Of a stretch of DNA of 64,000 nucleotides, positions 1-64,000 are shown in pieces; positions within the stretch are counted from its first letter, which is position 1; every line of letters starts with the position of its first letter. The notes under the pieces were generated by a model that saw nothing but the letters and a program-made list of their open reading frames with translations, searched no databases and had not been told where the DNA came from. The stretch comes from Octopus sinensis. Taxonomy: Eukaryota. The stretch lies in assembly GCF_006345805.1 (NCBI RefSeq), contig NC_043002.1:72044001-72108000 (forward strand), read 5' to 3'. The position numbers were made by a program, and so were the translations under genes.

Positions 1-329
1 TAATTAAATTATTGTGTTTAACAAAAGAGAAAATTGAAACATTTACTGTAAAAAGCAACTCATATTTTTTCTTCGGCAAGTTAAAGTCATTAATGTATCT
101 AATCGAAAGTTTAGAGTTTCTTCCCTTTCAGGGTTAAGTTATTTTCGGAGTATTTTCCCATTATGCACCGTTTTGGGTATTAATAACCCCTAAATACCCA
201 ATATTTTAAGAACCACTGGTCCGATTTACACGAAATTTGAAATATTCCGTTTGTATTCATATTTCAGTAGGACTTTAATTCATAGTACTATTCTATTATA
301 CGCCGGTGTAACATTGCAAGCCAGCAAGA

Positions 330-410
<81 letters not shown>

Positions 411-414
<4 letters not shown>

Positions 415-489
415 AATATAAATTAGAGATAAAACCACTATTATGCAACTCAAACAGTGATAGACATAAACCAATACATAAATAACTAA

Positions 490-532
<43 letters not shown>

Positions 533-660
533 TTTAATTCATTACTTATAACTAGATCTCAAAAACTATAAAATGAATGATAAAAATATAATATTGGTTA
601 TTTATGTCTATCACTGTTTGAGTTGCATAATAGTGGATTAATCTCTAATTTATATTTTAT
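411..660. repeat. Inverted repeat (about 70-bp arms) embedded in (TA)n; a further copy of the arm lies at about 30428-30485
   Basis: ATAAAATATAAATTAGAGATAAAACCACTATTATGCAACTCAAACAGTGATAGACATAAA (411-470) is the near reverse complement of 592-660. Confidence 0.85.
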
Positions 661-729
661 ATATTTATACTGTGAAATTTGATTTGTACTAAATTGAATT
701 TTTCCCTGTAAGTTTGGAGTTTTACTCCC

Positions 730-761
<32 letters not shown>

Positions 762-1257
762 GGTGAAGGAGTGGCTGTGGGGTAAGATGCTTGCTTCCCT
801 ATCACAAACGAGGCAAGAAGTTATCCAAGGATTGTGCCGAAGGCGAGTCCAAGGGTTTGTGTGAATGATATATGTGTGTATGTATTAGACGTCACTGATT
901 GGTTGAAATTGCAGAAATTGAAGAAGAAAAAAAACAAATATCTTACAAACTATAAAATTTTCTCAATAAAGCCAAGAGAAAAAGATTTTTTATAAACACA
1001 TTCTACCAGTATACGAAGTTTAAAATTTTTTAGTTACCTAGAAATTATGTAAAAAAACTGCCGTTCAAACCGAAAAGATCCAATCTCTCTATTGATAGCG
1101 GACCGAATAAGTATAATCTACGTAGAGCTCTAACTCATACAGTAGTATTCATACATCCAACTGTTCTTACAAGATATATATGTATATGTATATAGATATG
1201 CATATGGAGGCGCGCACACACAAACAGTACGCAAACACACACACACACATATATACA

Positions 1258-1467
1258 TGCTGAGAAGTTTCTGGCTTTAAATATATCGCACAAGAACTGG
1301 CTGGAGGACCAACCTTCCGAGTTTTTTTACAGAGCTTAGAAACACTGAAGACCCGCTGTAGTAATTGTGTGAACCTGAGAGGGGAATATATTGAATATAA
1401 TCATTATTAACTGATCCCCCTCTGTCTTGTGTTTTCCTTAGCACAGAAACCTTTCAGCACCACCTCG
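1258..1467 (+). mobile_element. Mariner-type MITE, left TIR truncated
   Basis: Starts TGCTGAGAAGTTTCTGGC and ends GAAACCTTTCAGCACCACCTCG+TA. An opposite-orientation relative lies at about 49140-49357. Confidence 0.65.
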
Positions 1468-2685
1468 TACACTTGTGTATGTCTACACGCGTGCGTTGTG
1501 CATCACATTATAGTTATATTCTAAGTACATATATATATGCTATAGTTCACTCACACACATTCAACAAATTTTACATCGTATAAAGAAGAACCTTTAAAAT
1601 AACAAAATCTCTCTTTGTCGCTATCACCGTTTATCTTTTTTTTTTTACCTTTTCTTTTACTTTTCTTCGACAAATAGGTGTTAGATGAACTATTTGATAC
1701 AAATAGATACAATTTCATACAAAATTAATTATATTTATTTTGTGATAAACGGTTTAATGATAAAGAGTTGAATAAATTTCATTATATCTTTTGTATTATT
1801 CAAAAGTTTCTAGTGATTAAATTATATTTGTTTTACTTTAATATAAATATTTTCAGAAATGTAAATATGACTACCAGACCGAGTCAATATAGAATTATAA
1901 GTCTTTATAATGTTACTATATAACATTAACACAATTTATTTTTTTTTATTGGGGCCATTGTTACTAATTGACTTTATATTATTGTATTATAAGAGGTATG
2001 GCTTCTGGGATATGAGATTAAGCCAAGAGCCATCATAACGAGTCAATATAGACATACATCGTAATTATAAACCATAATGTAGCAATATTAATTTCTAACA
2101 TTGACACAAATTCTAAAATTTGAAATATGAGTTGCGACCTTGTGGCATTTGAACTCAGTATGCTAACGTTTATAATTTATGGAGTAAAAGTGATATCTAA
2201 TATAAACGTAAGATCTAAGTGTGGAGTGTGAGTACAGATGATTAAAGGATAAGAATATTTGACTGATACTTAACTTTATCGATCTCGAAAGGATGAAGGG
2301 TGAAGCCAACCCGAGGAAACATTTGCCAAATGTGCGGTACACGGGAATCGAACACGAAACCTGGTTGCTGTAGCTTCAAAATGAAATGCTTATCCGGTTA
2401 CTATAATATGAGATTATTTCTGTTGTTATTCTCAAGAAAATTTCGTCAACGCTGGTGAACTGGTGGTATGGTTTCTCAATCTTGCTCAGCCAAACTTCCT
2501 TCCATATTATTCAACAGCTTGTGCAAATACTGGTTTCGAATTGTGACACAAGGCCAGCAATTTTGAAGGATCGGATAAGGCAAAGTCGGACCAGGACTTA
2601 AGACATAAACTCGAAACAAATGCTGATAAACATTTTGTCTAGCGCGGTAACGATTCTGCCATCTTTCCGGTTTAGATTGTGTGAA

Positions 2686-2918
2686 TTCTTTTACTTGTTT
2701 CAGTCATTTGACAGCGGCCATGCTGGAGCACCGCTTTGAAGGGTTTTAGTCGAAGAAATCGACCCCTGGATTTATTCTTTGTAAGTCTAGTACTTATTCT
2801 ATCGGTGTCTTTTGCCGAACTGCTAAGTTACGGTGACGTAAACACACCAACATTTTTTGTCAAGCGATGGTAAGGGTACAAACACATACACGAAGACACA
2901 CATACATAACCACATCTT

Positions 2919-3003
<85 letters not shown>

Positions 3004-3140
3004 CGAAAGGCTTCTCTTCAGTTTCTGTCTACAAAATCTACTCACAATATTTTGGTCGACCCGACGCTAAGATAGGAGAAATCTGCTCAAGGTTCCACGC
3101 AGTGGGACTGAACACTGTTTCGTGTGATTGCGAAGCAAAG
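2686..3140 (-). mobile_element. tRNA-derived SINE, family A (octopus-type)
   Basis: Reverse complement of the shared body GGTTCAGTCCCACTGCGTGG...GAAACTGAAAGAAGCCC...microsatellite...AATGACTGAAACAAGTAAAA seen in many copies here. Confidence 0.85.
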
Positions 3141-3199
3141 GAAAACTTAAAACATTTGTCATAAATTCTAAGATAGCATTTTCATTACAATATTCACTT

Positions 3200-3760
3200 A
3201 AGGTCGATAAATAAGTACCAGTTCAACTCTGGGGGTCAACGTAATTGACTTAGCCCCTCCCCCAAAATTGCTGGCCTTGTGCCTAATTTTGAAACCATTA
3301 TCATTATTATACGCCGTGTGTAAGGCAGCGAGCTGGCAGAATCGTTAGCACGCCGGGCGAAATTCCAAACGGTATTTTGTTTGTCTTTACATTCTGAGTT
3401 CAAATTCTGCCGAGGTCGTCTTTGCTTTTCATCCTCTCAAGGTTGATAAATTAAGTACCAGCTGCGTACTGGGGTTGATCTAATCGACTGGTTCCCTCCC
3501 CCAAAATTTGGGGTTTTGTGCCTAGAGTAGAACAGATTATTATACGTTGGGTGTAAGGCGGCGAGCTGGCAGATTCGTTAGCACGCCGGGCGAAGTGCTT
3601 AGCGGTATTTCGCCTGTCGCTACGTTCTTAGTTCAAATTTCGCCGAGGTTGACTCTGCCTTTCATCCTTTCGAGATTGATAAATTAAGTACCAGTTGCGA
3701 TCTAATCGACTGGCTCCCTCTCTAAAGATTTCGAGCCTTATGCCTAGAACAGAAAAGATT
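3200..3760 (+). mobile_element. Three head-to-tail copies of SINE family B
   Basis: GTAAGGCGGCGAGCTGGCAGAATCGTTAGCACGCCGGGCG...GAGTTCAAATTC (B-box-like)...GGCCTTGTGCCTA. Copies at about 3200-3300 (3' part only), 3321-3542 and 3553-3760. Confidence 0.85.
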
Positions 3761-4299
3761 ATTATTTTTATTGTCATTCGCTGGTGACCAAGGTGGACAT
3801 GTTTGTGACTCCCTCACTCCTTGTAGCAAACGATTTTACAACATGGAATCGTGTTCTATTTAACTTACTTGCTCATAGAAAGCTTTGGAAAATTTCTGTT
3901 CGTTTTCTTTTTTAGGTAAATTTCATTTCTTCATCACGTTATCTACATAGAGAAATGGCTATAAAAATTCAAGCAAAACTTCCTCCTCCCAACCTCCAAA
4001 AGAAATTTGACAGTGAGCAAAGTAACACCGATTATAAACAGAGAAACTACAAAAAATGTGGTTTAATTGCACAACAAAATACTAATATTGAATGCGTAAA
4101 GGAAATACTGTTTTAACAACCAAAGATGTCAGTCTCAATACTGCCAAAGGAGATAAAATGTCAGCAAGAATGACACTAACAATTACATATATACTTTGTC
4201 AAGCAAAGATACTTCCTCTATTATGCATAGTTCTTTTGATAGCAAACTAAGCAGCATGGAATAAATGAATATGGAAGTGGCATTATGATGGAGACAGGT

Positions 4300-5330
4300 G
4301 CGTTTCTCGGAAAATTATAACTAGATACAGGGGCGATCGAAGTAAGAGCACTATCTGCCAGGGTCTCTTAAAAAGTAGTGGTGGGATTTTAATGTCTTAA
4401 AACAACAGCTGAGTGAAAGCATGTCAGATGTATTAATGTGCCTTGAAAGTCACAGGCTCAGCTCGGAGCTGTATCTTGAACAGAGACAATAACGGAACTA
4501 CTGTATCATTTTTGAGCCTAGAAACAAAACCCCAGAACTGAGAGAGCCTTTCAGACACGCTCATCAATAAAATTGTACCCCAGAATATGGGACAGAAAAA
4601 TAGAAGGCTGGTGATCCCTTGGCTTATTGCCACATCTATATCACAATTTGAATGGCTGTAAAGTGCAGGAAGTAGAAGAGGAGGAGTCAGAATGGATAAG
4701 AAGTCCTAATGAACGCTGAAAACCACAGAGATGGATCAGTATTGAACCCTTTCGGAACACAGAAAACGAAGAGCTACAGGGCATAAAGACTAAATGCTAC
4801 ACTTTTTTTTTCAAGAATCGTATAACGGCCTTCATCTGTGGAGATATGCGGAAATTGAAAAGAAAGGTGGTAAAGACCAACACAGGCAGTAACATGTGTA
4901 GCAGACCCCAGTCTCCAGTGAACAACGGTCCAGAGTTCTGGAGATGGCTGAGGAGATTATATTGTCTCGGATCTCGGAAACCAGTGACCAGATGCTCCAA
5001 ATCTCTACTATTATCAGGTATGTAATTCCATACTCTTGTCACGAGAATAGGAGATAAAAGAAACCTGAACAAGACGTTGGAGAAAGCCTGGTGGCCGAAA
5101 AGTGGATGTCCCCACAACAGGGCGAAGTTAGTAAATGAAAGACAGAAAGCACGAGAAATTGTATCCACCACAGGGACAGATTCATGGGTTACACTGGCAT
5201 AGAAGTGACTAGCGCGGATGTGAGAGCCACATATTTACAGGTGACTGATATATTCAACAGCGAAGTATTCTGGAAAGAAAGTTTACAAAAAGATGAGAAA
5301 AAGACAATAATTAGTAATTAGATAGTAATT
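4300..5330 (-). pseudogene. Highly degenerate CR1/Jockey-clade LINE reverse transcriptase relic
   Basis: Frame-shifted motifs in the expected order: LVTRVWNYIPDNSRD, SSAISRTLDR (~ALDISKAFDR), VPKGSIL (~VPQGSIL), LGFCF..QK, LLSLFKIQLR (~LLxLYKAQIRP). Confidence 0.55.
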
Positions 5331-5586
5331 AGCCTGTAAAAGAAGCTACACGCAAAGTTATTGGTATTTTTGTGACACAACCAACCCAAACCCTGTTTAA
5401 CATTTTATTCGATATCAGTGGCCAGTCAGCAAGACTCACAGTATCAAAGATGTTATATATGTAAAGGTACATAGTAGATATATGATATATATATATAAAC
5501 CTACAGACTAGACACAAACATGACAAATTTACCATTTTATACGTATATATATGTGTGTGTGTGGTGTGTTTATATACATGTATGTA

Positions 5587-5657
<71 letters not shown>

Positions 5658-5660
<3 letters not shown>

Positions 5661-6047
5661 CGTAGCTGTGTGGTAATAAGCTTGCTTCCCAATTACATAA
5701 TTACATGGTTATGGGTTCAGTACTACTACGTGACACCTTGGGCAGGTGTCTTCTAATATAGCCTTGGAGGCCGACCGAAGCTACGTGAGTGGATTTCGTA
5801 AAGGGAAACTGAAAGAAGCCTGTCGTATATATATATATATATATGTATGTATGAATATATGTGTCTTCTCCATCAACGCTTGACAATAGGTGTTGGTGTG
5901 TTTACGTCCTCATACCTTAGAGGTACGACAAACAATATTGACTGAATAAACACCAAGCTTTAAAAAGTATTATGGTTGATTCGTTCGATTAAAAATGCTT
6001 CAAGGTGGTGCCCTAACATGGCCACGGTCTAATAGCTGAAACAAGTG
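5658..6047 (+). mobile_element. SINE family A
   Basis: Head GCTGTGTGGTAATAAGCTTGCTTCCC...GGGTTCAGT, the shared body, and tail GCTGAAACAAGT. Confidence 0.85.
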
Positions 6048-6055
6048 AATGTATG

Positions 6056-6096
<41 letters not shown>

Positions 6097-6246
6097 ACAT
6101 ATATATGTATGTATATGTATGTATATATATGTGTATATACATCTATGTGGGGGGTGTATGTGTATGTATTTATATATATATATGTATACATATATTTGTA
6201 TATATATGTATATATACATCTGTGGGTGTGTGTGTATGTGTATGTA

Positions 6247-6295
<49 letters not shown>

Positions 6296-7621
6296 TTATA
6301 TATATATATGTGTATATACATCTATGTGGGTGTGCGTGTATGTGAATGTATTTATATAAATATATATATGTGTGTGTGTGTGTGTGTATATATATAATGT
6401 GGGTGTATGTATGTATATAAATAAATATATATATAAGTATATATATATGTGTGTGTGTGTGAGAGTGTGTGCGTGTGTGTATGTATATATAGATATAGAA
6501 AACATGTGAGATCGACTTTTACTAAGTACATTCCCAACAAACCTTCCTATGATACAAACGGATGACCTTATACTATTGAAAGAAATCGTTAATCGTTATT
6601 GCTGTTAGGATGAACATTCTTTTCAATGATTTCTTCAATTCATCGACGACTTTAAAAGAAAATAAAATAAAAATAAAAAAAAACAGCACAAAAATTTAAG
6701 TTTTAATATTTTTCACTCTGTTTTTTATTGCATTTCGTTTCTTGTTCCATATAACTTTTATTGATTTACCTCGAACTGAACAGTGTTTAGTTTTCACGAA
6801 TTGTTTATTTTACCATCTAAACTTTTTTTCTTCTTCCACTTATTTATTTTATAATTGTTTCCTTTTCCATTCACATTGATTATTTATTCGTGTATACGCA
6901 TTTTCTTTTCTTTTCCTTTTCTTCTTTCTTCTATTTCGGCTTTACTATTCTTATTCTTATTCTTCTTCTTTTTCTTCTTCTTATTATTATTATTTCAATT
7001 GAATATTCTCCTTATTGATTGGAATATGTGTTTATTTACATAGTGGCATGAAAATGTGGCTATAATGATTTTTTACATTTCCTTGTAGTTCCAGCTTTAT
7101 ATTTTTTTTCCTTTCTTATTTCAAGAAGTTGTCACTTCCTCTCTCTCAGTTATAGCCAAAGTCACATGGTGTGTCCTGTCGAGCTGCTGTGTATATTACT
7201 TTCAGATTAATCAGTGATTCGCAGACGCTGCTCTTAAGTAGAATAACAAAACAAACGTAATTATGTATAAGTCAGTATGCATCAAAAGAAACCTATATAC
7301 GGAAACGTTGTGGTTTTACAATCAAAACTGATTAAGTAAAACGTAAAAAAAAAACATCAATATTATCAACTGAATTCTAGAGTTATAAAAAATGGTATTA
7401 TCTGGATGATATTTAAACTTATCCATATTATTGTTTATTTATTCCAATTGTTTTTTTAAGCGGTTTTTCCTTTTAATTTGACGGAAATCTTGTTACTTCC
7501 ACTTTTACATTTATTTAACTGCCACCAAAACATATCGGTTTTTTTTTTTTTTGCCCGTTTATCATATTCTGCTTTATAAAAGAAGTTCGTTCCTACACAA
7601 TTCTTCAATGTTAGAAAAACT

Positions 7622-7842
7622 TAAGGCGGCGAGCTGGCAGAATCGTTGGCGCTGCCGGGCAAGATGCTTAGCAACATTTCCCCTGTCTTTATGTTCTGAG
7701 TTCAAATTCCGCCGAGGTCGACTTTGCTTTTCATCCTTTCAGGGTCGATAAAATAAGTTCCAGTTGAGCCCTAAGGTCAATGAAATCAACTTACCCACTC
7801 ACCCGAAATTTCTGGCCTTGTACCAAAATCTGAAACCAAATA
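7622..7842 (+). mobile_element. SINE family B
   Basis: TAAGGCGGCGAGCTGGCAGAATCGTTGG...TGAGTTCAAATTCCGCCGAGGTCGAC...GGCCTTGTACC. Confidence 0.85.
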
Positions 7843-7930
7843 TTAAATTAAACTTGGAGAGTAGCTTGAAGAATCAATAGAGCGCTGAACACAATGTCAT
7901 GTGTTTCTGGGAAAGTTGGCTAGCCTTTTT

Positions 7931-8285
7931 CGTCGTGTAGTAAGTAGCTTGCCAACCAACTACATGGTTCCTGGTTCAGTCCCACTGCGTGGCACTTTGG
8001 GAAGGTGTCTTCTACTATAGCCTCGGGCCGACCAAAGCCTTGTGAGTGGATTTAGCAGACGGAAACTGAAAGAAGCCCGTCGTATATATATGTATATGTA
8101 TATATGTGTGTGTGTTTGGGCGTCTGTGTTTGTACTCCCAACATCGCTTGACAACCGATGCTAGTGTGTTTACGTCCCCGTAACTTTGCGATTCGGCTTA
8201 CAAAGAATAAGTCCTGGGGTTGATTTGCTTGACTAAATGCGGTGCTCCAGCATGGCTGCAGCCAATAACTGGAACAAGTAAAAGA
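7931..8285 (+). mobile_element. SINE family A with an unoccupied AAGTAGCTTGC target site
   Basis: TAGTAAGTAGCTTGCCAACCAACTACATGGTTCCTGGTTCAGTCCCACTGCGTGG... Confidence 0.88.
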
Positions 8286-9644
8286 TAGTAAAGAGGGATA
8301 GACAGTATTGCAGAGGTTATAACTTAACCACCTCTGCTGTTCCTGGGATGCTTCCAAAAGCAAGCGCCTAGTCCCAAGTACACTAGCCACCTCTTCACTC
8401 ATGAATAATTCACGAAGGAAATACAAGTCAATACATCTGCAGTATCCACGAAACCACAGGGGATGTGAAATATTGGTCAATCCTAAACATACGTATATGC
8501 TTAAGGGAACCTCCCGCCAGATTTTCTATTGGGATTTATTTGCTTATCCTTTTCTAAATTACCCCAGGAGGCAGTAGCGGTTTATTATTGTAGTGAGTAC
8601 GAAAGTGGCAAGCTGAAAGAATAGTTATTGCACCGGACCAAATATGCTTGGCGGCATTTTCTCCGGCTTTGTTTTGAATTCAAATGTCGCCGAGGACGAC
8701 TTTGCCTTTCATCCTTTCGGGCTTGAGTAAATAAGTGCCAGTCAAGCACAGGGGTTGAAGTTCCCTCACGCCAAATTTCAGGACTTGTGCTTATCGTATT
8801 ATCATAGTGGACATGGTTTGTTCAGAGCGAACCCCACTCTCTCGTCCTTCAAACGTGTATTGGTCTGCTGCAAGTGTGCCTCGAGCCGTATAGTTATCAG
8901 AATGCAATGTTTGTATTGAGTTATCTTCTCATAGATGAGCAGCTAAAGAGTTGAAGGGACTCATCTGCTCTCAGTCCGTTGGGGTATTTTGGAGTGGCAT
9001 TATTATCGAGGCTGTCCTTTTGGGGTCGATAAATTAAGTATTAGTTGTGTACTTGGGTTGATCTAATCGACTGTCCCCCTCCCCCCGAATTTCAGGCCTT
9101 GTGCCTATAGCAGAAAGTATTATTCCCCAGGCAGTGGAGGAGTGTTGTCGATAAAATAAGCGCCAGTCAAACTACTGGACGAGATGTCAAGGACTCTAAC
9201 TTCTCACAAAATGCACAACTATGTAACTATGCTAGGTAAACTATGTTAGAAATGAATACAATAAATATCGAACGATAAAATTCGAAAATGGGATATCAAA
9301 AACGCACACTTAATATTGCATCACAGAAACACTATATTAGTATAGGTATTATGTGAATTACTAATCTACTAGCATTGGCCGTGAATTCATTTCAAGTAAC
9401 GTTCGTGGCAATCAGCAATACGAATGTATCCGTATATGTTGTAATATGAAGCTGCACAATACGAGCTGTGTAGCTTGTTGAAACACTCAGGTAGAACCTT
9501 GCTTAAAGTAAAGGTACCTGTTTACAACTGGCTACATAGTATTTGCAGTGTCAATAAAGAGATAGACTATATCGATTCTTTGGCAAATGGGTCGATATTT
9601 TTCGGCTAGTCTAGCTGCAACTTCAAAGTAAATACTCTGTGGAT

Positions 9645-9769
9645 GTCGGAATCGGTTGAGTGATCTAAGAGGACAGACTGAAAGCATATATGTCGTATCT
9701 TAGGCAGACCATTCGATAGTCTGTTCTGTTCCACGAATTTGGGCATGGGTTCGAGTCCTGCTTCTGTCA
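9645..9769 (+). pseudogene. Intron-containing tRNA-Leu(CAA)-like pseudogene
   Basis: GTCGGAATCGGTTGAGTGATCTAAGAGGACAGACTGAAAG [~40 nt] TTCTG...GGGCATGGGTTCGAGTCCTGCTTCTGTCA aligns to eukaryotic tRNA-Leu(CAA) (GTCAGGATGGCCGAGTGGTCTAAGGCGCCAGACTCAAG...GGTTCGAATCCCACTTCTGACA). The acceptor stem and anticodon are damaged. Confidence 0.7.
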
Positions 9770-11524
9770 TAAATCTTTGATGTCAGTACCTCAGTATAGC
9801 CACAACCTACTAACTGGAAATAATAAAAGTGTAAATGTTTAACCAATAAAGCATCCCTATTGAAATTTTTCTCTCAGATTATATTTCTATAATTATATTC
9901 TCTAACGTGTCCTTTATTTTCTTAGATGGTAGGGTGTGATTTGAAGGAGAATTTGTCTAGTATTCTTAGCGACCACATAGATATTCACTCTTGAATAATG
10001 CCGTTAGCTATTGGCGTAACACAAATGAAAATATATTTTTGATATCTTCTGACATCACTCCTCTGACAACAGACAGTCATCTAATACCAAGAATTCCCTT
10101 ATTGCATCCTACACACACACCACATGAGGCCTCATCATTGCATAGTAATGTCAATAAACAATATTTCAGTTAATGAACTAATTCGTTCTTTCGAATTATT
10201 GGGAAGTTTGTTTCCTTTTTAATTATACTTCGTTTTTTGTTTGTTTTTCTTTTTATATATTTAGTGGGGATCTTGCTTTTCATGTACAAAGCCACAGGAT
10301 TCTGCTTAACGACTACTTTCTACATATTATTAGCTTAATATAACAGCAACAATCCTGAAAAATTTCATTTCGATATGTTTACAGTCCGCAAGAGACAATT
10401 TGCATATAATTAGTAACCACCTCTAGAGCGAACATTTGATGCACTTCCGGCAAATATCAACATGCCGTCAATGCGTAACACTTAAGTTTGCTAAGGGAGA
10501 ACAAAATACCGCACAGTGGATTCAAAAGGAAATAGTTTCTTCTTTCTATTTAATGGTAGTATTCTGTGTTCTGCTAATTGTCACCTTGAGAATTCACAAT
10601 TAATTACTAGCTCAAACGCTTTCGTTTGTTTCTCCGAATGCTACAATGTCTTAATTTCATAGCTTTAACTGTATCATCCCCATGAGATATGCATTCGTTC
10701 TGCTATTTAGTCTATGATACTGAATTTATGACGATAAACTATTATCGTATCAAGTTATATCAGATTAATTTGACAGTGCCTCTCACACACTAGTTTCTTT
10801 TCGTTTAATCCCTTGATTTGTGTCACATGATCTACAAGCCTCATCCTATGTCTTATCATTACTTGATTTAGTTTTCCTTAAATAAAATGGTCTGCAGACC
10901 ACTTTGTAGTTTCCAGAAATACTTCCAGTATTATCCTGTTCCAGAGCTTCCCTCGCTATGAAAATGATTTCTTCATTTGTGATTGCTCTAATTCTTCCAA
11001 GAATTATATTTATGATCCATTTGATGTACTCACGGCATGGTTTCGGTTTTCACCTAGACCAATTTCCCATTTTATTCTGAAAGAACTAGATGAAACTTGA
11101 CAGTAACACATCTCACTGAAATTAGAATGACCGATATGCAAATGAGATTGTTGTTTTTCTTTACTACATAATAGTTCAGGTGTTTTTTTATGAGGTTGTA
11201 GCAAAAAGGTACAAGATTTGGTAATTCTCATTTTTTTTTAAATGGCACTTGCGGCATAAATGAAGAAAGGCAATTAGAAGAGGTTATCAAAATCTGAGCA
11301 CGACCCCTTACATGTTTGTTATTAGGTAAATTTAATTGCAATAATTGGATCTTCAAACGCTAAACAAATACACCTGAAATCAAAACTGTGTTGTTGGTAA
11401 ATGCACAAAATCAGGCATTTTTGTAATACTTGCAAATATGTTATGTATTTCCAATGAATTATTAACCATTTCAAAGCATATACATCAAAGAGAACCAGTA
11501 TCTTGTTAGAGCTGAAATCATATA

Positions 11525-12079
11525 TTGGGTTGTCCGGAAAGTTCGTTCCGATTTTTAAATGAAAGAAAAAGGTCAATAAATACTCCCCATTACATTCTTA
11601 ATCAGCCAAATATGAACAATTTTGTTGCACAATGCGTCTCCATCTTCCCTTTAACTTGAAAATACCCTCATCCCAGGATTGAGGTGGTTTCATGGCAATG
11701 AATTCATCAAGGTATCTTTTTAAGTCATCCAAGGAATTGAAATGTTTACCATTAAGACTATTCTGCAGAGACCTGAATAAATGGAAATCCGAACGAGCAA
11801 TATCTGGTTAATATAGAGGGTGGGGTAACACATCCCAGCCGAGCTGCAGCAATTTTTGTCTGGTTTCCAAAGCATCAAGTGCCGAAAATGAACTTTCTGA
11901 TCTTCCATTTTAAAGGGTTACAGAATTAACACAGGTTATAAGAATATAAACCTTCTTCCACGAAAAGATAGCTCTAAATGAAGGTGTAGTCAAATCCTAT
12001 TTTATGGATTCCACTATGTTCTAAAATAAGTCGAAAGATAAGCTACTATAAATCGGCACGAACTTTCCGGACAACCCAA
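11525..12079 (-). mobile_element. Internally deleted mariner (DD34D-type) element with complete TIRs
   Basis: TA|TTGGGTTGTCCGGAAAGTTCG...CGAACTTTCCGGACAACCCAA|TA. The minus strand encodes a transposase C-terminus (PDIARSDFHLFRSLQNSLNGK). Confidence 0.92.
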
Positions 12080-12611
12080 TATTTTGTAACATTGACTAAA
12101 ATGCGAAGTATATTTTGATAGATCAGCGGGTCAAAAAAATGACACCAGGATTTGCATCGTGCGGATGGACGTGTTTCATTATCTTAGTTAACCCAGTTTC
12201 TATTAGTTGTTTGTTTATTTTCGAAAAGGGTGGAGTAGCAATTTTCCTTTGTAACTACTCAATCAAAGAGTGTCAACATTCATCAAATTCTCAGTAAAAA
12301 AGAGGTATTATAAGCGGCAAAATAAAAGGGAAAATTAGATTGATATCTAGATTCATTTCGAAACTACGCCAAGATTCTAATGAATCGTAAATTATAGGTA
12401 TCTAAACACTCATACACACTTATTACATTTTAAAGTCACTGTCATCCGTTTCCATGTAATAATTTAATTAACATGTACTCTTCTAAAATACATTGAATAC
12501 TCCAGTTTAAATCTAAATTATTTTTCGTATAATAACTTGACATGAAAGCAAATGCCTCATGTCCGATGACCGATGACTGAAACCGGTAAAAGATAAACGA
12601 TATATATGTGT

Positions 12612-12669
<58 letters not shown>

Positions 12670-12863
12670 CATTTGTAGGAAAAAATCAGGAGAACAAGTA
12701 CACTTTAATAGGTAGAACACTTAATATTTATTATGGGAGAGGCCGGTTTGCGAGGTTACCCTAGGTTTCCCGTCCAAAAAGGGTTTGGCCTTACGGCGTA
12801 TCATCGGAGTCCAAACCTGCTGGCCTACATATATAAGTATACACTCACACACATATATATTTG

Positions 12864-12912
<49 letters not shown>

Positions 12913-13108
12913 GTATATGTATGTATATATATGTATATGTATGTATGTATATATATATGTATATATATGTATGTATACATATATAATATAAATAGTATAT
13001 ATATGCATATATGCACACAGACATGTACATGCCTACATATATATGTATATATACATGCATATATGTGTACAGAGTGTCAAAATAAAAAACATGAACAAAA
13101 TGAGATGC

Positions 13109-13404
13109 TGAGACCCCTTCGGTCATAACTCACCATTGGATTGCACCTAGAAAGTTTCCCTCCCAGGCACAAGTCCGGGCAAGGTTATTTAAGGAAGACC
13201 AGCAGTCGCCCATGCATACCGGCCTCCCCTCTCCACGCCACCAGTGTTATCCAAAGGAAAGATACAACTTGGCTGACTAAACTGGAGCAATGTGAAATAA
13301 AGTGTCTAGCTCAAGAACACAACACGCAGCCCGGTCCGGAATTCGAACTCACAACCTCACGATCGTAAGCTCGACGCTCTAACCCCTGAGCCAGGCGCCA
13401 TCAC
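13109..13404 (-). mobile_element. tRNA-derived SINE, family C
   Basis: Minus strand GGCGCCTGGCTCAGGGGTTAGAGC (A box)...GAGTTCGAATTCC (B box), followed by GTGTTCTTGAGCTAGACACTTTATTTCACATTGCTCC. Confidence 0.8.
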
Positions 13405-13664
13405 AAAAATGAGAACAAAATGAGAAACGAGAACATAAAAAACAAAAGCATGGAAAACGAACTTTTTTTCGAACAACGAAAGAAACAGAGAAACGAGATG
13501 GGCAATATAAACATATGCCCACGGATACTACGGACTACAGTGCAACCATTCCAGGAATACGGAAATAAGATTTGTGGAAACGCGCATAGTGATGCATCAA
13601 ATATTTATAACTCCATCCTAGGATCATTATTATTATTATTATTATTGTTATTATTATTATAGTT

Positions 13665-13699
<35 letters not shown>

Positions 13700-14519
13700 T
13701 ATTATCATTATTATATATATACGACGGGTTTCTTTCATTTACCATCTATCGAATCAACTCGCAAGGTTTTGGTCGTCCCGGGACTGTAGTAGAAGATACT
13801 TGCCCAAGGTGCACTCAACATGACCGAACCAGTACCATGAGGTGGGAAAGCAAACAACTTACTACAGAGCCATACCTGCACTTCTGTGGTTGTGTGTTAA
13901 GTATAGTTTTATATACGTATGTATGTATGTATGTATGTATGTATGTATGTATGTATGTATGTATGTATGTATGTATGTATGTATGTATGTGCGTGTGTAT
14001 GTATGTGTGTATGTATGCATGTCAAGTTTGGTACATTTAAATATTTCCATTCATTTCAATAATCGAAGCCATGTCATCCTTAAAACTACATTCAAGGAAA
14101 AGAATAGGTTCTCATTTTATCTACGTGCATTGCTACATTGATTTCCTTTACTTTTCTCGATGGTATACAGTCTTTGTAATTAAAAGCCCATTTTAGAGTG
14201 AAACGTGTTTTCCATTTTTGCATTATTCATGATGTATTACTCTTGTAATCAGAAGTTTGAGCTGTTTCTTTATTGTGTTTTGTTTATTATCTGTGTGTCT
14301 CACTTTCACTTCTTTTTATTTTGTCTATAATGTAGTTTGTGAGCAATAGTAACATTCGTTACAGGTTGCCAACACTCGTTCATTGTATTGCTAACAGTAA
14401 TAGTGGGAGCTAAAAAGGAATTTCACTGGTGTTTTCGATACACAACCCACACAGGCTCACACACACACACTCACACATACACACAAGTAAAATATATGTA
14501 TATACCTGAAGTTACGTGG

Positions 14520-14756
14520 AGGTTCATGGCCTAGTGGTTAGAGCAGCGGACTCGCGGTCGAGGGATCACGGGTTCCAATCTCATACCTGGCGATATGTGT
14601 GTTTATGAGCGAAACACCTAAGCTCCACGCGGCTCCGGCAGAAGGTAATGGCGAACGTCTGCTGACTCTTTCGCCACAACTTTCTTTCACTCTTTCCTCC
14701 TACATCTTGCGGCTCACCTGCGACGGACCGGCGTCCCGTCCAAGTAGAGAACCCAA
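14520..14756 (+). mobile_element. tRNA-derived SINE, family D
   Basis: TGGCCTAGTGGTTAGAGC (A box)...GGGTTCCAATC (B box), with 3' GCGACGGACCGGCGTCCCGTCC. Confidence 0.75.
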
Positions 14757-15119
14757 ACGCCAAAGAAACCTATATATACCAGAAGAAACATATATATATA
14801 TACCAGAAGTTACGATAAACACAACTTTATATTATTTGTTCCTCTATACATTTCACTATTGTGCTTGTTTGGAATTCTATGTCGGATATACCCAGTAGAG
14901 TTAGATGCTTAGTAACAACGGATCGTCAGTGAACACCTTATGCATTATGTTGCAGAGAACTGATGTCATGAGTTGGGTAGGAAGCATAGCATTTTATAAG
15001 AATTTTGAAAGATAAAGAGGAACTAAGAGACATGAGAATGCGAGAGAGAAAAGGAAAAGAAGGAAAAGACAAAATAGAGAATATCTATGTAGGATGGGTA
15101 AAATTCCCGAGATCTATGG

Positions 15120-15660
15120 ACGAGTTCTCTCCAGCTGTCTTTTCCCTCATCAACACTGCCATATCCTGTGTCTCCCAGAAACCAGTGTCTGTCTTTAGGG
15201 CGTCAACATATATGTCAACTTCGGCCTCTCCCTTCTAGTGTGTCCGCGAAAGGGCTCTCAGAGGAGCACTAAGTACAATATCAACTCTGAAAGACGGTTA
15301 GCATGTCCAGCTAACCTTAATCTCTGTTATTCTAGAGCTAATATTAGGAGACTCTCGTACAGCTCTGAGTTCTTCATACTCAGTGTATACTGATTAATGC
15401 TCAGAGCTATACTCAGCATTCTCGTGTAGCACCCATCCACCATATAGATGAGTTCCTTTGTCAGTGCCTGAATCACAGACTCGCACAACAGCACAGACTT
15501 CACTGCAGCAACGAAGAGACGGGTCTTCATGTCTTTACGAAGGTCCGACTTTCATACAGATCTCAAACTATGGCATACCGCCCAGGCTTTGCTCTTCCTC
15601 TCAACTATATCACCATCTGTGTTCCCAATCTTTGCTCTCAGATACAGAAAGTCCTCAGTC
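15120..15660 (-). pseudogene. RTE-clade LINE ORF2 C-terminal relic
   Basis: KTRLFVAAVKSVLL...DGCYTRMLSIAL...LRLAGH...RRGRPKLTY, matching the RTE RT C-terminal pattern. Confidence 0.8.
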
Positions 15661-15708
15661 TGTCAGTTAAAACATTGATTGAAACGCTCAGGTAAGGAAA
15701 GAAAGATG

Positions 15709-15743
15709 GTTTAACGTTTCAAGCAAACCTCTTCTTCAGAAAC
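15709..15743 (-). ncRNA. Minimal type I hammerhead-like motif in a Penelope-type repeat fragment
   Basis: Minus strand GTTT-CTGAAGA-AGAGGTTTGCTT-GAA-ACGT-T^-AAAC. Stem I is GTTT/AAAC, stem III is the palindrome ACGT, and stem II is poor. Confidence 0.5.
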
Positions 15744-15824
15744 AGAGGAAAGTCTAATAGAAAAGGAAAACGGAGGAAAAAATCGCCAACGATTTACATG
15801 TGGTTACATTTTGAAATGCGTGTG

Positions 15825-15907
<83 letters not shown>

Positions 15908-15991
15908 GTGTGTGCGTGTGTGTGTGTCTGTGTGTGTGTTGTGTGTGTGTTTGTGTGTGTGTGCGTGTGTGTGTGTGTGTATATATATATA

Positions 15992-16600
15992 CAGGGTGGG
16001 GAAGCAAAACTTGGAATATTTCGGAAGCCTTTTCATATATTCCTAAGCGTAAATACTAAAATATTGTTTTCTATTTCAGGGTGGATGTATATGATCTAAC
16101 AAGTCCACTTAGGAAGCCAAGAGGCAACGCATTGCAGATTTGCTTCATGCTGGGGTTTCAAATAGACGTATTGCTCAGACTGTTGGGGCCTCTGCAAGCA
16201 CTGTCTGCAATGTTAAGAACCGAATGTTGGATACTGGAGGCATCAAGAGAAAGGAAGGAAGTGGAAACATAAATAAAAGACGGGATAATGCAATATCTTA
16301 AATCTCTCAAAGCCAAAATTTCGAAAGACCGAACAACATTTATGAGAAAACTGTCCATGGATATGAAAGTTAATCCATAGAGCATCGGAAATGCTGTACA
16401 CACTGATTTATATTTGGGGTCATACGTGAGGACCCCGAGACGATTATTGACTTATGCAATGAAAGCCAAAAAGCATGAAGGGGGCAAAAATATGTTGCGA
16501 TACCTGAAGCACAGTGAACCCACCTGCCAAAATCTTTTTAGATGAAAATATCCTTACTTTTGATGCTGTTTTAAAACGTCACAATGATCGATACATTGTT
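15992..16600 (+). mobile_element. 3'-truncated Tc1/mariner-superfamily element (maT/DD37D-like)
   Basis: TA|CAGGGTGGGG terminus. Degenerate ORF KRQRIADLLHAGVSNRRIAQTVGASASTVCNVK (HTH)...KIFLDENILTFDAVLKRHNDRY (~FSDEKIFTVD..N.RNDR). Confidence 0.75.
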
Positions 16601-17081
16601 AAGTTACATTCTGAAATAAAGGGCATCGATCACTGGAACTGTAAAAATTTGTAAAACTTCCCATTGTTTAAATACATATGAGTATGACTAGATATGCAAC
16701 TATATGCAGAAGAATACATACAAATCTGCGCATACATACATAGATACATACATACATACATACATACATACATACATACATACATACATACATACATACA
16801 AAAATACCCTGCTGTTGATGTTGAAATTCCAATGAAGGAGCCTTGGATCTAGGTTAGAAACCGGTTCATTCTCTATTGGCAAGAAATCTTGAAATAAATT
16901 GAATAATGACATACATACATACATACATACATACATACACACTTGCTTACATACATACATACACACACACACACATACATACATACATACATACATACAT
17001 ACATACATACATACATACATACATACATACATACATACATACATACATACATACATACATACATACATACATACATACATA

Positions 17082-18125
17082 CGAAGGTAGGCTGAAATGT
17101 TCATAGGCTGACTACCAAGGAATGATGTCAGAGCTGTGAAATATTGCAAGCATTAATTTCATCTCTCCTTATTAATAACTGTATTGTTTCTTTCCAGGTG
17201 CGTGAACTGACTTGTGACTGTTCAAAAAAGCCTTCAAAAGTAACTAGTATCAACTTCTTTTGAATATGTACAAAATTCGGCATCGTGGTGTTATCAAGTA
17301 TCTACAGGAAAAAGTGTTTAATCCCCAAGGACATTCAATCCTATATGGTTGCTACAGTTCTATATTTAAGAGATGAGTAATTATGTGCATTATTTATATT
17401 ATTTACATTACTTATATTCGACAGATATTTATCCTCATCTTGTTTGTTACTAACACAACGTTTCGGCTGATATACTCTCCAGCCTTTTTCAGGTGTCTTG
17501 GGGGGAATTTTCGAACCTGAGTTCTTATTCGTAAGGTATCATTTTCGATGTTATTATTAATATTATTAACAACAAACAAGATTAGGACAAATATCCGGTG
17601 ATTGTAAATAATCTAAATAATGTAAATAATAGTTGCTACTTTCGGAGATGACGCTCCAGCATTATCAAAAGAACAAAAATATGCGTCATCATTTTGAACC
17701 AGAAACAAAAGAGGCAATCCATGCAATTGAAACACCCCTCCTCAACCGCTCCAAAGAAGGCCAGGGTCATTTCATCTACAGTGAGGGTGTTGGCCTTAGT
17801 TTCTTGGAATGCAGGAGGGCCACACCATCAATGATGAGTGCTCTCCCAACTTTCTGAGTTACGAAAGGCTATCAAGGCCAAACACCAACGAAAGGAGCCA
17901 TATTTTATCAGGTCCCAGCACCGGCACACAAGTCAAAGGTTTCAATAGCTTCTGTGTGTGTGACTGTGGCTTTGAATTGGTTGATCACCCTCCCTGTTCT
18001 CCTCATTTGCCGTCATCATACTCTCATCTGTTCCCCAACTGGAAAAAAAAATACTTGGCAGGGAACCAGTATCGCTGTGATGATGACGTCAAATCTGCTG
18101 TGATGAATTTTTTGAGCCACTTTTC
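17082..18125 (+). mobile_element. Degenerate mariner (DD34D) transposon, interrupted
   Basis: TA|CGAAGG terminus. Fragments MYKIRHRGVIKYLQ, VATFGDDAP, HHFEPETK, and LVDHPPCSPHLPSSYSHLFP (~YSPDLAPSDF). Confidence 0.85.
17356..17631 (-). mobile_element. Short Penelope-type insertion with partial inverted repeat and mutated hammerhead, flanked by an 8-bp TSD
   Basis: GTTGCTAC at 17348-17355 and 17632-17639. Minus strand ACAC-CTGAAAA-A-GGCTG..CAGCC-GAA-ACGT-T^-GTGT at 17453-17496. Confidence 0.7.
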
Positions 18126-18323
18126 AGCCAACATTCGCACATACATACGTACGCACACATACATAAATGTAAACATATATACATTCATAGCACGAACATA
18201 CACAAAAATATATATATGCATTTTTTCATTAATAAAAAATTTGTTATTTTATCTAACTACCTTGCCTTCACATATATCCATGTATACATATATGTACGTG
18301 TGTGTGTGTGTTTGTGTGTGTGC

Positions 18324-18411
<88 letters not shown>

Positions 18412-18858
18412 TAAAAACCACAAAGCAGTCGAGATTAAAGGTTCGGAAATTCAAAACATTTCTGCCATTAACTAATATTGAAAATTTTTTTAAGTCAAAG
18501 AACGTTGTTTTAATGGAACACAACGACTGCTTCTAACATCTACAACTCGATACACGTTCGTATCTGATTTTCATTTTTAATCCTGTTATCATTCACTAAC
18601 AACAATTAATGGGAGAAAATTGTTCCTCGAGAAACAGATATCATATATAAGGTTTGTATTAATTGGAATATAATAAATGGAATTAAGTGATAACAACTGA
18701 TGTGAAACATTAGGATAAATATGTATATCAATGTATGTGTATTTATGATTCAACTGTTCGAAATGAGACGTTGTGCGCTGCCGCTTGACTGGACAGCTGG
18801 TTTTAACGACAGTACTGTTTTGGCGCTGAAAGCAAACATTCACATCCCGCGCACAGAA

Positions 18859-18889
<31 letters not shown>

Positions 18890-19538
18890 TAAGCCAAACA
18901 TGAAAACACAAAGAGAAAAAAAAACAACGCGAAGACGTGGAAGAAGTATAGTGTTATAACGGGGTGAGAGATAGGGTTTTTACAATTTATTGATTCAGTA
19001 CGATTGACATCATATACATATTCTCTCTCCTCATACCCACAGAGAAATATGCCCATGCATAAGTAGAGAGAGGAAAACAGGGAAGGAGAGAACGAGAGAA
19101 ACAGTAAAACGAGTGAAACATAAAAAGAACATCTGAAGTCAAATAGGTCAGCGTCGAATCAGTGCTGCCAGAAAAGCGGCGCCCAAACGTCTCGTAGCAA
19201 CTGGTGTTGATGTCGAAGCATTTATTCCCTAAATCAAGGCGGTGTTCAACTCATTGAATTATCTTGCCGTTGTCATAATTACCAGATAGATTCTGCGTGA
19301 CACTGAGTACAACGGTTGAACCTTTAAATTACCGTACAGACCGTCGGGGCGGGGGATTCTACAAAATTTCCATTAACACATTGTCACTCACAGCACTTGG
19401 AGCGACCCAAGATTACGACAGAGACATTTGCCAAACATTCCAAGCAGTATGGCTGAAACAGCCACCTTTTAATTGTGAAACGAATTCTTTAAATAAGTCT
19501 GTCATGCCTGTGTCTACTGTCGATAGATAGATAGATAT

Positions 19539-19611
<73 letters not shown>

Positions 19612-19950
19612 CAGACAGACATTGTTATAGGGTGGCAAACTGTCAGAGTCATTAGAACGTTGAAAAGCATGATTACTTGTCCTTCTCCAGCTCATTACGC
19701 TCTGAGTTCAAATAATTTCATTGAGGTCAAACTTTACCTCTCTTAGCTCAGGGGTCGACAAAATAATACACCACTCAAGTAATAAGGTTCATGATATTGA
19801 CTTGCCCCCAAACTTGTCTTCCACTGCAGAACGGATATGTGTGTGTTTGTGTGTGTGTGTGTGCATGTCTGTGTGTGTGTGTATGTGTATGTGTGTATAC
19901 ATATATATATATATATATACGTTTCTGTGTATGCATGTGTGTATGCGTGT

Positions 19951-20002
<52 letters not shown>

Positions 20003-20079
20003 GTGTGTGTGTATGTATGTATAAAAGTACAAATGTGCAAATACATACATAAATATATTTATACGTAATATATATATAT

Positions 20080-20126
<47 letters not shown>

Positions 20127-21460
20127 CATATATATAAATATACATACATACAAATATACATATATACAAATATTATGTGGGGGGGGGCTATGCACGCATA
20201 TAAATGTGTGTGATGTGTGTGTGTGCGTGCGTGTGTGTGTGTGTGTGCGTGCGTGTGTATGTGCGTGCGTGTGTGTGTGTGTGTGTGAGAGCGAGAGAGA
20301 GAGAGAATATTTGTATCGTATTTGTATTATCCTTGCAGCGACTCACAGCGATTAAGAGATATACTTTTGGTTAAATAAAAACCGACGTGTGATTTTAATC
20401 ACAAGCAGACATTACTTCACTTATGAAGCTTAATACACTTGGGAAACGTATGAACATCAGACTCCGCATTTCTACTTATTTAAAATACAGGACATTTTAG
20501 GCCTAGTCAGAAATGAATCAATATCTAATAAGCTATCACAATCAGGAATAATTGTACTAATAATTTTTTATACACAATCTTATGATTATTTATTTATATA
20601 TTTATTGATTTGATTTTATATATTCATTTCGTCTATTTATTTATTTATTCATTTATTTTCGCGTGATTTACGCGGCCCGGTGTTCTATATTTGAAGCTTT
20701 TCATTTCTAGCTGACATGTTGAATAGTTTTAATTAAACCGGAAATTCAGAATGCACCAAATAATGGTGTGCATATGTGAATGTCTGTGTTTGCGTTAGTG
20801 TGTGCGTATGTGTGTGTGTTTGTGTGAGACCTTGCTTGTGTGCGTGCGCGCGAATGTGTGTGCGTGTGTGAGTGTGGATGTATGCAATATATTACTATGT
20901 ATATAGATATATTGGTAGATACATGTTCTACATGTGTACTGATATATGTGTGCGTCTATAAATTCATTTAGACTTGACTATATATACGCGTATAAGTAAA
21001 TAATATTATATATATATATATATATAATATATATATATATTATATATATATATATATTGTTATTTTTCAGTCTCTCTAAAGGAGACTACGGCAGCGGAAC
21101 TGAATATTAATAGTTATCGCCAAGCTAAAATGGCAGCCCAGGAAAATAGGACGAATGCTGCCGTTGATTAGCTCCAAGAGACCATCGCCTCTAGCTAGCT
21201 ATGTGACACATGAACCTGTGTCCAATATAACCTTCGAACTGGGGAGGTCAGCCGCTTCCCCTTGCTGGTCTGGCATTTACAGGCTAGTTTCAGGGTATTT
21301 GCCTCCTATCAATGTAGAGTAGCCGAACCCAGCAGGCTTCGCTGCTGACCGTCTGTTCGAAGGATTATTTACCTAAAATTCAGTGGAATACTTCCACTGT
21401 TTTTCAAAAATAGAAATATTAATATTTCGGTACTGGATAGTAATAGTTATTGCCAAGTTA

Positions 21461-21671
21461 TGCCGAAAATGAACTTTCTGATCTTCCATTTTAAAGGGTT
21501 ACAGATTTAAAAGAGATTATAGGAACATAAATATTCTTCCACAAAAAGATAGCTTGATCTGTCCTCTAAATGGAGGTGTAGTCAAATCCTATTTTATGGA
21601 ATCAACCATGTTCTAAAATAAGTCGAAAGATAAGCTACTATAAATCAGCAAGAACTTTCCGGACAACCCAA
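21461..21671 (-). mobile_element. Fragment of the mariner family seen at 11525 (one terminal part)
   Basis: Matches 11881-12079, including TIR CGAACTTTCCGGACAACCCAA+TA (with a substitution). Confidence 0.85.
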
Positions 21672-21986
21672 TATTTTGTTGTTTTTACATGAATCGCTAC
21701 GCCATTATCACCACAATTTTTGCATGAATCGCTACCCATTATCACCCCCAATTTTCTTCAGTGCCCCCTTGGAACTATCCCCCCCCCCAGGGGAAGGCAA
21801 TCCCGCCCACTTTGGGAACCACTGTCCCAGAAGGATGCTGTGGCAACTACTAGCGGCTGAATCAATTCCGGTGGATTTTATGTACCTGATCATTAATCCA
21901 AAGCTAGGACAAATGTAAGTATGTGTGTATGTATCGTGTGTGTGTCTGTGTGCTTGTTTGTAAATAACCATAAATACATATGTATA

Positions 21987-22032
<46 letters not shown>

Positions 22033-22259
22033 CGTATTAATAGTTATCGCCAAGTATACATGGCAGTCCAGAAAAATAGGACGAATGCTGCCACTGGTTA
22101 GCTCCAAGAGTCCATCGCGTCTAGGCAGCAATGTGGCACACGAACCTGTGTCCATTATAACCTTCGAACAGGGCTATAATGGGTACAGGTTCGTGTGTCA
22201 GATAGCTAGCTAGCGGCGAGACCCTCTTGGAGTTAATCAACGACAGCATTCGTCCTATT

Positions 22260-22536
22260 AACCAGATATTGCTCGTTCGGATTTCCATTTATTCAGGTCT
22301 CTGCAGAATAGTCTTAATGGTAAAAATTTCAATTCCTTGGATGACGTAAAAAGATAACTTGATGAATTCTTTGCCATGAAAGCCCTTCAATTCTAGAGAG
22401 AAGGTATTTTCAAGTTAAAGGAAAGATGGAGGCGCATTGTACAAGAAAATTGTTCATATTTGGCTGATTAAAAATGTAATGGCAAGTTTTATTGGCCTTT
22501 TTTTCCCCCCTTTAAAAATCGGCACGAACTTTCCGG
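22260..22536 (+). mobile_element. Fragment of the same mariner family (other terminal part, opposite orientation)
   Basis: Plus strand PDIARSDFHLFRSLQNSLNGKNFNSLDDVKR...ERWRRIVQ, then AAAAATCGGCACGAACTTTCCGG. Confidence 0.85.
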
Positions 22537-23232
22537 TTAAGTTTATTTATGAAATACAGTTGTTTTGAATTTTCTTCAGAAAGAGGTCTATGGTTAGTTG
22601 AGATGGGGAGTGCTAGGAATGTGACCAGTGTGTCAAAAGGTTCGCAACCCGAAAACGTTTAGGAACCACTGTTCGAGAAGCACACTCTAATGGAAAATCA
22701 GCGGTTTCATGTTATTACTGGACATCTTGTCTCGCCCTTCACCAGATATTTACCACGGAGATCCACAGTGTTTATCACTATGACACAGTGATATGCATGT
22801 GTCTCTTTATGGTGATTACAGTGGTTAATTATTATTCATTCTAATGAAAGTCTTATGGAAATGTGTGCAGATCTAACCAGTTGGAAGCACACTGTCACAA
22901 GGCAACGGAACTGAAAAGCGTTCTGACAGGTCATGGATGGAGAGTCAGAAATACCGTTGACATTGAGAATCACAATAAGACGGCAATCAATTGTGACGAT
23001 GGAACATTCCCTATACACGGTGTGTGCGTATGTGTGTGTTTATTTGTTTGTGTGTGTGTATGTGTATGCGTTTGTGTGGAGTTGAAAGATTCACTCTCTC
23101 GTTGGTGTGACCATTTCGTTTATCTTAACGTAACTGGCTAAAATTGCATGTCCCTTCATAAATATACATATGACATTCCATTATGGCTGCCCCCCTCGTT
23201 ATCGAGTATGGCCATTGCACGAAGCTTAATGG

Positions 23233-23400
23233 TTACTGGTGCTGTGATCGAATGTGACTTTTTAGCCCAGCTAAATATCTACAATGTCTTCTACAGAATT
23301 GGCAACTAATACCTTTACCGGTAATAGCCGGCTGTAGTTGTAACTGGGCTTCATGTACCTTTACATGTCGTTTAAGTCCTCCTGCCGAATTACACTCTCT
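23233..23400 (-). pseudogene. LINE (RTE-like) ORF2 extreme C-terminus with C2H2-like zinc fingers
   Basis: RECNSAGGLKRHVKVH...CQFCRRHCRYLAGLKSHIRSQH*. Confidence 0.6.
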
Positions 23401-23405
23401 AAACG

Positions 23406-23467
<62 letters not shown>

Positions 23468-23930
23468 CAATAATAATTAATTGATTAACTAGTAATTAAT
23501 AATTCCACCAAGTAGAATTCGGCATGATAAACGGACCATTTTTTTACCAGTGGACGCGTTTTGGAATTTGATCGGTATGAAGAATGTAAAAATCACATTT
23601 TTCCTCGTAATTATAAAATATTAAGTTTACCGAAAAATGGTCCTTTTATCATGCCGAATTCTACGTGGTGGAATTATTAATTACTAGTTAATTAATTAAT
23701 TTTACCCTTTCTTATTATTGATAATATAATTCTCTCCCTGATAATAAACTACAGTTTTTTCTGTAGTATTTTTACTCGACAACACACGTGGATGGGCAAG
23801 GGAAGGTGAGGAACCTTATTCGTATATTTTGAATTCACTGGTACTGGACGTTGAATATGATTTGTCTGATACTGCTTGAATTGGATAGGTATGTTCAATT
23901 CCAGTGCTCTCAAATCTAATATCGTGGATT

Positions 23931-24013
23931 CCTGTACTGAGGAGGAAAACGTTTGGGTGAAGTATGATTTTTACATTCTTCATACCGATCTAATTCCGAA
24001 ACGCGTCCACAGG
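23931..24013 (+). ncRNA. Type I hammerhead ribozyme motif (short palindromic stem III)
   Basis: CCTGTA-CTGAGGA-GGAA...TTCC-GAA-AC-GC-GT-C^-CACAGG. Predicted cleavage after 24007. The first stem I pair is an A.C mismatch. Confidence 0.75.
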
Positions 24014-24322
24014 TAATCAAATACCGAGTGAATTTCGTTATTTTTCCTCTCTGTCCGCATGGGTTATTTCGAGTATTTTGTTTTGTCCGAGACCCTCTTC
24101 TTACAGTAGAAGAAATAGCTAAGGTTCTTTGGCTGCTATTTCTAAATTTCGGTATGTGATAAGCAAATCTTTGCTGAACCCTAATTATAGTTATACTCGT
24201 AATTATAAAATATTGTTTAAGTTATATATGTATGTATGAATGTATTTAATATATATATATATATATGTATACATATGTATGTATATGTATGTATACATAT
24301 ATGTATGTATACAGATATGTAT

Positions 24323-24354
<32 letters not shown>

Positions 24355-24819
24355 ATCAATAATAATTAATTGATTAACTAGTAATTAATAATTCCACCAG
24401 TAGAATTCGGCATGATAAACGGACCATTTTTTTACCAGTGGACGCGTTTTGGAATTTGATCGGTATGAAGAATGTAAAAATCACATTTTTCCTCGTAATT
24501 ATAAAATATTAAGTTTACCGAAAAATGGTCCTTTTATCATGCCGAATTCTACGTGGTGGAATTATTAATTACTAGTTAATTAATTAATTTTACCCTTTCT
24601 TATTATTGATAATATAATTCTCTCCCTGATAATAAACTACAGTTTTTTCTGTAGTATTTTTACTCGACAACACACGTGGATGGGCAAGGGAAGGTGAGGA
24701 ACCTTATTCGTATATTTTGAATTCACTGGTACTGGACGTTGAATATGATTTGTCTGATACTGCTTTGAATTGGATAGGTATGTTCAATTCCAGTGCTCTC
24801 AAATCTAATATCGTGGATT

Positions 24820-24902
24820 CCTGTACTGAGGAGGAAAACGTTTGGGTGAAGTATGATTTTTACATTCTTCATACCGATCTAATTCCGAAACGCGTCCACA
24901 GG
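24820..24902 (+). ncRNA. Type I hammerhead ribozyme motif, second tandem copy
   Basis: Same sequence as 23931-24013. Predicted cleavage after 24896. Confidence 0.75.
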
Positions 24903-25205
24903 TAATCAAATACCGAGTGAATTTCGTTATTTTTCCTCTCTGTCCGCATGGGTTATTTCGAGTATTTTGTTTTGTCCGAGACCCTCTTCTTACAGTAGAA
25001 GAAATAGCTAAGGTTCTTTGGCTGCTATTTCTAAATTTCGGTATGTGATAAAGCAAATCTTTGCTGAACCCTAATTATAGTTATACTCGTAATTATAAAA
25101 TATTGTTTAAGTTATATATGTATGTATGAATGTATTTATATATATATATATATATATGTATACATATGTATGTATATGTATGTATACATATATGTATGTA
25201 TACAG

Positions 25206-25255
<50 letters not shown>

Positions 25256-25594
25256 GTATATATGAATATATATGTATGTATATATATATGTATGTATATA
25301 TACATACATATAAATATGTGTATGTGTATATATGCATGCGTATGTATCTGAATGTGCGTATATGTATGCATATTGCATATGCATATATACACATACATAC
25401 ATACATACATACATACATACATACATACATACATACGAAGTATAAGTCTATATCTATGCGTTTGTGTAAACCTAAAAGGCTAAAACCTACATTTCTCCCC
25501 ACCTTCCCAACCCTAGCAATATTGATTTTCTCAAACCATTTTTGATGAGCTTCGATTTTTAACTTTTCTTACACACACACACACATTGCTTCCT

Positions 25595-26124
<530 letters not shown>

Positions 26125-26508
26125 TAAAGAGGGGTAGGAAGTAATCAACTTCTACATAAATGTGTTTATTGTATATATGTATACATACTTACATATACGT
26201 GCATATATATACACACACATTATGTACATATATTACTCTTAAGTAAAAAAGAGAGACAGACAGAAAAAGGAAAATGTCCCTTGCATTTGAAAACTATGGA
26301 AATAGTTTTAAAAAACACTTCATATAATTTTTCCACAATTTAATTGTTTTTCATGCTTTACTCTAAGTTGAAAAGTCGCAAAGGCTGAAACCGGTACTAA
26401 AATGTTCTTTGTGATAAAATTATTTTAGTATTTTCTAACTTGTCTTATTTTCCTTTACATATCAACTCGTGTGTTCTTTTTCAACCTTCTATATACATAC
26501 ATATATAG

Positions 26509-26539
<31 letters not shown>

Positions 26540-26546
26540 ATATATA

Positions 26547-26592
<46 letters not shown>

Positions 26593-27568
26593 TATACATA
26601 CATATATATACACATACTTATATATGTATATATATGTATATATTTGTTGTGTGTGTGCAGGTCTAAAGTTTGTGGCTTAACAGGTCTAAAGTTTGACATC
26701 CCTGTCAACACTATTTTTGTTTAAGACTAAACTATATGTATGTATGTCTATGCGTCACATATAAATATATACATATATTTATATATGCACATATATATAT
26801 GTATTTATTTTCATATACGATGTATGCATACATATACATTTACATAAATTCGTACATACATAAGCATACTTACTCACACATATGCGTGTGTACGTACTTA
26901 GATATAAATATATTTTTCTGCATTTATTTTTGTGTGCGTGTCTTTTGTGTGCGTTTCATATATGTGTGAGAGAGAGAGAGAGAGAGAGAGGGGGGAGTGT
27001 ATGTACACGCTATGTCTTTCTCATTTCAAATTGGAAAATCGTTTTATGATATTTTCCTCGAAGGAGGCAAAAATAGTAGATTTTTTTGCTGCAAAAGAAG
27101 ACAATATTTATTTCTTAACTCGTGCGCACCAGTTACATGGTTATTCCTGGCGTCTATTCAAGAATCTAGTAGACTCTGGTCATCGGTTGCTTCATGGAAT
27201 TAGAAAATTTCATGTTTGTCTTTTTATAATATTGATGTTAAAAATATTCTGGATGTTACAATTATTGACGAAGGGCAATTTTTATCATTCTTTTTTTTTT
27301 TTTGTTAATTTATGCTTTTACTTTTTGCCTTATATATTTTTCATTCCTTTTACTCTATAATTTTAGTTGTTGCTTATTATCCTTAAGCTCTTTTTTAATG
27401 CCTTTCGTTTTTATCAACTGTCTATCGATTTACACGGTTCTATTAGTTTCTCTTCATGCCTTTTTCTCTCTTGTCTTTCTCCAGCATCCTTTTTACATTT
27501 CTCTATCAATCTCTCTCATTCTCTCTACGTGCCCTACATCTCTCTCCCTGCCCTTTTTCCTATCCCTC

Positions 27569-27608
<40 letters not shown>

Positions 27609-27861
27609 ATATATATATATATATATATATAAACATATGTATATATATATATATATAAACATGTGCATATATATGTACACACAGGTATATATAAACATAT
27701 GTATATATGTATATAAATGTATATATATATATATATATATATAAATGTATGTATATATATATATATACATATATACATACATACATGCATGCATACATAC
27801 ATGCATGCATACATGCATACATGCATACATGCATACATACATACATACATACATACATACA

Positions 27862-27892
<31 letters not shown>

Positions 27893-28686
27893 GTTTCCTT
27901 TTCTGTCTTCTGTGATTCTCTTCCGTATGTCGATTCGTTCATTTTCATATTTTTGCTGATGTACTTATTTGTAAATAGCTATTTATAGAGGTGAAGTACT
28001 TGTGTATATAAATTAATTTTCAAATACATGTATATTATTAGATATATACATACTTATGTACACACATACACACGTGTCTCTATGCGTATGTATATGTGTG
28101 TCCATATATCTATATACACACAGCATACATATATACGTCTGTGTATATGTGTGTGTGTGTGTCAGAAAAGTAACGTTCAATTGATGGATGAATAGAATTG
28201 TATATAAACATCTATATAATTCTCTATGTACCTAAATCCCCAGTTATGTAGCTTGATAAATAAATAAATAAATAATTAAGTAAATGAATACACGTATACA
28301 TACATAAATAACGACATACATACAAACATACATACATAAATATATACATACATTCATACATACATACATACATACATACATACATACATACATACATACA
28401 TACATACATACATACACTTTTATGGAGGTCTGCTACCCAGAGGATGTGGAATGTCACCACCTGTAAATATTATTTTAATTTTCTATTATCAAGGAGTGAG
28501 TTTCAGAAGAGCGATACTAGAATACCTAGCAGTTGAAGGACGCTGTTTCGCAGCCTTTGCAACAAAGCACCAAAGCACAGCTTCCTAAAATATCACACAG
28601 GGCATGGCACCGCATCATTTTGTGCCACAAAAATAGTCGCGTTCATACAGACCGTCTCGATGCGTGACAGTGTCAGTGTCAATGAC

Positions 28687-29235
28687 AGTTCGTGCCGATT
28701 TTTAAAGGAAAGAAAAAGGTCAATAAATACTTGCCAATACATTTTAATCAACCAGATATGAACCATTTTGTTGCGCAATGCGTCTCCATATTTCCTTTAA
28801 CACGAAAATACCCTCTAACCAGAATTGAGGTGGTTTCATGGCAAAGGATTCATCAAGGTATCGTTTTACGTCATCCAAGGAATTGAAATGTTTACCATCA
28901 AGACTATTCTGCAGAGACCTGAATAAGTGGTAATCCGAACGAGCAATATCTAGTGAATATGGAAAGTGGGGTAACACATTTCAGCCGAGCTGCAGCAATT
29001 TTTGTCTGGTTCCCAAAGCATCAAGTGCCGAAATGAATTTTCTTATCTTCCATTTTAAAGGGTTACAGAATTAACACAGGTTATAGGAACATAAACCTTC
29101 TTCCACGAAAAGATAGCTTAAACTGTGCTCTAAATGGAGGTGTAGTCAAATCCTATTTCATGGACTCAACCATGTTCTAAAATAAGTTGAAATGTAAGCT
29201 ACTATAAATCGGCACGAACTTTCCGGACAACCCAG
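28687..29235 (-). mobile_element. Internally deleted mariner, same family as 11525-12079
   Basis: ORF 28744-28977 PYSLDIARSDYHLFRSLQNSLDGKHFNSLDDVKR, with TIR remnants at both ends. Confidence 0.9.
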
Positions 29236-30121
29236 TAAAACATCTACATATCTTTGATGTTATTATATTGTTCCTCTATTGTTCTTATTACTTTTCGGTA
29301 AGGAGTGACGAGACCTTTGGACCACCCTATGCAATCAAAAGTCCAAGAAAACTAGAACATATATGGCGAATTAATGCGGAACCTACAGCTCTTGTACCCT
29401 GACGAAGAATTCTTATTTGTACTTATCATCATAGCTGCAAATTTACAAACACCAGGAACTCTTTAAACTCAAAAAGTTCTGTAATTTCTCCTCCCATGAA
29501 GTTAACTTACACTAATCCATGAATATATGCAAGTATGCATGTATATATGTGTGTGTGTGTGTGTATGTAATTAATAATGTAAGAAAATGGTGAGTTAAAA
29601 ATGTACAGTTAATTTATTTACATTATAGATTTCTTTTTAAGGTATAAATACAAATAAGTTTATAACACAATAGTAGGCTCAAAAACCTACATATGTTTCG
29701 ATTCTAGCCCCTTGGTAATGCATAATTCAAAATATTTGGGTTAAATTCAATGTTAAGAATTTAATCTGTGAGGAGTAGAATCTCTTAGGGATTTTGTTTT
29801 AATAATAACGAAGGTTACAACTTACTTGTACGAATTCAAATTCATAACTAAAGAAGTTTAAGATGCTATTTCATATATTTAGTGCGTATGTATTTCGTGA
29901 GGAAATAAATCTATTACGTAAAAGTAAATATAAAATAAAATAAAATATAATAAACTTATTTTTAAAATATATATAAATGAATAATATGAACATTTCAAAT
30001 ATTGTTATAATTTTTATAGAAAAATGATTATGTAATAACAATAAATTAAATAAATAAATATATTTATAAATATGTGTATGTGTACGTATATATATGTGTG
30101 TGTATTTGCGTGTGTACTTAC

Positions 30122-30169
<48 letters not shown>

Positions 30170-30242
30170 TGTTTTACTCTTTATCTTATATTAAACTTTT
30201 AATACTTTTTGATAGTTATATATATTCAAAAAAAAAAAAAAT

Positions 30243-30307
<65 letters not shown>

Positions 30308-30601
30308 TATTTATAAGTATAAATTATTAATTTAAATAATTTTTTAAATTTTAACTTTAAATTTAAATAATTTTAATTTTGAATTTTATATTTTATATAT
30401 TTTTTATTAATTAACTTTATTTCTATGTATTGGTTTATGATTTTCACTGTTTGATTTGCCTAATAGTGGTTTTATCTCTAATTTAATATATATATATATA
30501 TACGTACAGCAAAATTTAGATTCAAGTGAATATGGTACTTAAGTGAGATGCACCAGAATTTTGTACGTTGTTATCCATATAAATCCATGGGATGATTATA
30601 A

Positions 30602-30814
30602 TCAAAGTAAGCAACAAGAATATCTTCGGTAATTTGGTACGATCGTTTCACGCTACATCATTTTATTAAACATTGTAAGTATTACATCAGTTTTAAAATG
30701 TTGATCAATTGGTCAACATTTTAAAACTGATGTAATACTTACAATGTTTAATAAAATGATGTAGCGTAAACGATCGTACCAAATTACTGAAGATATTCTT
30801 GTTACTTACTTTGA
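30602..30814. repeat. Spacer-less palindrome of about 107-bp arms next to (TA)n
   Basis: Centred on CAA|TTG at 30708/30709. TCAAAGTAAGCAACAAGAATATCTTCGG... mirrors ...CTGAAGATATTCTTGTTACTTACTTTGA. Confidence 0.9.
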
Positions 30815-30823
30815 ATATATAAA

Positions 30824-30867
<44 letters not shown>

Positions 30868-31334
30868 TATATATATATGTTACACGTACGTGTGTACGAA
30901 CGAAAATACGGATTGCAAATATGTTACACGGTCTGGTGAACACACATTAAATGAATGTCAAACGCATTCAAATGTACACCCGCATTTATTCATATATTAA
31001 CTTACCCTCACACGTTCGCAGATCCCTGGATTTGTTCTTGACTCAGAAAATAAAAAGAAATATTGTCATTTTGTCAGTGACCAGTTAAATTTTTGAGAAG
31101 AACCTTTTTAAAATTCTGAGAGAAAATATCCATATTTTATTTGTTTTGGGCCTCTGCTCTCGAATAATGGCCACATTGCTTAAAATATCTTTTTAAGACT
31201 GTTGATTATTTGAATGTTTTAGAGAACTACACTACCTTTACAACAACACTAAGCACGTGATCGACAGTACTTGGACCAGTATTACACAACAAAAATAATT
31301 ATGCGTATATCACATTTAATATCAACAAGTAACA

Positions 31335-31695
31335 GGAATGACTGAGTGTTTAAGAAGCTCATTCTACGGCTATGTGGTTTCAAGTTCAGTCCCACTGTGT
31401 GGCACCTTGGGCAAGTGTCTTCTACGATAGCCCTGAATCGGCTAATGCTATATCTGGGTGAATTCGGTAGCTGTGTGTGTCTGTGTATGTGTCTTCGTGT
31501 TAGCGTTGTCCCTCGCCCCACCGCCTGACAACCTATTTTGGTTTCTTTACATCCTGTGACTGTTCGGCAAAAAGACCTCATAGAAAAAGTACCAGACTTA
31601 GAAAAAAAAACTAAGTACTAGGATTGATTTCTTCGACTAAACCCTTCAAGGCACTGCACCAACGTGGTAGAATCAAGTGACTGAAATAAATAAGG
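31335..31695 (+). mobile_element. SINE family A (diverged)
   Basis: TTCAAGTTCAGTCCCACTGTGTGGCACCTTGGGCAAGTGTCTTCTAC...AAGTGACTGAAATAAA. Confidence 0.8.
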
Positions 31696-31699
31696 AACA

Positions 31700-31895
31700 A
31701 AAGATAAAATTGTCTGAAGACTGCCAGAAGAGCAAATATCGAAAACAGCGGCACGAAGGGAAGAAGACCCAAGGAAACATAGTGCATCTCCTTCAACGAA
31801 GAACTGAAGCAGTTGAGTATCAGCTGGGACGATGCGGGCGACTATATTCAAAACTGGAGATGTTTTGCGGCACGATGTCCATGTGAAGGAAAAGA
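31700..31895 (+). pseudogene. RTE LINE 3' fragment
   Basis: EELKQLSISWDDAG...QNWRCFAARCPC, similar to RTE ORF2 ends. Confidence 0.5.
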
Positions 31896-31919
31896 GAAAT
31901 AGAAATCGACTTAATCCCT

Positions 31920-31983
31920 TAGTCTGTCCTTGTTTGTCCCTTCTATGTTTAGCCCCTTGTGGGCAATAATGAAATAAGAAATA
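31920..31983 (+). mobile_element. Isolated 3' end of a Tx1-like retroelement
   Basis: GTTTAGCCCCTTGTGGGCAATAATGAAATAAGAAATA has a GCCC/GGGC stem-loop and a GAAATA tail, like the 3' end of the element at 39374. Confidence 0.55.
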
Positions 31984-32021
31984 TAGATGTCGCTTATCAA
32001 GTTATCACTGGTGTTCTATAC

Positions 32022-34423
32022 CAGTGGTTCCCAACCTTTTATTTTTATGCCGTTTTATTTTCACACTAAAATACTTAATGAAAAGACAAAATAGTCTATT
32101 TACACCTCGAAATTTATTTTAGCAAACAAGAGATAAAATTTTAAATTTATGTTAGTAAACAAAGATAAACACAAGATCTCAAAATCCTTTTTCATAAAGT
32201 CGTTCTTTTTTAGACCGTTCAGCTTGTGACTAGCTTGATATTGGTGTTTCTGACACAAGATATCAAAATCATTTTTCATAAAGTCGTTCATTTTTAGTCC
32301 ATTCAGCTGGTGACTAGCTTGATATTGGTGTTTCTGACACAAGATATCATAATCAATTTTCATGAACTCATTTAGCTTTAGTCTGATAGTTCCTCTGCTG
32401 TTGACAATTTTTTTTTCTTTTTCTACTTAAAATATCTACAACAGATGAAAATGCAGATTCCACCATGCATCTGGTAGGAAAAGAAATTATGCTTGCTTCT
32501 ACATGTCGAAAAATATTTGGGTGTGATTCTTTTATCGATATGTAGGTAAATACACCTTCTTTTTCAACTCTTTTTCTCAGTTTCATATTCTCTTCCAAAT
32601 CTAACAACATTTCAGCCAACACAAAATTTTCATCTTCTGGCTCATAATTTTCTAGGTCTACAAACCAGAGTGGATAATCCATCTTTAATAAATCATTGTA
32701 TCTTCTTTCAAAGTCTACATGAAGACCTTCAATAATAGCAATGCATGCAGCAATGCCTTCTGATGTAGTAACAGTGGTGTTAAAATCTTAAAATGATGCC
32801 AAATTTATTTATTCAAACTAATTTTTCCAAAATTTTAATTTTCCCATATACCATTTTATCTTCTGAGGTCAGGTGACCAAATCTGATTTTCTACCTAAGT
32901 TAAGTAGATTCACTGTTTTAAAAATATCACTCAAGCAGAATATTTTGGATTTAAACTCCGAAAGTCTTTCCAAAATTTTCTTAGCAGTATCAGCTTGCTT
33001 TTTGGTGTTGTAATGAGTCATCTGACTCTTGAACATGAAAAAGTTGATTAATGGTTCCCACAAATTCACAAGTCTTTCAAGGCTCAGGCCTTTTGACAAC
33101 CATCTTACTTCTGTGTGAAGCAATAGGGTTTTAAACTCTTCATCTTCACAGAATTGTATAAAAAATCTTATTATTCACTGAGTTTGATTTGACAAAGTTA
33201 ATTGCATGTATGGCAGTGTTGAGTGCTTCTTCCATGTGTCCTCCAATATTCTTAGCAACCAAATGCTGTCTGTGGATAATGCAATGTATATGAAAAATGT
33301 GAAAAGCAATTAATTTCATTCTAGAAGCAAAGCCTTTCACTTTTCCAGTCATGGCTGCAGCTCCATCTGATGCAATGTTGATCAAATTAGTCAATGGAAT
33401 ATTTTTTTCATCAAAATACTACATTACATCATTGAATATATCTTCTCCATTAGTAGTTTCAGACAAACTTTTAATGAATAACATTTCTTCCTTTATATCA
33501 TCTTCATGGATGAATCTGACATAGACCAGAATGATAGCTTGGTTATGAATTGTGTTCTCATCAACCTGGATAGAAAAATGTGTCTGGAAAATTTCCACAA
33601 TCTTCTCCTCAACAAAATTAGACATTTCATCCTGTCTTCTTGTAACTGTGTTATTTGAAAGTAGAATTGTACTCAGAGTAGATGCAGCATCTTTTCCCAG
33701 AACCTCTTTTGCACAAGCTATCATAGCAGGCTTGACAAGTTTCTCACCATAAATCTGAGGTGCTGCAACCTTGGCAATAATTTCAGAGACCAAATAACTT
33801 GGTTTGAGTGTCTTTGCTTTTTCAGTATTGATCTTTACAAAGCCGGGTAGTTTGATTGGCTGTATTTTCTTTTTATTCTCAAAACGTTCCCCTACCTTTA
33901 CCAACAGATGACGGATGCCTTAATTTCTGATGCTGATTTGTCATGATGGCATCACATTCAAGATACATAGGTTTTGAGTCTACAGATACAAAACCAAACA
34001 TGATAAAATCTTCTTTGTAGTTCCTCAGTTTTGCCTTCTTAACAGTTGTTTCAGACATTATTACAACTGATCTTTAAAAAATATAAATGATAAATACTTT
34101 ATTTTTATAAAATAATAAATACTTTATTTCTATAAATTAAAAGTATCAAATATATTATTAAACAATATTATGTAGCGAAATATTAAAAATATCAAAATTT
34201 ATTATGAAACTGTTGTGATTGTAAAATTTAAATTAGGTAATTCTTAATTGTAATATATTATTTTGTTTTCTTATTATTATTGTCTTCTTATAAATTATTA
34301 TTAGCTAACAGTGTTTTTATTATCGAACAATATTGTGTAGATCTGAAATGGCTTCAAATTTTTATGGCTACAAATTCTCTGGGGACCACCACTGGGCCTC
34401 AGGGACCACGCTGGGAATCACTG
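32022..34423 (-). mobile_element. Full-length hAT (Buster/Charlie-like) DNA transposon
   Basis: Termini CAGTGGTTCCCAAC and GCTGGGAATCACTG. Identical 8-bp TSD TTCTATAC at 32014-32021 and 34424-34431, with central TA as in Buster-type targets. Confidence 0.95.
32300..34058 (-). pseudogene. hAT transposase pseudogene (frameshifts and stops)
   Basis: MSETTVKKAK...KPMYLEC, FSIQVDE, IASDGAAAMTG, HCIIHRQHL, LLHTEVRWLSKG, FPTRCMVESAFS. Confidence 0.93.
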
Positions 34424-35126
34424 TTCTATACTGTTGAACGATTATGCAGAGAACCTTATCGAAGTTGTAGTTGTTTACATCGTTGTTATTTCTTGACTCA
34501 CTGCACGAAGGAATACTAATCAATATCAAGAAGTATTTTTATCCACTTATCTGAATTGAGAAATTGCACTGCATTTCAATAATAATTATTTGTAATAATG
34601 GGTCAAGGCCACAAAATTTGTATAGAAGAATATAGCTATCTGTGCATGTCCGGTTATCAATTTTTTATCGACTCTGGTGGCGGTGGTAATGTGTTAAATA
34701 TGGAAAGTTACTTAATACAGTTTCCTGTAATTTCTGCCTGCTCAGACATGAATGATATCAACATCACGCCTTTATGCACATTACTTAATAAACATTATGT
34801 CAAATTATAATCACTCAGTCACGTGTTTCGATCAATTCTATTTCATTTGCTTTGCGGATCCATGTGTAGATATTTGTCGCAATCTCCCAGTGGTCCTTCA
34901 ATTATCTTTCCATAAAATCATTTCTGTGTAATGTCTCAGTCTCTTTCTTAAAGTTGCATGTTTATACATGATGTATAAGGCTAAAAAGACAGAAGGTTCT
35001 ATATATGTATGTATACGTTTTGGCTGATTTCATACTGTACATATACATATATATATGCATGTAAATATGTATATATAAGCAAATATAAATAGTATATATA
35101 TATGTTAAAAACATATATATGTATGC

Positions 35127-35228
<102 letters not shown>

Positions 35229-35983
35229 TATACCAATTAAGGACTGAACACGAAAAAGTGGACGGTCAACATGCTAGATATAGACGTCAAATCGCCATTC
35301 TCCACAAAGATTATGTTCTCAAATAAAATAATTCAGCACGACCCAAAAGCATGTTGACTGTTCACTTTTTCGTGTTCAGTCCTTAATTGGTATATATAAA
35401 TATTTTAATCTTCGGATTCTTTTTAATATGCTAGACCACTGGTTTTAATTGACTAATATCAATTTTTACCCTTAATTTTTAAATATGAAATATATGTTCT
35501 TAAACCGATAAATTGACTGCTGCTAATTATTAGCTGCATGCTGGTTTTTCGAGTCTCAGCGCGCCAAAAGTAAAGGCATTTGAAAGATACATTCGAACTT
35601 AATCGGTTGTACTTTTTGCATACGAGACTCCGGTATCGTTTTTCATCTAGTACAGCAAATTATTTTCATAACAAACTGTGCTGACGAAGTTACAGATATC
35701 CTTGTGATATTAATAACTGAAACCGTTCGGTACACAGGTGATTATTCCATTTCGTATATTTCTTTTGTCTTATCTATTGCTTTGGGTCGTGCTGAATTTT
35801 ATTTTATTTGAGAACATAATCTTTGTGGAGAATGGCGATTTGACGTCTATATCTAGCATGTTGACTGTCCACTTTTTCGTGTTCAGTCCTTAATTGGTAT
35901 ATATATAAATATTTTAATCTTCGGATTCTTTTTAATATGCTAGACCACTGGTTTTAATTGACTAATATCAATTTTTACCCTTA

Positions 35984-35987
<4 letters not shown>
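35229..35987 (+). mobile_element. Penelope-type pseudo-LTR unit: direct repeat plus inverted 5' copy, inserted in (TA)n
   Basis: About 130-bp direct repeats at 35349-35478 and 35856-35987. 35229-35350 is the reverse complement of about 35780-35903. No ORF; contains a hammerhead. Confidence 0.8.
35676..35737 (+). ncRNA. Canonical type I hammerhead ribozyme
   Basis: CTGTG-CTGACGA-AGTTA[cagATATCcttgtGATATtaa]TAACT-GAA-ACC-GTTC-GGT-A^-CACAG. All core nucleotides and three perfect stems are present. Predicted cleavage after 35732. Confidence 0.9.
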
Positions 35988-36021
<34 letters not shown>

Positions 36022-36111
36022 TTGAATATATGAATACATGTATAAATGTATGTATGGATTGAGGGATGGATGGATAGATGAATAAAAACAACGATATTCA
36101 CAATCGCGAAC

Positions 36112-36550
36112 TGAGGCACAGGCGTGGTTGTGGTAAGACGGTTGTTTCCCAACCGCATGGTTCCAGGTTCAGTCCCACTGTGTGGATCCTTGGGCAAGTA
36201 TTTTCTACTATAGCGTCGGGTCGATCAAAGTCTTATGAGTAGATTTGGTAGGTGAATACTGAAAGAAGCCCGTCGTATGTGATTGTGTGTTTGTGTGTGT
36301 ATGTGTGTGTGTTTGTGTGTTTGTGTGTAAGTGTGTGTTTGTGGGTGTCTTTTTGTCTGTGTTTGTCCCCCAACCCCCACTTAACAACCGGTGTTCGTGT
36401 GTTTACCCCACCCCCGTAACTTAGAGACTGGTAGAATAAGTACCAGGCCTGAAGAAAATAAGTGCTGCGGCCGATTCTTTCGACTACAAATTCTTCAAGG
36501 AAGTGCTCCAACATGGGCGCAGTCAAATGACCGAAACAAGTTAACGATAA
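36112..36550 (+). mobile_element. SINE family A
   Basis: GGCGTGGTTGTGGTAAG...GGTTCCAGGTTCAGTCCCACTG...CAAATGACCGAAACAAG. Confidence 0.82.
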
Positions 36551-37242
36551 AAGATCAGAGAGAAATTAGTACAACAGTTGTTTTCACAATTGGTAAATTA
36601 CATTCAGAGTGGAATCTCTCATCATCTCTGGTACTGCGATTCTCTATTCCAGAGAACTTTTGTTTCTGAAGCAGTGTAAGCTGACAGTTCCCTTACCCGG
36701 TACAAAAGATGCCTTCTTTCTTTATGGGAAGCCTAACAGTATATATCTTGGTATTATAAATTGTTATGTCGCACGTTCGGATGCCTTCTACTACTCAACT
36801 CGACTCTGCTCTCCTACTTCGACTGCTACTCAACTGTGCTCTCACCGCTACTCTGACTGCTACTCTTCTGTGCTCTGGATGTCTAGGCTTCTCCCTCTAT
36901 ATCTACGTATTGGGCTAGCCTACTTCATCGTCAGGGGGTGTCCACACAACATAAATAATTCTTCATACTGCGTAATATGAAACGCTTCAAAACAACCCTA
37001 CCAGCTATTTTCTCGGGGTACAAATTTCTTTTATTTTCTTTCTTTACTTTTTTTTGGACATAAAATAAACGATGAAAATCTGGATATTTTCGATCTTCCC
37101 CATTTTGGGGATAAAACTTTATATGCAGCATTGTAAATCACTGTGTTTTTCTTTTTGGGTTTACTTTTATTTTCCCATTAAAACATAGTATTACGTGACG
37201 CAAGTATTGTAATGATTAAAACAAATACCCTATTTTAATTCA

Positions 37243-37633
37243 GATTGGCTGTGTGGTAAGTAGCTTGCTTACGAACCATGTGGTTTCAGGTTCAGTCCCA
37301 CTGAGTGGCACCTTGGGCAAGTGTCTTCTACTATAGCATCGGGCCGAGCAAAGCCTTGTGAGTGGATTTGGTAGACGGAAACTGAAAGAAGCCCGTCGTA
37401 TATATGTATATATATATGTGTGTGTGTTTGTGCGTCTGTGTTTGTCCCCCCAACATCGCTTGACAACCGATGCTGGTGTGTTTATGTCCCCGTAACTTAG
37501 CGGTTCTGCAAAAGAGACCGAAAGAATAAGTACTAGGCTTACAAAGAATAAGTCCTGGGGTCGATTTGTTCGACTAAAGGCGGGGCTCCAGCATGGTCAC
37601 AGCCAAATGACTAAAACAAGTAAAAGAATAAAG
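37243..37633 (+). mobile_element. SINE family A with an intact unoccupied target AAGTAGCTTGCTTAC
   Basis: GGCTGTGTGGTAAGTAGCTTGCTTACGAACCATGTGGTTTCAGGTTCAGTCCC...ACAAGTAAAAGAATAAAAG. Confidence 0.9.
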
Positions 37634-37635
37634 AG

Positions 37636-37729
<94 letters not shown>

Positions 37730-38528
37730 CAGCAATAAGAAAATATATGGGATCAAGAGGTGGTATTCATCAACTTTAAGGCATTATATTATGTCTATTT
37801 ATTATTTTAAAACCATCATAACAATATACATACATATATAACATGACAGAACATGTGCAGCAATAGATTGAGAGATTAATCGATAAAGTCATTTAGTAAT
37901 GCAAACGTATATAAGAAATCCTATAAATTAATAAGGACACGGCAATAACAAATATGAACCTTCTAAACACCAAAGAGAATATATTAAGCCCAATATAAAA
38001 TTAAGATTCAAACTGAACTGGTATCGGTCTGCTTTCAATTGGCAAGTTTACGCGTGCAAGTTTCTTTTTCCACGCTCTACTGTTTTCCAAGTGTAAGTCA
38101 TTTTTTAATAAACAATTCAGCTTTGCATCAGTGTCGTTGTGGGCATTATTACTGTCATAGCATCAAAGGGGTATTCATGCAGCTAAATGCGTTTGGTCTA
38201 ATTTTCTGCCAATCTTCTAAACTGTACTGCCACGTTTTTCTTTTATATATATGTGTGTGTGTGTGTGTGGTTTTAGAGTCAAGTTTTGACTGCTATTTCC
38301 AACGTGGTTGTATCTCTTAGATACCCTAAATTATAATTTTAAATAATATATACCTTTGATAGGTTTTTATTCCCAATCATAGTGACAATCATAGTTGTCG
38401 ATGAAAAATAGGTTCCCTTCGCAAATACATATCCTTTTTCCAGTATCGTACAGACACTGATATCGAAAAAGTGTAAACAAGCAATAGTAAATCTTAGAGC
38501 GAGTTATAAACAGTAGCTGCAACACATC

Positions 38529-38932
38529 GTGACGTATATTTGCCATTTAAATATGGCTAACCCCTAAGGGTGGATGCTACTGTAGTTTGTAGCCCCAGGA
38601 GGACACCTCCTCCAGCTGGCTATAGACACACTTTCTGTGCCCTATCAGTATTTGCAAAGGGAAGCCATCTTTCCCGTCTTCAATTTATGATACACACGGA
38701 CTCGAGTTTCTGGGTATTGACCCGTCATCGGCGTGAGACAATCGTCAATACCCAGAAACTCGAGTCCGTGTGTATCATAAGTTGAAGACGAGAAGGATGG
38801 CTTCCCTTTGCAAATACTGATAGGGCACAGAAAGTGTGTCTATAGCCAGCTGGAGGAGGTGTCCTCCTGGGGCTACAAACTACAGTAGCATCCACCCTTA
38901 GGGGTTAGCCATATTTAAATGGCAAATATACG

Positions 38933-38936
<4 letters not shown>
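38529..38936. repeat. Foldback element: 193-bp inverted arms with a 22-bp spacer, abutting (TA)n
   Basis: 38529-38721 is the reverse complement of 38744-38936, with about 3 transition mismatches. Confidence 0.95.
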
Positions 38937-38978
<42 letters not shown>

Positions 38979-39373
38979 AATGAATGTTTTTATATATAAT
39001 GAACGTGAAATACAGGAAGGGACGAACACGGAACACAGACAAATCATTCGAAGCCTTCAATCTTCAGTCAGACACCGAATCATCATAGCAAATTTCGGCT
39101 GTTCAATTCTGATATTTGCTCCAACTCGGCCAGCCCCAAGAAAAAAAACTAAGCTGTAAGCATTAGATTTCTTGGTAGAAGACAGGAATGTGAACGCACA
39201 AGACGGATGTGAATACAAGAGATGAAAACGAAATTGAAAACAGTAATGAATAAACAAAATATATATAACGGTGGTTGTCATACGACTTTAGACCAAATGA
39301 GACAAAAACAACAACAACAACATAGCTGGCGTAGAAATAATTACCGTTTCGGTAGCGGGGACACATGTTGGTC

Positions 39374-41090
39374 TATTTCTTTATTACCCACTAGGGGCCA
39401 CGAAGAGGGAACATTACAAAACATGGGGGGACATAAAACAATGCGATTAAAATTATGATTAAATGAATGTTAAAATGAAAACATGATAACATGAAAGCGA
39501 TGCTAACGGCCCCCTCCGCCAGCATCACTTACCTTTCCGTTTCCTATCACGATTCCAAAGTTTTTCACCTCACCTTTCATTTCTCTCTCATATCTCTCTA
39601 TCATATCATCCTTCATAAATGCTGATAAACAATTTATACGTAGTTCATTGCACTTGCTCATCAAAGAGCCCATGAGTTCAAAATCGAATACCGCATAGCT
39701 TCCGTCCTCATACTCCTGCCATACATCGTCTTCAAAAAGCCTTCTTGCGTTCTCAGTATCCCCCTTCCCCACAACACATAAAAAGTAGGACTGGGGCTTT
39801 TGTATGTTCTGTGTGTCTGTTTTCGTTTTTCTTGTAGGCGGGGAGTGGGTGGGATTGCTGTTTGCGGGGGCAGGATGGGTCTCCAAGGGTGTGGGTGGTA
39901 TTGGGGTGGGTTGGGGCTTCGCACAGTTTTTCCTTTTCTTTCCTTTTCTCTTCTTTCTGCCCTCCACACACTCTTTTTGCATCTCCTCCTCCTCTGTCAT
40001 TTCCCTTTCCGTCTGCTTCTCTTTAATTTCTTCTTCTTTTGGGGCCTCCTCTTTTGGAGTTTCCTCAACGATTTCCTTTTCTCTTGGTGGGGGAGGCAGA
40101 AGGCTCTTATGTGGCCCCTCAGGCCACACTTGTAACAACGTGGAGCTCTGCCCTCCACCCACACTCTCATAATCACGTCTCCCAATTTAATGCTCTCCGC
40201 CAGGTCCACCAGTACCTCGCTCTCCGCCTGCACGTTCAGCTCCACTATTACGCCTCTCCAGCCCTCGGTCTTGACCGAGGCATGGAGAATATCTACTTTC
40301 TCCTCGTGGCCGCTGATCACAGCCGCCACAATCCACTCAGCCTCCACGTTTGGTGGCACTCCCTCCACCCTTACTCGTGTGATCCTTCTATTCAAGTACA
40401 TAGGTAAAAGTGTTACCCTTTCTGACTTCACCGCCTTCACCGCCATCCTCCTCGCTGCAGTCTCACTTTTAAAATGCACCACTGCAGTACCGTACTTCGA
40501 TCCTCGAGTCAGGAAAATGATTTCCTCCTCCGATCTTCTCAGGGCCTCCTCTATCCATTCCATGTTTACGATCTCTATTTTCTTTCTTTCGTTCACGAAC
40601 ACCCTGTAAATTATGGTCCTCTTATTGTACCATTCCTTTCTCTTTGGTGGTGGTTCCAGTTCCACCTCGCCGCTGTCCTTCCTCATATACCTCTGGAAAC
40701 CTGGCAATTTTTCTAGGTTTATTTCTTTTTCCTGTTCCGTCTTCTTTTTTGCAACTCCTGCGTACGTTTTCCTGTTTTTTTTTCTCCACATTATTTACAT
40801 CACCGATTTGCTCGTCTTCAGAGTTCGATGTCTCCGACAAGCTCTCAAATATCCATTCTTCCTCCGACTCCTCCACTAGGGAGTGGTCATCCATCTCCTC
40901 CCGCCTGACAGGCCAAAACGGCCGTCAAAACAGAAATAGTGTAACGCGCAGAACCAGTGGAACGCGAAACCGCTTTAACGCCGTGCAAAATTTCCACAAC
41001 AACAACAATTTTTTTTGATCTTTTTTTACCGAATTTTACGAGCGTAAAAAAACACGACCGAACTCAAACTGACAAACAGACAACTGATCC
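39374..41090 (-). mobile_element. ORF1-only L1/Tx1-like non-LTR retroelement (element C)
   Basis: 19-bp TSD GCGGGGACACATGTTGGTC at 39355-39373 and 41091-41109. Contains a 5' UTR, one gag-like ORF, and a ~130-nt U-rich 3' UTR ending GCCCCTAGTGGGTAATAAGAAATA. No EN/RT sequence. Confidence 0.88.
39503..40894 (-). pseudogene. Retroelement ORF1p (gag-like, CCHC zinc knuckle) split by two frameshifts
   Basis: Overlapping ORFs 40622-40894, 39997-40791 (VWVEGRAPR-CYKCGLRGHIRAFC) and 39503-40162 (acidic and Pro-rich tail). Confidence 0.85.
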
Positions 41091-41301
41091 GCGGGGACAC
41101 ATGTTGGTCGAGATACGAAGGCCAACAGAATGGTTTAAGAAGCAGCAGGTCGCAGGAGAGAGAGAAAGAGAGACAGAGAGAGAGGGAATCAAAGAGGGTG
41201 GAAGGCAGGGGACAGAATCAGTGACCAAGAGAAAAGGAGAAAGAAGGGATTAAGGAGGATGGGAGGAAGAGGGGAGGAGGATGGGAGGAAGAGAGGGGAA
41301 G

Positions 41302-41341
<40 letters not shown>

Positions 41342-41539
41342 AAAATCAAATAGGGTAATAAAATAATTTATTATTACCAGTGGCCTAGCACAAAGGACGA
41401 ATTAGTCATTAGACTATATATTTTTCGTATAGAAATATAATAAAAGGCTTCCAAATAAGGTAGCGTAGTGCTAGAAACACAAAAAGGGATAAATTCATGA
41501 AAGGAATGAAAATTAAAAACATTTACCATCTCAGCTATA

Positions 41540-41615
41540 TCCCAGACCGAACGGTTTCTACCTATTTTTAGCAAACACACAGAATATATTTGCTAGGCCA
41601 GGTTCTTCAATGGGA
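41540..41615 (-). ncRNA. Mirror-arm hammerhead with a C3U change (TTGAAGA)
   Basis: Reverse complement of 41747-41822, except the core reads TTGAAGA. Confidence 0.6.
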
Positions 41616-41746
41616 AACCTTCGTAATCCTAGACGCACAGACTATTAGAAGCACATGTAGATCTAACGCTTTGTATATCCTAACTTTTCAAACCTTTAGA
41701 TCTACATGTGCTTCTAACAGTCTGTGCGTCTAGGATTACGAAGGTT

Positions 41747-41822
41747 TCCCACTGAAGAACCTGGCCTAGCAAATATATTCTGTGTGTTTGCTAAAAATAG
41801 GTAGAAACCGTTCGGTCTGGGA
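41747..41822 (+). ncRNA. Type I hammerhead ribozyme motif
   Basis: TCCCA-CTGAAGA-ACCT[ggccTAGCAAA..TTTGCTAaaaat]AGGT-a-GAA-ACC-GTTC-GGT-C^-TGGGA. Predicted cleavage after 41817. One extra A precedes GAAA. Confidence 0.75.
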
Positions 41823-41915
41823 TATAGCTGAGATGGTAAATGTTTTTAATTTTCATTCCTTTCATGAATTTATCCCTTTTTGTGTTTCTAGCACTACGCT
41901 ACCTTATTTGGAAGC

Positions 41916-41950
<35 letters not shown>

Positions 41951-42000
41951 TTATATTTATACTTATATATATATATATATATTTATAAATATAGATAGAC

Positions 42001-42090
<90 letters not shown>

Positions 42091-42689
42091 GGATAAAATC
42101 TATATAAGAATTTATCAAGTAGTCAGCGTGGGAAACTAGTTCAGGAAAAGATTCATACAAAATATATAATTTTTCCCTTTGAATATAAATATATTTATTA
42201 CTATACGTAAATGCCTTTCGCTGTTTCGAAACTCTGAAGTCAAACTACTTTACTAAATACACATGGAACCGAAAGCGAAAGAATGCAACTTGAAATGTTA
42301 CCTTTTAAAAACAGATTTAGTCGCTTTCCGTGCCGTGTGCATTTATTAAAGTAGTTTGACTTCAGAGACCCATAACAGTGTGAGGAATTTACGTGTAGTT
42401 ATAACCCTTAATATAATGAATGTATTTACGCACATACACACACACACATGCACACACACACGCACACACACACGCACACACGCACACGCACATATATATA
42501 CAGAGAGAGAGTGGGTGAGAGGGAAGTAAAGAGTAAGGGATTACTCCAAGCGATTACCGGTTTGCTCACAGTTAGGTATTCAAAATGGGTTATTCAACAG
42601 TTAGTATGTAAATCTAATAATATTCTTATATGATAAGAATTTAGAGATATATTCCCTTGGATAATTCTGAATATATTACATTAAATATA

Positions 42690-42925
42690 AAAATAAAAGA
42701 TTCCAAACAAGTCTTAGTTAATTAATCTGGTCTATTAAAGTCAGAAACAAAGGCTATACTATCAATTGGGGATTAATTTATACATACGGACCTGGAACTA
42801 AAAAGTGTAACCCATGTTTAGAAGAATTTTACCAGATTTTTACATCTAAGGATAGTGTAATAAATCCTAGACAGGAACAAGTTTTGAGATGCTTGCACAT
42901 GGGGAAATTCACATTTCCCAGTATA
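42690..42925 (+). pseudogene. Penelope-like element ORF C-terminal relic (region following GIY-YIG)
   Basis: KRFQTSLS*LIWSIKVRNKGYTINWG..YGPGTKKCNPCLEE..INPRQEQVLRCLHMGKF (~TxLSKxIW...KxCxLCLxE...NxRxE..CxHxxKF). Confidence 0.6.
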
Positions 42926-43317
42926 AACGAATAGTAAACATTTAAAGAACAGAATGTTTCGAAATAAAGGATTATATAAGTGATTATAGAATCAAAACTT
43001 TAATTGAAGGTAGTTCGCGTCAAACTTCACGACAAACTCTACATCATACAACGCAAATTGGATAAACGAAAAATTTTAAACGGTTAGATTGAAGGATATT
43101 AAAGTAAAGACACTGAAGAAACGGTTACTAATTGGTGCGGTTGAAATATGTGTAGAAGCGTTGAGATGTATTGAAAGATACAGATAAGGAAATAATTTTA
43201 TTCGCAAACGCAGGGTAATGCTAATAATATAGCATGAATAGGATAAACTATCCATATTATTAGCATTCTCCTGCGTCTCAGAATAAAATTATTTCCTTAT
43301 ATAGATAGATAGATAGT

Positions 43318-43391
<74 letters not shown>

Positions 43392-43623
43392 TAGATATAT
43401 AGATATATAGATATAGATATATATATATATCGAGTCTGAAAGGCAAATTCAACCTCAATAGGATTTGAACTCACAGGGCATTGTGTTTGAGCAACTACCC
43501 TGAGACATTCTAACACTCTAACAATTATGTCAACTTCCCACCGGTACTTTAAATAAATGCATTTTATATGTATTTCCATACAATTAATGTGTGTGCCTTC
43601 ATATGTATGAGTACAAAGTAGTT

Positions 43624-43800
43624 AGTTCTTTCCGTGTCACGTAGCATATAAGGCCGCAACACAATCTCTGTCAGCCAACTCTATTTTCTGCCATTCTTCT
43701 TGCCTCATTCCAGATTCTCCATCCTTGTAGTTTCATTTCCTTGTCAATGGTCCTTCGCCATGTCGTTTTAGGGTGCTCGGCTGCACTTTTCCCCTCAGCT
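43624..43800 (-). pseudogene. RTE LINE 3' end fragment
   Basis: Minus strand HPKTTWRRTIDKEMKLQGWRIWNEARRMAENRVG. Confidence 0.7.
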
Positions 43801-44169
43801 TATCACTTTAATACCACCATATAATCGTTTTCTCGCGCTTATCTGAGGACATGTCCGATCCAGTTCCAGCGTCTGATCCTGTTGATGTGCGTTGTCCTTT
43901 CAATTGTGTCATTTCAGATTTTGCAGTTTTCTCACTAAGCATGTGAATTGGGACCTGTACATTGTTTCTCCTTCGGTTTTTTTTTTTTTTTGTACTTTTC
44001 ATTTCTCTCATCTATAACGGATGTGAAAACTGGTATGTAACAAAAGTGGAAGAAAAATTAGGTATGAATATGGTGTGTGTAAGTGTATGTGTATATGACT
44101 AGAATTTTTGTTAGAGTGTGTAAATAGGCAAAGAACCCTCATTTAAATTCTTCATCACCAATTTTGACA

Positions 44170-44196
44170 CGGGCAACGCCGGGTATCACTGCTAGT
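44170..44196 (+). mobile_element. Helitron 3' terminus
   Basis: CGGGCAACGCCGGGTATCACTGCTAG|T: a GC hairpin followed by CTAG and then T. Confidence 0.75.
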
Positions 44197-44219
44197 ATAT
44201 ATATATATATATAATATAT

Positions 44220-44256
<37 letters not shown>

Positions 44257-44447
44257 TATCGTAACTAATTTCGGTTTGCGTTTAACTGTCCTTTTAGCAT
44301 GTAAGAAGTCCTGTTATGGGTCTTCTCTTTGTGTATATATCTTTATACACTCCTATATATGGAAATATGTAGTCTTACGACTTTTATTACGCAAACGAAC
44401 GACTGATAAATTATTCTATTTTTTAATCGTATGATTTACACAGTATA

Positions 44448-44479
<32 letters not shown>

Positions 44480-45967
44480 TCAGCCAATAATTCTTTAATG
44501 AACGTGAAGTTTGACGCAAAGCTAACTGAATCCCTTACTTTATGACGGCCAATGACTTTTAACACTCTACGATCCAATCTTGATTATTTTAAAAATAGGT
44601 ACCATGAGAAATATTTTCAATCGATATAATGTAGTGAGAGACTTGCTAAATTTGTCAAATGTATGATTAAGTTGCTTTCTGTTCATGAACATAATCATCG
44701 AAGCGTAGGATATTTCTATAATTCATAGTTATGAAAGCTTTGGCAAGTTCCAGCAAACCGTTCCTGTTATTCAGGACACGTTGCACAGCTGAAATATCTA
44801 CACAGGAATATGTGATGGATAGATTGTAATCAAATTATTTTTAATAAGCTGTCCCTCATTTTGCTTTATCTTTGCATTAATCGGTTTCTCTCTGATTTGC
44901 CAGAAGGGCCATTTTTCTTTGCAAGTTGACACCAATATAATTAAATGTTCATACATCCTGTATCCACAAAAAAGCTTTTAAGAATAATGTCAATTTATTT
45001 TCTTCTTCTTTTTTCAGTTTCGTCAGGTTACATAAATGAAGGCGAGGTCATTCTAGGGATTCTTTATCACTTTATTACCGATAATATTCCCAAATGATCT
45101 GATATCTATATTCGATTTCTAAGTGATCTGAGCTTTATCGACACACAAAACACACATGGTGACATCGGATTACAGCCTTATAAGAATATACTCTCGTTTT
45201 CCTATCTAGCAATTAACTTAGCGATTCTGTAAGAAACAAAGCAAAAATAGGGTTTGGAGTGATTTGAACACAAAACTACGCAAGGTAGAACTAAATTTTG
45301 CCATATATTATGCACCTTCTTGGTCATTTTTATTGCCCTTATCCTTGAAGCTAAAGAAAGACAGACAGACAAGAATAAACATTTAGAAGCCAGGAAAGCT
45401 CGGACCAGAATATAATGGTGGTATAACATATTCCGTTTGTATTTCAGTGGTTTGGTGCACGGGAATGTATATCATAACAAAAGATCAACAGACAATGGTT
45501 TTCTAAAAAAAATGAAATTGAGATGAACAAAAAAAGTTCCGACCAATATTTTACTATCATGTTATTTTTTCCGGCAAACATAAACTTCCGGTTATTTCCG
45601 GATATTTCCAGATATTTCCGCTAAATTACAAGTTAAGTTACGGCTCACTAGTTCTTTTCTAATAATTGGTAACAAACAAGCAGGAAGGGAGAGAAAAAAT
45701 CTATACAATCTATATAATTTGAAATTATTGATCTAACGACTAAGGATAGCAGGGGAAAGGGAACCAGGGTGGTTTATATAGTTGAAAGTTTTTAAAACAA
45801 GCAAATTCAGCAACGCAGACCATATGTGAAATGTCTCAGTAAGTATTTAAAAAACATTGAATATCAAAAATATATAACAAATGTATGGCGAGTGAATAAT
45901 GTTTACTCTTGTTTAGGTGTTCCATTACGTGGCTGTACATTAACGAAATGCATTAATATTTCACAAG

Positions 45968-46160
45968 GTAAAGGCGGCGAGCTGGCAGAATCGTTACCGC
46001 GCCAGACAAAATGCTTTGCCGCAGTTTTTCCGACTTTACGTTCTGAGTTCAGAGAGCTCCGGTGTTGGCTTTGCCTTTCATCCTTTCAGTGTCGATGTAA
46101 TCGACTTACCCTTTTCCACGAAATTACTGACTTTGAGCCAAAATTTGGAGCCAACGTATT
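45968..46160 (+). mobile_element. SINE family B
   Basis: GTAAAGGCGGCGAGCTGGCAGAATCGTT...CTGAGTTCAG... Confidence 0.8.
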
Positions 46161-46350
46161 ATAAGGTATTTCCTCTCCCCTGTGACTATTAGAAAGGTGG
46201 GGAGCTGGCAGAATCATTAGCAAGTTGGAGGAAATGCTTAGCGACATTTCTTCCGGCTCTTTAAAGCCTAAGTCCAAATCCCACATAGGTCAACTGTGGG
46301 ATTTCATCTTTTTGAGGTCAATAAAATATAGTGTACGTATATAGATGTGG

Positions 46351-46440
<90 letters not shown>

Positions 46441-47126
46441 TGTGTGTGTGGTGTGTGTGTGTGTGTGTTTGTGTGTGTTCTTTAATTTTTTAAGAGCAAT
46501 GATATCCCATATTGTTAATATACCTTTGTGAAAGCCGTTTTGGTTCCGTATTTAGATAGAATCAATGTGAAAGGAGATTCTCTTCACGGTTGTTAAGTTC
46601 TATACTTTTGAGGTCAGAGGTAAAAGTATAATTCTTCTGTATTCCTTAGCCAGAGGAATCTCACCTTCTTTTGGAAAGTGGATAACTGTATTCTTCCGAG
46701 ATAACTGTTAGTTTGTTTCCTTCTTGGGGTCTTGTTACAGAAGTCCAGCAAATGTTTGTAAACGAATGGATTCTATCAGATGATACCTGATATTTTTCAG
46801 TATTTTAACATTTTTCGGTATTTTAAGCTTTAAACCGTTTTGTGATATTTGCGCTTTTATCTGGGGTATTGGATAGTGTAGTCAGGTCACTGATCTCATC
46901 ACAAACGATGAGACATACTACTTCTACCATGTAAACCAGTGCTATCCGTTTCATGGTCAGGTGTTCGACGACTAAACTGGTACCCACCACTGAAGTAGCT
47001 AGCAACTCTTGAAAGAAGGACTAAAACAAAACTTGTCGAAGGGCGGATTAGTTCCCTGTGCGCCAATAACCATCCAGTTGGGGAAAGACAGTGGCAAAAC
47101 ACCCCAATATATCTACCAAGAAAACA

Positions 47127-47205
47127 CTATGAGAAATCAGGACGAAATATTGCTATGAAAAATCAGGATGAAATGATGCTATGAGAAATCAGGACGAAAT
47201 AATAC
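47127..47205 (+). repeat. 26-bp minisatellite, resuming at 47655
   Basis: CTATGAGAAATCAGGACGAAAT units at 47127, 47153 and 47179, and again at 47655-47690. Confidence 0.85.
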
Positions 47206-47220
47206 TTTTCTCCCTCTAGG

Positions 47221-47531
47221 CATCATCATCATCAACCTATGCGATGCTGTGGTCATCACGATGTCTTACCACCTTCTCCTGTCTTCTACTCCATGGACAG
47301 CTGAGAATAAAGACAATCCTGTGGCTACGATGTCTTTCAGCCAAGAAGTGGTGGTCTGCTTCTTTTACGTCTGCCGTTCACCTTGCCAGTTATGATCGTT
47401 CGCTCAAATCCATCCCGGCGCATGACGTGGCCAAGGAACCGTAGCTTGCACTTCATGATGTTTCGCCGAAGTGTCATCTCGCAAACGAGCTTAGTACCCA
47501 GTTGTTCGTCCTTTTCTCCGTCCACGACACT
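47221..47531 (-). mobile_element. 5'-truncated RTE (BovB-like) insertion with (GAT)n tail
   Basis: RNIMKCKLRFLGHVMRRDGFERTIITGKVNGRRKRSRP. TSD CCTCTAGG at 47213-47220 and 47532-47539. Confidence 0.85.
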
Positions 47532-48189
47532 CCTCTAGGTACAAGGCCCGAAATTTTGGGGGAGGGGGGGCCAGTCAATTAGATCGACCCCAGTACGCAA
47601 ATGGTACTTAATTTATCGACCCCAAAAGGATAAAAGGTTAAGTCAACCTCGCCTTCAGGACGAAATAATACTATGAGAAATCAGGGTAAAACAATTCGTC
47701 AGCGCACTGCAAAAGCGTACTATACATGATGACGACGATTCAATGGTATCAAAGGAAAGGCCATGGTATATATCCTGTTGAATTATGTTATTCCAAATGA
47801 TATTGTTAAAGTCATTTCCATTATTTACGGAAAGTCATCAAACTTGCGGCAAAGCACAGACGGTCATTATGAAGGAAACTGGGCAGACGAGAAAATGTAC
47901 GGAACACACGCCGGCTGACTTGTACTTGTAATTCAAAATCCCTGCTCATCACATTTTAAGATGTTAATTATACTTATGAATTACATTAAGGGTAACGATT
48001 GTCTATGGAATACTCAACCACTCACACGTTGATTCACTGAACAATTTTCTTAGTGCTAATCGGAAAAACTATTATAAGTTGTTCCCAACACGGGAGTCCA
48101 TTTTATGTATATATGCATATGTGTATACGCGCGTGCGCGTGTATGTAGGTGAGTGGGTGGATGTGTGCATGTATGTATTGTTTTGCTCT

Positions 48190-48454
48190 TTTACTAGTTT
48201 CAGTCATTTGACTGCGGCCATGCTGAAGCACCACCTTTAGTCGAACGAATCGATCATGAAAGTATTCTTTGTAAGCCTAGTACTTACTGTATCATTCTCT
48301 TTGCCGAACCGCTAGAATGCCAAGCGATGATGGGGAGGGGGACAAAGACAGACACACAAACATATAGGTACATACATATACATACATACATGCATGCATA
48401 CATACATACATACATACATACATACATACATACATACATACATACATACATACA

Positions 48455-48486
<32 letters not shown>

Positions 48487-48650
48487 CGACTTGCTTCTTT
48501 CAGTTTCCCTCTACATAATCCGCTCACAAGGCTTTCGTCGGCCTGAAGCTATAGTAGAACACTGTTGCCCAAAGTGCCACACAGTGGGACTGAACCCGGA
48601 ACTACGTGGTTTGGAAGCAAGCTTGTTACCACACAGCCACGCCTGCACCT
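48190..48650 (-). mobile_element. SINE family A
   Basis: Reverse complement of the family A head, body and tail, with an internal (TACA)n. Confidence 0.82.
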
Positions 48651-48874
48651 ATATGTACGTGTGTACATGTGAATATACATAACTCTATAGGCAAACCTAA
48701 ATCTCCCAGTCAGCTTGATGTTCAGAATAAATTTGACGTGCCCCAGCATGGCCACAGCTCATGAGCTGAAACTAGAATCAATCAATCAAAACTATCAGCC
48801 TAGAGTTGCGCCTACAATAAATATTCAGTCGTTAATCATGAATTTCTTGAAGATAACATTACTCGAGTATACAT

Positions 48875-48909
<35 letters not shown>

Positions 48910-49384
48910 TACATACATACATACATACATACATACATACATACATACACACACACACCAAACATAACATACTACATACATACATACATACATAACACTA
49001 CATACACACACATACATACATACACACATCATACATAATAAATACACACATAACATACATACAACATAACATACATACATACATACATACATACATACAT
49101 ACATACATACATACATACATACATACATACATACATACATGTGACAGGAACTGAAAGGTTCTTGGTTTGGGGTAAAAGAAAATGCAAGAAGATCAGTTAA
49201 TTATGATTTTATTCAACATATTCCCCTCTCAGATTCACACACTTATTGCAGCAGTCCTTCGGTTTTTCTAAGCCCTGCTAAGTAACTCGGAAGTTTGGCG
49301 CTCCGGCCAAGTCTTTCGCGATACCCTTAAAACCAGGAACTTTTCAGCACACACCCCATGTTTACATACATGTCCTTATGTATA

Positions 49385-49415
<31 letters not shown>

Positions 49416-49444
49416 GCGCACATTTATACACACACACACACACA

Positions 49445-49507
<63 letters not shown>

Positions 49508-49943
49508 ATTGAAGAAATGGAGCTGAACGAAGATTGAACAGAAATCGTTTTATTTCATTCTATGATCCTCTTGCATTTTCTTTTACCCAAAACCAAGAAC
49601 CTTTCAGTTCCTGTCACATGTTATTATGTATGTATGTATGTATGTATGTATGTATGTATGTATGTATGTATGTATGTATGTATGTATGTATGTATGTGTG
49701 TGTGTGTATGTATGTATGTATGTATGAATGAAATAAAACGATTTCTGTTCAATCTTCGGTCAGCTCCATTTCTTCAATTCACTAATAATATTAAAATTCA
49801 ATTATCCGCACCAACGCACGGTTGCAACACCATATGGTTGTACCTCCAACCGTGCTGTCTTCTGCTGTGATTTTTGCTACCAAGGTATCGGTTAAACTTT
49901 TGATTAATCTGCTACAAGATTATTCATCTTTCTATTTCACATA

Positions 49944-49985
<42 letters not shown>

Positions 49986-50046
49986 CTATATATTATATAT
50001 ATATATATTATAATATATACACATACACATACATACATACATCATG

Positions 50047-50077
<31 letters not shown>

Positions 50078-51201
50078 TCTTTGGGTACTTTAGTTGGTTA
50101 CGACGACGAGTGATCCAGTTCATTCGATCAACGGAACAGCCTGCTAGTGAAATTAATGTGCAGGTGGCTGAGAATTCCACTGACACGCGTACCTTTAAAA
50201 TAGTTCGCGGGGAGATTCAGTGTGACACAAAATGTGACAAGACTGACCCATTGAAATACAGGCACTATTCACACACACACACATACTTATGTATGTGTGT
50301 GTGTGTATGTGCGTGTATGTGTGTTTGGCCAAAATATAACAGCCTCTTCAACAAACATCTTCAACAAAGTCATCTCAACGCAGTAGTCATTATAGATAGT
50401 CTTTGAATGCGAGATATAACAATTATAACTCCTTGACATTAAGCCTTACAGTTTTATAAAAAGCTAAGACACATTAGATGTTGTAGTCTTAGGTATACGG
50501 TGGCCTAAAAAAAGATTGGTTTTAGCAAGAAAGCATTTTGATCATACGGATGCCCCATGTCGGATTACTCGGAGCTAAACAACAATAAGATCGATCAGTG
50601 AAAATAAAAATCAATTAACAATAGGTGAGCTGAAAATACTGCTAAGGATTCAATAACTGAGAATTGCTCTTAGCTTTCATGGAACTCGAGAAGTGAAACT
50701 GTGAAATTCAAATCTGAATGTTTTAATAATTGTTTGTATGCGTAGGTGCGCGCGTATGAGAGCGTACGTCACGTATGTGTGTGCGTGCGTTATGTATTTC
50801 TGTACGAGTGGCTGTGTGAATGTGTGTGATTGCTTGTGCGTGGGTGTGAGTGTCTGTGGAAGTATCTGTGCATGTAAGAGTGAGCATGAGTGTAAAGTAA
50901 CTGGAGATGTTAATGTGTTCCTGAATTTCTCGCGATTTGCCTGGTAGTCAGGTGAAATAAAATAAATCTAGGTGTGTATTAAACTCTCGCACCTAAACCT
51001 GTACATTACGAAATTAGCGTTGCAGTCGTGGGTGTGAGTATTGAACAAGCTTTGATTTCTATGCTAATGCATAAATACACCGAGCACGCACGGAAGCAGC
51101 GGTACAAGAACATACTGACACACGCACACACACACACACACATGCTCTTACACACACACATACATACTCACATATCTAAGTATATATATATATATATATA
51201 T

Positions 51202-51278
<77 letters not shown>

Positions 51279-51280
51279 AT

Positions 51281-51799
<519 letters not shown>

Positions 51800-52935
51800 T
51801 ATACATATATACTTTTATGTATGTATATACATGAATTATATTTTCCTTCATAAAAAACGAATCATTCTCTTGGAACATTCAAAATTTCATTTCCCCCTTC
51901 CACAGTAATTTCATTGGAAATTCCTAGATTCTACAAACTAACGCAGAACGTTTTAGCATCTTTTGCTTCGTCGTCCTATCGTTTCTTCTGCTCTTCACAA
52001 GATCAGCATTTTGTTCCAAATATTTCCAGATCACTTGTGACACTCGACTTTGATGCCAATAGATTTTCTTGTTTACATTCTACGTGACAAATTGCTGATA
52101 TTATATATACTTCCAATCACAATACCCACACTCACCACTGGAAACGCCATTCTAAATTAGAACATTTCCGCATTTTTAAGTTCTCTAGTGTAGTTTAAAT
52201 CTTGGCTAAGCAACGTTATGCATTTTTTGCTTTTTTATTATTTTCTTATTTTCTTATTTTCATTTATTTATTTATGTATTCATTTATTTTAATGTAAAAC
52301 CTTTTGGAGTAGACTTTTCTGTCACAAGTTATTTCAAAAATTAATTGTATTCCAAATACGAAATTCCTTGCCAGCAGATTAATATTCAGCTTGAGTATTG
52401 ACTTATGAGATGACTTTTAATGTAAATTCGAAGTGGTCATGTTATGCTCGAGAATTTGACACCTAATTTATTACCTCTAGGTGATAAACAAGGTGAATTT
52501 AAGTATCTACTTCTCTCTTCCAGTTCTTTTGTTGAAACTTTTTATCGTATCTCATTGCTGTTTCCCTAACATACGTATCATTTAAGGTTATAAATGATAC
52601 GAATGTCAGGGGAAACATAGCAACGAGATCTTTAGATCTCCAGAAACTGCTGGTTTGAACCTAATCTAGCATGTCTTTGCAGAATCGTTACTGCAACATT
52701 TTAGTGGGTTTCTGTGATATAATAATCATCTGAAGATATATTCCATCATGTATAGCTATTAGCACATTAGTTACGCAATGACGATATGTGGCTGAGTAGG
52801 TAGCGCTGTTACACTCACGGTCCTATGTTTGTGGTTCCGCTTCCGGGACCAGCCAGCGGGTTGTGCCCTGTTCCTTAAGCAAAGCACTTCATTGTACTTG
52901 TCCCAGTCAGCTCAGCTGAAATGCGGTATCAGTGA

Positions 52936-52984
<49 letters not shown>

Positions 52985-52995
52985 CTCTCTCCTCA

Positions 52996-53034
<39 letters not shown>

Positions 53035-53291
53035 TCGCTCTCTCTCTGTTCCGCTGACTGAACGGTCGAATCGCCAAGAGGATGCCCACGGTGACGCAGT
53101 CCTACACACACACCTACAAGCAATTAGCGAAAAAATATTGCATTTCCAAATTAATCGTGCTTGCGTATGACGGCTATACTACTCTTAGTTAACATACGGA
53201 TATACATGCGCAAACATTTCTTGAAATGATTAACATACATACATATATAAAGCAAGCTGGCTAAGTTTTAGGACGTTGAACAAAATATAGC

Positions 53292-53397
<106 letters not shown>

Positions 53398-54715
53398 TAC
53401 GTCGGGCTTCTTTCAGTTCCCGACTACCAAATCCACTCACAAGGCGTTGATCAGCTCTAAGCTATAGTAGAAGACACTTGCCCAAGGTGCCACGCAGTGA
53501 GACTGAACCCAGCACCATGTGGTTGGTAAGCATATATGTATCGTCAGGTGTGTATATGTATTTATATGTAACAGTTTGTCTCAGCCATATTCATCTTATA
53601 CTTTCGTAGGCTCATAGAACGAACCTCTTTCATCATGCATGTAGAGGATGTGTGTATGTGTATGTATGTATATATGTTAGTGTGTTTGTGTTTGAGTGTG
53701 AGTGTGTGTGCGCGCGCGCATTGAAAAACAGGTAACTCTACCTATTGATAAATCGATGGATACATACGAATGCATCTATACGAGCGCAGTTTAGTGGAAA
53801 CGTGTGGTTCACCAACCTTCTCCGACCCGCTTCATTTAGTGGCCCTAAAGTATGTTAATACATCTATTTCTTTCTGTTTTATGTGAATACCCTGGAGAGA
53901 AGGCCCATGTCTATGGTTTTCACAGGCCTTTTAAGACCGGTGGAAAATGGTGCGGCTTATGTTCATCTCGAATATAACTATATGTTTTTCTAATTCGTTG
54001 TCAAGACCAAATAACTGTTTCCTTCGTGACAACTTTTACACTTGTTTATGTAGTTACCAGTCAACATTACTATATTTCATCTTCCGTAAGCTAAAATCTC
54101 ATATGATACAATTTTCCACTTGCGCTGGTTTTTGTGTGTTTTTCTCTCAACCTATGATTACAGTTTTCATTTCAGCTCTCTAATATCCTGGAGCATATTT
54201 GTGAGCTTCCAGAAACCATATATCTGATTATGTAACCGTTTTGTTCATCACGTATGGCGCATTATATTGATCGATACTTTCTTATCATAAGATTTGAACA
54301 GAACTTTACAATCTAATTTAGTTAGTAATCAAACAGGATTGATAGTTGTACAGATAATGGCATATGATTATATGTTATTTCTGTTTATCTGTATCAAGAT
54401 ATTTGCCTCAAAGAATTTTGTTTCCTAAGGAGAAATCACTTATTTTTAATATCAAACTTTGTTTTGAATATGTAAATGTTTGTATTAAATTTGAATGGAA
54501 TTTTCCTCAACAGCTGCTCTTCGTTGCAAATGAGTTTTCCGTTTACATATTTATCTTATAATCTGACTAGCTGGAGATCTCGAAAATATTTCTTGATTTT
54601 ACCATTCCTTCTGTATTTACTTTGCCTTACGCAATAGTTAACTGACTTTTCTTGGCATCAATGAATCCATCTTTTAAAAAACTATATTACAATCAAATTT
54701 CATTATTATGTATTC

Positions 54716-55720
54716 GTTGAAGGCGGAGAAATGGCAGATTCGTCAGCACACAGGGCAAGATACTTAGTGACATTCCGTCAGTCTTTAAGATTTGAGTTCA
54801 AATTCCGCTGTAGTAGACTTTGCCTTCTATCCTCTTGCGATCGATAAAATACGTTTCACTTATTCACTGAAATCGGTGTATTTTCAGGCTTTGTGCCAAA
54901 ATCAAAAACCGTTGCTGCGTATTCGTTGGGCCGAGAGTTGTTCGGATCGTTGAAACGTCAGACAAAATGCCTGGTGGTATTTCTTCCGACTCACTACGTT
55001 CTGAGTTCAAATTCCACCGAACTTGACTTTGCCTTTCATCATTTCGGAGTTTATTTAAAAAGTATCAATTCAGTGCCGGAGTTAATGCAATCGACTTTCC
55101 ACTCTTCGAAAGAATGCTAGTCTCCGGCCATGATTAAAAAGATAAAAAGAATTATCATATATTCGTAGGGCAGAATATCGTTAGAACGTCGGGAAAGGTG
55201 CTTTGCAAATTTCTTCCGCCTTAACCCTTTGAGCCCGTAACACCGGTTTACTGGTGGATGGCTTATTCTTCTCTATACCGTAGCACCGGTGGAGTGCCAG
55301 GCATGTGGTAAAATAAGGTTCAGGAGGTTAGGGGTCAAAGGGTTAAGGCGGTTTGATGGCATAGTCGTTAGCACACCGAGCAAAACGCTTAGGGCATTTC
55401 GACCATCTTTATGTTCTGAGTTCAAATTCCGCTGAGATCGCTTTTACCTTTCATCCTTTCACGGTGGTGGTGGGAGGAGGTTAATAAAAGAAGTACCAAT
55501 TGTACACTGGGATCGAGATAATCGACTTACCCCCAACCCCAAAGATTGTTGGCCTTGTGCCAAAATTTGAAACCAGTATTTCTTCTGCTTTTGTACACTC
55601 TGAGTTCAAATCCCACCAAGGATAATATAATAAAATATAACACCAGTCAAATATTAGGGTTGACGTTAGTGACTTACCCTTTACGCTCAAAATTGCAGGC
55701 CTTCAGCCTAAATTAAGAAC
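54716..55720 (+). mobile_element. Cluster of about 5 diverged SINE family B copies
   Basis: Repeated GAGTTCAAATTCC and GCCTTGTGCC motifs at about 54800, 55005, 55420 and 55605. Confidence 0.75.
55225..55342. mobile_element. 118-bp piggyBac-type MITE
   Basis: TTAA|CCCTTTGAGCCC...GGGGTCAAAGGG|TTAA. Confidence 0.8.
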
Positions 55721-56082
55721 CATTAACCGTAGTAGGAATATACGGTTTTCTTTTTTTTTTTGTATCTCCAAGATTATGTTATTAATTACGTTACCATAAA
55801 TATATTTTCATGAAAGAATAACCACAAGTGCAAAAGATAATGCCGGTAAAACAGCATATCTTTTCATGGAATGCGAACCAAGTAACTTCATTTTAAAATA
55901 TCTCTACCTACCAAAAATATGCAGTCTAATTATGTTATACAGTAATCCCTCGACTATCGCGGGTGTTACGTTCCAACACCCCTTGTGACAGGTGAAAATC
56001 CGCGAAGTAGAAACAGCACTGTACTGTATATCTTTTGTATTATTTTTATAACAGGAGTGGCAGCGTGGTAAGTAGCTTGCTT

Positions 56083-57489
56083 ACGCGCATTGTCGGTTTA
56101 TTCGCTGTGCTGATTTTTGATGAGCCGGACGGAATTTTTTGAGCTGCTTGTCAGCGGATTGTCGGTGAGTGTTGTACCAGTGGAAAGGAATGTATTCGGA
56201 CCTTAACGAGTATGAACTATCCTCAGCAAAGGAGGAGCTCGTTAAGGCGGTAAACAGAATAGACGAGTATTTGGAAAAAGTAAAGAGTTTTGTTGAGGCT
56301 GCAGGGAAGTAGATCTAACCGGACTGAAGGAGCTGTGTAAAATGACACAGAAGGTGGGCAGTGATGTAAAGTTATTATCCCCGAAAAAGGTTATAGTAAA
56401 TATGGAAAAGAAGACCATCACCTACAAGGTACACTCCTTGGAGAATAAGCGGTTTGAACAGGTGGAAACGGAAAAAATAGAAAAGGCACTGAGGAGATGA
56501 AACAATCGAGCCAAATTACGTATATAACAAGAGGAAGTAAATACGGTTGTCCAGTTTAGGACAGTGGAAGAGGCGAGGAGGCTGGCGAGTGTAGCGGTGA
56601 GGACGGAGGAAGTAGTGCTTCTGCCCACGTATCTTGGAAGAAAGACTTCCAAGGTGAGGGTAGAAGCTAATCCACCGGATATAGAAATGGCTTGGGTAGC
56701 GGTAGCTGTCCTTGTTGGAAGCGAAGAGAAGGTGGCTGTCCTCCAAGCCACAGAAACAGGAGAAGGAGGGTGGAAAGGAAGGACATTGCAACTAATTATT
56801 CAGGCGGAGAAAGGTCAATTGGAGAACTTGGCAGAGACAGTGACGTTGGCGGAAATCGTGCTGAGGTTGTGGGTAGGACAATGGCTGAGGATATAGTTGT
56901 GGAGATAGAAGAGAAAAGAGAGAAAGAAAAAATAGACGGAGGAAACTAGAAAAAGGAGAAAGAATGGAAAGTTACAGAGAGCAGGAGGAGAAAGAGGAAA
57001 AAAGAAATCTCACTGAGTATGATGTGGTACCCCAGTCCAGCTCCATCCCACCCAAGACCACTCAGACCCATCCTCCCCATACAGACACCAAACCCACCCA
57101 CCCCATTTCCCCACAAGAGAAAAAGAAAAAGAAAGAACAGACACCACAAAATGTAGAAGACCCCCTCCCGGTGAAAAATGTTACGAATGCAAGGCGGAGA
57201 GAATGTTGTCACTAAGTGATGGAGAAAGGAGTAAAATGATTGGACTGAAAGCGAAAAAGGACTTAGGACCCAGAGGCGGCGAGTGGCATTACTCAGTGTG
57301 AGGTGAACAGCACACTCTTCATAATATCATTTTCAGATATCATTCATATTATCATATTTTAATTTGTTCATGTTCATTTTCATGTATCATTCATTATATA
57401 TTTTTTTATATTTTTAATTGTTATATTTCTCCACATGTGTTGTAGCGTCCCCCTCGATGTAATGTCTTTATGACAAAATCATTGAAATA
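56083..57489 (+). mobile_element. ORF1-only L1/Tx1-like retroelement (element A)
   Basis: Flanked by AAGTAGCTTGCTT at 56070-56082 and 57490-57502. The ORF1 relic is clearly alignable to element C. The 3' end is GTAATGTCTTTATGACAAAATCATTGAAATA. Confidence 0.88.
56342..57215 (+). pseudogene. ORF1p relic of element A (stops; CCHC region missing)
   Basis: EKIEKALRR...VVQFRTVEEARRLASVAVRTEEVVLLPTYLGRKTSKVRVEANPP...LRLWVG aligns with element C EWIEEALRR...VVHFKSETAARRMAVKAVKSERVTLLPMYLNRRITRVRVEGVPP...MRVWVEG. Confidence 0.85.
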
Positions 57490-57502
57490 AAGTAGCTTGC
57501 TT

Positions 57503-59508
57503 ACGCATGCGTGTTTGTTAGTTGCTTATTGGATTGAAAACTGTCAAGACGTGAGTTGGTGGCCGTCTTGAATGGAAAAAACTGTTGAAGAGGCGCCACT
57601 GCAAGGTAGGCCCTTGTTTTTTGGGGTTTTTTTAAGGGACTCAATGGGGGATTTGTTGTATGACATTGTTTGTCCTTTTTTCATATAAGAAATCCTCATT
57701 GGGTCTCGAACATTTGTCTGCTGCAGTCGCGCTGAGTAACTCACTTAGCGGTGAGAATTGTTTTGTTTTGGTGGGCGTGTCTGGCTACCAAAATTTGAAA
57801 AGTTCATAAAAATTCGACCCATTCGTGGAGGAATTTTTTTGTCTGCTACGGTGAACTGGAGTACCTGTGTGAAGCAATATTTTTGAGGATTACCTGTGGA
57901 TTATTTACGGATTACCTTTCTTTGTTTCTTTGGACTTTATTTGAATATTTTGAACTTTTTTTAACCGTTTCCTGTGTTTTTTTCAAAGCATGGCAAAAAA
58001 TAAAAACACTGTCTTGGAGTGGGAAATTGTGCCCTCCCCCCACAAGCAGCGGGTAAAGGACTTTAATGAGAGAACGATGGTGCTGAGGACATATTCCAAG
58101 TCCCTCGACACCAACACTGTGTTCTCTCAAGTAGATATTGAAAAGGAGTTGGCAAAATATCTGCCAACCATCAAGTTTATTGCAAGGAGTGTCAAATATG
58201 CAACAGGGTGGTTGCTATTTGATACCCCTAAGGAGGCTCGCATTTTTGCGAGCCAGCCCCTGGAAGGAGAGAAATTTCTGTTTCTGCCTACATATCGTGG
58301 AAGGAAATTGACAAGAGCTTGGGTGTGTGGGCTGCCACCCGCAATAGAGTCTGAGTAGATAGAGGACACTATCCGCCGTGGTCTGGGTGGCAGCGGAGAC
58401 AAGCTCTTAAATGTTAAAATGATGCCTGCGGCTGATTAGGTGGGGTCAAAGGCAGTTTTGACTCTGTGGACCCAATCAGCCGATGATCTGGTGTTCCCAT
58501 ATTTTTTGAGGATGGCTGGGTCCAGGTATCCGGTGATTCTTGAGGGACTCCCCCCCCCCAGTGTCATCAGTGCCTGGAGCCTGGCCACATTAAGAAGAAC
58601 TGTCCCAAGGACCAGAGCAGGGTAGTGCAGAAGTTAGTTGAGGAAGAACCCCCTCCCCCTTCTCCTCTGGAAGGAGAGATGGAAGAGGAGGGAGTGAACT
58701 CCTCCGAAAAAAAGGGGAGAAAAGGGAAGAAGTGGAGCAACAATGGTTGCACTCCGAGGGATCCAAAAGGTTGCGGGAGGAAGCGAGGCTCCCGCGGATA
58801 TGGCGAAGGAGCCAACCCCTCCCGCACCAAAGATAAAAGAGAAAAAGAAAAAATGAATGGGACAGTGCCGGAGGTGTGCAGTGTACTGCCGGCATGTCCC
58901 GAGGCCTCTTCGGTGGGAATCGTGCCACCGACAGAGGAAGCTGTGGCCCTTTCCAGTGAAAGTAAAGAATATGTGGCATTCTATCTTAGGGGAGGGGTTG
59001 TTGACAACTTTGTTGAGAGTTGTCTTGATAGTCAGAACCTGATGGACTCGGCCTGTACTGATTACCAGCATTGGCTGTCGCATGTGGCGGCGCTGGTGGT
59101 GAAAGAGAGTTCTTTCGAATAGTGGAGTCCTGGTCGAAGGAAGATTACAATTATATCTTTTGGTGCCCGACTTGCGGCTGATGGATTGTCTGCGGGCGAC
59201 AAGAGAATTGATAGGTGATGGTTGAAGAGACTTTGTGTCTCAGTCTGTGTAAGAGGTTTATTGCCTCATTTTTGTGTATTCTATTTTGTAGAAAGACAAA
59301 AAGAAAATTTGGAATAAACCAAAGTAAAAGTTTTAATACCTCATTTTGTTTTGTTTTGTAAAAAATAATGCATTAGAGAAGCAAATAATCGGCGGGCATT
59401 TTTTGTCTTCTCCCATCAATACCATTTTTCATCATTCATCTCATTAAAGTTTCTGTCCAGCCAGCAAGCTACTCTTTGTAATGCCATTATGGCAAATTTT
59501 ATGAAATA
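57503..59508 (+). mobile_element. ORF1-only L1/Tx1-like retroelement (element B)
   Basis: Flanked by AAGTAGCTTGCTT at 57490-57502 and 59509-59521. The 3' end is GTAATGCCATTATGGCAAATTTTATGAAATA. No EN/RT motifs. Confidence 0.88.
57990..59122 (+). pseudogene. ORF1p relic of element B with CCHC knuckle (2 stops, 1 frameshift)
   Basis: FLFLPTYRGRKLTRAWVCGLPP...VILEGLPP / CHQCLEPGHIKKNC (CX2CX4HX4C) across the poly-C at about 58550-58559. Confidence 0.85.
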
Positions 59509-60059
59509 AAGTAGCTTGCTTGTCAACCACATGGTTACGGGTTCAGTCCTACTGTGTGGGACCTTGGGCAAGAGTCTTCTACTATAGCCTTTAGCCGACT
59601 AAAGCCTTGAGAGTGAATTTCGTAGACGGAAACTGAAAGAAGCCCGTCGTATACATATGTATATGTTTGTGTGTCTGTGTTTGCCCCCCTCCCCTCCGCC
59701 ATCGTTTGACAACCGATGATGGTGTATTTACGTCCCCGTAAGTTAGCGGTTCAGTAAAAATAACTGATCGAATAAGTACTAGGCTTACAAAGAATAGGCC
59801 ATGTGGTAGATTTGTTCGACTAAAGGCGGTGCTCCAGCATGACCGCAGTCAAATGACTGAAACAAATAAAAGAATAAAAGAAGATTTATTTTATTATAAA
59901 TGCAAAACAACACCACAAAGGAATCGACGTAAGCTTGAATAATAAACCGCGATGAGTGAACCGTGATAGGTGAATCGCGATATGGCGAGAGATTACTGTA
60001 TATGATTGAACGGAAATCCAGTTTTTTCCTTGAGACCAGAGACTCACATGGAAGGTTAA

Positions 60060-60290
60060 TCCACACCGGTATTTCACTGCTTCTTTATTTTATCGACCCA
60101 GAATGATCGAATGTATGAGAAGCAAAGTTGACGTCGGTGGGATCTAAACTCAAGGAGTAAGGAACCGGAAAAATTGTTGCAAAGCATTTTGTCCGGCGTA
60201 CAAACAATTATGCCGACATAAAGACAGATGAAATACCGCTAAGCATTTTGACAGTGTGGTAACGATTTTATCAGTTCACGGCCTTCACAG
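60060..60290 (-). mobile_element. SINE family B (diverged)
   Basis: Reverse-complement match to the family B body (TTTATCGACCC...AAAGTTGAC...AAGCATTTTGTCCGGCG). Confidence 0.65.
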
Positions 60291-61059
60291 AATTCATAAC
60301 CTTTATTTTTAAAAATTGTTTGCTATTACGACTTAGCTACTACGCATTCAAATTTTAAGTTAATAGAGTTGACATAGCTCTCTTATATACAGAGTAACAA
60401 GCTTTAAGATTCCTCCCGTAATGAATAAGCTTTATTAATTTTCATTTTTTTTTTTTAGATAGTCATCGAAATATTCAATATTAAAAAATTTTCAAACGGC
60501 CATAAATAATCAAATATTCTGCCTGTTCTACAATATAGGACGGGTGGAATATTTTTACTTCATTTAAAATATTATGCGAATCATACCTTGAAAGATATTT
60601 CACACCGGTCATTGTTACTTTACTCGTAAGCTGCCTTTTAATTAACATTTTTATTCACCAATATACAATCCAACAAATATGAACAACATGTTCTATGCTC
60701 TCGTTATATTGATTTCTTTCCAATTCAACACGGGGAAATATTCTCATTCTCCATGCTTCGATAAACAGGCTCTGCTCGGGTATCTCAATAGCTGCATTTT
60801 CAGATTCATATGATCAGTAATCCCTGACTACATGTTAAAATTCTCTGACGCAATCTCTCTGCTACCAACACACACATTGTTTGACATTTAAACAGACTAA
60901 CTTTTCGGTATACAGTCAAATGTATGCTGATTAATTTTAGCAACAAATACGTTTCTTTTCAATGCCTATTCAATACAACCAGCAATTCTCAAGTAAAAAC
61001 ACATGGAAACGTGTTACGGCACCGAAGGTATAACAGACAGATTATATTGGTTTTGAATT

Positions 61060-61262
61060 TTGGCACAACGCCAGCACTTAAGGAAAGGGGTTTTGTCGAT
61101 TACATCGACCCCAGTACTCAACTGGTACTTAATGTATCGATCCCGAAAGAATAAAAAACAAAGTTGACCTCAGCAGAATTTGAACTCAGAATGTAAAGTC
61201 GGATGAAATGCCACTAAGCATTTTGCCCGGTGCGGTGACGACTATGCCAGCACGCCGCCTTC
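61060..61262 (-). mobile_element. SINE family B
   Basis: TTTTGGCACAACGCC...TCGACCCCAGTACTCAACTGGTACTT...GAATTTGAACTCAGAATG...CTGCCAGCACGCCGCCTT-like end. Confidence 0.8.
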
Positions 61263-62125
61263 ACAATATACATATATAGGTTCAATTTTTGGCACAAAGC
61301 CAGTAATTTCGGAGAGAGATTAAATCGATTACATCGACCCCAGTGCTAGTAATTTCGGAGAGGGGTTAAATATATATATATATATATATATAATTGCTGT
61401 TCGCTACGTCTACGGCGAGATGGGACATTAGTAAAGTGCATATTTCTTCTTTACGCATCAAGCAGGTTCACACGCAAAATATGCTGGCCGCTGACATGTA
61501 TGTCTTAGAACGATAACTTCTACAGTACTCACTGTTGTCTAAAAGGGAAAAGTTATTCTCCTATGATACGCACTAAAATACCCAGCATATTTTGTGGTTG
61601 AACCTGACTAGACATGTTAAGATATACATAAGAACAGATATAAATATACATAAGAATAGATATACATATACATGTTTGAGTATGTCTCTGTCTGTGTCTC
61701 TGTGTGTTTGTATGTGTGTGTGTGTGGCACTTACGTTTTACTTGGAAAAACATACCTATAGCATTCTGAAATTCACCCGGTCAATTTGTTGTTCTGCAGA
61801 TTTTCACGCTTTCTCGAGAAAATCGAAAATGTACTAAAACTACACACAAAGGAATGTTAGAAATATCTTATTACATGAGAACCATATATATATATTTCAC
61901 AAAACTAATACTGCATCACAAAGACTTCTTAATATTAGGAAATACTTCAGTTTTAAACTGATGTTAGCTTTTTGTTTCAATGATGTATCATTTACTTTGG
62001 ATGGCTAAATTATGGCAACCATAGTGGATTTAATTATTTTTCCTGAATTTTCACATTTGAACACTTTGATTACAACAGAATATTGACAAGTCAGCATGAC
62101 AGACAAATTAAACCATATTTGTGTT

Positions 62126-62191
<66 letters not shown>

Positions 62192-63849
62192 ATATGCGAT
62201 AGCTGTTAATGAGTGTCTCCATACAAGTGGTGTTGTTTGTTTTCATTACTCTGGGAAATGATCACCCAGCTTGGGAATAGATGAGGGCAAAAGGAATGGC
62301 ATTTGACTGTAGAAAAATTTGTCTCAACAAATCTATTTGGCCCATGTAAATACAGAAAGGAAATGAACGTTTAAATGATGATGATGATGATGAATGAAGA
62401 AAGAGATGTGAAAATATATTTTTTGGACTGACACTTTCTAGTATGAATAACACATTGCAATTTTTCTCTACATTTTTGCACAAACACAAACTATTTGTAT
62501 TGGGTAAAGATTTAATCAACTGAAAGACAATTATTAACAATGAAGGAACAAAACCATTGATATTCTATAGTAAATTGGAGTCAGATTTGAGGAATATCTA
62601 CGGTACTTATTTTTGTTGTCAGCTAAAATAAACTTGATACACCCAAAGTTATTTTTAGACTTTGTGTTGAGTAATTTGTCTCTTTTTTTTCTCCGGAGTT
62701 ATTACATTATTGTGAAGGTTCATAGCCTAGCGGTTCAAGTGTTTCCGCAAGATCGTAGTTTCAAGTTTCTGACCAGCCCGTGCGTTGTGTTTTTCAGCAA
62801 AATGCTTCATTTCACGTTACACAAGTCCACTCTACTGCAAATGACACACCTTACGAAGAACTAGCCTCATGATGAGGGGAAATGTTATAATCCCGGTCGC
62901 TTATATGCCATGAAAACTGAGTAACCGACCCTATGAGTTCTAGGCCTTTAGAGAGTAATGTCCAGGGAATTTACTTTACCTATGACATCACTATAAACCC
63001 TTCCCAGGTATCTATTCCTAATATTATATTAAGATATTCAAAATAAATATTAACATATTAATTTCATCCAGTTTTTTTTTCTCCATATTTAAGTTTGAAA
63101 AAGTAAAATTAATAAATAAAATCCTTTAGATGTTTTGCAAACAACTTGCATATGCAAGTGCTACCAGTCTAAAGCTCCACACACCGGAAGCCAGTAAGCG
63201 TATGGTGTCATCAGGAGAGAATGCGCGCCGTTTCGGGGCCTACCTCTCGACGGCATCATTGCGCACCGGCCCCCATACTGATATGAGGCCCCGCTTGCTA
63301 GATCAACAGTTTGTCAAATAAAGCTTAATATTCTTCTAGCCATCGCTCATCGTCTCTTTTTAACCAGATCCAGTGGCTAGCCTTATACATTTGTATTTGT
63401 CTTGCAGAGTTCATGATGTAATTCCTGCATTGAAACAGAATTTTGCTAAATCTTGGAAGGATTGTGCCAGTAACAAACACAATCACTGGAAATTATGTTT
63501 AAATTAGTGTTATGACTCCACTCCAAAGATACAACAAAATATTTTATGCTTTTAACCAGTGGTTTTCAACCGAGGTCCACATGACACGGGGTGGGGCCCA
63601 TATAAGATTTTGCTGATAAATTTTATGTGCAATGAATTGGTCACATGTCTACAGTATACAAAATGATTTAACAATTTTTGTACGATTCATATTAATATTT
63701 AATTACAAAAATATATTGGGATTTTTTCAAGCATCGAATAGCTTTGAAGGTCCACCGAGTAAAATAGGTATCAAAAGGTTTAAAAAAAGCAACTGGCTGA
63801 GAAACATTACTTTTAACCAATAATGTTTTTTCATTTTCCGCAACTTTGA

Positions 63850-64000
63850 AGGAAGACGGTTGACTGGTACTTATTTTATTGACCCTGATTAGATAAAAGT
63901 CAAAGTTGATCGAGGCGGGATTTGAAATCAAAACGTAAAGAGCTAAATATTTAACTACAGCAAATGCATTTACCTGTCATTTTATCGAATCGTACCAACC
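63850..64000 (-). mobile_element. SINE family B, truncated by the window edge
   Basis: CTGGTACTTATTTTATTGACCC...AAAGTTGATCGAGGCGGGATTTGAA. Confidence 0.65.

What the first reader, a model, noticed from the sequence alone, without database searches (positions are those of the whole stretch)
56054..59530. Two different ORF1-only LINE-like elements inserted head-to-tail at the same nucleotide of a SINE: a candidate SINE-targeting retroelement system
Seen: AAGTAGCTTGCTT occurs three times (56070, 57490, 59509), separating SINE head | element A (1.4 kb) | element B (2.0 kb) | SINE body. Both elements begin ACGC, end ...GAAATA, lie in the same orientation, and carry related but highly diverged ORF1s. 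The uninterrupted site is visible in other SINE copies (e.g. about 37258). Established: Tx1-clade L1 elements are often sequence-specific (tRNA arrays, U2 snRNA, 5S rRNA, other transposons) and can stack at their regenerated target. Inference: a site-specific Tx1-type endonuclease acting in trans uses the tRNA-derived head of a very abundant SINE as a safe harbour. Insertion between the A and B boxes should also disable the SINE's Pol III promoter.
Basis: partly seen in the sequence, partly recalled or inferred. Interest (0 to 1): 0.92.

Follow-up and report, generated by a model that had tools for sequence, protein, structure and literature searches.

The report
SINE-head-targeting ORF1-only LINE stack
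Two decayed, reverse-transcriptase-less relatives of an L1/Tx1-type jumping gene sit one behind the other at one exact nucleotide of an abundant octopus SINE, and relatives in another octopus species use that same nucleotide, so this is a site-specific retroelement family with an unusual target, not a new kind of system.

Summary
AAGTAGCTTGCTT occurs at 56070, 57490 and 59509 (0.05 expected by chance). It separates the SINE head, element A (1407 bp), element B (2006 bp) and the SINE body. An uninterrupted SINE copy lies at 37243.

Two more B-family copies in Octopus sinensis (L001, L012) start at the same nucleotide of two other copies of this SINE. A sister ORF1-only element (L011) sits, with a 19-bp duplication, in the head of a second SINE family.

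A and B have no ORF2. Homologous ORF1s (two RRM-like folds plus a CCHC knuckle) lie upstream of an ORF2 with endonuclease, reverse transcriptase and zf-RVT domains in full-length relatives (L002, L003, L014). That ORF2 is closest to human L1 ORF2p.

Other families in the lineage have other targets: an (ATT)n microsatellite, another repeat, and their own 5' leader. They also stack head-to-tail. All tails carry a covarying hairpin and no poly(A).

Not shown: the autonomous partner of A and B, formal Tx1-clade placement, the tRNA origin of the SINE head, and genome-wide counts.

Verdict: a new variant (SINE head as target, ORF1-only riders) of the known target-specific L1/Tx1 kind. Interest is moderate.

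The parts
56053..56069 (+). 5' part of the SINE-1 head upstream of the duplication. It contains the box-A-like TGGCAGCGTGG at 56058-56068.
   Evidence: Aligns to the heads of other SINE-1 copies in the window; sequence read.
56070..56082 (+). Target-site duplication, copy 1 (AAGTAGCTTGCTT).
   Evidence: Exact match. The same 13-mer occurs once in the intact SINE at 37258.
56083..57489 (+). Element A: a decayed ORF1-only LINE derivative, 1407 bp. It starts ACGC and ends GAAATA.
   Evidence: ORF1 remnant at about 56190-56896 matches O. bimaculoides P0002 (65%) and P0003 (56%) and the ORF1 of element C (38%, E 6e-35). It has no ORF2 homology.
57463..57475 (+). 3' tail hairpin of A (TGTC-TTTAT-GACA), 14 nt from the element end.
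   Evidence: RNAfold. Covariation across 10 tails: 95% of cells paired against 70.5% in shuffles, and 3 of 4 pairs show changes on both sides.
57490..57502 (+). Target-site duplication, copy 2, between A and B.
57503..59508 (+). Element B: an ORF1-only LINE derivative, 2006 bp. It starts ACGC and ends GAAATA.
   Evidence: 73% nucleotide identity to O. sinensis copies in L001 and L012. It has no ORF2 homology.
57990..59122 (+). B ORF1, broken by two stop codons (about 58356 and 58437) and one frameshift at a C-run (about 58556). It comprises an RRM-like region, a CCHC knuckle at 58559-58606, a charged linker and a C-terminal domain.
   Evidence: Translation. 77% aa identity to P0001 over 189 aa. 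zf-CCHC E 0.004, below Pfam's cut-off. The AlphaFold model of P0001 (pLDDT 82) matches tandem-RRM proteins.
59463..59473 (+). AGCAAGCTACT in the B 3' UTR, the reverse complement of the core of the duplicated target (AGTAGCTTGCT).
   Evidence: Read from the sequence. Its function is unknown.
59482..59494 (+). 3' tail hairpin of B (TGCC-ATTAT-GGCA).
59509..59521 (+). Target-site duplication, copy 3, continuous with the SINE body.
59522..59880 (+). SINE-1 body, with the box-B-like GGTTCAGTCCT at 59540-59550.
   Evidence: 82% identical over 377 bp to the intact copy at 37258-37632.
37243..37632 (+). Intact SINE-1 copy showing the empty site (GGTAAGTAGCTTGCTTACGAACC).
39374..41090 (-). Element C: a third ORF1-only member of the same lineage, nearly intact apart from one frameshift after the CCHC knuckle. 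Its tail is ...GTGGGTAATAAAGAAATA.
   Evidence: ORFs; sequence; homology.
41091..41109 (-). Upstream copy of the 19-bp duplication of element C (GACCAACATGTGTCCCCGC). This is not a SINE-1 site.
39355..39373 (-). Downstream copy of the 19-bp duplication of element C.

Best explanation
A and B are non-autonomous, ORF1-only derivatives of an octopus L1-superfamily (most likely Tx1-type) LINE lineage. This lineage integrates by target-primed reverse transcription at family-specific sites.

For the A and B families the site is one position in the 5' head of an abundant SINE. The bottom strand is nicked between GGT and AAGTAGC, and the top strand at least 13 nt downstream. This duplicates AAGTAGCTTGCTT.

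Each insertion regenerates the 13-mer next to its original context, so the site can be hit again. Alternatively, the RT can jump from one template RNA to a second one during a single event. Either route gives the head | A | B | body stack.

The enzymes must come in trans from a full-length relative. Recognition probably goes through the conserved 3' hairpin and short A-rich tail (no poly(A)).

Shown here: the anatomy, the homology, the lack of ORF2, recurrence of the same junction at three independent SINE copies in at least two assemblies, autonomous relatives, and hairpin covariation.

Inferred: the nick positions, supply of RT in trans, the order of A and B, and loss of Pol III promoter function.
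For: - The triple 13-mer is far above chance, and the joined flanks are colinear with intact SINE copies.
- Independent B-family copies start at the same SINE nucleotide: L001:5488 (O. sinensis CM016886) and L012:~10741 (CM016865). Their upstream flanks and SINE-head variants differ.
- Sister ORF1-only elements have clean duplications of 10-19 bp and the same type of tail. C is in the window. E is in L004, and its empty site is present uninterrupted at window 21266-21424. F is in L011, in a second SINE family's head. G is in L013.
- Full-length relatives carry a homologous ORF1 plus an ORF2 with Exo_endo_phos, RVT_1 and zf-RVT domains. The ORF2 matches human L1 ORF2p at E 2e-71.
- Family-specific targets and stacks occur elsewhere. 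L002 lies inside (ATT)n. In L014 the middle element has a perfect 18-nt duplication in another copy's leader. L003 is a tandem array.
- The 3' hairpin covaries.
- The ORF1 model resembles tandem-RRM proteins and is followed by a CCHC knuckle.
Against: - Only four A/B-family elements at three SINE copies were seen, and no genome-wide tabulation was possible.
- Both O. sinensis B copies have lost their 3' ends. The SINE body downstream of the element is therefore seen only in the window.
- No full-length element with the A/B-type tail or the SINE-1 target was found.
- The relatives C and D sit at sites that I could not show to be repeats, so not every family is demonstrably site-specific.
- Tx1-clade placement was not tested against reference RTs.
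Confidence: 0.75

Rival explanations
1. The SINE head, or at least the 13-mer, is part of the elements themselves: a chimeric element that carries a SINE-derived 5' end, for example as a promoter or a 5' transduction. On this reading its presence upstream of every copy says nothing about targeting.
For: All four A/B-family copies have SINE-head sequence directly upstream. In L001 and L012 no SINE body can be seen downstream, because the 3' ends are lost.
Against: - In the window, B is preceded by only the 13-mer, not by a head. The SINE body resumes exactly at the 13-mer after B. Under this model that needs two truncations at the same nucleotide.
- The head variants in L001 and L012 differ in the way that genomic SINE copies differ.
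- Sister element F has both SINE-2 flanks and a 19-bp duplication. C, E and G have unrelated 10-19 bp duplications. The lineage therefore does make long duplications.
Confidence: 0.08
2. There is no sequence specificity. A and B landed in a very abundant SINE by chance, or through a loose preference for repeats, and the stack is a local coincidence or a rearrangement.
For: SINEs make up about 11.6% of the O. vulgaris genome (PMC13282606). SINE-1 covers about 5.6% of this window. Relatives C and D are not at demonstrable repeats.
Against: The same nucleotide and the same orientation recur in three independent SINE copies. The duplication is exact in all three window copies. For a roughly 400-bp SINE, chance placement at the same nucleotide three times is negligible.
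Confidence: 0.04
3. The system is site-specific, but the A|B stack was made in a single integration event. The reverse transcriptase jumped end-to-end from the 5' end of the B RNA to the 3' end of an A RNA. That A RNA carried read-through target sequence.
For: AATAAA spans the junction between element end and target (GAAATAAAGTAGC). Transcripts of resident copies should therefore end inside or beyond the 13-mer. In L003, tandem copies abut with only about 10 nt of variable linker. Template jumping by non-LTR RTs is established for R2 (my own knowledge).
Against: In L014 the middle element has its own perfect 18-nt duplication, as expected for separate insertions. A looks more decayed than B, which weakly suggests different ages.
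Confidence: 0.13

Closest known systems
Tx1L in Xenopus laevis and other target-specific Tx1-clade LINEs: Keno (U2 snRNA), Mutsu (5S rRNA), Dewa (tRNA), Kibi and Koshi (microsatellites)
   Same: These are L1-superfamily elements with an APE-type endonuclease and RT. Each family has its own repeated target, including other transposons. Insertion is orientation-specific at a fixed nucleotide, and relatives target microsatellites (compare L002 in (ATT)n). Background from PMC4494074.
   Different: Here the target is the head of a SINE, which is not listed among Tx1 targets in the papers I could read. The copies at the site lack ORF2. Tx1-clade placement of this lineage was not tested.
Tx1-Mar LINEs and SINEU in crocodilians (Kojima 2015, PMC4494074)
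   Same: Autonomous Tx1 families and non-autonomous riders share one transposon target. Copies are often flanked by other copies at that target, forming stacks.
   Different: There the target is a Mariner DNA transposon and the riders are short SINEs. Here the target is a SINE and the riders are 1.4-2 kb elements that keep ORF1.
HAL1 ('half-L1') elements of mammals (Bao and Jurka 2010, my own knowledge)
   Same: These are non-autonomous LINE derivatives that keep ORF1 and the 5' and 3' ends, have lost ORF2, and are mobilised in trans.
   Different: HAL1 is not site-specific and ends in poly(A). Here several deeply diverged ORF1-only families (A, B, C, E, F, G; 24-38% ORF1 identity in the comparisons made) coexist, and at least the B family is site-specific.
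HeT-A of Drosophila telomeres (my own knowledge)
   Same: It is a Gag/ORF1-only non-LTR element. It inserts head-to-tail at one kind of site and depends on an RT supplied in trans.
   Different: It belongs to the Jockey clade and adds to chromosome ends, with no endonuclease-defined internal target.
R1 and R2 in rDNA (my own knowledge)
   Same: They insert precisely, and their template RNA carries read-through target sequence that helps priming. Their target is a multicopy 'safe harbour'.
   Different: The endonuclease (R2) and the clade are different, the target is rRNA genes, and no ORF1-only riders are known there.

Membership tests
Non-LTR (LINE) retrotransposon, L1 superfamily | ORF2 with an APE-type endonuclease and a reverse transcriptase | tested here: not met
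   A, B and C have no ORF2 homology (tblastn), so they are derivatives and not autonomous members. Full-length relatives with a homologous ORF1 do have these domains: L003 ORF2 gives Exo_endo_phos E 1.9e-15, RVT_1 E 8e-31, zf-RVT E 5e-9, and human L1 ORF2p E 2e-71. L002 and L014 are similar.
Non-LTR (LINE) retrotransposon, L1 superfamily | An ORF1 RNA-binding protein encoded upstream of ORF2 | tested here: met
   The ORF1 of A and B is homologous to the ORF1 lying 5' of ORF2 in L002, L003 and L014. The model of P0001 (pLDDT 82) matches tandem-RRM proteins at E 1e-5. A CCHC knuckle follows.
Non-LTR (LINE) retrotransposon, L1 superfamily | Target-site duplications of variable length and a defined 3' end | tested here: met
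   Duplications are 13 bp (A, B), 19 (C), 10 (E), 19 (F), about 13 (G) and 18 (L014). All tails end ...AAAGAAAT(A)-like without poly(A).
Tx1 clade | RT-domain phylogeny places the element within Tx1 | not testable with these tools
The evidence is indirect only: L1-like ORF2 with zf-RVT, and L1-Tx1 is the only L1-type class in the table of recently active O. vulgaris LINEs (PMC13282606).
Target-specific LINE | Independent copies at the same nucleotide of a repeated target, in one orientation | tested here: met
   A and B in the window, plus L001 and L012, make four elements at three independent SINE-1 copies. The numbers are small, and there is no genome-wide count.
Target-specific LINE | The element's endonuclease cleaves the target sequence specifically | not testable with these tools
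   This needs the partner's endonuclease and a biochemical assay.
HAL1-like ORF1-only non-autonomous LINE | ORF1 kept and ORF2 lost, in dispersed multiple copies | tested here: met
   A, B, C, E (L004), F (L011), G (L013) and the 1.7-kb Logan contigs L005-L008 all have ORF1 and no ORF2.
HAL1-like ORF1-only non-autonomous LINE | Shares its 3' end with an autonomous partner | tested here: inconclusive
   The C tail is nearly identical to the tail of the full-length element in L014 (GGCCCCT(T/A)GTGGGTAATAAAGAAAT). For the A/B-type tail no full-length partner was found.
tRNA-derived SINE (the target) | Head recognisably derived from a tRNA, with box A and box B | tested here: inconclusive
   Box-A-like TGGCNGNGTGG and box-B-like GGTTCAGTCC flank the site. 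ARAGORN finds no tRNA in the window. Rfam gives no tRNA match at E up to 10 on the intact copy.

The most novel reading that the evidence does not exclude
An octopus L1/Tx1-type lineage may have specialised in landing in the first 15-40 nt of other retroelements. The sites would be the heads of two different SINE families, between their box-A-like and box-B-like motifs, and the 5' leaders of its own copies.

It would be accompanied by several old, protein-coding ORF1-only parasite families that inherit the same targets.

The targeted SINE may itself be mobilised by this lineage. Its tail has the same layout: a small hairpin followed by ...AAGTAAAAGAAT. That would close a loop in which the LINE multiplies its own safe harbour.
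Probability: 0.2. Interest if true: 0.7.

Novelty: new variant of a known kind. Interest (0 to 1): 0.5.

Why it matters
Site-specific LINEs are studied as natural 'safe-harbour' integrators and as a basis for gene-insertion tools. A family whose harbour is a highly abundant SINE head would give thousands of neutral targets per genome. It would also be a case in which a LINE silences SINE copies by splitting their internal promoter.

The coexistence of several deeply diverged ORF1-only families, some with intact reading frames, suggests that carrying ORF1 alone can be a stable parasitic strategy. This bears on what ORF1p contributes in cis.

For octopus genomics, the finding explains a class of nested repeats and several chimeric gene models.

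Tried and rejected
- Third homologous-protein search, with a 47-sequence alignment. It returned only P0001 and P0002, and only the 8000 candidates sharing most words were scored (my guess is that low-complexity words crowded these out). It added nothing.
- DNA look-ups for P0002 and P0003 (A family) and for the element C ORF1 found nothing on record. No second A-family locus and no further C copies could be examined.
- Rfam on 55000-61000 and on the intact SINE, plus ARAGORN on the whole window, gave no tRNA or other credible RNA family.
- Pfam on ten long proteins from the representatives search found no RT or endonuclease fused to ORF1. Several are chimeric gene models containing WD40, LDL-receptor or C2H2 domains.
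- The SINE head at 767-796, which has no body after it, was considered as another occupied site. What follows has no similarity to these elements, and it looks like a different short repeat that shares the head.
- A Penelope-like or DNA-transposon (Dada) origin was set aside once full-length relatives with an L1-like endonuclease-RT ORF2 were found.
- Splicing as the origin of the ORF1-only forms was rejected. The AG|GTAAGT at the ORF1/ORF2 boundary is retained in C, E and F, so ORF2 was lost by internal deletion downstream of it.
- Literature searches found no report of a SINE-targeting LINE or of this family in Octopus. Repbase Reports are not in the library.
Full report
**1. The observation**

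The region reads exactly as described. AAGTAGCTTGCTT occurs at 56070, 57490 and 59509, and once more at 37258 inside an uninterrupted SINE. All are on the + strand. Shuffles give 0.05 matches on average.

The layout is as follows:
- SINE head, 56053-56082.
- Element A, 56083-57489, 1407 bp.
- The 13-mer.
- Element B, 57503-59508, 2006 bp.
- The 13-mer again, running on into 360 bp of SINE body. That body is 82% identical to the intact copy at 37243-37632.

A and B both start ACGC and end GAAATA. Their last ~45 nt are 84% alike.

The intact SINE reads GCTTGCTT-ACGAACC. The 'AC' that opens both elements could therefore be target sequence, making the duplication 15 bp. The third copy reads GCTTGCTT-GT, so I report a duplication of at least 13 bp.

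**2. What the elements encode**

B carries one long reading frame (57990-59122), broken by two stops and one frameshift at a C-run. It has an N-terminal region, a CCHC knuckle (QCHQCLEPGHIKKNCP), a charged linker and a C-terminal domain. A carries a more decayed homologue that starts MYSDL at 56193.

The two ORF1s are homologous but distant. The intact O. sinensis protein P0001 is 77% identical to B over the RRM part and 24% identical to A (E 1e-9).

Neither element, nor anything else in the window, has similarity to a LINE ORF2.

A profile search of 1.84 billion representative proteins gave 188 relatives. Those whose source could be read come from Octopus vulgaris, O. sinensis, O. bimaculoides and Argonauta hians, or from unnamed Logan/ENA contigs of 1.2-6 kb.

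An AlphaFold model of P0001 (pLDDT 82) resembles tandem-RRM proteins such as NONO/SFPQ and hnRNP A1 UP1. This fits the 'RRM plus CCHC' type of LINE ORF1 protein (classification from my own knowledge of Khazina and Weichenrieder 2009).

**3. The lineage has autonomous members**

- L003 (O. vulgaris). The homologous ORF1 is followed by an intact 1132-aa ORF2 with Exo_endo_phos, RVT_1 and zf-RVT domains. Its best solved relative is human L1 ORF2p, E 2e-71 over endonuclease plus RT.
- L002 and L014 (O. sinensis). These hold similar full-length elements.

So A and B are ORF1-only derivatives of an L1-superfamily LINE.

Formal placement in the Tx1 clade could not be tested. A 2026 repeat annotation lists L1-Tx1 as the only L1-type class in its table of recently active O. 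vulgaris LINEs, and gives SINEs as 11.6% of the genome (PMC13282606).

**4. Is the SINE head a target?**

This is the central question, and the evidence is positive, though from few copies.

- Two further B-family copies were recovered through their proteins, without regard to their flanks.
  - L001 (O. sinensis CM016886): the element starts right after ...CATGGCTGTGTGGTAAGTAGCTTGCTT.
  - L012 (CM016865): it starts right after ...GTTGCCGTGTGGTAAGAAGTTTGCTTCC.
  - The upstream flanks and the SINE-head variants differ, so these are independent SINE copies. Orientation is the same. Both copies have lost their 3' ends, so their downstream junctions cannot be read.
- A sister ORF1-only element, F (L011, 1598 bp), has a 19-bp duplication, CAGAAAYGTTAGCACGCCG. 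Its joined flanks align colinearly with an intact copy of a second, unrelated SINE family lying 200 bp away. The insertion again falls in the head, upstream of the box-B-like GTTCAAATTCC.

Chance cannot place four elements at one nucleotide of three SINE copies.

**5. The wider behaviour of the lineage**

Other families have other sites:
- C (window 39374-41090, minus strand, nearly intact) has a perfect 19-bp duplication in sequence I could not show to be repeated.
- E (L004) has a 10-bp duplication inside another interspersed repeat. An uninterrupted copy of that repeat lies at window 21266-21424.
- A full-length element in L002 lies inside an (ATT)n microsatellite.
- In L014, a full-length element with a perfect 18-nt duplication sits 28 nt into the 5' leader of another copy. 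The stack there holds at least three elements of different subfamilies.
- L003 holds three head-to-tail copies, 99.6% and 98.6% identical.
- L013 shows an A-like element stacked on the 5' end of another, plus a 75-bp truncated tail in a SINE-2-like repeat.

Family-specific repeated targets and stacking are the known habits of Tx1-type elements (PMC4494074).

**6. The 3' ends**

None of the ten tails has poly(A). All end within 5-8 nt of an AATAAA-like motif, with ...AAAGAAAT(A) or a similar sequence.

All have a 4-bp hairpin with a 5-nt loop 12-20 nt from the end. The stem sequence differs between families: TGTC/GACA in A, TGCC/GGCA in B, GCCC/GGGT in C and D, AGGC/GCCT in E, GCCC/GGGC in G.

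On an alignment of the ten tails, 95% of cells pair, against 70.5% in shuffles (0 of 500 reach the observed value). Three of the four pairs show changes on both sides, and slid registers give 20-45%. Two caveats apply: I derived the structure from these same sequences, and the sequences are related.

By analogy with stringent LINE/SINE pairs, this is the likely recognition element for the RT (inference).

In A and B the AATAAA spans the junction between element end and target (GAAATAAAGTAGC). Transcripts of resident copies should therefore run into the 13-mer. That could help priming at a new copy of the target (inference, by analogy with R1 and R2).

**7. Mechanism and rivals**

Best explanation: trans-mobilised ORF1-only LINE derivatives integrate by target-primed reverse transcription at one position of the SINE head. 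The regenerated site is then re-used.

Rivals:
- The SINE head is part of the element. The window's own structure argues against this. B has only the 13-mer upstream, and the SINE body resumes exactly after B. The two-sided SINE-2 insertion of F also argues against it.
- Non-specific insertion. The recurrence at one nucleotide excludes it.
- One event or two. I cannot tell whether A|B arose from two insertions or from one event with template jumping.

**8. Novelty**

Target-specific L1/Tx1-type LINEs, their stacking, and ORF1-only derivatives (HAL1, and functionally HeT-A) are all known.

What appears new is the target: the head of an abundant SINE, possibly of two SINE families. Also new is that several deeply diverged ORF1-only families share this way of life.

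I found no report of this in the searchable literature. Repbase Reports could not be searched.

I rate it a new variant of a known kind, of moderate interest.

**9. Limits**

- The copy numbers are small.
- There was no genome-wide flank table.
- No partner was identified.
- Clade placement, tRNA ancestry of the head and Pol III inactivation remain untested.

Noticed in passing
window 39355-41109 (minus strand): A third ORF1-only element (C, 1717 bp) of the same lineage. It has a nearly intact ORF1 with one frameshift at a C-run after the CCHC knuckle, and a perfect 19-bp duplication, GACCAACATGTGTCCCCGC. Its tail is almost identical to that of a full-length LINE in L014.
   Followed up: partly
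window 59463-59473 against 59509-59521: The 3' UTR of B contains AGCAAGCTACT, the exact reverse complement of 11 nt of the duplicated target, 36 nt upstream of it. It could pair with read-through target sequence or with target DNA. A has no such match, and the other B copies lack their 3' ends.
   Followed up: no
window 57484-57495 and 59503-59514: An AATAAA signal is formed across the junction between element end and target (GAAATA|AAGTAGC). Cleavage and polyadenylation of a resident copy's transcript should therefore fall inside or beyond the target duplication.
   Followed up: no
window 37590-37632, 59840-59880 and other SINE-1 3' ends: The SINE-1 tail (…GCAGTCAAATGACTGAAACAAGTAAAAGAAT) has the same layout as the LINE tails: a small hairpin (CAGTC-AAAT-GACTG) followed by a short A-rich ...AAAGAAT end without poly(A). 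The targeted SINE might be mobilised by this same LINE lineage.
   Followed up: partly
L003 446-13026 (O. vulgaris OX597840.1): At least three head-to-tail full-length LINE copies with a period of about 5.27 kb, 99.6% and 98.6% identical. They abut with only about 10 nt of variable linker (ACACTGATAA / ACACCCGATA), which resembles the left flank GAACCCGACA. It is unclear whether these arose by repeated insertion, template jumping or tandem duplication.
   Followed up: partly
L014 3360-8645 (O. sinensis CM016867.1): [quoted passage not shown] This suggests self-targeting of the leader as a source of the stacks.
   Followed up: partly
L002 about 5725-11375 (O. sinensis CM016872.1): A full-length member of the lineage lies inside an (ATT)n microsatellite, with ATT repeats on both sides, like the microsatellite-specific Tx1 and R4 families.
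   Followed up: no
window 39520-39545; L003 7330-7345; L011 5898-5910; L004 7148-7158: The ORF1/ORF2 boundary reads AG|GTAAGT(G)ATG, a perfect splice-donor consensus that overlaps the ORF2 start. The ORF1-only elements C, E and F keep it and then pass directly into the 3' UTR.
   Followed up: no
P0002, P0003, P0063, P0091, P0098 (gene models): Several annotated octopus 'genes' are chimeras of this ORF1 with host or other transposon exons: a C2H2 zinc-finger array, WD40, LDL-receptor repeats and an rve integrase. These may be annotation artefacts or exonisation.
   Followed up: no
window 767-796: A SINE-1-type head (GGAGTGGCTGTGGGGTAAGATGCTTGCTT) is followed by unrelated sequence rather than the SINE-1 body. 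It may be a different short repeat sharing the head, or an old rearrangement.
   Followed up: partly
window 33419-33904 (minus strand): A 161-aa ORF (MVKVGERFENKKK...IFNDVM) that looks like a fragment of a transposase-derived protein. It was not searched.
   Followed up: no
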